Source: Phyllosticta citribraziliensis (Eukaryota). From it: 64,000 bases of DNA. The first letter of the stretch is position 1; every line of letters begins with the position of its first letter. A program made the position numbers and the translations under genes. The stretch is taken from positions 2,108,001-2,172,000 of the forward strand of contig NW_027117342.1 of assembly GCF_038025025.1 (NCBI RefSeq), in the 5' to 3' direction. Under the pieces are notes generated by a model. That model was given only the letters and a program-made list of their open reading frames with translations. It had not been told where the DNA came from and did no database searches. Below are positions 1 to 64,000 of the stretch, in pieces.

Positions 1-432
1 ACATGTGTGGTTATGGAAGCATAAGGAAGGGCGTTTGGATCACTGCATAGGAGCATGGCGTTGGCTTGGGCAGGGACTACTTCTCGCGCCGAGTTGTAGT
101 ACATGAGACTGGCTACATCCATTACGATGCTGGAAGGCCAAGTTCATGGGCTGGAATTGCCACTTGGAGTTTGATGCACCCTGCAGAAAAGTCGGCCATT
201 CCGCAGGAGCAGTTGAAACGCCGAAACCGTACATGAATCGCTACATGATACCATCACATCAGCATTGTTCAATAGACATTTTGTCGTCTCGGACTTCCGT
301 TTACGTGCAAGACTAGGTGATGGAAGGTGGATCCAGCCCCGGCGGCATCTGGACCCTTTTCGGTACGTCTGCTTGGACCATCGCGTTACCAAGTACCCGC
401 CCTCGCGCCCCGCCAGCCTTACCACCACAACA

Positions 433-1340
433 ATGTCGTCCATCAAACTTCAGAGCATCATCACTCCCGCCATTCTGAATTCCTTGAGGACGCAACCTCA
501 TCTTGCCCGCCATTGGTACTATGTCGCGGGTGTCACTCTTTCAGCATTGAATAGGCCCGATGAAGTTCCCAACTTGCTTATCTCGGCACTCAAAGACAGC
601 GCCTCACCAACCATCGCCGATGGCGGTTTGGGGCTGAGTCTCGAGGAGCAACTTTACATTATTCGGCGACTGAGAGAAGGCTTGATCAAATCTGCCGCTG
701 TCGTGGGGGTGCCCAAGGTATGCTCAATCGAGGCTTCCAGGCCCATCGCCATCATTAAGCTGCAGTCTCACGATTCCAAACAGGTCATCAATGCCCTCTT
801 GGCCCTCAAGTCTGCCACGCCTGAAAATTTGCTCGATGAATCCCCTGATTCGTCCCCAACTGGTCGACGCGCCGAGGTTTACTGCCAATCTTTTTCGTCA
901 GTCTGGAAGCGAGGCCAGCTGTTTTTCGAAAAGGTCTACGGCAAAATTTCGAAACGCGTCATGGGTCAGATGGATCGCTCTGGCACCGAGGACCTGGGCC
1001 TGGCTGCGCGTCTAATGTACGGGTACATTCTATCAAATGAGAAGGTACTCGACGCGAAAGAAACGAGCTTTGTGTGCATTGCGGGTTTGATACCCCAAGA
1101 CGTGCGTAGATCATGGGATTGTCTGTGTCTTTGGAACTGAACACTGATTCATTGCAGGTCAACCCTCAACTTAAAGGGCATCTCAGAGGCGCGTTGAACA
1201 ATGGCGCAACGGTCGAGGAAGTTCGCGCTGTGAGGGATGCTGTCATTCAAATTTGTCAAGCGGCGGGCATGGCAATGCTGGCAGAGGACGCAGCGGGCGG
1301 ATGGGGATGGAGAGAAGAGATTGCCAACGTCAAGGCTTGA
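433..1340 (+). CDS. AhpD/carboxymuconolactone decarboxylase-like protein (Pxp2-like fungal family)
   Basis: ATG 433; introns 718-783 and 1102-1157. The spliced product has WYYVAGVTLSALNRPDE, LREGLIKSAAVVGVPKVINAL and DVNPQLKGHLRGALNNGATVEEV, typical of fungal AhpD-like/CMD proteins. TGA at 1338-1340. Confidence 0.8.
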
Positions 1341-4300
1341 CAGGCCTCGTCAAACAGACTGCTCAAGTCTCCATCATCCATCTGTTCTCGTGAAGTCCGA
1401 GTTGCCACCACCTCCCCCGCGTCTCGAAGTCTCGGCGAGGATTAGATACGGAGATTGTCTTCCTACATCGCCCTATCCGGTTTCCCCTGCATACATTCCC
1501 TTTGCCTTGCACCTCTGCTTACAACCTCTGCGCTTTCCTGGCCTATTTCGCTGGACATGACCGAATCCCACAGCACCCAAACCCCCGGCGTCGGAACGCG
1601 CACGCATATACAGGACAACATGCCTGCCTCTCACGTTCTCGACGACCGAATCGAATTGAAGTACGGGTGCTCACCGCACCCTGTATGCTTCCGCCACTGC
1701 GACAATTCCCGTATCCGCTTGCTCGTATCCCGAGATCCGGCGTCCACACTGCCCTTACATCTCCCTTCCACCAAGCACGACACGGGAGCGCGGAAATCCA
1801 CAAGAATAGTGTCATCGTCATCAAGCGTTGACAGCAAAATTGGCAAAGAAATCCGACCGTCTCTTGTCCGTCGGCGGTGTCGCACGGCGCCGCGCGAGCG
1901 ATCAGGCGAATGAGTGGGTAAGATGAGTCCGGGAGGCTTACGGGAGCAAGCACGCCGAGCCTTGCCTCGCTTTCGCCTTTCCCCTTTCCAACCATCATTG
2001 ACCCCTGCGTCGGAGTCGCTCGGGACATCTCTCGTCATCCCCCTTTTGTTCCTGGGTGGTACCTGCTTGCGTGCTGACGGGGACGAGGCAGCAGATGGGC
2101 ATTGTTCGCAAGGCATCAATCATCTCACGCGGTCCTTGCCAACTTTCCGTGCCAACTGTACGCGCAAGAGGTGCGTTGGTACACGCTTTGAATCCTTCTC
2201 CAGAAACAAGGTCTCTTGCTCTCCCTATTACTGTCCACCGTCTCACGTCAATGTGCCCCCATAATCTGCAACGCGCTTCACCACCATCACCACCGACCGG
2301 TCGGTCCATCCGTCTTCTAGACTCTGCTGATCCCATTCACTACTGTCGTGACGCCTTCCTTTCGCTTGCTGTCTGAGACGTTCTATACACATGTTCCTTC
2401 GGCTGCTGTGTCTTCATTGGCTGCTTGTTCGGTTCAAGATTTCGAGCCTTGAGTTGATTGGACACGTTGCTGCGTCTCGTTATGCATGAGTCACAACACA
2501 CACACAGAGGCATGCACAGTTGACGAATGAGGTAGAGCATAGCAGTGAGAGTTTAGCAGAGTGTAGTGGAGGGTGAGAAAGTCTTTGAAGAATCACGGAT
2601 GCAGCATGCACACACCAAGCAAGCTCCAGTATTTGGAAAAGTGAAAAAAGGAGGGATGGTGGGAGATCGAGGATCAAGAGCAAGCGGGATGAAGTGCATT
2701 GAATCTGACTGACCGGCCAGACTGCCCTGGGAGTTCTGGCTTCCACACGCGGTCAGTCGCTCTTGATTTGCGGATTCTGATTCGCTGGTCGTCGAGTATC
2801 AACTTTCTTCCTGTTTTTCAATTTTGGTACTTGGTCTCTGGCTCTTCGCTCTCCTTTGTTCTCGCCGGCTACACAAGAACGCGCACGAGCACGAGAGCAG
2901 TCTCGCGACGACGAACCAAAATACGAAACTGGCCTGGCTCCTCTCCCTTTAGCATCTCGAGTACCTCTGAATGGTCGGAGGCATGAGAGTCGAGAGACGA
3001 CACGAAACGGGAGCACGAGAAGGATCGTGGACCCGCACGCTATAGGTGATGAGTCGGGCAATGGTGCGAGGCCAGAAAGAGGCGAGGGTGTGTCGAGTCC
3101 GATTTGTTGTGATCGAAGCCTTGACTGAAGGATGGATGGGATGTCGCCGAAAAGCATGGAGGGCGTTGATCAATTGATTGATTGACAGACTGACCAACTG
3201 ACGTCGTCGGGCAAGCAGGGAGGAGGCCAACAAGATGCGGCGCCGCGCACCCACCCGCGCACGAGACTCGACGAAAAAAGAAAAGAAAGGATTTGGAACG
3301 ACGTCGGAAGCCCACGCCAACCATTCATTCGTCGGGCTCTAGCTATGGTGGGCAGCGGAGATGGTGCCCAGTTGGGACAGACGGACGACGACCGACACTC
3401 TCACTCACGAGGGAGGGCTTCCAAGACATTGGCATGCTACCTACTACATAGTTCTAACTATGTATGTGCAAGGTAAAAAAGGGCCAAGGGCAAAAGGCGT
3501 CGCGTCGTACATGCTTCTACCTACATGCGTACGTGCGCACGGGACCTGGGGGGCTTTCTGCTGCCCGGTTTCGAAGGGGAATGCTATGCGAAGCCGTTGT
3601 GCTACCACCCTCTCGCTCTCTCTCGCTGCCCACGCATTACCAACCCTGCTGTAGGAGAAGGACGATGATGGCAAAGAGGGAGTGCCTCGTGCGAAGAAGG
3701 GGGCCGAATGCTACCGCTGCTGCCCGCCCGGCTGCCAAACCATGGGCGCACAATGCTCGCCAATCAATCCGTCATCACCGACAATCAGGAAGCGAATGGG
3801 CCACGACAGGTGTGATGGTCAGGACAGCGGCGGACTGAGGAAACGTGTGGTGGTTGGGTTGGTTGGTCGGTCGGTTAACCAACTCTCGCCTACTGCTGCT
3901 GTACTGCTGCTGCTGCTGGCCAACTGACCTTGCGAAAGGGCAAATACGACTGCTACTACTACCGCTACCACCGTCGCCGTCCGCTGCTGTCTCCCCATCG
4001 TCGCGTGCGCGTCAACTGAGCACCGTGTCCGCACACACAAAGAGCAGGCAAGCAAGCAGGTCATTTATCACCCACCGTACCTTGCGCTCGCTTCGGCCGA
4101 GGCGACGCGAGGTGAGGCAACTACATACGCGGCAATATTACTTTGTGCGTTGTCCACTCTACCATTTCCCAGATGAATGCCAGACAGTCACGAGCGAGCA
4201 ACCAACCGACCAACCCACGGATGAAGTAAATGGCCCCAGACGAGTCGGTGCGCGCGCGCGCGCGCATCCCAAACCCTACGGCGCGCTTGCTCTGCGCCCC

Positions 4301-6173
4301 GACACCACCGACTGACACCGACCGGCTGTCTGGTGTCACGCACCTCGCCTTTGTTCGGGCGCACCGTACGCAGGACGGACGACGAACGCACGTAGTGTGG
4401 GCAGGCAAGTGTCCAACCAATGTAACGCGGACCGCGCGGACGGGACTGAACAGACAGACGGGCGTCGGATTCGGACGACGGGCATACGTCGTCGCTATGC
4501 TTTCTTTCATGCCGTGGTGGGTTGGTTGCACTCACCGCCGGCGCCGGTGCTGTAGTGAGTGGTGATGATGGTGTTGTTGATTTGCTTATTTTCTTGCTTT
4601 CTTGCTGCTCACGAGGAAGAGGGAGGCCATCGCGTCGCGTCGCATCGCATCGGTTCTCGTCTGCTGGCGCATGTCCCTTGGCCATGTTCGCATGGATTGA
4701 GTCGTACCTCTGGGGATGCGGGCGTCCCTCGTCGGCCCCTGCGTCACTGTGCTGCATCACGATACCCCAGCCATATGGCCCTACCTACCTACATTTGATG
4801 CATGTATTTGTCTATGTCACAGACGAACCAAGTAGTGCATTTGCTTGGAGCAAGCAAGAAGGCAATAGAGCAGAGCAGAGCAAAGCAACAATTCAACCCA
4901 TCTCGCGCCCGCCGCGCCACGCAGATAAAACAAGGAAAAGTCCCCATGCGAGCGGTAGTAGTAGCAGCAGCAGCAAAAATGCATTCATTCCACCCACACC
5001 CAAGAAACAGGTAACCAACCGATCAACCGCCAGCCCTTTACGGTCAATCAATCAATCAATCAGTCGCGTGGGTGCACGCAAGCGCCAATCCTCCCTCCTC
5101 CTCCTCGCAGATCTGACAGCAGACAGAAAGACGGCGTGCGTGCGTGCGTGCGTGCGTCCATGCCCTGATCTTCCCGGCCGGCCGAGCTGCATCTCCCTGC
5201 CCTACCCTGCCCGCCTTTTCCCCCCTTGCTTCCGAACCGAGCTCGCTCGCGAGCGAATGACTGGCGTGCAGTGCAGGCATGATTCCAAAAAGGCGCCGAC
5301 CAATCGGCGTGGAGGGAGGAGGGAGGGCAGCGAAGAAGTGGTGGGTGTGTGAGTAGTAGGTAGGTTGACAACCCACCTTGATGGAGAGAAAGCAACCTGG
5401 AGTCGGCGTCGGCGTCGGCGTCCGTGGACTTGCTCTTACTAATGTAGACTGTCTGGTTGGCTGCCCGGCTGGCTTTGTTTGTGCTGCGGCGGTGCATTGC
5501 GTTGAAAAAGCAGGAACAGCAGGAACGAGGACGAGTGTTTCGAGGGCGTTTTGAAGCTGCAGCTGCCCAATCGACCATGACTACATACCTACCCAAGATA
5601 CATACGTATCCACGCATCGACAAGGAGAGAGAAAGAAGGTGGGTCGGCGGGCAGCATATGCCACCCCATCCCCCTCCTCTCTTCCTCTCCTCATCCCCAT
5701 GGATGACGCGAAAGCATTGCCCCGTCCACAGCGTCCTCAGAACCAGCACCGCAGTGCGGCGAATCGGACCCGCAGGCCGCAAATGACGAGCGGGAGGAAG
5801 GGCAAAGCTGTGCGTGTACACGTCTACACGTTGTGGGGTGGTCGGTGGCCATGTTTCTCTCCCAAACCGCAGACGGGGATGAGGATGGTTTGATATTCCC
5901 AAGGTACCTACCCCCTACCTACCTACCTACCTACCTGCATACGGCAAATTCCTCTCCCCTCCTCACCACGTAGCGTGGACCGGGACCTGGAATTCCTGGA
6001 CGGCAGGGAGGGTGCGTTGCCAGTTGCGGCATTCGCCGTCGATGTCTGTAATTTTTGTCGATTTTCTTTTGTGGAGTTTTCTTTTGTTTTTCGTGTCTTT
6101 CCCCTGTCGGATTGCGATTGCGATTGACGGCGAGACACGTGGAGGTGCCGTGGGGTTGGTGCCGTGGTAGTGT

Positions 6174-6195
6174 GGGGGGGGGGGGGGGGGGGGGG
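6174..6195. repeat. poly-G tract (22 nt)
   Basis: Homopolymer seen directly in a non-coding region. Confidence 0.95.
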
Positions 6196-9100
6196 CAGCT
6201 GTGTTGGACCTGGGAGGCGGGACCTGGTAGATGTAGGAACGTTACCGGGAATTGCAGATGGGCAAGGGGAGGGGAGAGAGGAAAAAGCAGTGCGGAAGAT
6301 TCGCTGTTTCGAAGGAAGGTGCCGTGGATGGTAGTAAAGAGAGAGTGGGCTAGAGGGAATGGGAAGAGAAGGAATGGAGATGACGGAGACGAAAGAGAGT
6401 TGCAGTAGAGTCAATTCAATAGGACCGTTCGACGTACAGTCTAACGCCCCCTCCTTCTTCCCCCCCTTCCTCCAAAGCCCCATCCATCGCCACCCCGCAG
6501 AGCAGCCGACCGTACCCACCTACCCGATTTCTCAGCATTTACAATCACTCCTCCCCTCCCCTCCCATCGCATCGAATAAAAGCCGACGGCAATCACGTTC
6601 CACCGCGTCCATCTGCTGCATCAAGCCACGCCACACGACGCCGCGCCGCGTCCTGCAATGTCATGCCCTCACCCATTACCGTCCGTCTCGCATGGGCATT
6701 GCGTCGCGTTGCATCTCGCACACACGTGCGGGGCGGATAGGCACTGTCTGCCCGCAGCATACATGGCTACGGACAAGCGCAGGCAGACAGAAAGGCAGGC
6801 AGGAAAAAGTGGAGACTTTGCCTATCCATTTGTGTAGATCGGTGTTGTGGATATTGGTTCGCCGACTCGTATTTGCTGTCGATGAGGCGGGGAAAAGCAT
6901 GGAGAGGGGAGGGAAGAGTGAGGCGGAGAGAGAGGAGAAGGGGCGCGGGCAGGGGGGAGAGCAAGGAAGGGGAAGGGGATATGACGTAGCCTAACATGTA
7001 TCCGGCATGCCTGACGCTATGCTATGCCATGCCATGTTATGCAGTGCGGAAGCTGTGCAGCGGATGGGATATGGGAGAAGGAGGCATGAGGAAGGGGTGG
7101 AGGTATGTGTGAGGTACGGAGGTAGACGATCAAGTGTTGTGTAGATCCAGAGGAGACTGAGAAAGACGGGGGAAGAAAAGAAGTCCTGTACACGTACGCA
7201 GCTCTACAGCATCAACCACAGAGCTCCCTCCCACCAACAAACTCACCTCACCCAATTACATAGCGCCGCAGCACCCATTCAACCTACCTACATTTCCACA
7301 TGTCAACAGTCGTACTACAGACGAGCAAAGACGGGACGGAGCAACGCAGGCAGACCAAGCCAGACCAGTCCAGCCTGCCCGCAGGACACATGAATACGTA
7401 TGGTATGTGCCTACCCGTCCAGAACACGCACACATACAGGTAATAAATGCAGCGTCGCGCGTGTGGGCGGCGTGCCTGATCGGCACGGCGTGGCGGCGGT
7501 GATGCGCTGCGCTGCGCGAGTGCGGGAGAGAGAGCAAGCGAGTGAGCCAGCGAAGCAATGAAGCAGGTGTTTGGTTGGTTGGCGAGACGGACGAGGCGTC
7601 GACAGAGGAGGGAAGGAAGCTGCGTCGGATCGGGTCCGTCCATCTTGCTTGCCTGCCCGCGACGATCCTCTCTCTCGCCAGACCAGACCCACCCAGTTGA
7701 CGACGCGGTTGCGGACCAAGTGCGTACAGTACACACTGGCCAATGGCCAATGCACCCGCTCATCGCCCATCGCTCGATCTGCTCCTTTTGCAATGCGTGT
7801 GGCTGCCAGAACATCGCTTGGCTGGCGCGGGTGCAGCGCGGATCCGATGCTCATCGCCAGACGGTATTGGTTGGGTGGGGCGCGCGCATGCATGCATGCA
7901 GCCTACCGAGATGGCGGCGCCGGTCGGTGGAGTAAAGTAATGGAAAGACTGGAGATGGACAGAGAGGGTATGCAAAGTAGAGGGAGGGTGTATAGATTGT
8001 GTGTTATTATTATGATGTCGGGCAAGATATTCGGTGGCCTTGGATGCAGTGAGGTGGTGGTGGTGGCTTCGGAGGGCGCCTGGGTAGCGGCAGTTCAACG
8101 AAAGACGGTGCCAACAAACGCTCTGAGACAGGGTGACGAAAGAGAATCAGAGTGGAGACATAGCTGTGAGAGGAGAGAGGAGGCTGGCAAAGTTTTTCGG
8201 CCCCCGCGCGTCGCAGGGCAGGGCAGGGCACAGAAGACGTATTACGTCGGTTGTGGAGGGACCCGAGGCACTGGGGCGCGGGCTCCCTGTCTGCTTGGGT
8301 TGGGTAGGTTGGTTGCTGTGCTGCAGGCGACGCGTGCCGGCCTCGTGTTTTGCTTCTCGCTGTCCGACGAGACGGGCCCCCTGCCAGCCATGTATGTCCG
8401 TGTTGCTAAAACCAGTGCCTGACAGACGAGAGAGCCCTCATTTTCTTCCAAATCAACTGCCCACTTCCCCCCAGAGAGCTAAACAGGGACTCGGTGCAAG
8501 CGCTTACCTCACTGCCTGCTGCACTGCACACACCCCCCAGCTCGTCCAGCTTGCATGATCGCTCTTTGTTACTGCTCACTCACCACGGCCAGTTTTGCTA
8601 CAACAACGACCATATTAACCACGCGAAGGGGGAGCTAATTCTGGAGGCGGGCCGCAGTGGCCGCCGGATCCCCCCTCGCAGCTGATTGGTTCTATTCGCA
8701 GCAGCCGGCGGACGAAAAGCTGTCCGTCGCAAGAAACGGGGCAAAGAGGTTAAGCGCTGACGGATTGGGCCGGGCTGCGAAGTGCTCTAGAACCCGGCCG
8801 CGCACGTTGGAGGTAGCTGTCAGCCCCATCAAGTGACCACCACCGTGACGGCCGGCGACAGACAGGTGACGGGCCGAGAGAATGGTGATCCCTCTCTAGC
8901 ACCACCCAGCGACATGGGCTCCTATTTTGCCTAGAGTTGAACGGATAGCCAGGGTAAATTCCCATCGTCTTTTTTCAGCGCGGCCAACAACCAGCTGGCT
9001 GGGTACGTTGCCCAGCGCGGCGGTAAGGAGACCGGTGTCCGAAAATTCCTAGTAGTCTGTCAGCAGGACTGGTCTGGGTTGACGGTCGTGGGGGCGGCTG

Positions 9101-11839
9101 TCTAGCGTTGACAATCATGGTCATGTCGCCCTACTGCATGAAGAGATTGCAAGGAATGGGGACCCCCGTGTGTCGAGTGCATGTAGATGGGATCGAGAAT
9201 GGGGCGCTCAATGGCATTGCAGGCGCCATGGAAACGACCATGTGCAAAATGCAGCAGGCGCGTCGAGATCAAAGATGTTGGAATCAAGGAACTTTGCATT
9301 GACCCGCCCGTGGCCGGCGGCGCCGCACGGATCTCGGTGAGAGCGGCGAATCGTCTTGTCGTCTTTGCTTTTTCTCGCTCCTCCAATTCCTCTGCCTTGC
9401 CAATAATGAGTGGAGGTGGAGGGGCCAGGCGGATGGGTAGGCGACTGGGGTGCGGCAGACGGGCCGCAAGTTTCCTCATTGTTGGGCTTCGAAAGGGTCC
9501 GGTCTAGTCTGCGGTCGAGGTGCCGCCAGAGCCGTGCCCAGTGCATGTTTCCCTGTCGAGCCGTGTGCTTCGCCTCGACGGGCCAGACTGGGTTTGTTTC
9601 ATGAGCAATGCCGAGTCTTCGTTCATGATTCGGGTGCTTTGGGAGGCCGGGTGCGTGCCGTACGTCGACGGTAAGGACGCTGGGATGGCGAGTTGGCGCA
9701 ATGGTGGGGAAGCGGGAGAAAGAGGAGGAAAATAGAATTTGTGTGACGTGCGCACCATGCACGGTCTATTGGTCTGATGTAAGTAAGCACCTTGAGACAA
9801 TGGGGAAACGGTGCGCGAGGTGCAGATGAAGGATGAAGAAGATGTTTGTCTGTTTTTAGCAACCGTCATTCATGAGCGTTTCGTCTGGGTGGAGAGAGCA
9901 GTCGGTCGGATGAACATGTCGCCTGTCAGCTCGCCGTTGGTGGTGAGAGCAGAGTCAGACGAGTGCGGCACGAGTCTTGTCTGGTCTGCGAGTGTGAGGG
10001 GTGACAGTTGGGGAACTAGGCCTACCCCATGGTGCGGTTCCAGCGGTACGAGCCGTCCTGCTCACCACGCCGTCGGTGCCGCCACGGAAAATTCTGTTCA
10101 GGCTGCCCTTGTCTTCCAGATGGCCTCAGCCACGGCGCACGGCTGATCTTTCTGCAAGGCGCCTCGTAGACTTTGGGCGAAGCGCTTGGGCAAACTAAAA
10201 GTCGACCCACGCTTAGCTCTTTGGCGGCAAGCTTGCGATGCCCTGGGCCCAGTGGGTCGCGGTGCGTGCGAGATGCGGTCGGAGAGGAGACTCTTTTGTC
10301 CATGATGCAAATTGTTCCACTTTCGCGCAGTCGAGAAGAAAAGGGGTTGCGACGCGGTGGGACTTGGGATTGATGGAGTCGTCGCGACGTGGAGAGCGGA
10401 GTGGAGCAGATACGGAGGCGATCGCCTTTCCTGATTCGGCATGAATCGAGACCCATGGGCCAAGAGGTGATCAGGGGAGACCAGGACCCTGACTAGCTTT
10501 TGGTCTCTTGTGCATCGGCGTCTCCGATAAGACCGTGGTGGTGAGCATTTCTCCGCCGCCGTCTTCCTTGCCACTTGCACTTGATAGCAAGCGATGGTAT
10601 GACGGCGTTTGTGGTGCTGGTTGGAGCGCGTGTGGCGAGGCAGCGCAGAGGCGTAGCCACACCACAGGGCGCGAGAGGGATGCCCTTGTAGCGGCGTCAG
10701 CGCCGGGCCCCGCGAAGCTTGGCAGTCCCCAACCTAGCCCAGCGCAGACTAACCACCCAGTCAGGCGGGCATCCCAGTGCCTCCAACTGCCCACGGCCAC
10801 TCGACTCGACGCCACGATACAGGGCACGGCCGGGGAAAGCAAGCGGCGGCGGCGTCAGGAAGATGCCGGGGCAATGGGAGCCAAAGCTCGCCTCACGTCT
10901 GCGTCCGTGGAGACATGTTGTCCAATTGCTGCGCCTTGAATTGCGCGAGCGACGGCAGCGCGGTGGGGTGCAAGTCAGGGGTACCTTTTCCAATGCGTCG
11001 AGGACCCTTGTTGGCCCATGTTTGGCTAGCCTGGCAGGCCGGAGCTGGCTCCTTTGGCCGTTCTTACCAGCTGCGCGGGCTCTGGCTTCCAAGCGAAGAG
11101 AGGCAAGAAAATCGTGAGCGACCGTGTCGCAATGACCCACGCACGCGCGGGATCAGCGTCCCGTCCCAGCTGAGGGGATTCTGGGATCAAAAAAAGACCC
11201 GAGCAGAAGGCATTGGCTGAGGAGCACAAGAGCCTCATCGACGGCTTGCCTAACCGATGAAGCCAAGATGATGAGGTTCCATGGCCGTGGGACTCGACCT
11301 GGAGTGGTGCGAGCAGGTGGGCAAGAGTGGCGGCGTTGAGAGGCGCGAGTCTGACAGCAAGTCGTAGCGACGACCATTCTTCTCGCAGTAGCGTGGGTTG
11401 TTTGGTCAGGCGTTTGGCCGCGTCAAAGTCTATCGGAATGCCAAGTCCACATTCTGCGTGGTCTGGCCCACAATGGCATTGCGAGTCGACGGGCGTGATC
11501 AGCAGGAATTGCGCAGACATCTGGCGCAGGCGTGGTGTTGAGCGAGGATTAGGTGCCGTGTGATGCTATTCTAAATTTCGGACGATTCAGCATGACGACC
11601 TGGGCTGAGGTGGAGTGGAGGTGCTTCAAGGCGGCCGTCTGGCTGGTGCTGGGGTCAAGGGTCAGCGAGGGGACCCTTGGGACAGGTGGGCGGGAGCTGG
11701 CGCCGCCGTCGCCAATTCCGCCAAACCGGCGCAGCCAACGGAACAGCAGAGGCGACGGGCCACGTTGGTGCGCTGGTCAGGCACCGGGCAGGCATGCATG
11801 GCAGGGCAGGGCAGGGCAGACAAAGAAACGAGGGCAAAA

Positions 11840-11859
11840 GGGGGGGGGGGGGGGGGGGG
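11840..11859. repeat. poly-G tract (20 nt)
   Basis: Homopolymer seen directly. Confidence 0.95.
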
Positions 11860-13404
11860 AAGGGAAAAGCGAAAGCGAAGGCTTGCCCAGGCGAAAAAGC
11901 ACTGCTGGGGTGCATCGGCTGTCTCAAGCGCGCTCCCACACAAAACAATGGGCCCAAAGAAATGCTGACTGCCAGCCGAGGGCAAACGCTGAGAATGTTT
12001 CGAGGAGCGTCCCTGACTTGAAGTTGACAGGCGTCGTACGTATACGGGCATGTTTGGGGACGACGAAGGATTTGCAACCATCCCTGTCGGGATTTCCATG
12101 ACCGCACTCAATGTGAAGATCAGGCAGCGAAGCCATGTGGAAAAGGACACAGCAGAGGGCCAATTTTAGTCGGGATTCTGTAGCCGATGCAAAGTAGGGA
12201 CAAACAGACAGACAGCGTTTGACGGATGGCGGGCAATGGTGGACGCCATTACGGAGAGTCGCAGCCAACCAGTGGGCAGAGACGGGGCAAGGAAGGCAGT
12301 GAAAGGAATAATGACACGGAAGGTGAAGATGGGATGGGATGGGGAGCGATGCGATGCGATGCGATGCGGGAAACGCAGCATCCGCGCCCGGCGGGTCGGT
12401 GCTGTGATGGAGGGTTACATGAGTTGGTCGAACAGCCCTATCCAAGACGGTGGAGAAGAGGGAAACGGAGCCCAGGGGACATGGGACCCGCGAGAAGGGC
12501 ACGAGGCGCATGGGGGCACGTGATGTCGGTGACGACATGAGGTGCAATGAGGGACGGGAACCAAGTGAAGGCCCAGATGGAGGCACGCAGGTCCCGACAG
12601 CGACAGCGACGTGGGAGACGGTGAGCTGGGTCGGAATAGGGCTCGAGCAGCGTCACGTCACGCCGCGTCGCATGCACCCGGATTGGGAGAATGCTATCAT
12701 TAGGCAAGAATCACTTTGCTGCCATTCCATTGCACAGCCACGGCCAGACGGTCGCACAGCCATCGGAGCAACGACACGACACGACACGACACGACCGACA
12801 CGACTGGACCGACATGGGCTCCGGACGACGCGGCACTCGGCCTTTCCGGCTGCCAGGATCGCTGGACAACCGCTTTGTAGGCAGCAGACTGCGAGACTCC
12901 CAAAGCGCATGAGGGAAGAAGCGAAGAGGGGAGAACCAGAAGAGAAGACACTGGGCCATGGTACCAGCCGTTGGTTATTGGCATTGGCAGCACAAGCCGA
13001 AAGCAGCAAGAGCAGACGAGGGTCGAGTATTGACCGCAAGCGGGCACTCAGAGTCCCTGTGGCCTGTGGCCTGTGGCCTGTGGCCTGTGGATGCCCCGGC
13101 CAAGTGGCGCATCCCCCACTCCACTGGCTCGGAGCGCGCGATCGCGCCAGGGACTGTCAACCACCATGACTTCTTCTGCCCTCCGCCTGTCTCTCCAATT
13201 CTCCTAGCCTCCCTCCACTGCCTCCGGCTCGCACTGCACAAGCGTCCCCGTTTCTGCTGACTTCCGATCCATACATTACGCTCTCGCAAGATATAAGCCC
13301 GTCCCCGACCCCGACCCCGACCCCGGCCACATCCCTCGCCCTCGCCCTCGCCCTCGCCCTCGCCATGCCCATTGATCCAACCTATTGATCCTCCCGTCCG
13401 CCCG

Positions 13405-13407
<3 letters not shown>

Positions 13408-13444
<37 letters not shown>
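13408..13444. repeat. poly-C tract (37 nt) upstream of the C2H2 TF
   Basis: Homopolymer preceded by a TATA-like TATAAG (~13293) and (CCCGAC)n and (CTCGCC)n repeats. Confidence 0.95.
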
Positions 13445-13447
<3 letters not shown>

Positions 13448-13714
13448 CCCCGTCCACACCAAATCCAAGGCGCCCGGTCCATCTCGCATCACCCACCTGG
13501 CCCCATCCCTCTCAGCCTTCTTCAAGGTGAAACCCTCCCTCCACCCCATGCAAAAACATCACTGCCCGCACCCATACCTGCTCTGCACACCTCACCCACT
13601 CCCGCTGCCGTCTTATATTTAGTCCCTCGCCGCCCCAATCCTCCACCACCATCCATATGCTAACCAACATTCCCATCCAGACGGTTCTCTGATCTCAGAG
13701 GCGTCCCCACCACC

Positions 13715-16304
13715 ATGGTCTCTTACCTCGCTGACTGCCACGCCCAAATGCCTCCCTCCGACTTTGACCTCTATCCTTCTCAAGACTACTCGGACCTGCT
13801 CTCCCAGGCCCACTATCCTCCGAACAACCCTCACCAATTCACCTTTGGACAACCTCACCAACCCCACCACTCCTTCTCCGCGCCATTCAAGCCCACCAAC
13901 ACAAACGTCTTCGCCATGAACCCCTTCAACAGGCAGGGCGGCTTCCTCCCCTACTCCCCCGTGGCATCACCGGCTTCGGCAGCACAGTCCTTCGACGTCT
14001 GCCCTCCGCACCTGTCGTCCGCTTCCGAGTCTGGCGCCTCTGTCCACAGCACTTCCTCGTCTGCCCAAGCCTCGCCCTCGATGAACCAGCAGTTCGCCGA
14101 ACCCTGGAGCGTCTTGGGCCAAGGCCTCGGACTTGGCCCGGGCCTGGAAATGCCCGAGTTTGCCAGCTGCGGCTTCGAGTACGACACCATGGTCGCGACC
14201 GACAAGATCTCGGGCTGTGTGGGTGAGTCTGCCAATTTTTCTTCGCACTCGCAAGCAATCTCCTCCTCTTCTCGCTCCGCCGCATCTCCTTTGCGTGCTG
14301 CCTCGTCGGGGCCTGCCCCCTTTCCCGCTTCAGTCAGTCCACGTCAGAGCAGCCCTGCAAATAGCACGGCCTCGCCAGCTCCAATCAGAGAGGACGAGCT
14401 GTTCAAGACTCCGACCACGCCGGCATCAGCCATGGTTTCTTGTAGCCCGTCGTCTGCGTCTCCTTCTCTGCAGTCCAATCGACGTCCTGTGACGGCAATG
14501 GCTGCGGGTCGGGGCCGCCGAAACTCCTTGCTTTCAACCCAAATCTGGCCTAGCGCGGGAGCGGCCGAGCTCGCATCATCCCCCACGCTCTCGTATCAGG
14601 CACAAGAGTCGCCTGCCAGTCTTTCTTCGTCTCAATTTGACTCTTCCTGTCGGTTTCCTCGCCTTTCCTAGTCCCTTTGTCTAGTCTTTTGTCGCTTTGG
14701 TTTTCCTGGCTTGTATTTTGTTCTAACACGCTCGTCTCGCAGACCCCAACTTGATCAACCCTTTCCAATCGTCCGCTCAATTCACCACCTCGCCATATCC
14801 CGATTTTGCTACTCCATCGCTTCCTTACCAGGGCTTCGTAGAGCAGCCCCCTTCTCCCGCTCCTTCCAACCAATCCGTCCACAGCCACTCCGTCTCTGAC
14901 TCGAGAAGATTCAAAACTTCTGGGAGCCAGTCACCCTACCTCCACAACAACGCCTTCCAGCCCTACCCCGCTTACAACCCTGCTCGCCGCCCCTCGGTGG
15001 CATCCATCCAGTCAAGACAGTCGCAGGGCAGCCGTAGGAGTGGAAGCTATGAGCTTGACGAAGAGGCCAGGGAAAAGGGACTCTGCCCCATTGAGGGCTG
15101 CGGGCGTGTCTTCAAGGACCTCAAGGCGCACATGCTCACCCACCAAAATGAGCGTCCCGAAAAGTGCCCCATCACTTCCTGTGAATACCACCTCAAGGGC
15201 TTTGCACGCAAATACGACAAGAACCGACACACCCTGACCCACTACAAGGGTACCATGGTGTGTGGCTTCTGCCCGGGCTCCGGTAGCGCGGCCGAAAAGT
15301 CGTTCAACAGGGCCGACGTCTTCAAGAGACACCTGACGGCTGTGCACGGCGTCGAGCAAACGCCACCCAATAGCCGCAAAAAGTCTCCCTCGTCATCGGC
15401 CAAGCGGACGCACCCAGGCAACAGCTCCGCTGCCGGAACCTGCTCCACCTGCTCCGTCACCTTTGCCAACGCCCAAGAGTTCTACGAGCACTTGGACGAC
15501 TGCGTGCTGCGTGTGGTCCAGCAAGCCGACCCGGCCGAGGCCATCAACCACAAGCTCCTGTCGAGCGTCGTCGACGACAAGAATGTCAAGGAGACGCTGG
15601 ACAGGCACTGTCTGTCTCGTGACGCTCCGTCGACCACTTCGAGCTTTGACGAGGACGACGACGAGGATGACTTTGACGTCGACGACGCCAATGACGCTAC
15701 CTACGGCGTGCGCCGGAGTAAGCGTCAAAAGCGCGACAGCTTCAATTGACAATCCGCACGTTCCCGGGGTGTCGGTTCGCACGCCGGGGACGGCACTTCC
15801 AACATCCAACCCAAGCCCCTAGGTGAGAAGGGCAACGCCAACGCAAGAAGCGGACGCATCGGCCTCACGCTGTCCAAAGGCGGCGTGACGCTGCCGACGG
15901 CGACGTCGCGCAAGAAGCGCAAGCACTACCCGACGTCGTGGGGGTGCCCGGCGGAGCGCATGCGGATGAAGAAGCGCGTGCTGTGCGTGTACGACGGGCA
16001 GCGGCGGCTGTGGAAGGACGACATGATGCTCAACCAGGACCTCGAGGTGCGCATCACGCTGCCAGGCACCGGGCCCGACGGCCGCAAGATGTGGGTCACC
16101 GACCTCGACGTGCAGACGCTCAAGCGCGCCGAGGCGCTGCATGCCATGCCCGAGGCTGACAAGGGCGAGAATCGCTGGGACAATGTCGTCGGCGGCGACT
16201 TGGACCTTGTCGACGCTGCAACGCCGACGCCTGCCACCGCTGCATTGTCGCTGCCCATGCATTCCGCATCTTCGTCGTCGTCGTCAGCTACTTTCGAGCT
16301 GTGA
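13715..16304 (+). CDS. C2H2 zinc-finger transcription factor with alternative 5' splice donors and a C-terminal extension behind an in-frame TGA
   Basis: ATG 13715 (CACC-ATG-G). Intron with acceptor CAG 14742 (branch TTCTAAC) and donors at 14223 or 14649. Fingers: CPIEGC..HMLTH, CPITSC..HTLTH, CGFC..HLTAVH and CSTC..HLDDC. First stop TGA 15747-15749; the same frame stays open to TGA 16302-16304. Confidence 0.85.
15747..15794 (+). other. Candidate stop-codon readthrough element: TGA-CAA plus 3' GC-rich hairpin
   Basis: TGA CAA TCC GCA, then a stem in which 15759-15767 (CGTTCCCGG) pairs with 15784-15792 (CCGGGGACG), extended by GTG/CAC and CG/CG pairs. Confidence 0.55.
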
Positions 16305-19300
16305 TGGCCTTCTTCCTCCAAAAACAATTGTTTGACTGTTTGTTGTTGTACTTGTACCAACCCATCTCTTACCCCCCTCTTTCCCCTCTACCTAATCCCA
16401 TCCCTTCTTTCATTACATGTTTCCACCATCACCTCCTCGGCCATGTCTCCAGGCGGAGTGGATCAACTGCTTGTTGTTGCAAATTCGGTTTGGTTTGGTT
16501 CCAAGTGTCTTGTTGTGTGCGTTTGCGGGCGTTTTTTATCCGGGCAAGGCAAGCGAAACGGGATTGGGAAAGGGAACAGCGCAATGGCGATACCATGTGT
16601 GGACGGCCGCTCCATGAAATCTGTTTTTCCTCTTTAGCTTTGTTCGCGTCTGCTTTTTTCTGTTATTGTTGTTATCATCGGTGGGCGGGTCAGTCTGTCA
16701 GTCTGTCTGCCGGTACGAAACGCTGTGCTTGCTGGGCGGCACACCTTCGACCGACGGCAGCAACGACGACGACATGTTGTTTGCGGTGGCGTGGCGGTCA
16801 TTTGTCCTCTCTGGCTTTTGTCCTTTTTTGGGGGTTTGCGGTCTGCACTTAGAGTGGGTGCGATGAGCTGCTTGACACGTAGGCACGTTTACGGATGGAT
16901 GGACATGAAGTTATGCGTGTATGCATGCATGGCTTCAAATACTACTACAAATACCTCACAATGAACGACTACAAAAAAAAGACTACTCCAATCCTTTACT
17001 CTCCCTTTTGTGCCCGGCGGCCCTCATCCAACAACCTGTCTTCCTACTCCCCCCCCTGGGTCCCTTCCCTCCATCACCCCAGCTATACTAAGCTATGCGT
17101 AGGAAGTCTCCCCACCCCTCCCTGTCCACTGACCTACTACCCCCCGCTCGATGCCTACATTAACACGTCGCACATATCGAGCAGTCAGCATGGATGGGTG
17201 GGGTAGGTAGGTAGCGCGGGCGGCCGCGTCCCTGACTGCTGCGAATCGGGAAAGCGGCGGCAGGCAAGATCCTTGGCGTCGGACGGCAGGGCAGGGCAGG
17301 GCAGGGCAGGGCAGTGCTGAAACGACGGGCGGGCCTGCCTGCGATGCAAGCCCCCTGATTTGGATCGTTTGGTTGTGTTGCAGTGTAGTCTACGTTGTGT
17401 GGTGATGATGATGATGATGCAAGAAACCAAAGAATACCTCGCATGAAGTAAAGGACGCAAGCAAAGGCGCGACAGTCGGAATCCACGACCACGAGTTTGG
17501 TCGCGAAAGCGCCCGCCGTCCGTCTGGTGTGCGGCGATGAGGAGCAGTCAAACAGAGTCCTTGGGGGATGTTGTATAGCTTGCGTTTGTGCTGTCCTGTG
17601 TCTGCTCTGTTGGTTTTGTGGAGGGGTGATTAAGCTGTGATTGGGGAAGGGAAAGGAAGGAAAGCTACTGAGCAGCAGTGTGGAAGGAGAGTGGTGGATT
17701 TGAGTGTCGTTGATGAGTGATGAAGGAGTGGGGCGGCGTTGTTAAGTGATGCCGTAGGCCGCTTTATGAAGGCAGTGTTTTGAGTCTAAGCGTGCATGGA
17801 GAGGCAGAGTGACGTTGACTCCGAAACGAAAAGCAGAAGTCATCTGGCCCGCACCGTCCCTCCCAAAAGTACAGGTGGCTGTTCATCTTCCTGCCCGGGC
17901 GAATTCTCTCGCCGACTCTGGAGTAAGAGTAGAGGTTGTGCGCGGAGTTCATATACTTTGACCGTAGGGCGGAAGAGACAGGCAGGCACATGCCATCGCT
18001 GCCTTGCGCCTTTGCCTTTGCCTGTGCCTGTGCCTAGCACAAGATCAGGAGGGCGACGTGAAAGCGGCGGCTTGTGACAAGCACCTGCTCCTTCTACTGC
18101 CCACGAGCTCAATCCTCCAGAGGTATAAAACCACTCTCATTTTCCTTCCTTTCTCTTGCTCAAGAGCAGAGTGCGCGGCACTGAGCGGCGTACCAGGGAC
18201 AATTCTGACTGTTTCGTGGAAAAGTCAGGTCGCTGAACCTATACTTTGCGTTGTGCCCACACCACCACTTAATTTTTCCGAAGCCGCGTCTCTGATTTTC
18301 AGGAGTTGAGCGTGATGAGGATTCAACAAAACGATGCTGACGAGCGAAATCAAGTGTTGTTGGAGAACACACCAATATGCGATAATGAAGATATCCAGCA
18401 TTCTTCGAGCTGGCAGAAGACGTAGACAGCAAAAATACAACGAGTGACTTGCATAGCTGCGTCGATTTCTAGGCGCCCGACACGACACAGTAGCAGTGTC
18501 ATTCACTTCTCAGAAGTCTCCCTCCGCTCTGACTCCTCGAGTCAATCGAAACTTTTCGAGAAGCGAGCTGACGGCTCTTATACCTCGAGCTGCCGGGAAA
18601 GGGAAGGCAAGCACATGCGACGCTCTATCTGCGTACGCACGCGCTCTGGTTTCTCGTCATGTGGCGGCGCTGGAGCCTGCGACGCACATGCGGTATTCTG
18701 CTGAGCATGTGAGGTTTGCTTTGCTGCTCGCGTATAAACATCTCGTACTTCTTCCTCTCAGGTTGTCTTCGATGAGCAAGGCTTTTGTGTGCGATACCTG
18801 GATCTGCACCCACTCCGGTTTGACTTTTTTTGCTTGTCTTCTCGGCTTCAGTGGATGGGAAGGACGGGGTCAGATTGGTGAGAAGTTGACTGCCAGAAAA
18901 GGAAGTCGGCGGCATGCAGCATCACAAGAAAATGGTGCACTTCTTCAGCACCACAGCTTCATGGGGGCAGCGATGGAGCATTCATGACGCAGGCCGAGCC
19001 GGCCACAATTTCCGTTCGCGCACAAATAAAATGGCGAAGGAGACAAGGACCAAAAGAGTAGGAACAAGTTGTCTCTATGTAGTTCTCATCAATTGATGTC
19101 GTGATGGAAGATGGAGAGCATGTACTGCCGACGCCGAGCCTTCACGACTCTTATATACAGAACCAGAGAGGTGATCCAGTTCGCTCCGGTGACATTCACA
19201 TCCACGTGGCTTTCTACGCTGACTAGAAGCATGCGCACCGCGCTGTGCCTGGGCCCACGCGGTATCACTCATTTCTATCTTCGAGGCTGTATAAAAGCGC

Positions 19301-21437
19301 TCTTGTTTCTATGTTGAGTTTTGCACTTCGCGCCGTGGGACTTCATCGTGAACAAGGCCCTATGAAAGGAATTGACGGAATACTAATGCATATGCACTTT
19401 TGTGGTTTTTGTTTGCTTGTTGGGTTGGGGAATCCTGTCACCTCTTCCGCGGGAGGAAATGGAAGGGCCTCTTTGATATGATGGAGATGCGCAACAGAAA
19501 CGTCTGGAAGCGTCGACCAGCATCACTTCTTGATGGCGGTCAACTGAAGAACGACATCGAAGAACCCACGAAAAGAAAGAAGGCCGATGACAGGAAAAAA
19601 AAACCACAAGTAGTAGGGGTCGATCTTCGTGTACGCGACCCAAGCACCCAGTGCGCCGCGAGTATGGTAGCAATCAATGAGTTGCGCACTCGCATCCTCA
19701 CGATCCACCCTGACCCCCTAGCACCGGCGATGGAAGCACTTTAAATAGCCAAAACAGGGGAAGGGTCTCAAGCTCCAGACTAGCCACGTGTAGCGCGCGC
19801 GTGCTGCCTGCGTCCCCTGACGCGATGCGGATCGCCCCTGATGATCGCCTCGCTGCCGCACGTGGGATCCTTGCTTGTGATGGTCGCATGTCCCCTGCCC
19901 TGCATCTATAAAACCGTGGCTTCAAGCGGCGGGAGGGGAGTGGACAACAGCGTCTGGGTGCGCCGCGGCGGTTAAGCACAAGTGACAGGCTGACTTTGTT
20001 TGGCTGTACACAGGATCAGGCACACTTGTTCTCTTGCGCTTCGTTTGCTGTCTGTCTTCTGTTGGCATCGGGGGCACAGGAGCGGCGGGTTGCTGCGCTG
20101 TCAACGCCAAAGTTGATGATCAGGAGCAACGTTGTCGACAGTTGATGCGCAAAAGCACTGCAACTGAATGACGAAGGGGCCGCTCAGAGTTGGTCCGAAG
20201 GACCGGAAAGCAGTTTGTCCCTGATGTCGGTGCAACGCCCGACAGGCACAGTACGGTCTTAGGCAGTATCTTCCACCAAACCAGCAGCGCAGACATGCCT
20301 TGCGAAGTGAAGGATTTGGACGTTCTTAAAAAGCGAGACAAGCCAGGCTGTAGAGGTCAAGTGACGGATTCACCAATACGGTCAGGAGCCAGTGAACTTA
20401 CCACATGCTACAGGTTCTTGAGCATCAGAAGCTTCGCGCCGTCCTCGCTCATGATTCCCAAGCCTGTGCACTCTTCAGTCGGAGGCTAAAAGCGCGTTTT
20501 CTTACCGCTTCAAACCACAGACACAGCCTACACTGGGCCGCAGCTGTGGAAGAACTACCAACGAAACCCCGTGCACTTCTGGTTGTTTGTCGTTCTGTTC
20601 TCCTTCATTCCGTAGCGCAAATGGAAGGCCGCTCTCTAGGATCAACTAAACGTAGGACCAACATTGGTCAGAAATCAGCAGTACCGTGAGACGTCAACGA
20701 TTCTCGACAGCACCACGGTGTCTCGTTGACAGACGCCTCGCAAACCAAGTGCTCAAAAGGCAGATAGCCAAATCCTCGATCCAGGAGCGAGGGCGCGGGC
20801 GAGCAGAGCCAGTAAGTGCATGAGAAGGCCTCCCTACGAAGGAGAGTCGATTGATAGGTGTTAAGTCTGATTCTCGTTCGAGTACGACAAGCTTGGCAGT
20901 CTCGATGATCAAAAAGGTAGAACCAGCAGGACTTTGCCCTCCTTAAATATTGCAGAAGTTCGCGGTCCGACGCTCGGATACAAGCTTCTCCACATGCTTG
21001 CCGATTACGGGCAGTCATGCGACTCTTGTGGTCCTCGTGCCGGTGCCCAAGCTCCGGCGGCGCTTCTGTTGATCCGTGGATTCGCAAGTATAAAAGCGTA
21101 GAGCTCTTCGGGGTGAAGGGACCCAGGAAATCACCAAGCTGAAGCAGACAGGAAAGACTCCACTCCTTCGACTGCTTCTGGTGGGCCAAATCCACGGAGA
21201 AACTTTGAACTGGTTGTTGCTGGGGTCTTGGTTCCGCCCATCAGTTCTGGCTGTTCTCCCAGGCCGGTCAATAAAAGCCATTCCAGAATTTCGACATTGC
21301 TCGATGATACACCAAACTCTCGAGACACAGTGATGAAGTACGTCATAGTCTTGTGTGCGTGCTTTGTGGTCAAGGATACGCAAGCAGTGGCTTGTGAGCA
21401 AAGAAATTGCATTCAGTAGATGCAGAAAATGGACTTC

Positions 21438-22295
21438 TCACCGACAGTCTTCACAAACGCTGCCGTCTGGGTTTCTCTTCACCTCTCCCTCGCCAGAAGC
21501 TTCGTGCTCTTTCTTCTCCTTGCTTTTGCTCTCGTCTTGCTTTTCCTTTGATTCCTCCGGCTTCTTCGCTCCCTGTTTGCCGTGCACATCTGAGTGGCCC
21601 AAGTTCCGCTTCGGCTCCAGGTGATCTCTCACCCTTTGCTTCAAGACTTTCGTCTCGGGGAACCCGCCCTCGGCTTTACGATCCCACAGCAAGACATCTT
21701 GAACCGTGGAATCCGCGCCCTCCTCGGCGCCTGCGATGTCCGAAGGGCGGTAACTCTGTAACGCAATTAGATGTTTGATTTGCCAAGAAGGGAAGCGAAG
21801 AATTCGGAAGGCTGGCTTACGAGTCCCACTGTGAAAAGGCCCCCGGTGGCGGGAATCAAAGCGATCTCGCCAATGGTTGTGCCGAATGTGGAGAGGAGCT
21901 CTTGCCCAAACTGCAGCGATACGGACGCGGGATCAGCGTGGCTGTTCCGATGAAAAGCCTCCACAACTCTTAAGGCCAATTATAGCAAAAGAAAATAGAG
22001 CCCCATATCAGTATCTTTCCGAGGAGAAACAACGGCAAGAGGCATGGAATGTAGTGCCAAGTTCTGCATCCAACACCAAAGAATCCAACTCGTCGATGCC
22101 ATTTACGTCGCCCCAAAGCCACCAAACAATGCATTCCCAGCAAGATCCAACGCGCAAAAGAAATCAAAGGAAGTCGGCACTCACATAGGCTGCCCGCAGC
22201 ATCCAGCGACACTGCGTGCAGTACGTAATGGCAACCCTAGGAAGCTTGACTTCCGTCACCGAAGCCGCCGCCGTGTTGGTCTGCGTATCAGACAT
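21438..22295 (-). CDS. SelT/SelW/SelH (Rdx family) thioredoxin-like protein, Cys form
   Basis: Exons 22295-22185, 21910-21821 and 21755-21438. PRVAITYCTQCRWMLRAAY-FGQELLSTF..ALIPATGGLFTV..LWDRKAEGGFPETKVLKQRVRD..LGHSD; C-terminal CEDC. Confidence 0.92.
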
Positions 22296-23549
22296 GATGC
22301 TTAATAGATGGTTTGCGGACCCAAGGACAATCTAGAGCCGAATCGGGAAAGGGAATAGATGCAAAAGAGGAAAAAGAGTATGTGGAAATGAAGGGCCTCG
22401 CCGATGTCGACTGAGACAGGAGGAAAAGGCTTTGCTCGTCTGCCGCGGTGCGCGGAGAGGGGACACCTGGCCAGGAAGGAATCTGTCCACTGCAGCGACC
22501 CGTCTGTCTGGCCGTCGGTCCTGGGAGTCTGGAACGCGGGCAGGGAAGAAAGCCGCAGGGTCTGACTGAAATAGGAGAATCGCGACCGTGAGCTTGGACA
22601 GGGTCGACGGGAATGCACAGAAGGAGAAGGACGGGACCAGGGAGTTGTGGCTTTGGAGGGGCAGCGAAACTGCAGCGTTTCAGAGATACGACGGCCGTCT
22701 GGCTAGGTTCCGTGGCGATGGGGATTGTGGCTTCCAAGGTTGAGGGCCTCTTTAGATCGAAAGCAGCAACGTCCGTGGGCGCAATGTTTCGGTTGTCGAC
22801 AGACTCAGCGGGACGGCAGCTTGCATGTGGTGGTGTTGAGTGGAGGTGGGTTTCTCCGGTGGATGAGGTGCGGTCCGCTGTGGTTGTTTTTGCTGCGACG
22901 TCATCCATCGGCCGCGCCGGGTGCGGGATCGGGATCGGCGCAGGGGTCGTCGGGGTCGTCGGGGTCGATTACGGGGAAGAGAGGCATGGAGGAAGGGGAA
23001 AAGTTGGGGGCCGGTGGAAGAGCGCCGGCCCCCTGGTCAATGTTCCGTCTATTTTAAGGTCACAAAGCAGCCATGGCCGGATTCGCATTCTCTGACAAGG
23101 TTTTAACAAACGTGATAGACATTCTCGGTCCGGTCTTTGGATGGAAAAGAAAAGGCGGCAGTCGTAAGCTTAACTTGCGCGAAAAAGACGAGGACACAAG
23201 TGGCCCAGAAGGTCTGATTGAAAAGCTAAAGACGGAGACAGGACGCGTACGACAAACCATAATTATCTTCTCAACGCTCCCATTAGCTATTGTTGGCAGA
23301 CAACATCCGTAAGGTCCGACAGAAAAAGAGCAACGACAAGGCCAGCATGAGATCCAAAACCGTACAAAGTAGACAACCAAAACGCAAATTGTTGGGGTAT
23401 TCCATGCGGAGAGCGCCTGTAAACTAACTCATTGGTCCAATGCGATGTTGTAAACGGGCAAGAAAAAGGTGCTCTGAAATCCATATTGTTTCCATCCCCT
23501 GCCGCCATGGTCTTCGTAAATCATAAATGGTACCAACTGTCAAGTTGAC

Positions 23550-25322
23550 CTACTTGCGCTCCCTGAGCTCGCCGTTCGATTGCTGCTTCTCTGCCCCATC
23601 TGCACCACCCGTTGCGCGAACCTCATCAAGCAACGGTATGGTGTCAATGCTTTCGCTCTTGTCATTCTGCGGGGCGTTGATGCCCGCAGCGGCACCTAGA
23701 CTGAGCTTTTGGGGACTTGTCGATTCAAACATCCCCTGCTGCTGCGGCGAAGTCTTTTCTTCACCCGGCGTTTTGAGTGCCCCAGGGTCAAGTTCTGGGC
23801 TGGCCTGCCACTTGCCCACGTCACGCTTCAAAGCATCCAGCTCTTTCTGGAAGCGTCTGCCAAACACATCAATGTAGTATGTGGCGCCATTGTAGATGGA
23901 CCAGATGAAGACCACAATGAGGAATCCAGCAGACGCCCAACGATACCAGAACCACAGAGGGCAAGGAACCATGGTCAGAACAGCATAACTGTATTGAATC
24001 AACATGAAGGCGGGCTCCTGCAGCGAGTTTGGCAAGGACAAGACGGCCTTGCCGAGTAGAGTTGGTGCATATGATTTCCTGAGCCACGTAAAGGACGTTG
24101 GGCGGCCAGCAGCAATCTGTTCCCGGCGGCGGACCGTAATGATGAAGTGATATGATAGCTGCCAGACTGCGTATGGGACGGTCGCCCAAACAACCATTGA
24201 TGGCAGCTGGTAATGTTGAGGAGAATTGGGATCCGAGTTTCTAATGGCGTAGACGGCTGGAAACTTCTCAGCCTGTTGTGCTGGAGGTAGCAAATGGACG
24301 ATGCAGTGAAGGGCGGCGGGAGGCATTATGTGAATGAAGAGCCTGGAAAGTCAGTCGCTGGGTTTCTGCAGGAGACTACAAGGGCAAACTTACGAAACCA
24401 CCTTGTCCATGGAGTGGAACACAAGAGAGTTGCGCCACATGGCAATTGCCACGGCGTTGTTCCCAAAGGCCAGGCAATACGAAGCGATAAATAGGCGCTT
24501 GCTCCGAGGAAAGACCCAGAGGCTGAGCATGAGGAGCAGGTTGGTGAAATAGCAAAGATCGGCCAAGAAGTAGTGGTAGCCCTTTTTGCGGTACGTGTAG
24601 TATCGGATGGGCATGAAGTAGAGCAGCTGAACCGAATACCAGATGTGGAACCATTCGGGGTGCGCGCCAATCAGGTAGCCGCTGATAAAGACGTTCAACA
24701 CACCAGCGATGAACGAAATCTTTTCGCGGGTGGTAACGGCTTTCGAATCGCTCCATTTTTGTCCCAGGCGATCCACAGAGACGCGCATGCGCTTCTTGTA
24801 CTTGTCCAGTTGTTCGTCGGCGGTAGGAATACGCCGACGCCATTCCTCGATGACCTTGTCCTTTGCACTCAACCCTTGTGTCTTGAGGCGTTGACGCTGG
24901 CGTTCGAGCCGTGTCCTTTGCTTTTCCAACGAGCGCTGGAAACTTTCGATGCGTTGGGGAAGGGCGAGATTCTCTATCATGTCGAATATAGTGAGCTGCT
25001 CCGGGGGTACGAAGCTTTCATCATCTTCATCATCGTCATTCTTGCTGCTCGACGAGAAGGAGCCCGTGCGCGATAGGGGAGCTCCTATGTGTTCGACAGA
25101 GCCTCTCTCCCTTTGAAGAGCCTCGGAGCCGTGGGTCGTGTCTCCGGGAAGAGGATCAGAGAAGCTCTCTGAGTTGCCGCCAAGGGCGGGCTCCGATGTG
25201 GAGGTTGGGATGTTGGCCGATTCAGAGGTCATCTTGAGACCCTCTTCGATAATTTGCAGACCAGAAGGTATTCTCTTGGGTTTCGAACGCTCGGTGACGG
25301 TGGGTGACGGGGCTGTGTCCAT
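23550..25322 (-). CDS. GPC1: Glycerophosphocholine acyltransferase (DUF2838 membrane protein)
   Basis: Intron 24393-24343. Motifs REKISFIAGV, KKGYHYFLADLCYF, WRNSLVFHSMDKVVSLFIHIMPP, AGRPTSFTWLRKSY and YNGATYYIDVFGRRF; several hydrophobic segments. Confidence 0.85.
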
Positions 25323-25409
25323 GGCGGCGGTGCAGATGTCAGTCGTTATGTCTGATGGAACATCAAGGAGAGAGGAATTTTGACACGGGGAGATGCCAGG
25401 AGCTCCCAG

Positions 25410-25790
25410 ACGCGTGGAACGAACGAACCGAGATGTTGTTTTCAGGGTGCAGAGAACCCCGCGAAAGGTTCAAATCATGTGAGATAGCGCGAGTGTGAGT
25501 GTGACTAGCGGCGGGTTTGAAGGATGAGGGTGCCGTCGAAGCTGTGTCGGACGGGAAGCTTCAGATTCGGCCAGGTGGTTGAGCTTGGGGATGTGATTGG
25601 GGGTTGGCACGAAACCTGGAATCCACTGGCTACATCATAGCACCGCCGCACCCCCCGGTGGTGGCTCATGCCTTGTGGCAGTGTCCGGGGAAGCTCCCGA
25701 CACTGCGCCCAGGCATACTCCGTGGGTGCCTTAATGCCTGAGAACGCTCAGCCTCCAGTTGGACCGTGGCCGAGCGCGTTCCCGACGCGT
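25410..25790. promoter_or_regulatory. MCB (ACGCGT) elements in the divergent GPC1/SMC1 promoter
   Basis: ACGCGT at 25410-25415 and 25785-25790, with GCGCGT at 25774-25779. Cohesin genes are MBF (G1/S) targets in yeasts. Confidence 0.5.
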
Positions 25791-25942
25791 CAACCCTCGA
25801 CAACTCTCTCCCCGCCGATCAACAACACCGTCCCATCTCTGCTTGCCTCTGTCTGGCAATGCGACTATTTGCGCCGTGATCGGCTCTCCACCGCAGACTC
25901 TTCAACAGGCTTTCGCGCCCGGTCGGCGCATTCTCCCACGCC

Positions 25943-28900
25943 ATGGGCAAGCTCATCCGCCTCGAGCTCTTCAGTGCGCACCCAACACCACCGGCCTACA
26001 TGTTTGCGACTGCTAATCGACCATAGACTTCAAGTCATACAGAGGTCATCATGTCCTGCTGTTCGGCGACTCGCACTTCACGTCCATCATTGGACCCAAT
26101 GGCTCCGGCAAGTCCAACTCGTAGGTTTTTACTCTGTTCCTGCAAAGAGTCTGCCTGACCGCATCTAGAATGGATGCCATCTCTTTCGTCCTTGGCATAA
26201 AGTCGTCTCACCTTCGATCAACTCACCTACGCGACCTCGTCTACCGCGGCCGCGTCTTGCGAACATCCAAAATCAATGCCGACGGAACCGCAACCGAACA
26301 AAATGGCGATGCCGAAACCAATGGCGAGGCAAATGGCGAAGTGCACTCGGACGATGACAGCACACAGCGTAGCAGCCAGCGCAACGATCCGCAGACCGCC
26401 TGGGTCATGGCTGTCTACGAAGACGACGCTGGCGACGAGCAGAAATGGAAGCGCACCATTACCAGCCAGGGCCAGAGTGAGTACCGAATAAACAACAGGA
26501 TTGTAACCGCAAAACAATACAATGAGGCTCTGGAGGCGGAAAATATCCTCATCAAGGCGCGCAACTTTTTGGTCTTCCAAGGCGACGTGGAAGCTATCGC
26601 CTCGCAATCTCCCAAGGATTTGACAAGGCTCATTGAGCAAATTTCGGGTAGCTTGGAGTTTAAAGCCGACTACGAGAGATTGAAAGTGGAGGCAGAGAAG
26701 GCCGCCGACGACCAGGGCTTCAAACTCAACCAACGTCGTGCGATCAACTCCGAGATCAAGCAGTATCAAGAGCAAAAGAAGGAAGCTGAAAACTACGCTC
26801 AAAAGGCGGACGAGCGAGATCAGGCCATTGTCACGCACGTGCTGTGGAAGCTGTACCACCATCAACGGGAAATTGAGGAGGCCACGGCCGAGATTCAAAA
26901 ACACCAAGAGGAACTCAAAGAGCACAAGCGCAGCGTCGAAAAATACGAGCAAAAACTCGAGGAAGCCAAGCGTGCGCAAGCCAAGGTTGGCAGAGACGTC
27001 TCCAAGGTCGAGCGGAATATCAAGGACAAGGAAAAGGAAATCGAAGACAAGGAAAACAGTCTGGTGCCCATTGACGAGAAGATCTCCATCTCCAAGAGAA
27101 ACTTGAGCAAGTACGAGGCTCGCATCGCCGAAATCACCAAAGAGCGAGACAACCAAGCGCGCAACGTGGACCAGCTGAAAAAGGACCTCAACACTGTTCA
27201 GAAAGCCCAGAAGAAATGGGAGGACGACTTTCGTCAGACTGCCCAGGCTGGCCAGGAGTTGACCGAGGCAGATTTGCAGGAATACAGTAGACTTCGCAGC
27301 GAGGTTCAGAAACGCACTGCAGCTAACCAAATTCGAATCGACAACCTTACTCGCCAACTAAAGACGGACGAGGAAACAGTCAACAGCTTGAAGAGCAAAG
27401 TGGAAACCACGCAGGCTCAAGCAGCAAAACTTGACGAGGAAATCCAGCAGCTTTGTGAACGGCGCGACAATCTGAAAGCGCAGCTCAAGCAGGCGCAAAA
27501 GGAAATCGACACGAAGAAGAAAAATTTCAACCATCTGACTTCGGAACGCCTTAGGATGGCGCAGAAGCAGACCGAGCTTGAGGAAAAGCTTCAAGACGTG
27601 CTCAACAAGCTCGTTGAGGCTGATGACGGCCGCCGAGAAAGCGAAAAGGAGCTGCGCGCAAAGGAGACCGTAGCTGCCATGAAGAGAATTTTCCCTGGAG
27701 TAAGAGGCAGGGTACATGAGCTCTGCAGGCCAAAGCAAAAGAAATTCGATACGGCCGTTAGTACTGTTCTAGGTCGTCACTTTGATGCGATCGTTGTCGA
27801 TACCGAAAAGACCGCAAAAGACTGTATCCAATACCTCCGCGACCAGCGTGCTGGACAGGGCACCTTCATCCCTCTCGATACCATCCAGGTCAAGGCTGTC
27901 AACCCCAACCTAAAGGGCATGCACCGCGGAATGCGTTTGGCCATTGACACCATCGAGTATGACAATGCGGTTGAGCGCGCCATGTCGTATGCGTGCGGCA
28001 ACAGCATTGTTTGTGACGATTTGAAAGTCGCAAAGCACCTGGCATATGAAAGAGGCGTTGATGCGAAAGCAGTCACTCTTGATGGTACAGTCATTCACAA
28101 AGGTGGCCTGATGACTGGTGGCCGAGGGCCACAAGATCGCAACACTCGCCGCTGGGAAGACGCCGAAGTTGAAAACCTCAGGCGGCTCCGTGACAAGCTT
28201 TTGGCTGACCACGCTGCCCTTCCCAAGGCACACCATCGTGGGTCCGAGGAAGAAACGCTGCAAGCGGAGCTGGACGGCCTGCAGCAAAGAATGGACTACA
28301 TGAAGGAGGAGGTCAAGGCACTCGACCGCAACATCGAGAGCAAGCAACGTGAGCACGCCTTCCAGGTTGAACAACACAACGAGGCGCGGCCAAAGTACCA
28401 AGAACAATCCGAAGGCCTGCAAAACCTTACGAGCAATCTTCAAACCATCAAGAACTCGGTCGGCGAGGTTGAGGACGAGGTCTTTGCGGATTTCTGCCAG
28501 CGTCTTGGCTACGAAAACATTCGCTCGTACGAAGCCCAACAGGGCCATCTTCAGCAGGAGGCTACACAAAAGAAGCTAGAATTCACGTTGCAGCGCAGCA
28601 AACTGGAGAACCAGCTCAGTTTCGAAACTCAACGTCTGCAGGGCACCAACGACCGAATCAAGGCCTTGAAGGACCAGTCCACTCGTGATGAGCATCTCAT
28701 TTCGACTCTGGAGAACCAAAAGGAAGGTATCCAAAACGAAATCGATGTCCTCAATGCGGAGCTCGAACAACTCAAGGAGCAGCTTGAGCAGCTAAGGGAA
28801 AAGTTCACCCAGCGGGCAGAGAGAGTAGCCGAGGAGCGTCGGGAACTGCAAAGACGCAACAAGAGCGTCGAAGGCACATTGAAGGCAGTTTCGAGCTTGG

Positions 28901-29965
28901 AAGCCGAGGTTCAGCGCAACGCTTCTGGTAGATATGCCTTGCTGAGGAAGTGCAAGATTGACGAAGTCAATATTCCCCTTCAGCAAGGTAGTAGAAGTCT
29001 CGACTCGTTACCCCTGGACAATCTCATGAGAGGGGTGGGCGATCCCGATGCCATGGACGTGGATGGTGATGAGAACGCCACGCAGACGCCGGGCGACGTC
29101 GATGTTCAAGACTACGGCATCCATGTAGACTTTGAGCAGTTGGACGAAGAGTTCAAAGAAGTGAGTTTTTGCATGATGTTTGAATCATATCAAGCTAATA
29201 GAATCAGGACTCTTCCAGTCGATGCGAAGAAGGTCTCCTCGAAACGATTCACACCATTAGTTCTGAACTGGAGAAGATGGCTCCCAATATGCGCGCCAAC
29301 GAGCGCCTTGAGGGCGTCGAGTCCCGCCTCAAGACAACCGAAAAAGACTTTGAATCAGCACGTCGGTCAGCCAAGCGGGCTCGCGACGATTTCGACGCTG
29401 TCAAAGACAAGCGTCTCGAGCTATTCAACAAGGCATTCTCCCACATTTCAGAACAAATTGGGAGCGTCTACAAAGACCTCACGCGCAGCACAGCGTTCCC
29501 CCTCGGCGGCCAAGCATATCTCGATCAAGAAGACAACGACGAGCCTTACCTGGCGGGCCTCAAATACCACGCCATGCCACCGCTCAAGCGCTTCCGCGAT
29601 ATGGAGCACCTGTCGGGCGGCGAGAAGACGATTGCGGCGCTGGCGTTGCTGTTCAGCATCCACAGCTTCCAACCCTCGCCCTTTTTTGTGCTTGACGAGG
29701 TCGATGCCGCCCTCGACAACGTCAACGTGATGCGCGTCGCCCAGTACGTCAAGGACCATGCCGGTCCCGGCATGCAATTCATCGTCATCAGTTTGAAGAC
29801 GGGCTTTTTCCAGGAGAGCGAGAGCTTGGTCGGTGTCATGCGCGACCAGGTGGCTAACTCGTCGAGGACACTGACGCTGGATGTGAGTTTTTCCTGCTTC
29901 CCCATTTTCCTCGTGCATATCGGTTGCTGACTGGCTTTTAGTTGCGCAAGTACCAACCCACCTAG
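25943..29965 (+). CDS. SMC1: Cohesin subunit SMC1
   Basis: MGKLIRLELFNFKSY; Walker A GPNGSGKSN; coiled coils; hinge; PPLKRFRDMEHLSGGEK signature; Walker B FFVLDEVDAALD. Introns 25974-26026, 26121-26168, 29161-29207 and 29883-29941. Ends LRKYQPT-TAG. Confidence 0.97.
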
Positions 29966-30258
29966 GCTCCAGGGTCGGGTCGAGCTTGTCAGGACTAATG
30001 TTGGATTGATGATGAAGCGCGAGGGAACAATACGCGGTATTGCGATGGGATGTTCAAAGACTGCGCTTGTGTTTGTGCAGATTACGGGTAATTAGCACGA
30101 CGCGGAGAACGAAATCAGTCGTAGTGGCATTCATCGTTCTTGTATAGAGTCACCTGCACTATTTTACGATTCTGGATCAATGATGTGCTTGCGGGAGTAT
30201 GAACATGGAGATCTGAATTCAAACCAGCGGAACTTACATAGATGAGCTCGACTATCAC

Positions 30259-31655
30259 CTACCACCACTTCTCGCAAAGCACCCTCTCCTTCCCTAACCC
30301 CTCAACTTCTTCCAGCACCTCGACAAACTCATCCGTCATCAGCTGCGGCCCACAAACGTACGCCACCGTCCTCCGCCTCTCCTCCAGCACCTCAGCCGCA
30401 ACGTTTTCAACAACGACGTCACTATCCTCCTCATGTTGCGCCCCTACACACGTGAGCACATCTCCCTTCTCCACTCTCCTCCGCAACACCTCGACATTGC
30501 GCAAACCTGCCTGTCTCGCCTGCGCCTCCACGCGCTCCACGTGCTTTGCCTGCCCCGTCACGCACAGCGTCAGCTCAAAGGTGTTGGGCGTGAGCGCCGC
30601 GATGCGCAGCAAGCGGTCCAAGAACAGCACAGCGCCGGTCGCTGGCGCTTTCGTTGCGTAAATGAAGCGCGTACATAGGGCTGGGAGCGCGTTTGTTTCG
30701 TGGAGGTGGGCCAGGATGGATATGAGGGGGCTGCGAGCGAAGGTCAGACGGGTCGGGTCGTGCTTTAAGCTCTCCATATGAGAGAGTTCGCGGTAGGAAA
30801 AAGAGCAGACTCACTTAATCCCCACGCCACCAGCGACAAACAGTACGTTACTAGGCGCTGGTACGGGGGGCGGCCACACGAAGCTGCCGCCGACGCGGAC
30901 AGCCAGCTGCGTGCGGTCGGCCTTGCGGGCTCGCCATATCCCCTGCGCAGGCGGGTTGGCGCTGCGCTGGATGGCGAGTTCGATGAGTGGTGGCGACACC
31001 TCGGGTGGCAGAGGGGCGACGATGTGCTTGTTTGGGGAAGAGCCGGCGGCGGCGGATGCAGGCTGCGCGAGAGACGGGGTTGAGGTGATAGTGAAGCCGC
31101 CGGCTTTGGGGACACCGGGGATGAAGACGTCGAGCCATTGGCCGGGCAGGAACTGTGGGTTGTATTAGTTGGTGTTGCAGGGGAAAGTTTTCGATTTTTG
31201 GGTATGGCGATGTCGGGAGGAAAGCGATGAGATCAAACATGTGTCCGTGACTGTCGTGGTAGACCAAGAAATGAAGATATGGGCACAACTGTTGTCCATG
31301 TGGTTGTAACTTGTCACAAACCCACAGAATAGGAAATCTGGAAGCTTGAAGTACAGCAAAAGAAGTAGAACGAACGGCAAAACTCGAACTAAATTCACCT
31401 CACCTTCAAGCCATTCTTGCGGTCCTGAACGCTCAACTTCAACAAGCGTATGTCCGGGTTGATCTCCTCAATTTTGGCAATGTTGACAAAGCGAAAGCCT
31501 TGCTGTCGAGGCTCGGCAGATGTCCTCTCTTCATGCGACAGCTTTGCGCGCTCTGAGCTCATGATGGAGAAGGATCGAGACGGAAGGCCGCTAATACTGC
31601 GAGTAGAGTACAGACGAGGGAGGAGAGACGCAAATCGGGGGCAAGGCCGGATCAT
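30259..31655 (-). CDS. FAD/NAD(P)-binding FNR-like oxidoreductase (OXNAD1-like), probable mitochondrial presequence
   Basis: Exons ~31655-31404, 31152-30815 and 30730-30259. FLPGQWLDV..AGGFTITS, LFVAGGVGINPLISI, YVCGPQLMTDEFV, and CEKWW at the C-terminus. The start could instead be 31790 or 31563. Confidence 0.85.
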
Positions 31656-32914
31656 GACACGAAGTTTTGAATCAATGCTAATATTTGTTGATTGGGATGG
31701 TAGCTCTAATGAGTCTCCTGCTTGCTTGATGAAACCTACCTGATGGTGTTGAAGAGCACGGGCCGCTGATGTCCGCGTAAAATACGCCATCCATCTTGCT
31801 TATCGATAAGCGTACAGATCCGTCCAGATCGGCGGACGGATTCCCATGAAGAATGACGGAATACAAAGTGAGTCTCAGGTATTCTGGTATCCAACGAGGA
31901 TGAAATGGTCTTTGGAGAGATCTCTGGGAACGTGTGCATCCCATTTGCCATCAAAAAGCATTTAGTACATGGCCGTTCTTCATTCTCTTGTGTTCAGGAC
32001 GAAGGTCAGGCTCCAAAATTCGGCCTCTTTTGAAATGATGGTCATGTTTGCAAGGGCCTTCGCTAATGTGGATCCTAGAGCTCTGGGCTGCAGTTATTGT
32101 TGTCGTGCCATTTGGACATAGGGATATCTCCATGTTCCAGCCGCCGGCACACAAGTCCCATGCGTTCTACAGTTTGTTGGATGAGCGTGCATGCAAGAGC
32201 AGCCGCTCCCCTAAATGGAGTTCTCGTATTTGATCCTTCGCCTGGCTCTTGAACGGATAGAAAGAATCCATGCGTTGATCCCAGGCAGACAACATGGGTT
32301 GCTTCGACCTGTGGTAATGGGGCGCAGAAGAGGCGGCATGTCCAAGTCCTATATGGAGCGTTTCACCAGGTGCAGAGTCCGCACTCTCAAGGAAGCTATC
32401 GCGAGAATCAAAACCTGTCGGTTATCGGATCCGCCCCCGGCCGTAGCACCAGCACCTTGGCATCCCGAAACGGGAGCTTATCCTGTAGTAGACTGGATCA
32501 GCGCCTCGGCAGAAGTTTGGACTACTGTCGAATTGTGATCCTACGTCTCTCGATGCATCTTACCCTTTTGATCTTTCCATCCGCGTCCCAAAGAGCACAA
32601 GGACAGGAACATCTCGAAAGGAAAGCCACCAACAGCCAGTAAAATTCCTGGAATAGAGTCGACAACACTTGCTATGTTGGTGGGGATTGATAAAGAGTCT
32701 TGGGGGCCGCAAGGCTCGTGCCGATCGAAAACTCCTGGTCAGTGACAAATTGCGGTGCATGTCGCGCCCGTGGGGGCTGAGTACAGGTGGGTGCCATGAG
32801 AGAGCTTGGGGGTTGCCGATGTACTTTAACAAAGTGTCGAGGTAGCTCGCTGCTGCCAGAATCACCATCTTCGGCCGCGACCTGTTTCGTTTCCTTTCTC
32901 TCGAGACGTCCATC

Positions 32915-33839
32915 ATGGTGCCATCCATTTTCCTGGTCCTCTCGTTGCTATCCTTCACCGCGCTCGCCGCCTCTGTCGAGGAAGCCACATGCTATTTTCC
33001 GAACAAGGGCATCGACACGGCCGGGTATGTCTGCAATGTAACGGCCGCAGCAAACGGAGAAGGAAGCGCCTGCTGTCTGCATGATGATGCGTGCTACGAA
33101 AACGGCACATGCTATCAAGACTGGTCTGGCATATCGTACCGGCGGAGCTGCACGGACAAGGATTGGAGGAGCGGGAACTGTCCAGATTTTTGCTTAAACG
33201 ATGGTTCCTAGATGCCGTTCCCGAGCCGTTTGCTAGCCGCCGGCCCGCTTCGTACGCTAATTTGGCGTCGGTCCAGGCTTTTCTGGCGATTACGCTCGCA
33301 TCACCCAGTGCATCACCGACACCGCCGCTTCTTGCTGTGTCGGAAATGGGAGTGAGTCATGTTGTGACGGCAACACGACCAACTACTTCACCTGGAGACC
33401 TGGATACATCAAAGCCGTCCTCAGCGGCGACGGCACAAACAGACTTGGTCCATACGTATCGGTCGACGGTACCAGCAGCGGTGCCACTACAACTTCGGCC
33501 GCAATTGCTGCTTCTACTGCCGCTGCTTCAGCCGCGAGCGCAGCGACAGCGACTTGCGAGTCGAGTGGCCAAAACTCCAAGGGCAAGACGGCAGCTACGG
33601 TGGCCAGTGGATTCTTTGGGGTTGCTTTCGCCATGTCATTTGGAGCGATGATGGCTTTTTGGATGAAGTATAGCAGAGAAAGAGCGCTGCGGATGCAAGG
33701 ACAACAGATGCTGGACCAAGTGCCAGTGCCACAGAACAGAATGGAGCCTTGTCCGCTGTTGGAGCTGTCTGGGCCAGAGCGCAGTGAGCTGGATGCGAGG
33801 GAATTGCCGAAGCATAATGGTCAGTCGGGATATCCATAA
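32915..33839 (+). CDS. Cys-rich type-I membrane protein (signal peptide, Cys-rich ectodomain, Ser/Thr/Ala stalk, one TM, short tail)
   Basis: Signal MVPSIFLVLSLLSFTALA; CYFPN..CC..C..NGTC..YRRSCTDKDW..CPDFC. Intron 33204-33276 (weak donor GTTCCT, branch GCTAAT). Exon 2 has TQC..SCC..SCC, a stalk, TM VASGFFGVAFAMSFGAMMAFW and tail ELSG..SELDA. Confidence 0.75.
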
Positions 33840-34217
33840 GGCGTAGACGCATTTGCGGACAAGAGAGGCGATGGGTCAACTACGACCGCATGTTCCGAGT
33901 CCATGTTCTACGATCGGTTGTGAGCTCCTGGATACGAGGCATGATGCAAGACTTACAGCAACGAGCAGACGAAGGTTTGTGGTGCAGAAGCGCACAAAGC
34001 CGACGTCGAAGTTTGAGTGCACCCCTTGCGTCATTCGCAGCTGCATGCTATCGATAGGGTCGCTGCAGACAACTGAGGTGAACCTTCACATGTCGGACTA
34101 ACGGATCTGTCAACAATCCCCCTCAGTTATACATACCGCTTTTCTACCTCTTTTTCTTCACGGCACACGCCCCGCCGCTTGTGTGGGCGCTGGCTTCCTA
34201 TGTCTTCCGGCACTATC

Positions 34218-35326
34218 ATGGACTCCTACTCCTTTGCTACGGAGGAAGGCTGGCACACGACCGAAGATGGCATGCGACTCTACACAAAAATCTGGAAGGT
34301 ATGTTAGCAAGATAGTGATGCGCGAATGCTGTGCGACTGACCATTGATGCAAGCCAAACGGTGACATTAAAGCGCGACTCGTCTTCGTACATGGCTTCAG
34401 CGACCACTGTTAGCGCCTACCGTACCCTTCACACTCTTTCCTCGCCCATCTAATCCTCGAGCTTCATAGGTAACGCCTACGGGATTCTCTTCCCTACGTT
34501 GGCTTCGCGCGGGATCCTCGTCTACACCTTTGATCAGCGCGGATGGGGTCGCTCAGTGAAGCACCCTTCGCAGCGCGGCCTCACGGGCCCCACCAGCCTC
34601 GTCCTCTCCGACATTACTTCGTTCATGAGCGCGCTTCCACCCTCGCCGCTCCCACTCTTCCTCATGGGCCATTCCATGGGCGGCGGCGAGGTCCTACATT
34701 ATGCCGCGACTGGTCCGCCCCATATTCTTCGCCAGATTCGCGGTTTCCTGTGCGAATCTCCATTCGTCGCATTCCACTACAAGAGTCAACCGTGGAGGGT
34801 GATGCTTATGCTAGGTCGGATAGCAGCAATGCTCGCTCCGAGTAAACAAATAGCGACCAATCTTGACCCAAAAACGCTAAGCCGAGACCCCGTGGTTCAA
34901 CAGGAGTATGTGGACGACGAACTTTGCCATGACACTGGAACTTTGGAGGGTGTGGCTGGATTGCTGGATCGAGCAGCGGCACTGGATTCTGGACAATTGA
35001 GAGTCAAAGACGGAATTGGCGAGGGTGGAAAGACGCGGCTTTGGATATCACACGGGACTGGTGATAGCTTCACAGCATACGCGCCAGTGAAACGGATGTT
35101 TGAAGGGTTCGACATTGAAGACAAGCAGCTCAAGTTGTACGACGGGTGGTCTCATAAATGTGAGCCGATCATGCCTCAGAACGGATTGGTAGAGCTGACA
35201 GCCACAGTGCACGCTGAGCCGGGAGAAGACAAGGTGATGTTTGCGAACGACGTGGTATCTTGGATAATGGAAAAAGTCGGGGAGGCGAACGGCGATGTGG
35301 AATTATGGACAAAGTCGAAACTCTGA
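34218..35326 (+). CDS. Alpha/beta hydrolase, monoglyceride lipase/lysophospholipase-like, C-terminal PTS1 (SKL)
   Basis: Introns 34299-34353, 34409-34469 and 35160-35207. VFVHGFSDHC, FDQRGWGRS, nucleophile elbow GHSMGG, HGTGD and GWSHKLHAEP; ends KSKL. Confidence 0.9.
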
Positions 35327-36271
35327 GGGCGGGTCGGGTGGGAGATTGAAGCGCAAGGCTGGATACTGTTTGACAATGGAAACAAGTTCCTGGTCTAGAA
35401 GCTTGGTGGAAAGCTTAGCTGTCACTTGAAGCGTCGCTGCTCCAAGGTTGAGGCATGGTGGCAGATTCCACAGACCTATGCAAATCCAACGCGTAAAAAG
35501 GTGACATTGCGAGTATTGTTCTCTTTCGTAGATCCTCCGCACTGTCGGCGCGAGCTAGACGGAAGTATTCGCGTGTGCAGTTTGATCTTGGAGCAAGCTG
35601 CTTATCATCAAAGATGTTTCGAGAAGGCAGACAGTGGTTGTTGTTGTCAAGACGCGTCGCGGGTAGAAGGCCGGCTCTGGACCCTTGGGCGTGGCGATTG
35701 AGGCCGATGCGAAAGGCAGAATGGTGGCGCATCATTGGCCTGGGTCGCAAGCTTGCGATGGAGCGACGAGAGGCGGAGGTCAAGAAAGCAAAGATGGGCA
35801 CGCCCAGTGCTTGTCATGGATCGGGTGTTGGTAGCTGACATGAGAGGTGTGCATCACTTGGATCACTGAGAGGCGGCGGCTCCGGGTTGGCCCGCGCGCT
35901 CAAGGTGTGTGAAATTCAAACCCGACTCTGCCCCATCACCACCCCATCCCACCACCACTCTCTGCGCTTCGCATCCTCGCACCCAACCCTCCACTCTTCT
36001 CGTCCTCCTCTTTCCGCTCTACCACTCTCGCCTCTCGCCCGTCTGGACCCTGCCTCGCCGCGCTTCCTGACGGTCCACCCACCCACCAAGCGCGCTTCGA
36101 GGTGCGCATCATCCAGCGCTCTTTTTCGCGCTCAATCCTTGCACACGCGCTCGGCTGACGATCTCTAGCATCTCAATCGATCATAGCTCTCCCGTTTCCT
36201 TGATCTCTCCTACGTTCCGTCTCGCTCCGCGTGCGCCAAACCGTCCATCTCTCCCTCCTCTCTACGGAAAA

Positions 36272-38077
36272 ATGGCCACCGAACAGCCTACCATGCCCAT
36301 GAACGGCACCTACGCTCAAGGTCAGGGCTACGGAGCCTCTGACCAAGCCTACGCCTCGCACAACGCCGCCTACAACAGTGCTCCTCAACAAACATCCAAC
36401 TCTCAGTCCTCCAGCTCCAACAGCGCTCAGACCGTCCCCAAGGACGAGGTTGGCTGGTACTTCGTCGAGCAATACTACACCACACTGAGCCGAAACCCCG
36501 ACCAACTTCACGTAAGTGTTCTCTGCTGGTCCAATTGCACTTCGCTAATTTTGGCAGCTCTACTACAACAAGCGCTCTCAGTTCGTGTCTGGCGTTGAGG
36601 AGGAAAAGGTCGAAGTCTGCGTGGGCTCCAAGGTATGAAATACGTGCCAATCTCTCGTCGAAAGCCACGCTGATCCATTTCCCTCCAGGCCATCAACGAC
36701 CGCATCAAGGACCTCGACTTCCACGACTGCCGCGTTCGCGTCACCAACGTGGATTCGCAGGGCGCTGACTCGCACATTGTCATCCAAGTCATGGGCGAAA
36801 TCTCTAACAGGGGCCAGCCTCACCGCAAGTTTGTCCAGACCTTTGTGCTCGCGGCCCAGTCCAACGGTTACTTTGTGCTCAACGACATTTTCCGATACAT
36901 CAAGGAGGAGGATGAGGAGGTGCCCGAGGAGGATGTTCAGCAGCCGGAGCCCGCAGCAGCTTCGACGGGCTACCACGAGCCTGCCCCGACTGCTGAAGAG
37001 CTCCCTGAGCCCCAGGCTCAGCATGAGATCGTCTCCCACGAAGAGGAGGCTGCCGAAGTCGACCACAAGCTCGAGGAGGTCATCGAGAAGGAGGAAGTCG
37101 TCGAGCGCCCAGTTTCCCCTCCCCCCGCCCAGGTCAACGGCACTCCGGTCCCAGAATCCGCTGAAGTTGTTCAGGCGGAAGAGGCACCCGCTGCTGCTGT
37201 CGGCGGTGCTGAAGTCGCTACCACCGAGGAGGCCGCCTCTGCTGCTGCCGATGAGGCTGCAGAGCCTGAGAAGCCCGCGGACCCCGAGCCTACGCCTGCT
37301 CCCGAGCCAGCAAAGACTGCGCCTGTGCCGGCTCCAGCTCCCTCAGGCCCACCCAAGCCTATGAGCTGGGCCATGAAGGCCGCATCTGCCGTCCGCAATG
37401 TCACCCCCGCTGTCCCGGCTGTCCCTGCTCAGACCTCTGCTCCCAAGTCTGCCCCAACCCAACCGAAGGCGGCTCCCGCTCCTGCTGTCCCTGCTTCCTT
37501 GGCTCCTGCTGCTCGTTCCGAGTCTCCTGCCGACAGCACTCAGGATGGCTGGCAGACTGCTGGTGGCGAGCACAACAAGCGCCAGTCTCGCACCCAGCCC
37601 CCGACGGGCGAGCCTACTTCAGTCCGCGCTTACATCAAGAACGTGTTTGATGTGACCGACCCCGAGGCGCTGAAGACTGTTCTGTCCAAGTTTGATAAGA
37701 TCACCTACTTCGACATCAGCCGCCCCAAGGTACGTGAACATCCCCGGTTGGTTCGGCATGAAGCTCACAATTATACACAGAACGCTGCCTTCGTCGAGTT
37801 TGCCACCCAAGAAGGCTTCAACGCCGCTGTTGCTGCCAACCCCCACCAGATCGGCAATTCTACCCTCTTCGTTGAGGAGCGCCGCCAGACGGGAGGCCAG
37901 TTCAACCGCTTCCAAGGAGGCCGTGGCGGCAACATGGGGCCCCGCGGCCGCGGCGGACCTGACAACCGTGCGGGCCAGGGTCGTGGTGGATTCAAGGAGG
38001 GCGGCCGTGGTGGATTCGCTCAGCGCGGCAGGGGTGGAAACGTGACGCCTCGTCGCGGTGGCACCAACGCTGCTTAA
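36272..38077 (+). CDS. NTF2 + RRM + RGG protein (G3BP/Bre5/Nxt3-like stress-granule factor)
   Basis: VGWYFVEQYYTTL..KFVQTFVLA..GYFVLNDIFRY (NTF2-like), an acidic/Pro-rich linker, RRM (AYIKNV, NAAFVEF) and an RGG tail. Introns 36512-36557, 36633-36688 and 37730-37780. Confidence 0.93.
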
Positions 38078-39088
38078 GCACGGGTCGTTGTACATGCCTT
38101 CTTCGATTCGTCGGCCGTTTGCGACATGGCCGTCGAGCGTGGTCATGCGATGCAACGACGCTCAAGGTGCTCACGACTTACGCCTCCACTTTCTCTCTTG
38201 TATTTTACGCCCCTTCCGAGGAAAAGTTGCTGCTTCTGCTCATGGAAAAGTACAGGTGTCATGGGGTCGTCATGCACGAGTCTTTGCCCAGCATAGCGAT
38301 TTGCTTTCTTTTTCATTTACTTTGTGTGTACTTCGGGGATCTTGATTCCTCGCCCTTGGGTTACAGAGGTGGCGGGTGGCTTTTGTCCAACGCCAGATGA
38401 ACCAACGTGGGGAGGCAGCGTAATGGTTGACTGGGTGGGACAGTTTTTCCCACAGGTACGGGTGCGGATAGCAGTTCTGCTTTCTTCTTTTCGACACAGA
38501 TGGGGTCTAGAGTGATGAACTGAGGTGGTTTCAGGGCAAAAGCTTCAATGGACCGTGGCGTGGGTCTGTATTGATAGGTAGGGAGACGTGGAGAGTTTCC
38601 TTGCGGGCAGAGGAGTTTTGGCCAATGACTTCTATACGGAAATCTGAGGCAGATGAAGGGACTTTGCACGCGCTGTTTATAGCTTCTGAATAGTCGGTCG
38701 TGCGTCGTGAGACAGTGGTGGTCGAGCATCCTGGGTTCCGATAACCTTAGGCACCCATGCATGCCGCCCACCTGACACGAAACCACGGCTGCCGTCATTC
38801 GACATCTCTCTCCTCTCTCCTCTTGCGCTCCTCAGAACGTCTACCGTCGACCCTGAACCTAAACCCGTCTCACCTCCTCTGCTCGCTTTGCTTTGCGCCC
38901 GCCGTCCTTTATCTGCCCACCGCTAGATCCGGCTTCAACAATCTAGTGGCCCCTGCGCTGGCGGGGTATCTGGGATCGTCGTCTACAGGCAGCCCGCTCC
39001 GCATCTCCCTTTGAACGCTCCGAGGCCTCGATAGACAAAGGCTATAGTCTCTGCATGATCCAAACTGCCAGAGCTACCACTACATACC

Positions 39089-41556
39089 ATGAGGCCGACG
39101 AGTAGCGGAGACTCAGCCGCGAACCTGAGCCATCCGCCGCGCTTTCGGAAGACACCCAACGGCGAGCCGAGCACGCAACTGTCGTCACCAGCCCCCGCCT
39201 GTGGACCCACGAGCTTCTTCTTGCGGAGCGAGGAGGACATATTGCAGTCCAACAACGAAGCGGAGCCAGAAAAGGACAAGGAACCTCGGGAAGACAAGGA
39301 TCAGAATTATGGCGTTCAGAGCATCGAGGAGATGCTGGCTGCACCATTTGGGAGCGATAAAGAAGGCGGATGCACGGCCGGCAGTCCTGCGATATCAGTC
39401 CCCCTAGTCGCGCCATCTCAGCCCTTCACTCCCGTGCAGTTCGAGCTCAGCCCGGGTCCTGCATCAGAGTTGCCTAGCACACCAAAGAGCGTGAGCCTGA
39501 GGAGTCTGAGGTTAAGCGACGACGATAGTCAGGCGGATGAGGCGGCTTCCCAGGCGCTCGCGAGCAGCGAAGATGAAGACGACGAGGATAAGCAGGAACA
39601 AGAGGACGGCGACAGCATACCACAACTCGTCATGCCCAGCATTCAAATGCCAACCAGAAGACCTTTTACGGATCGTGGGAAGAATTTGGGCAAATTAAAG
39701 GTCCTGGTTGCCGGAGGTGCTGGTAAGATGGAGCACGTACTCGCCGAATCTCTTCTCCAGACTAACTTGCAAAAGGCGTCGGCAAAACCTCCCTCATAAA
39801 GTCGATTGTGCAGCAATGCGAGGACATTGTTCACGTAGACCCGCTCACTACCACTCCTCCCATCATTCAAGCTCCAGATCCTTCAAAGTTGAAATCCCGC
39901 CGGAAGAGGCAGCGTGGTGAAGGCACAGCCCATATTGTGGAAGTGTATGCCAGTACACGAGCCTATCCTCCATGGTGGTCCGACCTGGAAGAATCACGCG
40001 TGCTGCGCAGAAGGAAGAGTATGGGCGACACAGTCCTCGAGCGCAACCTCTGCTTTGTGGATACCCCCGGCTTCGACGCACCAAAAACCAGCCAGGTGCA
40101 GATGGATAATGTTGTTCAATACGTTGAGTCGCTTCTGCATAAAAACGCTTCCATCACCTCGATGAGCGATGGAGACCTTTTGGGCATCTTGAGTGGCAAC
40201 GGCGGCTTTCAAATCGACGTTGTCTTCTATCTGTTGAAACCGTCCCAAGGCAAGTCCACATTTCGCTTTTCCTATGTCAAAGCCCTAACCTTTACAGACC
40301 CCTATCTCTCTAGAGATGTTGAGAACATGCGTCGTCTCGCCGATCTGACCAACGTCATCCCGATCATATCTCATGCGGATGTTTTTGGCAGAGAGAAAAT
40401 TGCAAGCTTCAAGGCCACCGTCCTTCAAAGGTTCGATGCTGCTGCAATACGACCATTTCTGTTTGGCAAAAGCACTCAGGAGGCTTTGATTGCCGCTCAG
40501 CTGGCCTCGGAAGAGCTCTCACGTCCCCAGCAAGACGTCAATCCTTTTGACAGGCCTGGTACTTCATTTACCCCTGGACCCTTTGCCATTACTTCGGCTT
40601 CCGCTTCAGATCATGAGGTAATGGACGCCTCGCTCCTCATGTCTCCAGACTATGTTCAGCCATTGGTTCCATCAGAACTCGCCGCCCTTGTGGACCAGGT
40701 CTTTTGTCAGGACACTGCAGCTTGGTTACGTCATGCAGCCGCAAAGAAGTTCTTGCGCTGGCGCAACGAGCGAGTACAGGGCGAAAGCCTCAACATGGGT
40801 TTGCGCTTCAACTCCAATGTCGGGGTTTCAAAGGCTGGCTCTCAATTTGTTCCCACCTCATTGGCGCCTTTCTCTGCTTCTTCTTCGGTCTTGTCATCTC
40901 CTCCGGCAAGTCAAGTTCTGATTCCACGTCCCACCACGAGCGGCAGTGGCTTCAGCAGCTCACCGTTCTCCGCTTCTCCGTCCGTGAATCTTTCATGCAG
41001 TTCTGTCTCCAGTCCGGCCCACGACTACACTCTGGCGCGTTTGGCCGACCACACCCAACGCGAAGAGCGCCTTGCCCAAGTCCACCTAGCGAAATGGGCA
41101 GCAGATCTCCAGCGCAGCATTCGAAATGAACGCCGTCGCTTCGAGGAGCTGGAGCGCAATAAACGATCCCAGTGGCTTCTCGACCAAGTCGGCAAGGAAG
41201 TGCTAGATGGTCGTATCGGTCCATCTCCAGATGTCGCGTCATTTCGCACTCTCACTGATCTAAAGGAAGCTACCGGTGGTCCAGCGTGGAGCCTCACTCG
41301 TCAGACAGGCCTTGATGCAAGAATGCGAAAAGAAAGTCTATGGTCTTCAAGAAGGAGGGGAAGTGCAATGGATCCCCGAGATCCCCTCGGGCTGTGCGAG
41401 TGGGGCGACGAGGTCAAGAAAGGCGGATGGGTCGTTGTGCAATTGCTTGGAGGAGTTGGCATGGTCAGCGCTCTGGCCGTGGCTGTCTGGCAATGGAAGA
41501 ACCAGGGCATGATATCGCTGCCCATCGATCTAGGGAGCTGGTGGAGCTCCGAGTAG
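39089..41556 (+). CDS. Atypical septin-like P-loop GTPase with a C-terminal hydrophobic segment
   Basis: The spliced P-loop is KVLVAGGAGVGKTSLIKSI (intron 39723-39775). Also NLCFVDTPGF (G3), TNVIPIISHAD (divergent G4), a coiled coil and a terminal hydrophobic helix. Probable GC-AG intron 40250-40297. Confidence 0.8.
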
Positions 41557-42582
41557 AGCATAAGTCGCTGGAGCCCCACGACAGCAGCGACTCGCGCCTG
41601 AGCCTGGTACTACCAGGCATGACAGCACCAGGAAATTTCAACAAAGCTGCCAGACAGGCGCAAATTTGTGCGCCTGTTCGACGAGAGCCCATATTGGCTT
41701 TCAGAGCGCATGGTTACCCCGAAGAATACTCACCACGCTGCTCACTCACTTTCCTTTGTCGGTCAGATGTAATGCGGAGGAACGGTACACCGAGCAGAAG
41801 AGACACCACACCAACGCGTGTGTTGTGTGTCGGGGGCCACCACGGAGTCGATACGGCATAACGGCGCCACAACATGGCATGTGTTGCATGATACCCCGGG
41901 AAGGAACAGGGATAGGGTGGGATGGGTTGGAGGTTTGAATTACGAGTTTTCCTTTTTCCTTTTCAAGGCCAGCGAGGGCTATTCTGCTGCTAGCAACTTA
42001 TGTGGCAGCACCTAGTTTGTTGGCGAGGCGGGTCCTGACGCAGCCTTTTGGGGATTGCTTCAATGATTTTCTTTTGGCTCTTGCATCTCCTTTTCTCCTA
42101 TGCTTCTTCTCTCCAGTTGTTTTGGGCTCCTGTCTGCCTTTTTCTACCTGCTATCATCCGCTTAGGTACAATACACGATATTATTACTCAATATCCTGTC
42201 CCTTGCTGTGCCGACATCGAGTTTACCACGATGATCGATTACAACTTTGGGCTCCTCCTTTCTTGGCCCTGGGGCGGTGATGGGCGTTCACGCCTTCTTC
42301 GCCGCTCTCTCCCATCCGAATTTACTACCCGTACGGCAGAGCTGTTGACAGCAGCCACCTACAACACTAGGAAGCAAAGACTCAAAGGCAAAGACATTCT
42401 GCATTGCTTACTGAATCTCGAACCACCAACCCAAAGTTCCAAGTTCCAATTTAATTGAACACTCAACCAGCCAACCAAACTCAGCGCATCAACAAGCAAA
42501 AGCAACGACTCCCCAATCCATCCATCAGATCCCAATTTGATCTCCGGCTTGCCATGCCGAGCCACCATTCCCACAATCTCGC

Positions 42583-45500
42583 TCACCAAAACGGCTTCTC
42601 CAACGACCCAATCTGCTCCCTGACATCTCCTTTGAACAGACCGCCTGCCACGTCGTCATCCGCGCCAACAATAGCCGCATTCTCATCGTCCCCTACAGAT
42701 TCGTCCGCTTTTAACTCCATGGTGCCAGCCTCAACCGCCGCAGCAGCAGTGGCAGCAGCGCGCGCCTCCTTCAGCTCCATCTCCTTGACGCGCCGCGCCG
42801 CCTCGAGCAGACGGACGCGCGTGCGCACGTCAAGGTGCTGGTTCTGCGTCTGGCTGGGCGGCAGCGACGAGTCCGCCGTCATCGTCGACGAAGGTGGTGG
42901 CCCCGACGGCTGCTCGAAAACGGTGATTTGGCCCGTGGCCGAGGTGAAGCGCAAGCCGGGCAGGGAGCGGCACCACTGCTCGACGCGCTTGTGGGTTTGC
43001 CGTCGTTGCTCCTCGCTCGATCGCCGCAGCGCCTCGTGCTGTTTCTCCTGCTGCTCTAGCTCTCGCCACTGAACGGGCAAGGGCAATGGTCGGCGCGGAG
43101 AGCTGTGGTCTGTGCTGGAAGTTGGCGCCTCTGTTGCTTTTGCTTCGCTTGGTGGTTGGTCGTCTGGCGCTTCTAGTGATGATTTGGATGACGCGGACGG
43201 TGGACTTGATGATACTGGCTTGGAACCTGCATCTGGGTTTTGTTTGGATCCCTCTGCGTTTTCATCGACGTGGATCACAGTGGTTGGGTCTGAATTGTCC
43301 TGATTCTGCTCTCCGGATGATGTGTTGAGAGGGTTGCCAGACTCCGCGGCGGCTGAACGCGGATGGGTGTCATCATTACTATCGTGATGTTCGGTACGAA
43401 CATCAATAGGATTCTCAGGAGCGTTGGTACAAGTGGATGAATGGGAATTCGCTTGTGATAGTGCCAGCGCAGCCGAATTTTGCTTCACACCAGCTGGATC
43501 TGCAGATTGAGATGTACTACTTTGTGATGTATAATTTGCGACAGGTGGAACGAATTCCGGGGATTTATCTTGGACAGGGGACAGGGCCTCGACACAGGGA
43601 GTATTCTCATGATCTGTGGACGACTCACATTGACTGGTTTCCATAAGTCCTCTAGATTCGCATAGTGGCGGGTGCGTCTCCAAAAAGGACATGTCTGAGA
43701 GAGGAGGTTCGCCAGCCTCGCTCTGTGCCCTTTGTTTTCGGCGAACCCTGTTCTTGGTTGCCGCCGACGCTCCTGCTGGGTCGTATCCCATGAAACCAGG
43801 GGGCGGCGGCGGCGGTGAGTCCCTCGAGCCAGAGCTCGGCGTTCCCCTGTCCGTAGATGAGGGAGGAGCAAAGCAATGACCTTGCTGAGCTGTAGTTGGA
43901 ATCACAACCACTGGTTCTCGGTAGCTGGAAGCAAGCGTCGGATCAGAAGCAGTCGGATTAAGTGAAGGAGGAATTTGCTGATAGGAGAAATACAATGCTG
44001 GCGTAGGTTTAAAAGAGCATTGCGAGATTGACGATTTGTTGGAAAGACTCGAGCCCGACCCAGGGGACTTGAACGGGCCGTAGCCGCTGTAGATCCCTTG
44101 TCTTGAAGACGAGGGATCGTAGCGTGCAGACGATTTGAGCCTGACGCCTCTCCCGCGATGATCTGCGGGACGTTGCTCGCGCTGAGGGCGCTGAGGGTCC
44201 TGAGGGTAAATTGGAAGGGGCAAGATTTTGCACAAGGCTTTGTGGGACATTGCTTCCCCCATCGTGCGACCTGGAGGAGGGGTCAAGGTGAACCTAGTTA
44301 TCGCCGAGGGACTGGAAAACCAGTAGGGGTTCAAGCTTGCTGCAGGGTTGATGTCCACGGAATGGGCACGAGGTGTTACTTCTGCGAAGGGCTGAACTGG
44401 ATCCATCAATGCTGGGCTTCCTGGGTCCGTGGAAACTTCCATAGAGTCTGGTAGACTAAGGGTGTTCTCGGCAGTATCGTGGTGGCTCTGGGCTCTCGAA
44501 ACCCCGCTTGCAGCTGTTGGCTGATCGTCTTTGACAATGGCGTCAACCGTCTCTGCTGCGTCGTCGGGAGCAATCAAAGCGTTAGGGAGTGAAATTTTTC
44601 TTATCCGTTGTGGGACTTCGTACAACTCCCAGCTCCTACGCGAATCAGATTTGCTGGCTGAGCTCCACGTGGGAATACTATGATGCAAGCCTGGGCTTTC
44701 GTCCGGTAAAGACTCCATATACGTCGTTCTTGAGTGCTGCTCCTGGGCCGATGTTCTGATTTCTTCAAGCCATGGACCACAGAATTTGAGCTGCTGGATG
44801 ACTTCGTTTAACTTGTCAGCTTGTTTTTTGATGTGTATGTCGAAAGTGAGAAGTCTTCCCCCATCCAATTGCTGCTGGCCAGTCACAGGTCCACTGCTGC
44901 CTTCCACTGGCACCTGACTCTGTGGCAACGTTTTGCAAAGATGTGGTTCGGTACCTGGGGGATCGATGAGGCGCTTCGTTGTATCACCAATTTTCCCTGT
45001 AGAAACTTCCAAAACATCTGCAGCTTGGACTCTGTCCGTTTTCTCAGCAAGTCCTGTGACTGGCACCGGCGCCTCGGAATTGGATTCATCCCCTGACGCA
45101 GATCCAGAGATATCTCTTGTTGTAGGCCGAGATCTCTCGCCCGCACGTCCATATGACTTTTTGCGGGGGGCTTTACCAATGCTCGGACTTATCGGTCGCG
45201 AAGTACGCAATGTATTCTCGATGGTGATGTCTTCCTGTGCGAGCGGACTCGGACTCCGGTGTGGAATACTGTTGTACGGAGGTCTCGTGTTAAGCGCAGG
45301 CTGAGATTTTCGTAATGTTACGCCCCATGGATTGGCGCTACCGACTTGCTTCCTGGGCAAGTGCAGCTTATTGTCTGCGTTCTTGCCGATTCCTTGGGAC
45401 GAAACCTTGCCGCTCGAAAGCGTTTCGAATTGTACAGGTCTCCCGTGCGTCCCAAAAGTCGGTTGCTGGACTTTCGGTGCACCATCTCTGGTTTCCGGAC

Positions 45501-46020
45501 CATACGCAGAGTTCTTCGTAGGGTAGCTAGCTCTGTCGGCACCTATGGGTGATTGCAAAGCTCGTGGCTTTTGCCACTGACCCGCAACGTGCGTTGTCGT
45601 ACTCGACTCAGGCGAAACATCCAAAAACGTCGGGCGCTGAAGAGTGAACTTGGGTACCGGTGCATGGACGAAAAGAGGCGAGTGTGCAGATGGAACAGTT
45701 GGAGGAGAGGTTGGTCGCCTTTCACCGCTTCGTCGAACGAAAGGGCTAGGCCGTTGAGGCGTTGACTGAAGGCTTCGGTCGACCTCTCGTATGGCCCGGG
45801 GCGCTCGACGCAGCACGCTCTTTTCTTCTGGGCTGGCGTTATCTTCAACCCTATGGACCGCAGGCCCAGCTGCTTTGCGCTCTAGTTCATTCAAGGATCG
45901 GATGCGCGAGGCTACGGTCCCTGGGCCCACTGAGCCCTTGACAGCATTTGCATCGCTCTGTCCATCGAGGATGGGTAGCAATAGAGCAGTATGAGAGTTG
46001 AAGGTGTCGGTACGTTCCAT
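42583..46020 (-). CDS. Large intrinsically disordered Ser/Pro-rich hypothetical protein (1145 aa)
   Basis: Uninterrupted 3.4-kb ATG-initiated ORF. No recognisable domain; short coiled-coil-like segments near the C-terminus. Confidence 0.7.
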   Translation of the reverse strand: MERTDTFNSHTALLLPILDGQSDANAVKGSVGPGTVASRIRSLNELERKAAGPAVHRVEDNASPEEKSVLRRAPRAIREVDRSLQSTPQRPSPFVRRSGERRPTSPPTVPSAHSPLFVHAPVPKFTLQRPTFLDVSPESSTTTHVAGQWQKPRALQSPIGADRASYPTKNSAYGPETRDGAPKVQQPTFGTHGRPVQFETLSSGKVSSQGIGKNADNKLHLPRKQVGSANPWGVTLRKSQPALNTRPPYNSIPHRSPSPLAQEDITIENTLRTSRPISPSIGKAPRKKSYGRAGERSRPTTRDISGSASGDESNSEAPVPVTGLAEKTDRVQAADVLEVSTGKIGDTTKRLIDPPGTEPHLCKTLPQSQVPVEGSSGPVTGQQQLDGGRLLTFDIHIKKQADKLNEVIQQLKFCGPWLEEIRTSAQEQHSRTTYMESLPDESPGLHHSIPTWSSASKSDSRRSWELYEVPQRIRKISLPNALIAPDDAAETVDAIVKDDQPTAASGVSRAQSHHDTAENTLSLPDSMEVSTDPGSPALMDPVQPFAEVTPRAHSVDINPAASLNPYWFSSPSAITRFTLTPPPGRTMGEAMSHKALCKILPLPIYPQDPQRPQREQRPADHRGRGVRLKSSARYDPSSSRQGIYSGYGPFKSPGSGSSLSNKSSISQCSFKPTPALYFSYQQIPPSLNPTASDPTLASSYREPVVVIPTTAQQGHCFAPPSSTDRGTPSSGSRDSPPPPPPGFMGYDPAGASAATKNRVRRKQRAQSEAGEPPLSDMSFLETHPPLCESRGLMETSQCESSTDHENTPCVEALSPVQDKSPEFVPPVANYTSQSSTSQSADPAGVKQNSAALALSQANSHSSTCTNAPENPIDVRTEHHDSNDDTHPRSAAAESGNPLNTSSGEQNQDNSDPTTVIHVDENAEGSKQNPDAGSKPVSSSPPSASSKSSLEAPDDQPPSEAKATEAPTSSTDHSSPRRPLPLPVQWRELEQQEKQHEALRRSSEEQRRQTHKRVEQWCRSLPGLRFTSATGQITVFEQPSGPPPSSTMTADSSLPPSQTQNQHLDVRTRVRLLEAARRVKEMELKEARAAATAAAAVEAGTMELKADESVGDDENAAIVGADDDVAGGLFKGDVREQIGSLEKPFW

Positions 46021-46343
46021 CTGAAGTTGTGAAGAGGATAGAGGGACACTGTTGGGCTCAAAATGTGAGCACCAGTTGATCTTGATGGGTCATTAGGGAC
46101 AAGTGGTTCAAGGTAAATGCTGATGGTTGAACGTTCCCTGGGTTAGCAAGCATGGTACAGAGTGGCTGAACGGAGGTGTCTCCGGGTCACAAAAGAAAGA
46201 GTAAGAGCGTGGGAAACAGCTTCGCGCTGGACCACTTAACATGCTGTGTGGCGGATGCAGGGAGCAAGAGCGATCAGGAAAGCGCAATCAATTCAAGTCG
46301 CTTTCTATGCACAGCGCCCCTCATTAAGGTATCTATGCAATGT

Positions 46344-47100
46344 CTACTTGAGCGCAGCCTGGAGGCTCTCCAGAACCTAGATTCTTGTCAGTACCAGCTT
46401 CCGCATTCGAGAGTATCAGCCTCACCTCGAGCTCAGCCTGAGCCTCAGCAATGTCCACCTCCGAGCCACCGCCGTTGACAATCTTCTGGGCCTCGGTAAT
46501 CTGGCTACGAACAGCGTCCGCGCTGAAGTCCTCGAGAGGGTAGGCCTCGACGGCGTTGATGGTCATGTGGTTCTCGGGCTGCACGACAGCAAAACCACCG
46601 GACAGGAAGAACTGCTTGCTGCCCTGCTCCTCAATGACCTCGACAAGACCGGGCTTGAGCTGCTCAATGGCAGGAATGTGCTGGGCCAGAACACCCATCT
46701 CGCCGCTCGCAGCAGGAATGTTGACCTGGACACTGTAGCCATACTCTATCAGCACTTCATCCGTCGAAGGTTATGACGACTGTATTTCGGAAGGCTAGGC
46801 CGTTGGGTCGCGACGAAAGATTTGAATGCGGGGAGGCGCCAATGCACGTACACCTCGGAGGACTTGTAGATGGTCTGGAGAGAATTGATTAGCCACGCGC
46901 AACTTCAAGACTTCTTAAGCTCGACGAATCGCCCCGCAAGCCATCCCAATGCACCATTGACGTACCTGGTGAGGCAGAGCCAGGGAGAGCTTCAGCTTGT
47001 CGGAGGCAGCCTCAGCGTAGCCGCGGCGCTGGACAATGGGTGCGCGAAAGGCAGGGCGGGCGGCCCTGAAGGCGGTCCTGGCGACACGGAAGGAGTTCAT
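46344..47100 (-). CDS. ATP16: Mitochondrial F1 ATP synthase delta subunit
   Basis: Presequence MNSFRVARTAFRAARP..RRGYAEA; KLKLSLALPHQ-TIYKSSEV-VQVNIPAASGEMGVLAQH..FFLSGGFAVVQP..ELE-VLESLQAALK. Introns 46965-46875, 46851-46733 and 46425-46377. Confidence 0.96.
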
Positions 47101-47404
47101 GGTGAACGGATGGGTTGGCAGTGCGTTTGGTAGATAGAAGCCGATGATGGAGCTGCACTTGATGTTCTTCGGAGGAACTCAAAAAGCTTGGCGTCACGTG
47201 TCAATACCATCTCCCGGCACCGGCCGTTGGAACACCACCCAAAACACCAACGATACTTCTTTCGTCTTTCATCGAACTCGTCTTCGGCTCTCATATCAAA
47301 TATCCAAATAGTCCCTATTTGCTCTATTGGCCCTTTGACAAATACCTGACTTGGAACTGCTCAGCTGTAGCCTACGCCACAAGCACAGCTGCCTCGACAC
47401 GCGA

Positions 47405-49195
47405 TTATGCCAGAAAAGCCCGTCCATGCCTTTTCTTCTCTAGCTGACATCGGTATGATTCAGCCGAGTCCGTATAGTTTCCAACAAACTTGGCAATCCT
47501 TGGCCACGGGCAAAGCTTTGATGTTCTGTTGCTTCCATCGCTCGGCTCATCGCTGATGATCGACTGCGGCTTGACTCCATTCTCGACCCATTCAACGAGC
47601 GCATCAACCCCGTGGTAGTTCGCGGGCACACTATCGTAGGACGATGCGGATCCACAGTGGCCACCACCTGTATGAATTAGCTGGACGGCACTCTTCTCGA
47701 TCCAAGAGATTGACGAACCAGGGACCATGAAGAGCGTAAAGAAGTCGGAAACATCTCCAAATCGTTCTCCAAGGGCATCGAGATAATCAATTGGCAGGGT
47801 CGCGGCGTTATACGGATCCGCCCACCCTATGTTGATGTCAGTAGTGGTCGAGTCGTCAAACGCAAGACCAACCTTGGGACACAATCATCTTGCCGCCGCG
47901 CTCTTTGAAGGACACCAAGTCAGTGCTGGTGCTGTCAATCAGCAAACCTGCGAGTTTGTCGACTTTGTAAATGTCCGAGGCCCAATCGAAAGTATCCGCG
48001 CTGTAGTTCAAATCGTTGAACACCAGGTTCTGCAGCAGCGCTGTTCCATAGGAATCTGCCAAAGCTCCTTCTTGTCCTTCTGCCCATACCGCTTCGGACC
48101 CGAGCGTGAACCCTGGGTATACAACAACTCCGTCTCTAGCATCCCTTGGACCTGCGTATATTGCCTTGGCCGCTTGCAATTGAGCCTCCGACAGACACGT
48201 TGTGCTGTTTGGAGCCCCCGGCTCACATGCCAGAGTTTCGATGTCGAAGCTACACGCAAGAGGGTTTTGCACTAGTTTGTCGGCGGCACCGTCGTCTAGG
48301 TCGCATGCTTCAATCACTTTTGAAGTGATATGGTCGAGCAGCTCCTGGCTGAGATATGCGTCGCCCTGGCGGTGTTAGCAACACCATTCTGTGGCTTCCA
48401 AATCACGCTTCCATACCTTGGTGTTCTGAGCGTTCCAGAGAAAAGACAACATCAAATGGGAATACCAATGTCCAGGAGATCCCGCATATATTCCGTCTAA
48501 GAGCTCGGGATGCCTTTGAGATAAGGCAAACCCTTGCCCGCCGCCCGTCGAACAGCCAGCAAAGTAACTGTATTTCGCAGGCTCGCCGTAGTAGGTCTGT
48601 ACTAGCTGCTTGCCTACAGGTGTAAGGAGAGCAATTGAATCGTGGATCCACGCCTTGACTTGGTCTTTGTCGTGCATGTACGGCAAGTACGTATTGGGAG
48701 CACCGCCGCCGTCGTTGTTTTCTGACGCAAGGTGGCCCGAATCACCGCCTACAACAGCAAAGCCTTGGTTCAGATACTGTGCCATACTCGCGGTGTCGAT
48801 GACACCTGCGAATCCACCATTGCCTTTCAAAGTCAGCTCTATTACTTGGCACACCCAAAGACTCTGAATAGCGTACCAACAGCGAGGAACCTGCTATTCC
48901 ATATGTTTGCCTCAGGCATCCACAATTCAACGGCGAGAGAGTCGTTAGTGCCGTAGCTTATTTCTCCAAAAAGCCGGCAGAAGGGAATCTCGACGTTGTC
49001 CACCACTCCGACTTCCGCAATGCTGGTGTTAGTAATGTGAAAGTTGGCCAGGCCCTGCCAGCCTTGCGCCTGCAATTGGCCACACTTTCCCTGAGTTTCT
49101 GTCAAACACGCAACTTTGACCGGGCTAATTAGAAAAAATAGCAAAGACAAGGTTGCGGTTGCGGGAAGGACCGCTAGCCTTGACGATCTCCACAT
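47405..49195 (-). CDS. Secreted tannase / feruloyl esterase family protein
   Basis: Signal peptide; ELWMPE..WNSRFLAVGNGGFAG; nucleophile GCSTGG; GWADP (Asp); VPGGGHC (His); LCPWP. Introns 48876-48824, 48416-48366, 47872-47827 and 47718-47668. Confidence 0.92.
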
Positions 49196-52100
49196 CGCTG
49201 CAAGCACAAGTTGCGAACACTCAGGATCGAAACAGTCGAGGCAAGCTACCCTGGCACTTCGAGAAAGCAACTGTCCGTCGATTTTCTGCACGCAGACACG
49301 TCAAGGCGACAAAGGTCTGCAGGGATTTTGAAGGACTTTATTGTTCGCTTCTCGGCGCCCTGTGCTCGTGAACGTACCGCTCGTCCACAAGCCAAGCCGG
49401 AGCATCATAGCGAAATGGCTAGCCTGTGCGGATTCAGGCTATGTGACTTGGCAAAATACACCGACGTGCCCACGGGGCTTGTCGAGAATGATGTCAGGCT
49501 TCCCCATGAGGGAATCATCAGTACCAGGGACATCAGCTCTGACGAATCACAGGCAGGATACAATTTACGGCTACTCATGTTGACAGCCAAGAACGCCTCG
49601 ACCCCATATTTCTCTCATATTCTGTCGTTATAGGAGCACTCGTGCGCCGGATGATCACGGCTTCCGGAATATGGCCATTCCGTGAAGCCATGAGGGTCGA
49701 AGATTTTCTTCTTGAAGAAGTCCAAAAGTTGGTGGACGGCCTCATCCAAATGTGGGGGTGGCTAGCCAAAGCGCGGGGATCCTGGGACCCTTACCCCGCG
49801 TGGGGTCATGGCGCTGAGACAAGTAATATCCCAGAATTCGTTCAGGGACCAAACCAGCTGTTTCAAAGGAGGCTCAAGAGGCAAGTCGAGGCGGAAAAGC
49901 ACTTAGCTGGGCGGGAGCTATTCATATCGCCGTAGTTCTTCTCGGCGCTCGCCAAGTTTCTAACTCGCCACAACCTCTTGCGCATTCTATCCGTCACAAT
50001 CAAAAAAAGTACTGAGACGACGGAACAAAACCCGTGTTGCTGACCACAGCTTTTGAGTGAGTCCTGTCATAAAAGTTGTAACGCCAGCAAGCGAATCAAA
50101 ACCTTCTCCGACGCAATTTTTCGCTTATACTTTCAGACTCTTTTCAAGCCTATTTCCAATCACTCGCATCGCAGGGAATCACCAACTCATGAGTTCGACT
50201 TTTGCAAAAGCAATGCCTCTCGAGACATGGACGGTTTGACCTTTTCATGCGGTGGCAACGCAGGAATACAACTTCCTCCAGGCATGTCGCTGATGTTTCA
50301 ACAGCGGGCAAAAGAAAGACCTGGTTCAGGAATAGCAAGACCAACAACGAAGCCCCCTGTTCATACTGTCGATCCATGATGAGGCCTAGGGTCCCTTTGC
50401 GAAGACCATGTACCTTTTTCTGCCCCAAGGATGACCCATTGCGAAGACAAACCTGAAATCAGCGGAACCCAGACCCTGAGGCCCGCTAGCGAGGCCACCG
50501 ACTACGTTGAGGTTCCGGCTTCCATCATGACGGACATTCCTGCACGAAACTTCCACGAAAACAGAGTTTTGAAGGAGACGCTGACTCCGGTATCCGGATC
50601 AAAGTCAGAGTCAGTCAGCCGGCGCGCAATCCACGTGGGCACCTGACTGGGCGCAGACTCGAGTGCTGCAGACAAGCCGATGAAAAGGCGTCGAGCGAAC
50701 AAAGTGGCACAGGATGCAGACGACGAAAAAGCGCCAGACTCAACCACAGCCAACGCGTATCTACGGTCACACAGCTAGGATCAACAGGAGAAGCAGCCAA
50801 CAGCCCGTCGAACCGAACTCACCGCGCAACGGCGGCGCGCATGATCAGTGACACCATGAGCCCTGCATCCACGCGCGCCTGGAACGCGCACAATGCCACG
50901 CGCTTATCGAATGCGCAAAGTCTCGAGCCCTCGAGAACATCCGAGACGGCCGGCTGGCGGCCGCGGCTGACGCACACCACCTCCACCAGCACGGCGTCTA
51001 CATACCCGCCAGGTCGGTACATTGGTAAGTGGTGGGCCAGATGGCTGGGCGCATTCCGAAGCCTATCAAGCACGCTGCAGCCACCCACCCCTCATCCATC
51101 CATTGAATGGGCAGAGCGACTCGTCACAAAATGCCGATGCAAGGACTGCCGCTCGCCGGCAGCGTGGGAAGAAAGAGGCACTGCGAGAACGAGATGCACG
51201 CGACTGGTCGATTGGCGGCTGTTGCAGCGGACACGGCTTTTTTGTGCGAGTCGTGAGACACCGCCAGAGGAACAGAGCTTTTGAATTGCACAGCAGATGG
51301 CGCCGCTTGTGTCTCTCGCACACCCTTCGTCGCGATAGGAGCGCGCGGTTTCCATTGATCCAGCGCGCACGGAAAGAGTGTCGGCGTGCGCGAGACAAGC
51401 TAGGTGCTGCAATAATTTGAGGTGGCGTATTGAGACTCACCTAGCTGCTTAGCATGCCGCCTCAACACCACAACTTGCTATCACAACTATCACTACCACC
51501 ACCGTAGTCTTTTTTAATTGACGCAGCCTGATTGTAACCGCCACGTCGCAATTCTCACCACCACACAACACAGCAAATACGAACCTGCAATCAACGCAAC
51601 GCAATGCAATTCCACCGCTCACTCCATCCATCTGCAATAGGTAGTCGTCGACGGATGGCGACATCAATCACGGTTACATCAGCACGCCACACCTACGCCG
51701 CTAGCACCAGCACGGCACGTCCACCGACTGACTGTCTGCGCGGCTGCCTCTTTCTTTTGCAAGGATCAGATTGCCAATTAATCAGCCAGAATGGCTTCCC
51801 TGTATGTACTACACATGTAGGTGTACCGAGTGCCTGCCCCAGGACGGCTTTGTCGTTTCGCCTCCTCTGCTCCACACGCACTCCCGCAGACCCTTTTTCT
51901 GATGCGTGAGGGGACATCCCCACACCCCACCCCCGCTCGCCTCCTGCCCCACCACTGCCAAACCTGGCTTGACGCATTCCGGGGTCTCACTTCTGATCCT
52001 TCTGTTCTTTGTTTGACGGACAGACCGCTGAATCAACAAACCAGACACACCCCAGTAACTTCTTTCCTCCGAGCTCCATCGTCGCCGTCACCATACACAT

Positions 52101-52990
52101 GCCCTGCCCTTCCTTGTTCCTTACATACGCCCCCCGGCGAAATTCCCCAGACACCCTGTCTCAAGGAATCATCCCCGCAAACCCTTCCCCAGGTTTCGCC
52201 TCGCTGCCTGCAAGAGATCCCTGTCCGCTCTTCCGCCTCGTCCCCTAACAACCCTCCACGCGTGAGCGACTGCCATTGTCCGGTCTGCGTCGCCACCGGG
52301 GCCTAGCCGTCCTGCTGTTTCTGGACGTGCTGTGGCTAAGCAGCAATCACAGGAGCAAAAGGGAGTCGAGGTGTAGTTGTAGCAAAAAGCAGGTTGGGAA
52401 TAGGATTCTGCTCAATTGTTCATCGTGCTGAAGAACCAGGACGCAGCAAGAGGTAAAGAGACGCACATGTAGAAAGCAATAGAGAAAGTACAATGAAACT
52501 GTTAGCACGAGTTTTGGCCTTTGCGACTCCTACTCCTACCCACCTCACGCTCAGAAGACGAAACCCCCCAACCAAGCCATGTTCTTGTCGAGACAGTAAC
52601 CATGGCAGAGCAGACTGTCCGCAACGACAATGTCATCGCTCTACAAATACGGCTCCGCTCGGCCAAACACCTCTCAGACACGGAGACACGGCGGTAAGTT
52701 CTGGGGTAGCACAAAAGAGGGGCTACATACCTTGCGCACCAACAACACACGCGAGCGCGCACACACATACCTAGCTGCAGCTTTGGCGGACGCATTGCCG
52801 TAAAGCCGCTGCCCACACGCGGGCGGGGGAGGCGTTCGGAGGAGAATGAAGGAAGCCAGCCAGCCAGCCAGCGACATCCTGGAGCGGACCTACTGCCTCC
52901 ATACCCACCTGTACCTCACTACCACACGCTCGTAGGTATCTTGTCGGTATTTACCTTACCTACCATACCTCAGCTTGTCCTTGCTTGTCT

Positions 52991-53062
52991 GCTTGCCTGC
53001 TTGCCTGCTTGCCTGCTTGCCTGCTTGCCTGCTTGCCTGCTTGCCTGCTTGCCTGCTTGCCT
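52991..53062. repeat. Octamer tandem repeat (GCTTGCCT)x9
   Basis: Perfect tandem array ending ~50 nt upstream of the MFS start codon. Confidence 0.95.
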
Positions 53063-53112
53063 ACCTTGCGCAACTCGGTACCGATTAACCTGCTCCCAGG
53101 AGGTCGCCTCAG

Positions 53113-55043
53113 ATGGCCGACAGAGCCATGATAGACGAGGAAAAGGGCGGCGCGACGGCGTCCATCACGTCCAAAGCCAACGTCTCGCACGTCGTCGAGG
53201 ACGTCGAGGCGGGGAAGAGCGAAATCGAGGTACGCTCGTCCGGTCCCAACCACAACAATCCGCAGCTCAACACAACGCCCCACCACCAGAAGACTAACAA
53301 GCAGAGCGCGACAACAGCCACAATCGCCCATCTTCGCGCTGCCGCCCACCGTGCACGCCGACTACAACGCGCACAACAGCGCCGCCGACCGGGCACTGCT
53401 ATGGCGGCAAGACGTGCGGCTCGTCCCGCTGACCAGCTTCTGCTACCTGCTCTGCTACCTGGACCGCTCCAACATCGGCAACGCCAAGGTGCTGAACGCC
53501 GATGCCGGCAACGACTTGCTGACCGAGACGCGCATGGACAACTACCAATACACCATTGCACTCATGGTGTTTTTGATTTCGTACACGTACGTCTGTCCTT
53601 GTTTGCTTTTGGTCGGTGGTGGTGGTGGTAGTGTTGGTGTTGTCGAGTAGCGGGAAGCTGACGTTTTCCGCTTGGTTGCGTGCACTGCAGGATTTTCGAA
53701 GTGCCGTCGAATTACTTGCTCAAGAAGACGAGTCCTTCGCGGTGGATCGCCTTCCTCATGTTCTCCTGGGGCGCCATCACCATTGGCCTGGGAGGAGCGC
53801 AAAACTTTGCCACTGTCACTGCAGTGCGGTTCCTACTCGGCATCTTCGAAGCTGGTAAGTCAGCACTTTGGACAGTGCCACGTTTTCCGCCATTCATGCT
53901 GATCGATGCTGCAGGTCTGTTTCCCGGTCTGATATACTACTTCAGTGAGTATCCCAAGCTCTTTCTCTGTTCAACAGCCATCTAAACCACCCCGTGCAGC
54001 CTTCTGGTATCGCAGCGAGGAACGTAGTCTCCGCGCAGGGCTGATGATTGGCTCGGCATCCTTGGCCGGAGCCTTTGGTGGCGCCATTGCGTACGGCGTC
54101 GGACACATGAATGGCACCAGCGGGCTCTCGGCATGGCGGTGGCTGTTCATCCTCGAAGGCATTCCATCGTGCCTGTCGGCCATGCTCATCTACTTTTGCC
54201 TGCCAGACTACCCGGAGACGGCCCGCTGGCTGTCTGACGCCGAAAAGGCGCTGGCGGCGGAGCGGCTGCGGCTCGATGGCAGCAAGGGGAGTGATGGCTC
54301 CTTGACTTGGAAGGAGGCAAAGGAGACGCTGACTGAATGGCGTCTCTATGCCCACTACGCACTGTATTTTGGCATCAGCGCTCCGTATAGTAGCTTGAGT
54401 CTCTTCACCCCAAGCATCACTGGCGGGCTGAATTACGTCGGGCTGCAGGCCCAGTTGATGACGGTCCCGCCGTATGCTGTTGCGTACGTCGTGACGATTG
54501 CTGTTGCGTGGTCCGCGGACCACTTCAACGCGTAGGTTCGCTCGTGGAGAAGCCGAGGATTCCGCTGACAAGACATTTGGTAGACGTGCGCTTCACTCGG
54601 CCTGCCTTGCTACCATCGGGGCAGTTGGATTCCTGGCTTCCGCAGTCCTGCCGGCAGACGCCTATGTGGTTTGTCCGCCGTCAAATCTGGATCCGGTTCC
54701 AGGCTAACTGAATCAGCAACGCTATGGATGCCTCATCGTCGGCACCGTCGGTTCCTTTTCGTGCATCCCGCCCCTCTTGGGTTGGCTCTCATCCAACATG
54801 TTCAACACGGCTGCGACTGGTCTAGCGATCGCCATGAATGTGTCCTTGGGAGCACCGGGTCAGATAACCGGCGTGTGGATTTACAAGGCCGACGAGAAGA
54901 CCAAGGGCTACCCGACGGGGCACTGGGTCAACGCTGGATTGCTCTTTTTCGTGGCGGTGGGTGGCTTGGGCCTAAGGTCCTACTACCGCATGCTAAACAG
55001 GCGGACACAGAGGGGCGGCGGAGACAGGCTGTACGTGTACTGA
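53113..55043 (+). CDS. MFS transporter, anion:cation symporter (Dal5/Tna1 allantoate-nicotinate permease-like)
   Basis: DVRLVP..YLLCYLDRSNIGNAK, FEVPSN, RFLLGIFEAGLFPG, FWYRSEE, WRWLFILEG..LPDYPETA and AQLMTVPPY. Introns ~53230-53317 (acceptor uncertain), 53587-53690, 53855-53914, 53945-53999, 54532-54583 and 54669-54716. Confidence 0.92.
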
Positions 55044-57568
55044 AACAGTTTCGAGTTTCGTCAAGCGGCAGGCAGCGAGGCAAGATTCCAGACATTGAAC
55101 AGAATTGCGGATCCAAGGCGTTTGGTGTTTCCGTCTGGACCGAAGGGTGGTGCGTCACCATGATTTTAGTCGCTGTTTTTGGTTGGCCTCACAGTGCCGG
55201 CCGATGCTCCGGGAACCAAGGAGAAAAGGTCGCGGGCACACCCTTGCAACGCACGACAGCCGGCTTCTCCGCCTTTCCAAAAATGCATCAGACCACCACA
55301 GCTCAACACCAACAACGCCCACAGAAATTCTGGCGATGACGTTGAATATGATGATGGCGTGAAGAAAGAGAGTAGCGGCGTATTCGTCGTGGATGACTCA
55401 CATATCATCTGATCTGCCGGTACCGCAAGAGCCACGGCTTGCCACTGCTCAGTGCGAAGATCACAGCTCAAAAGGCCGTGTGTAGAGGGTCGCGGGGGTG
55501 GCATCGGACGCGGCTATCTTTCTCCCAAAAAGATGTACACCGCTTGTCGGCGGGGCAGTGCTTTGGCCCCATTTTTGAGGACGAGCAGAGGATGGCGAGT
55601 CGAGTCGGTGTGGGTAGGCGTCATGGCCAGGTGGTGGCAGACGATAGGACAGGTCGTGGAAGTTTTTTGCCGCTCTGGAGGGGAAAAGTGGATATGGGGT
55701 CGTCGTCGGCCAGGGCAACTGGAGGGCGAGTCGAGCGGAAGCGGGTGCGGGGCAGGGCGACGGCGTGGGAAGGTTGGTTGGAGGGGGGTGATGAAGATGG
55801 AAGGTTGGGAATGTCGATGGTTGCGCTGGCAGAAGTGAGGCGGAGAAGAAGCGACGTCATGGATGAAGAAAACCAAGAGGTCTGAGGGTGTTGTGGAGAG
55901 GGATGGACTTCGGGTAGAGCCGAGTCGCCCGTTTGGGGTCTGGTGAGGTTTCGGGGCTGGGGGAGGCGTCCAAGCACGACGCCTTGGTGCAAAAATAGGC
56001 GCTGCAAGATGATGGGACGAGTCCTTGGCGGACGATGGAGACCGTGTAGAGATGGATGGTGGAGAGGGAAAAAGAGGCGGCTGCATCAGACCTTGTCGTC
56101 AGCAGCGGAGGGAGGAAGCAAAGGAAAGCGACGCGACGGTAGGGTAGGCGATCGGGCCGAGAGTGGTGTCGGCGGCGACGTGAGCAGCACAGATTTCTCT
56201 CAGAGGGAGTCGAGCAGCCTGCACGTGGAGCAACGGGCGGACAGGCGAAGGACAGCATGGGTGGGTGGTGGTGGTGGTGGTGGTGGTGGTCAACGGCATT
56301 CCCGAGTCATTCGGCTTGGCTGAGGTTGGCTCACGCAAGGGCCTGGCCTGTGTCGTCGGCCGTGTCCTGTGCGCGTGAGCCGTGGCGCCGGCTGACGGTG
56401 ACGGGGATGCGCTGCCAGCGTAAACAAAACAACATGAACATGGGATGAGGCTCCCTTGCGAGAACCATGGCCCCGGAACCCTCGAAACAGGGAGACGGGA
56501 TGGCAATTAAGTCAATTTGGCGCTGGTCTTGTCCCCCGACCCTCACCGCCTGCTGCTCATGTCATCGCAGGAGGGCTTCCCGCCTAGGCGCATGCACGCG
56601 CTGCAGCTGTGGATCTGATATGTACAAAGGGAGAAGCATCGCCGCCACCAGGTCGCACAACCTACCTTTGTGGCTAACGACTGCACCGCAGATCGCGACA
56701 CTGAAGATGCGGGCCACGCTGGACCTGACTCTCCAACGAGATGAAGGAACGCTTCAAGGCCGAGTTGCCGGCCATGGTCGATCAGGCAAAGGACCGGACG
56801 TGATAATCGTCGGGCCCAAGTCGGAAGCACTCGAAAGGCACCCGATATCAGGCCACAGTTCTGGAGCGCAGTTGGCGCGACGTTGTGAAGATGAGAATCG
56901 CGCATGACTAGAGAGCGGCAGAGGTGGTTGGACTTCAGGGTCCAAGCATCCATCCACCCATGCAGCTGAAGGGACATGTGACATGAGGCTTTCTGAAGTT
57001 GCGCTGCAGGCATCGAACGGCAGAGAGAGAGAGAGTGTGTGTGAATGGAGTCGTTGGCTGTGTCGTCGCTGGCTGTGTCGTCGCGATTGGCTGGCGGCAC
57101 CGCTATCATGTCAACCACCGGCAAGTCACCCACTGTGAGCCAGCCAGCGGGCGGTTGCTCGGCGGCATCCTGAGGGAATCTCGCAATCTCATGTTCGTTC
57201 TCTCTCTCCCTCTGTATCCTTCGTTCCGTCATCCCACCCGTGCGTCGTACCCAGCCGCCCTGAACCCTGGCCCGGCACTGCCAACGTCCACTTTTGGCTA
57301 CCTTACGCCAGACAGTCCCCGTCACAAGCCTGCCACCCTAACGCTTCCCTTTTGCTTCCGCCCTTCAACGCTTTTTCCCTTCGATCCACTACACCACCAC
57401 TCCTCCATCCCGACCGGCCTGGCCCTGACCTCTCGACGCTGCCTGTCCCACCCCGCTACAAAGCGTGCCACAGCCGCCCACCGCTTCGAGGCGCCTGCAG
57501 CTTGCACTACACCACCACTCGCTATTGGATCCTCCCCACGCGTCCCCTGCGATACCCTCACCGGCTGC

Positions 57569-57604
<36 letters not shown>

Positions 57605-58050
57605 CCACCACCGCACGCTGCCAGTTATCTGCCCTCGTCTGGCCCGCCCTCCGCCCACTGCACCGTCCTCGGGCCCCAACCGACACTGGTCACCGTACGT
57701 GCTCTGCGTCTTCCCTTTTCTTGCCTCTGCTCCGCATGTCGATCAGGAGATCCCAAAAAACCACCTGCACCAAGCGCGAGCTTGGGTCCCCACTGCAATT
57801 TTATGCACCTCTTTGCTTTGCCCTCGTCCTCCGCGTGCTTGTCCAACATGAGCCTCTCAACTGACACTCCGTAGCACCGCTTTGGCAATTTTGTCTCAGG
57901 CCCCAAACGAGTCCCGCTTCTCCCTCCCTCCGCCGACTGCCTCTGATCTCCTGCTCGCTGCCCACCCCTCGAAGCCCCTGACGTACACAGCTTGTCGATA
58001 TTTTCTTCTGATCCGCTGGTAAATGTATCAGACTTGCTGAGCTTCTCGAC

Positions 58051-60510
58051 ATGGATACTGAGGATGGAAACACGTTCATAAAGGTTTGTTTGTCCCCCAG
58101 GCGTTCGAAACATTCTGTTCCTGCTAACCTCTGGGCCTCGTAGAACCTCGCTCACTTCGTCCGCACCCACGAAAAGGCCCTGGCGAATGCCCTGCAACTG
58201 CGGAGACAGTCTTTGAAGAATGGAACCCCAACCACGTCCGCCGCTGGGCCAACTTCGCCCACGGCCACATCTGCCTCCGCTTCCACATTTGCCGCCGCCT
58301 TATCGTTACCCTACCTTAACTTTGCCTCTCATAGCGTCAAGCCTGTGAAGCTTACGCTCACTCCACACCACTTATTCTACTTGCTCTCGCGTTTCGAGGA
58401 ATTGGGTATCCCGGTGGGACCTATGAATGTTCGACTGGAAAACATCCACTCAGATTCGTCCCCGACCAACTACGTCTCCTTCCTTAGTCAAGCGCAGCGC
58501 AAGAAGAGCGGCATTTCTGACAGGGACTCGATCCACTCCGTCACGAGCATGCGTAGCGTAGTTTCCGGCATGTCCTCTCTGTGGGCAAGCATCGGTCTCT
58601 CGTCCAACTCGGCCGCCAAGACTGAGAGGCAAAAGGCTGCGATAAAAGAAGATTTGATCTACCTTTACTCGGCCTTCACCAAGATTCCTTGTCTTCGGCT
58701 AGCCCCGGACCACAAGGCTCGTCTCATTGCTGGCTACGAGGAGTTCCCCTTTGACACCGCAGTCCCGCTTTTCATCTTCAAAAACCTTAGCGCCCTTGAG
58801 ATTATCGACGTCGACTTTCGCCAGTTCTACGGCTGGGACCGGCTGGCCGAGCAACTCCGAAGCCTCACCATCAAGCGTGGCGGTGTTGAGGAGCCCACAG
58901 ATTTGCTAATCAACATCGTTCTCGACGATGCAGACAAGCGTCGGAGAAGGTCCGCAAAAACCTCGCCTTTCCCCGTCTTCCCACCGCCTGGATCGACCAG
59001 TCCAGGTAGCAAAAGCGCAGAGGTTGCGCGCTCCGTCTTCACCCCGCCTTCCCCCACCATGTTTGACAGGCGAGCTTCCATAGCTGCGCCTCAAGCCTTG
59101 TCCATGGGACGACAAGAATCAACCGGGTCCAGGCGCACTAGGAGACGAAGCATTTCCCCCACAAGGCCCAAGACCGCAAGGCATGGATCGTATGCACATG
59201 CGCGTACAAGCACCCCCAACCTCCGACGTTCGTCCGGTAGCTCCGGATCCAGTGGTCGATCCACGACCCCGCGAGGAAGCTCCTCGAACTTGCTGGCTCT
59301 TGGCGCCCTCTCGCCGAACAAGTGGCGTTTCCTGAAGCATCTCAGCTTGGCCGAGAATCGCCTGTCGACCATTTCGGCCGGCGCTCTTGCGCCGCTTGCC
59401 AACACTCTCCAGTCACTTGACCTGTCGTCGAACTTGTTCACCGAGATTCCAGACAGCTTGGCCACGCTGACATCACTGAGGGCTCTCAACCTGTCCCATT
59501 GCATGATTGAGCTGCTCCACTCGCTGGCCAGGAACCCACTTCCTGCCATTACGACCCTGAACTTGCGTGCTAATCGCCTCGTCTCCCTTGCGGGCATTGA
59601 GCGCCTGCTCTCCCTTGAGCGGCTAGACCTCAGGGAGAACAGGCTCACTGACCCTGTGGAGATTGCTCGTCTGACCGGCATTCCCGAGATGCAAGAGATC
59701 TACGTCCAAAAGAATCCGTTCTGCAAAACCCACTCCAATTACCGCGTGACCATTTTCAACCTGTTTCGAAGTTACCCGGGCTACACCGAAGACATCATCA
59801 TTGATTCGGCCCCGCCGGGCTATAGTGAACGCAAGCAGCTTGTGGATCGTGTGCCCGAGAATGCGCCTCCCCCTGTCATTCAGCTGAAACCCATTGAGGA
59901 CATCTTTGCAGAGACGGGTGCGGCCCCAGTGCAGGAACCTCCAGTGCACGCCCCCGGTGAGGAGCGTCAAACCAGCCTCGAGGGCTCACGGAAGGTGCAT
60001 GGCGAGCGCGTGGTCGGCTCAATCAAAAAGCGGAGAGGGCCTAAGCGGAGGATCGTGGAGTTGTCTCAGACTGATGGCTCTGCCCACCAACGAACCGACT
60101 CGGCCATGATGTCTTCGCCGCAAGCTACCAAGCCCGCGCCGCCGGCTGATGGTACGTTCGGTGGAATTTCCGAGACCCCGGCCAGCCGCATCACGACTGC
60201 GCCTGCGGCACAAACCCACCAACTGCCCCAAATCGACACGCGGATCAGCTCAGGGCCGCTCGCGGCCGAGCTTGATTTCAGTTCCATGGTCACCAAGGAA
60301 CACGACGTCGGAAGCGACTTGTACAAGAAGAAGATCGAGGCCCTCAAGAACGACTTTGGCCAAAGTTGGCTGAATGCGCTGAGCGACGAGACGTGGGACA
60401 GCAAGACAAGCATCGCGTATCAAGACGCGGTGAGCCCCACAATGAAGCCCACACTCTCGACCAGGACTGCCAGTCAAAGCATAGTGTCTGGCGGCAGGAC
60501 GCTTGGATGA
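58051..60510 (+). CDS. Leucine-rich-repeat protein (fungal LRR family)
   Basis: MDTEDGNTFIK, intron 58084-58143, then NLAHFVRTHEKALANALQ. LRR units LKHLSLAENRL, LQSLDLSSNLF, LRALNLSHCMI, ITTLNLRANRL and LERLDLRENRL, with a capping NPFC. Confidence 0.88.
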
Positions 60511-61924
60511 AGCAAAAGATGAAGAGGTGAAAAGTTGAGGTTGATGTTGATTTCCCGGAAAAGCATTACAAAAAAGGAGGGACGGGCACGGGATTCCGGT
60601 CTTACGACAGGCACGATTTTCCTCTCCACTTATTGGGTTTGGCAGCGGTTTCTGGAGATGATTTTTGAGGAGATTGGAGCATGCAATGTCGGCGTTTTGA
60701 TGCACGATAGGTGTGGGAGGTTTTTCCAGATATCCACTTGTGTCTGATTGTATGCTTTGTTGTTTGTTTGCGCATCAGCATGACGAGCCGAGGGGCTCAC
60801 GGTCGCTTTGCCTCTCTTTTTTTTTTTTTTTTTTTTTCTCTCTCTCTCTTCTTTTTCTTTTCCCTCCTGTTTCTCGCGTATCTACTCAACGGCCCCTGTA
60901 TTTCTATGGGAGAGGACATTATTATTCGCGTTGGAGACGGCTCTCTGGAATACACTGCAAAGGATAGACGCGGGGATGATGGCGGCTTTTTCTTGTTTCT
61001 CTTCATTTCATGGGTGGGACTGTCGATTCAAGGCGTGAGGGACTAAAGAACGATGAGATAGTTGAATGCGACGATTGTGGCAAAAGGTTCCATTGCGATG
61101 CGACGAGGCTCACGTGACGCTGATTGGCTGCTGTTGTGGTCGAGGTGGACGAGTTGGAAGACGAGCCGGCAGCGGGCGTACATGGCGTGCGTCAAGGCGC
61201 ATCGTGGAGGGGCAGATGTTGTGCATGGCGTTTTGTACAGGAAGAGGCCAGGCAGGCCGGCAGATAGGGCTGTGCGTGGCCATGAACAGGTACAAGACTA
61301 AACATGGCGAGCGAGGTGGTGCTGGCTGTGGCTATGCTGGCAGGCTAGACCGAAGAGAAGACGGGAAATGGACGTATTTGAAGACGTGGACGACGCTATG
61401 GGCACGCGTATGCAGCAATGTCTAGGGCGGCGAGCCGCGTCAAGCCGGGAGCGGCAGTTGAGCGACCTGACCTGAGTGGAGTGGAGAGAGGGCAGACGAG
61501 ACGAGACGAGCGAAATGGATGGGCTTTGTTTTCTTTCAGGGACGAGACGTCGGGCGCCAACGAACGAATCGAGTCGAGGTGGGGGCAGCGGGATGGCTAT
61601 GGATAGCACATTTTGGACTGACCGGTGGCTTCGTGAGAGAGTTGGAGTCGACCGACTGGAGGCGTGAATTCAGTCCAGTCTGCCTGTCTGTGTCTGTTGT
61701 TGTCTGGCCCTGGCTGTCCAGTGTGCAGTGAGCGCAGCGCAGCGCAGCGCAGCACCCGCACCACCCTCGCTCGCTCCCACGCCTACCCACGCCCATCTCT
61801 TTCGCTCCTCTCCTCCTCCTCGTCTCCTCTCTTCTTCCCCTCCGTCGCACCCTGTCGTCTTCTCTGCTCTGCTCCCGACCACTGCACACCCCATCGGCTT
61901 CCATCTGTCCCCGCGCATCCCTTG

Positions 61925-61967
61925 GCTCTGCTCTGCTCTGCTCTGCTCTGCTCTGCTCTGCTCTGCT
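61925..61967. repeat. (GCTCT)n pentanucleotide microsatellite upstream of PP1
   Basis: About 8 perfect copies seen directly. Confidence 0.95.
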
Positions 61968-62804
61968 GAAACGCATTCCTCGATTGCGACTCTGCACGCT
62001 CTGCAATTTGCGGCCAGAGACCGTGCATTCCTGCCCGTTCCTAAACGAGAGAAGGCTCACTTCAAACTTCACGTCGACCGCCGCCCGCCTCCATCACCTA
62101 CCAACCCATCAGCCTCACCACCCGTCCGCGACACGACGTCCACCACTCTGTCCGCCTCCACATCCGCCCTCGACCGCCTGCTTCGCGTCCTTGCGTGACG
62201 TGCATTCGACCTGCTGCAGCCGCGACCCACCTTGGCCGTGACCTGCCATACGCTCGACCGAGCCACGCCCTCTGACTCTCTAGCCTCCTGTGCTTGCTGA
62301 CAGCCCATCGTCTGCCCGCGACCGCCTCAAAGCTCTTCGCATCGGCATCCCACCTCGACTGACGCCCCGAGCACCTCGACCCCAGTCGCGTGATTGCATC
62401 CTCGCCGCCGGGCGACCTCTCGAGGGGCTCAAGAGCCAAAACGCCACTACCCGACCTGAATTGATCTGAATCACCGCTAAAAGCATCGTTTGTCTGCCGG
62501 AGTCGGGGTTCCTAGGGTCACAGGCAAGTTTTTTCTCGCTTTCATGTCCGAGCCCACCACGCTGCCTCTCCACTGCCCTCGCCGCCCTTCTCCTCTCCCC
62601 ACGCCCACACGCTATCCCTCATCAGTCGCACAACCACCACCCGCACGCTCGCTGACAAACGCAGACCAGGGCTTCGCAACACCTTCCACCTCCCCCGAGA
62701 AAGGCGCGTCGTCAGCCTCAGCCGGGCGCCAGCTCTGCATTCTCCCTCTCCTCCTCCCTCCTTACCTTTCTCGACTACGCGGCTGCCAACGGCAACGCCC
62801 GACC

Positions 62805-63975
<1,171 letters not shown>

Positions 63976-64000
63976 AGAACAAGATGGTCTGTGAACGATT

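Follow-up and report, generated by a model that had tools for sequence, protein, structure and literature searches.

We propose that a C2H2-type zinc-finger gene of the fungus Phyllosticta citribraziliensis encodes both a shorter and a longer protein on a single mRNA, the latter through programmed readthrough of an in-frame UGA at 15747–15749, a reading that we consider highly probable on comparative grounds. The gene lies in a 64,000-nucleotide (nt) stretch of contig NW_027117342.1, called the window here, and positions are counted from its first letter. Judging from the conservation described below, ribosomes most likely pass the stop at times and make a longer protein. Most would terminate at the UGA, releasing a short form some 490 residues long with the zinc fingers and an acidic tract. 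In a fraction of cases a near-cognate tRNA would read the UGA and translation would go on through another 184 codons of the same frame; the added part would consist of a linker, the basic motif RKKRK and a conserved domain of some 60–100 residues. The putative signal has two parts, the six nucleotides directly past the stop (CAA-UCC in the window, CAA-YYA in relatives) and a stem–loop starting 9 nt past the stop, which we infer to be the stimulators of readthrough. The features of the locus are as follows.

13748–14222, + strand: coding exon 1 of the zinc-finger gene, its start set according to public model P0001 and its end fixed by the spliced joint in RNA contigs
14223–14742, + strand: intron 1, GT..AG, 520 nt, genuine and a positive control for splicing
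14743–15746, + strand: exon 2 up to the putative leaky stop, with C2H2-type fingers at about 15084–15359 and an acidic tract; end of the short isoform
15747–15749, + strand: proposed readthrough stop, in-frame UGA; TGA in 52 of 52 distinct contexts, and zero differing letters at depth 9588 in the RNA run of the same species (X2)
15750–15755, + strand: hexanucleotide CAA TCC; CAA YYA (CARYYA motif) in relatives, last base C in the window
15759–15792, + strand: stem–loop with a 9-bp stem, a G.G mismatch, 4 inner pairs and a 6-nt loop, 9 nt past the stop
15750–16301, + strand: predicted readthrough extension of 184 codons, with a linker, the NLS-like RKKRK (15909–15923) and a conserved domain
16302–16304, + strand: terminal stop of the predicted long isoform; codon periodicity is lost beyond it
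15718–15822, + strand: 105-nt 'intron' of public model P0001, which joins RRS to EKG there; the joint is absent among those listed in 4 RNA runs

The zinc-finger frame, 340 codons at 14727–15749, closes with ...RRSKRQKRDSFN-TGA. The models of relatives start further upstream, at the ATG at 13715, and sequence comparison found P0001 identical to the window's translation. With the Pfam zf-C2H2 profile the fingers score 24.5 bits against a curated cut-off of 25.2; their Cys and His columns are invariant in our alignment (A1), and the source databases label the relatives 'C2H2'. No tRNA genes were found within the window. Beyond the TGA, 184 further codons follow in this frame before the next stop (15750–16304), as a preliminary description of this DNA had reported. 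Chance frames of 100–230 codons occur nearby in other frames of this G+C-rich DNA, so that an open frame alone is weak evidence; it is the comparison of related sequences that raises the observation above chance.

RNA evidence was drawn from Logan contigs of 4 runs, among them the same species (X2), a relative about 92% identical (X9) and a further relative (X6). The intron 1 joint (14221>14742, cut +1) is present at a depth of 4642.9 in X2 and 2728.5 in X9, and contigs that retain this intron are shallower (691.7 and 258.3, respectively). In X9, a 2112-nt contig of depth 2728.5 has intron 1 removed and continues without a gap over 14742–16422; in X6, record 15 (2374 nt) skips intron 1, leaves 15718–15822 unspliced and is continuous up to 16282. 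The X2 letters match the window throughout, including the TGA, and depth over 15722–15842 is 7462–9588 versus 6012–6603 in the flanking exon contigs. The same holds in a distant lineage, in which contig L036 lacks two introns of the genomic L035 (99.8–100% identical) and the two are colinear over the last 2065 nt, TGA included; the pairs L007/L003 and L004/L008 repeat this pattern, the spliced contig keeping the stop.

These transcripts bear on a competing model raised in the preliminary description, a 105-nt intron that would remove the stop. The 'intron' is real as sequence: it runs from GTAAGC (GT at 15718) to TAG (AG at 15821–15822), it preserves the frame, and P0001 removes exactly these nucleotides, passing from ...GVRRS to EKGNANARSG.... 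Under alternative splicing, minority transcripts would lose 15718–15822 and encode the long protein, with the unspliced majority encoding the short one. Because Logan contigs drop rare variants, a minor spliced isoform could escape detection, and the X2 contigs break at 15720/15722, near the proposed donor. Against this, the contigs run unspliced over 15718–15822, and the 15717/15823 joint is absent among the joints listed in all 4 runs, with intron 1 splicing seen in three of them. Judged as a spliceosomal intron, the segment has no listed joint, an X2 depth at least as great as that of the exon, and boundaries that differ among relatives: the sister-species models bypass the stop elsewhere (P0002 at TYG/PLGEKG, P0003 at TYG/GNANAK). 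Moreover, no AG dinucleotide occurs between 15750 and 15813, so a canonical intron spanning the stop would have to delete the SRGVGSHAGDG segment directly after it as well, which matches the coding sequence of orthologues. Alternative splicing also leaves unexplained the invariant TGA-CAA, the near-invariant YYA and the fixed-offset hairpin, and twice-spliced mRNA contigs of other lineages retain the stop. We regard it as improbable, and 15718–15822 is most likely an annotation device that bypasses the stop rather than a real major intron.

The stop itself is widely shared. Among 80 metagenome loci picked by the finger region only, 76 could be assessed (4 end too early), and 71 of these carry one in-frame stop at the corresponding spot; five are without it. 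In a protein search with the upstream frame, 104 of 109 new matches end 85–110 residues past FYEHLDDC without the C-terminal domain, a count favoured by the admission of proteins of 187–595 residues only. The stop-ending matches include named models from Pleosporales, Botryosphaeriales, Mycosphaerellales and Lecanoromycetes. Phyllosticta-like open reading frames also end at the stop (P0122 with ...RDSFN and P0124 with ...RDGFN), and these two are the basis for placing it in relatives of the X9, X5 and X6 type. The position of the stop is conserved across two fungal classes, and the in-frame UGA has been kept for hundreds of millions of years.

The nucleotides around the stop are more constrained than the encoded residues. 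We surveyed 52 distinct contexts, counting the window, and found TGA as the stop and CAA as the next codon in every one. The second codon is TTA in 21, TCA in 17, CTA in 12, CCA in one and TCC in one, the last being the window, so that the residue varies (Leu, Ser or Pro) while the third base A is kept in 51 of 52. Elsewhere in these genes Gln is encoded by CAA 132 times versus 230 times by CAG, only 13.4% of Leu, Ser and Pro codons end in A, and the terminal stop is not fixed (TGA 35, TAA 11, TAG 1). The CARYYA motif, as defined in the available part of PMC3542737, promotes readthrough at UGA and UAG alike, and the UGA-CAA-YYA of the relatives is, at the level of its letters, this tobamovirus-type signal. 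The TGA-CAA context reported for the window is borne out (TGA CAA TCC). The earlier emphasis on UGA followed by C as the leaky context needs a correction, since the relevant motif is the whole CAA-YYA hexanucleotide of 51 contexts, from which the window departs at the last base. As the sole context without the final A, the CAA-UCC of the window suggests that readthrough may be weaker in this genus.

The second candidate element is the stem–loop. Positions 15759–15767 pair with 15784–15792 in a 9-bp stem after a 9-nt spacer (15750–15758). The spacer, the stem and the G.G mismatch agree with the preliminary description, which had counted five further pairs where the minimum-energy fold has four (15769–15772 with 15779–15782, one of them G.U). 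The significance of the fold varies with the stretch chosen: the 91 nt at 15740–15830 are unexceptional (z −1.62; 10 of 200 shuffles as stable), and the 54 nt from the stop onward fold at −27.8 kcal/mol (z −3.21; 0 of 200). Of the 52 contexts, 46 have their longest stem (6 bp or more) beginning 8–10 nt past the stop; under the same criterion the count is 2 of 46 for terminal stops and 15 of 260 for shuffles. In the stem columns, 87.3% of cells are paired among relatives, against 39.5–58.7% when the partners are slid by 1–3 columns. Both-sided changes occur at 9 of 13 pairs, with 41 such cells where shuffles average 11.5 and none of 500 attains 41, counted from sequences that are related to one another. 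Tree-based independent-pair tests on four base pairs are underpowered, with 1.0–2.5 concordant versus about 0 discordant changes and a median p of 0.5–1, and we give them no weight in favour of the hairpin. The stem arms encode the conserved peptide HPRGV..H[AV]GGG, so that in the main clade selection on the peptide cannot be separated from selection on the RNA; a clade without the usual arms folds a different hairpin that also starts 9 nt past the stop codon. An Rfam scan of 15600–15950 returned only noise (mir-598 at E 0.92).

The letters around the stop also bear on A-to-I RNA editing of the stage-specific kind known from the sexual phase of other ascomycetes, by which UGA would become UGG (Trp) through a change of its third base and the long protein would come from edited mRNA only. 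Stop-loss editing is documented in filamentous ascomycetes, and the edited sites are associated with hairpins, according to the accessible portion of PMC13123824. The same portion describes fungal editing as favouring UAG, the edited A being located in the loop of a hairpin. At 15747–15749 neither feature is found: the stop is UGA in all 52 contexts and UAG in none, the target A is preceded by G, and the stop is outside any loop, with the stem beginning 9 nt further 3′. X2 shows zero differing letters at the stop, in one sample and in contigs that hide rare variants, and editing leaves CAA-YYA unexplained. We judge this account very unlikely.

Downstream of the stop, the readthrough reading predicts a coding sequence. 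An in-frame extension of 129–178 codons is found in 66 of the 67 metagenome loci with enough sequence (the exception is L019). Pairwise differences in the extension are 0.275, 0.200 and 0.507 at codon positions 1, 2 and 3, and beyond the second stop this periodicity is gone (0.558, 0.55 and 0.558). The coding constraint for which the preliminary description had called is present, with a median dN/dS of 0.208 (576 pairs) versus 0.143 upstream of the stop. Among the indels listed for a relative's RNA contig, those inside the extension measure 3 and 6 nt, and those from 16286 on measure 1–2 nt, apart from a 6-nt insertion at 16372. In its substitutions, the extension is evolving as a protein under purifying selection. 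The first in-frame Met lies past the invariant YPxSWG in 44 of 50 distinct extensions, including the window (Met at extension codon 70, YPxSWG at 59), which means that initiation at a Met within the extension would not yield the conserved segment.

Plain termination in this genus, with the short protein as the only product and the extension either an untranslated relic or internally initiated, would fit the departure of the window's CAA-UCC from the consensus and the several public models that annotate the short protein only; the case for translation of the extension comes from sequence. A relic sits poorly with an extension that is intact over 184 codons in the window, with public Phyllosticta models 84–91% identical to it over the portion that they cover (69–88%), and with the retained frame relative to the upstream frame, the low dN/dS and the indel sizes given above. 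Internal initiation is at odds with a first Met inside the conserved domain. We consider plain termination, in either form, highly unlikely. Ribosomal frameshifting was rejected because the extension is in frame 0. Selenocysteine decoding of the UGA was dropped as well, since ascomycetes are not known to have selenocysteine machinery.

The conserved domain of the extension reads YPxSWG...KKRVLCVYDG...RRLWKDDMML...TDLDVQTLKRAEALH. We found 541 homologues of the extension, which carry the precomputed label PF28332; a Pfam search of the extension returned no family at E ≤ 0.1, including no PF28332 match in the copy searched, and in a protein-atlas look-up the best-scoring entries, ribosomal L4 clusters at 0.81, were within the chance range. 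AlphaFold2, run on the extension with a 50-row alignment, gave a mean pLDDT of 57.6; the moderately confident part of the model (residues 72–131) is a four-strand sheet with one helix, and Foldseek of the model against the PDB returned no match at E ≤ 0.001. An extra basic, NLS-containing domain had been suggested, and RKKRK is indeed present as an NLS-like motif. Our guess is that the long isoform acts through the added domain, in nuclear import or partner binding.

The readthrough reading of the preliminary description is supported by every comparative signature covered here: a stop retained at a conserved position in mature spliced mRNA, a conserved TGA-CAA, frame-0 constraint up to the next stop and a stem at 8–10 nt. 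Beginning 9 nt past the stop, the stem–loop would sit at the mRNA entrance when the UGA is in the ribosomal A site, and it might tune the isoform ratio with conditions. More broadly, we think it likely that UGA-CAA-YYA with a stem–loop at 9 nt is an ancient recoding switch, common to Dothideomycetes and the lichen-forming Lecanoromycetes, that yields two isoforms.

For programmed readthrough in cells, good documentation exists for insects and for a few genes of mammals. The proposed fungal signal combines features of known viral ones. Like the type I signal of tobamoviruses (UAG-CAA-UUA; stop-CAR-YYA in the available text of PMC3542737), it has CAA-YYA in 51 of 52 contexts; unlike that signal, it lies in a fungal cellular gene, has UGA always where natural type I cases mostly have UAG, and has a stem–loop accompanying the motif, the window itself reading CAA-UCC. 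With the benyvirus coat-protein extension (UAG-CAA-UUA and a compact stem–loop), it shares a leaky stop and a 3′ stem–loop, as described in the same part of PMC3542737. That source also presents stem–loops about 8 nt downstream of a stop as known readthrough stimulators, including the type II signals of alphaviruses and coltiviruses (UGA-CGG/CUA with a stem–loop at about 8 nt). Their position agrees with the 8–10 nt seen in 46 of 52 contexts and the 9 nt of the window, whereas here CAA takes the place of CGG or CUA as the next codon in all contexts, the stem is a short one of 9 + 4 bp where theirs is extended, and the host is a fungus.

Among cellular genes, Tpi1 of Ustilago maydis and other fungal peroxisomal isoforms likewise involve UGA readthrough in a fungal mRNA and a C-terminal extension with a new targeting property; in the accessible part of PMC4207609, their extensions are of few residues ending in PTS1 and their signal is UGA-CU(A), in contrast to the transcription factor, the extension of about 130–184 residues and the CAA-YYA with hairpin described here. 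The plant eRF1-1 mRNA is a cellular gene with a stop-CARYYA readthrough context, but in the available portion of PMC5397192 its readthrough serves autoregulation and escape from NMD and adds no conserved domain. The Drosophila factors Traffic jam and Drifter (a POU factor) also yield two isoforms of a DNA-binding regulator by readthrough, although, in the excerpts available to us, these are animal genes with different stop contexts. The fungal precedents that we found in print, in the sections available, are the short peroxisomal-targeting extensions (PMC4207609) and editing-based stop loss (PMC13123824). In the openly accessible full-text literature, no published description of this readthrough case was found.

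If the reading is true, this would be the first cellular fungal gene known to carry a viral-type composite signal, a CARYYA-type motif together with a stem–loop, and the gene would be wrongly modelled in many public fungal annotations. The error would be systematic: public models end at the UGA and are truncated, or invent species-specific introns that bypass it. A conserved domain of a transcription factor would hang on a stop codon kept in two fungal classes, through a signal earlier tied to plant viruses, and the gene would offer a natural fungal system for studying how CARYYA and a nearby hairpin cooperate on the eukaryotic ribosome. The reading predicts two isoforms of this regulator, possibly differently localised, in many plant pathogens, endophytes and lichens.

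The gene for the zinc-finger regulator lies in two exons on the plus strand of the window, and programmed readthrough of its UGA codon, yielding a short and a long isoform, is probably the best reading of the features listed here.

14223–14742, plus strand: intron 1, 520 nt, GT..AG, with a spliced joint in RNA contigs
14727–15749, plus strand: upstream open frame, ending ...RRSKRQKRDSFN-TGA
15750–16304, plus strand: extension in the same frame as upstream, 184 codons past the TGA, with its stop at 16302–16304
15759–15767 with 15784–15792, plus strand: stem–loop from RNA folding, a 9-bp stem followed by a G.G mismatch and four inner pairs

The window sequence confirmed the zinc-finger frame of the preliminary description, running to the TGA and then open for 184 codons to 16304. 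Chance open stretches of 100–230 codons turn up in the other reading frames here, the DNA being G+C-rich, so an open frame by itself proves nothing. The gene is flanked upstream by a GC-rich simple repeat (13290–13520), which reads as Pro, Gly or Ala-Leu runs depending on frame, and downstream by a (GGCAGG)n microsatellite (17285–17315).

Coding constraint downstream of the stop, which the preliminary description had proposed as a check, was evident. An in-frame extension of 129–178 codons is present in 66 of the 67 related metagenome loci with enough sequence. Across 55 distinct extensions, pairs differ on average by 0.275, 0.200 and 0.507 at the first, second and third codon positions, and this periodicity is lost in the 240 nt past the second stop (0.558, 0.55 and 0.558). 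Median dN/dS is 0.208 for the extension (576 pairs), 0.37 for the linker alone, 0.224 for the domain and 0.143 for the upstream part. The exception, L019 (1347–1500), keeps the common TGA-CAA-TTA and the stem, but a 1-nt offset breaks the frame after 45 codons of extension, perhaps through misassembly or because the copy is decaying. The invariant YPxSWG motif precedes the first in-frame Met in 44 of 50 distinct extensions, so an independent start cannot make the conserved part. The extension contains RKKRK (15909–15923) and a conserved core; neither Pfam nor a protein atlas, AlphaFold2 (pLDDT 57.6) or Foldseek offered a usable clue to its function.

A protein search with the extension returned 541 homologues. 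The top one is the NCBI model P0001 (643 residues, 'hypothetical protein [Phyllosticta citribraziliensis]'; 100% identity, 86% query coverage), in which ...GVRRS is joined straight to EKGNANARSG..., so that it removes exactly 15718–15822, the 105-nt intron first raised as a competing explanation. Two sister-species models step over the same place by different joins (TYG|PLGEKG and TYG|GNANAK), and Botryosphaeriaceae and Pleosporales models skip still other stretches; such inconsistent boundaries are the typical output of gene predictors forced past an in-frame stop. Public models fall into UGA-truncated short ones (P0123, P0164, P0173, P0175, P0180, P0192, P0197 and P0198) and long ones with species-varying predicted introns over the stop (P0001–P0009, P0012, P0013, P0017 and P0027), and both classes are wrong-looking. 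No AG occurs between 15750 and 15813 in the window, so no canonical intron removes the stop while keeping SRGVGSHAGDG, which matches the orthologues' SRGVVSHAGGG.

We compared Logan contigs of four runs, which drop rare variants, with window 14000–16500; letter-by-letter comparison of the relatives' contigs reaches 15344, upstream of the stop. Three of the runs contain spliced RNA, because they carry the joint from 14221/14222 to 14742/14743 with intron 1 removed: X2 (same species, no differing letter; depth 4642.9), X9 (a relative, about 92% identical; 2728.5) and X6 (a plant-material RNA library; record 15). Intron 1 is also partly retained, at about one-tenth of spliced depth (X2, 691.7 versus 4642.9–6603; X9, 258.3 versus 2728.5). 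The contigs with this joint are continuous over 14742–16422 in X9 (2112 nt) and up to 16282 in X6. Unlike intron 1, the 15717/15823 junction was not found among the contigs of the four runs, and X2 depth over 15722–15842 (7462–9588) is not below that of the flanking exon contigs (6012–6603). The X2 contig chain is interrupted at 15720/15722, 15802 and 15842, where the loose end is presumably sequencing adapter; at the first break, beside the proposed donor at 15718, a low-frequency variant or isoform may lie hidden. Among the metagenome contigs, L036 (2853 nt) is 99.8–100% identical to genomic L035 in three blocks and lacks two introns (L035 1571–1678 and 2210–2503), and its final 2065-nt block, with TGA and extension inside, is colinear with L035. 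L007 versus L003 and L004 versus L008 (about 94% identity) repeat this spliced-but-stop-retaining pattern. A minor isoform spliced at 15718–15822 is accordingly improbable.

Metagenome contigs were scanned by finger-region patterns only, and the 80 loci retained, as the best of 347 matches (57–76% protein identity), represent nearer kin of the window, not a random fungal sample. The in-frame stop proved conserved among these orthologues: in 71 of the best 80 of 347, a single stop lies 89–103 codons past the FYEHLDDC motif; four contigs end before this place and five loci lack the stop. L005 and L006 read CTC-CAG-TCT (Leu-Gln-Ser) there, and in L065, L066 and L075 a deletion has taken the stop together with the codons after it; the lineages of all five loci seem to make the long form constitutively. 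An upstream-frame protein search restricted to 187–595 residues gave 109 new matches, 104 of which end 85–110 residues past FYEHLDDC without the C-terminal domain. Short matches include the Phyllosticta-like ORFs P0122 (...RDSFN) and P0124 (...RDGFN; on a 2120-nt contig, the length of record 10 of run X5) and named models from Macrophomina, Alternaria, Parastagonospora, Exserohilum, Periconia, Oleoguttula (Mycosphaerellales) and the Lecanoromycetes Xanthoria and Flavoplaca. Sense codons occupy the stop place in other lineages, in ORFs resembling named Leotiomycete and Chaetothyriales models and in the Venturia-like genomic ORF P0024.

The fold retains the 9-nt spacer, 9-bp stem and G.G mismatch of the hairpin originally described, with four inner pairs and not five. 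Counted from the stop, the first 54 nt have a folding energy of −27.8 kcal/mol (z −3.21; 0 of 200 shuffles equally good), and a wider 91-nt stretch folds unremarkably (z −1.62). When the window's 13-pair structure was placed on a 52-row alignment around the stop, 87.3% of cells were paired, versus 39.5–58.7% with partners slid by 1–3 columns. Both sides change in 9 of the 13 pairs. Such changes fill 41 cells, where shuffles average 11.5 and none of 500 reaches 41, although the rows are related. Arm variants are CCCCGG..CCGGGG, UCCCGG..CCGGGA, CCCCGA..UCGGGG and AACUCCCG..CGGGAGUU. When the 70 nt past the stop are searched for the longest unbroken stem of 6 bp or more, it starts 8–10 nt downstream in 46 of 52 contexts; the same holds for 2 of 46 terminal stops and 15 of 260 shuffles. 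Besides the kinship of the rows, two points weigh against the hairpin evidence: a conserved peptide is encoded by the arms as well, and tree-based tests of single base pairs are underpowered (phylogenetically independent pairs, 1.0–2.5 concordant and about 0 discordant; median p 0.5–1). One clade (L013, L015, L025, L027, L033 and L042) lacks the HPRGV..HxGGG peptide and usual arms, keeps TGA-CAA-YYA and has a different, GGUGG../..CCACC-type hairpin starting 9 nt past the stop codon (about 12–40 nt after TGA). A-to-I editing of UGA to UGG is very unlikely: fungal editing is reported (PMC13123824) to favour UAG within hairpin loops, a misfit with a UGA 9 nt upstream of the stem.

In 52 distinct 99-nt contexts, window included, the stop is always TGA and the next codon always CAA, whereas these genes vary in their terminal stop (TGA 35, TAA 11, TAG 1) and elsewhere encode Gln by CAA 132 times and by CAG 230 times. 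The second codon is TTA (21), TCA (17), CTA (12), CCA (1) or, in the window, TCC (1). Leu, Ser or Pro thus vary while the third base is constantly A, the window excepted; only 13.4% of such codons elsewhere in these genes end in A. What is conserved here is the RNA and not the protein. The relatives' context spells stop-CAR-YYA, a motif defined for tobacco mosaic virus and stated to be active on UGA too (PMC3542737; PMC5397192). Because CAA-UCC in the window is the sole departure from CAA-YYA, readthrough efficiency may be lower in Phyllosticta than in its relatives; plain termination in this genus is hardly probable.

Readthrough remains the favoured interpretation, with high probability. The putative signal resembles viral type I readthrough (CARYYA) plus a nearby stem–loop, a combination that PMC3542737 lists for benyviruses, with stem–loops beside other codons in type II cases. 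The fungal readthrough cases found in the literature searched are short UGA-CU(A) peroxisomal extensions (PMC4207609), and transcription-factor readthrough isoforms are reported in abstracts on Drosophila; a full-text literature search found nothing on this gene. Readthrough would explain its widespread misannotation in public fungal models, and the case stands out for how deeply it is conserved, for how large a domain would be added and for a composite, virus-like signal within a cellular gene of a fungus.
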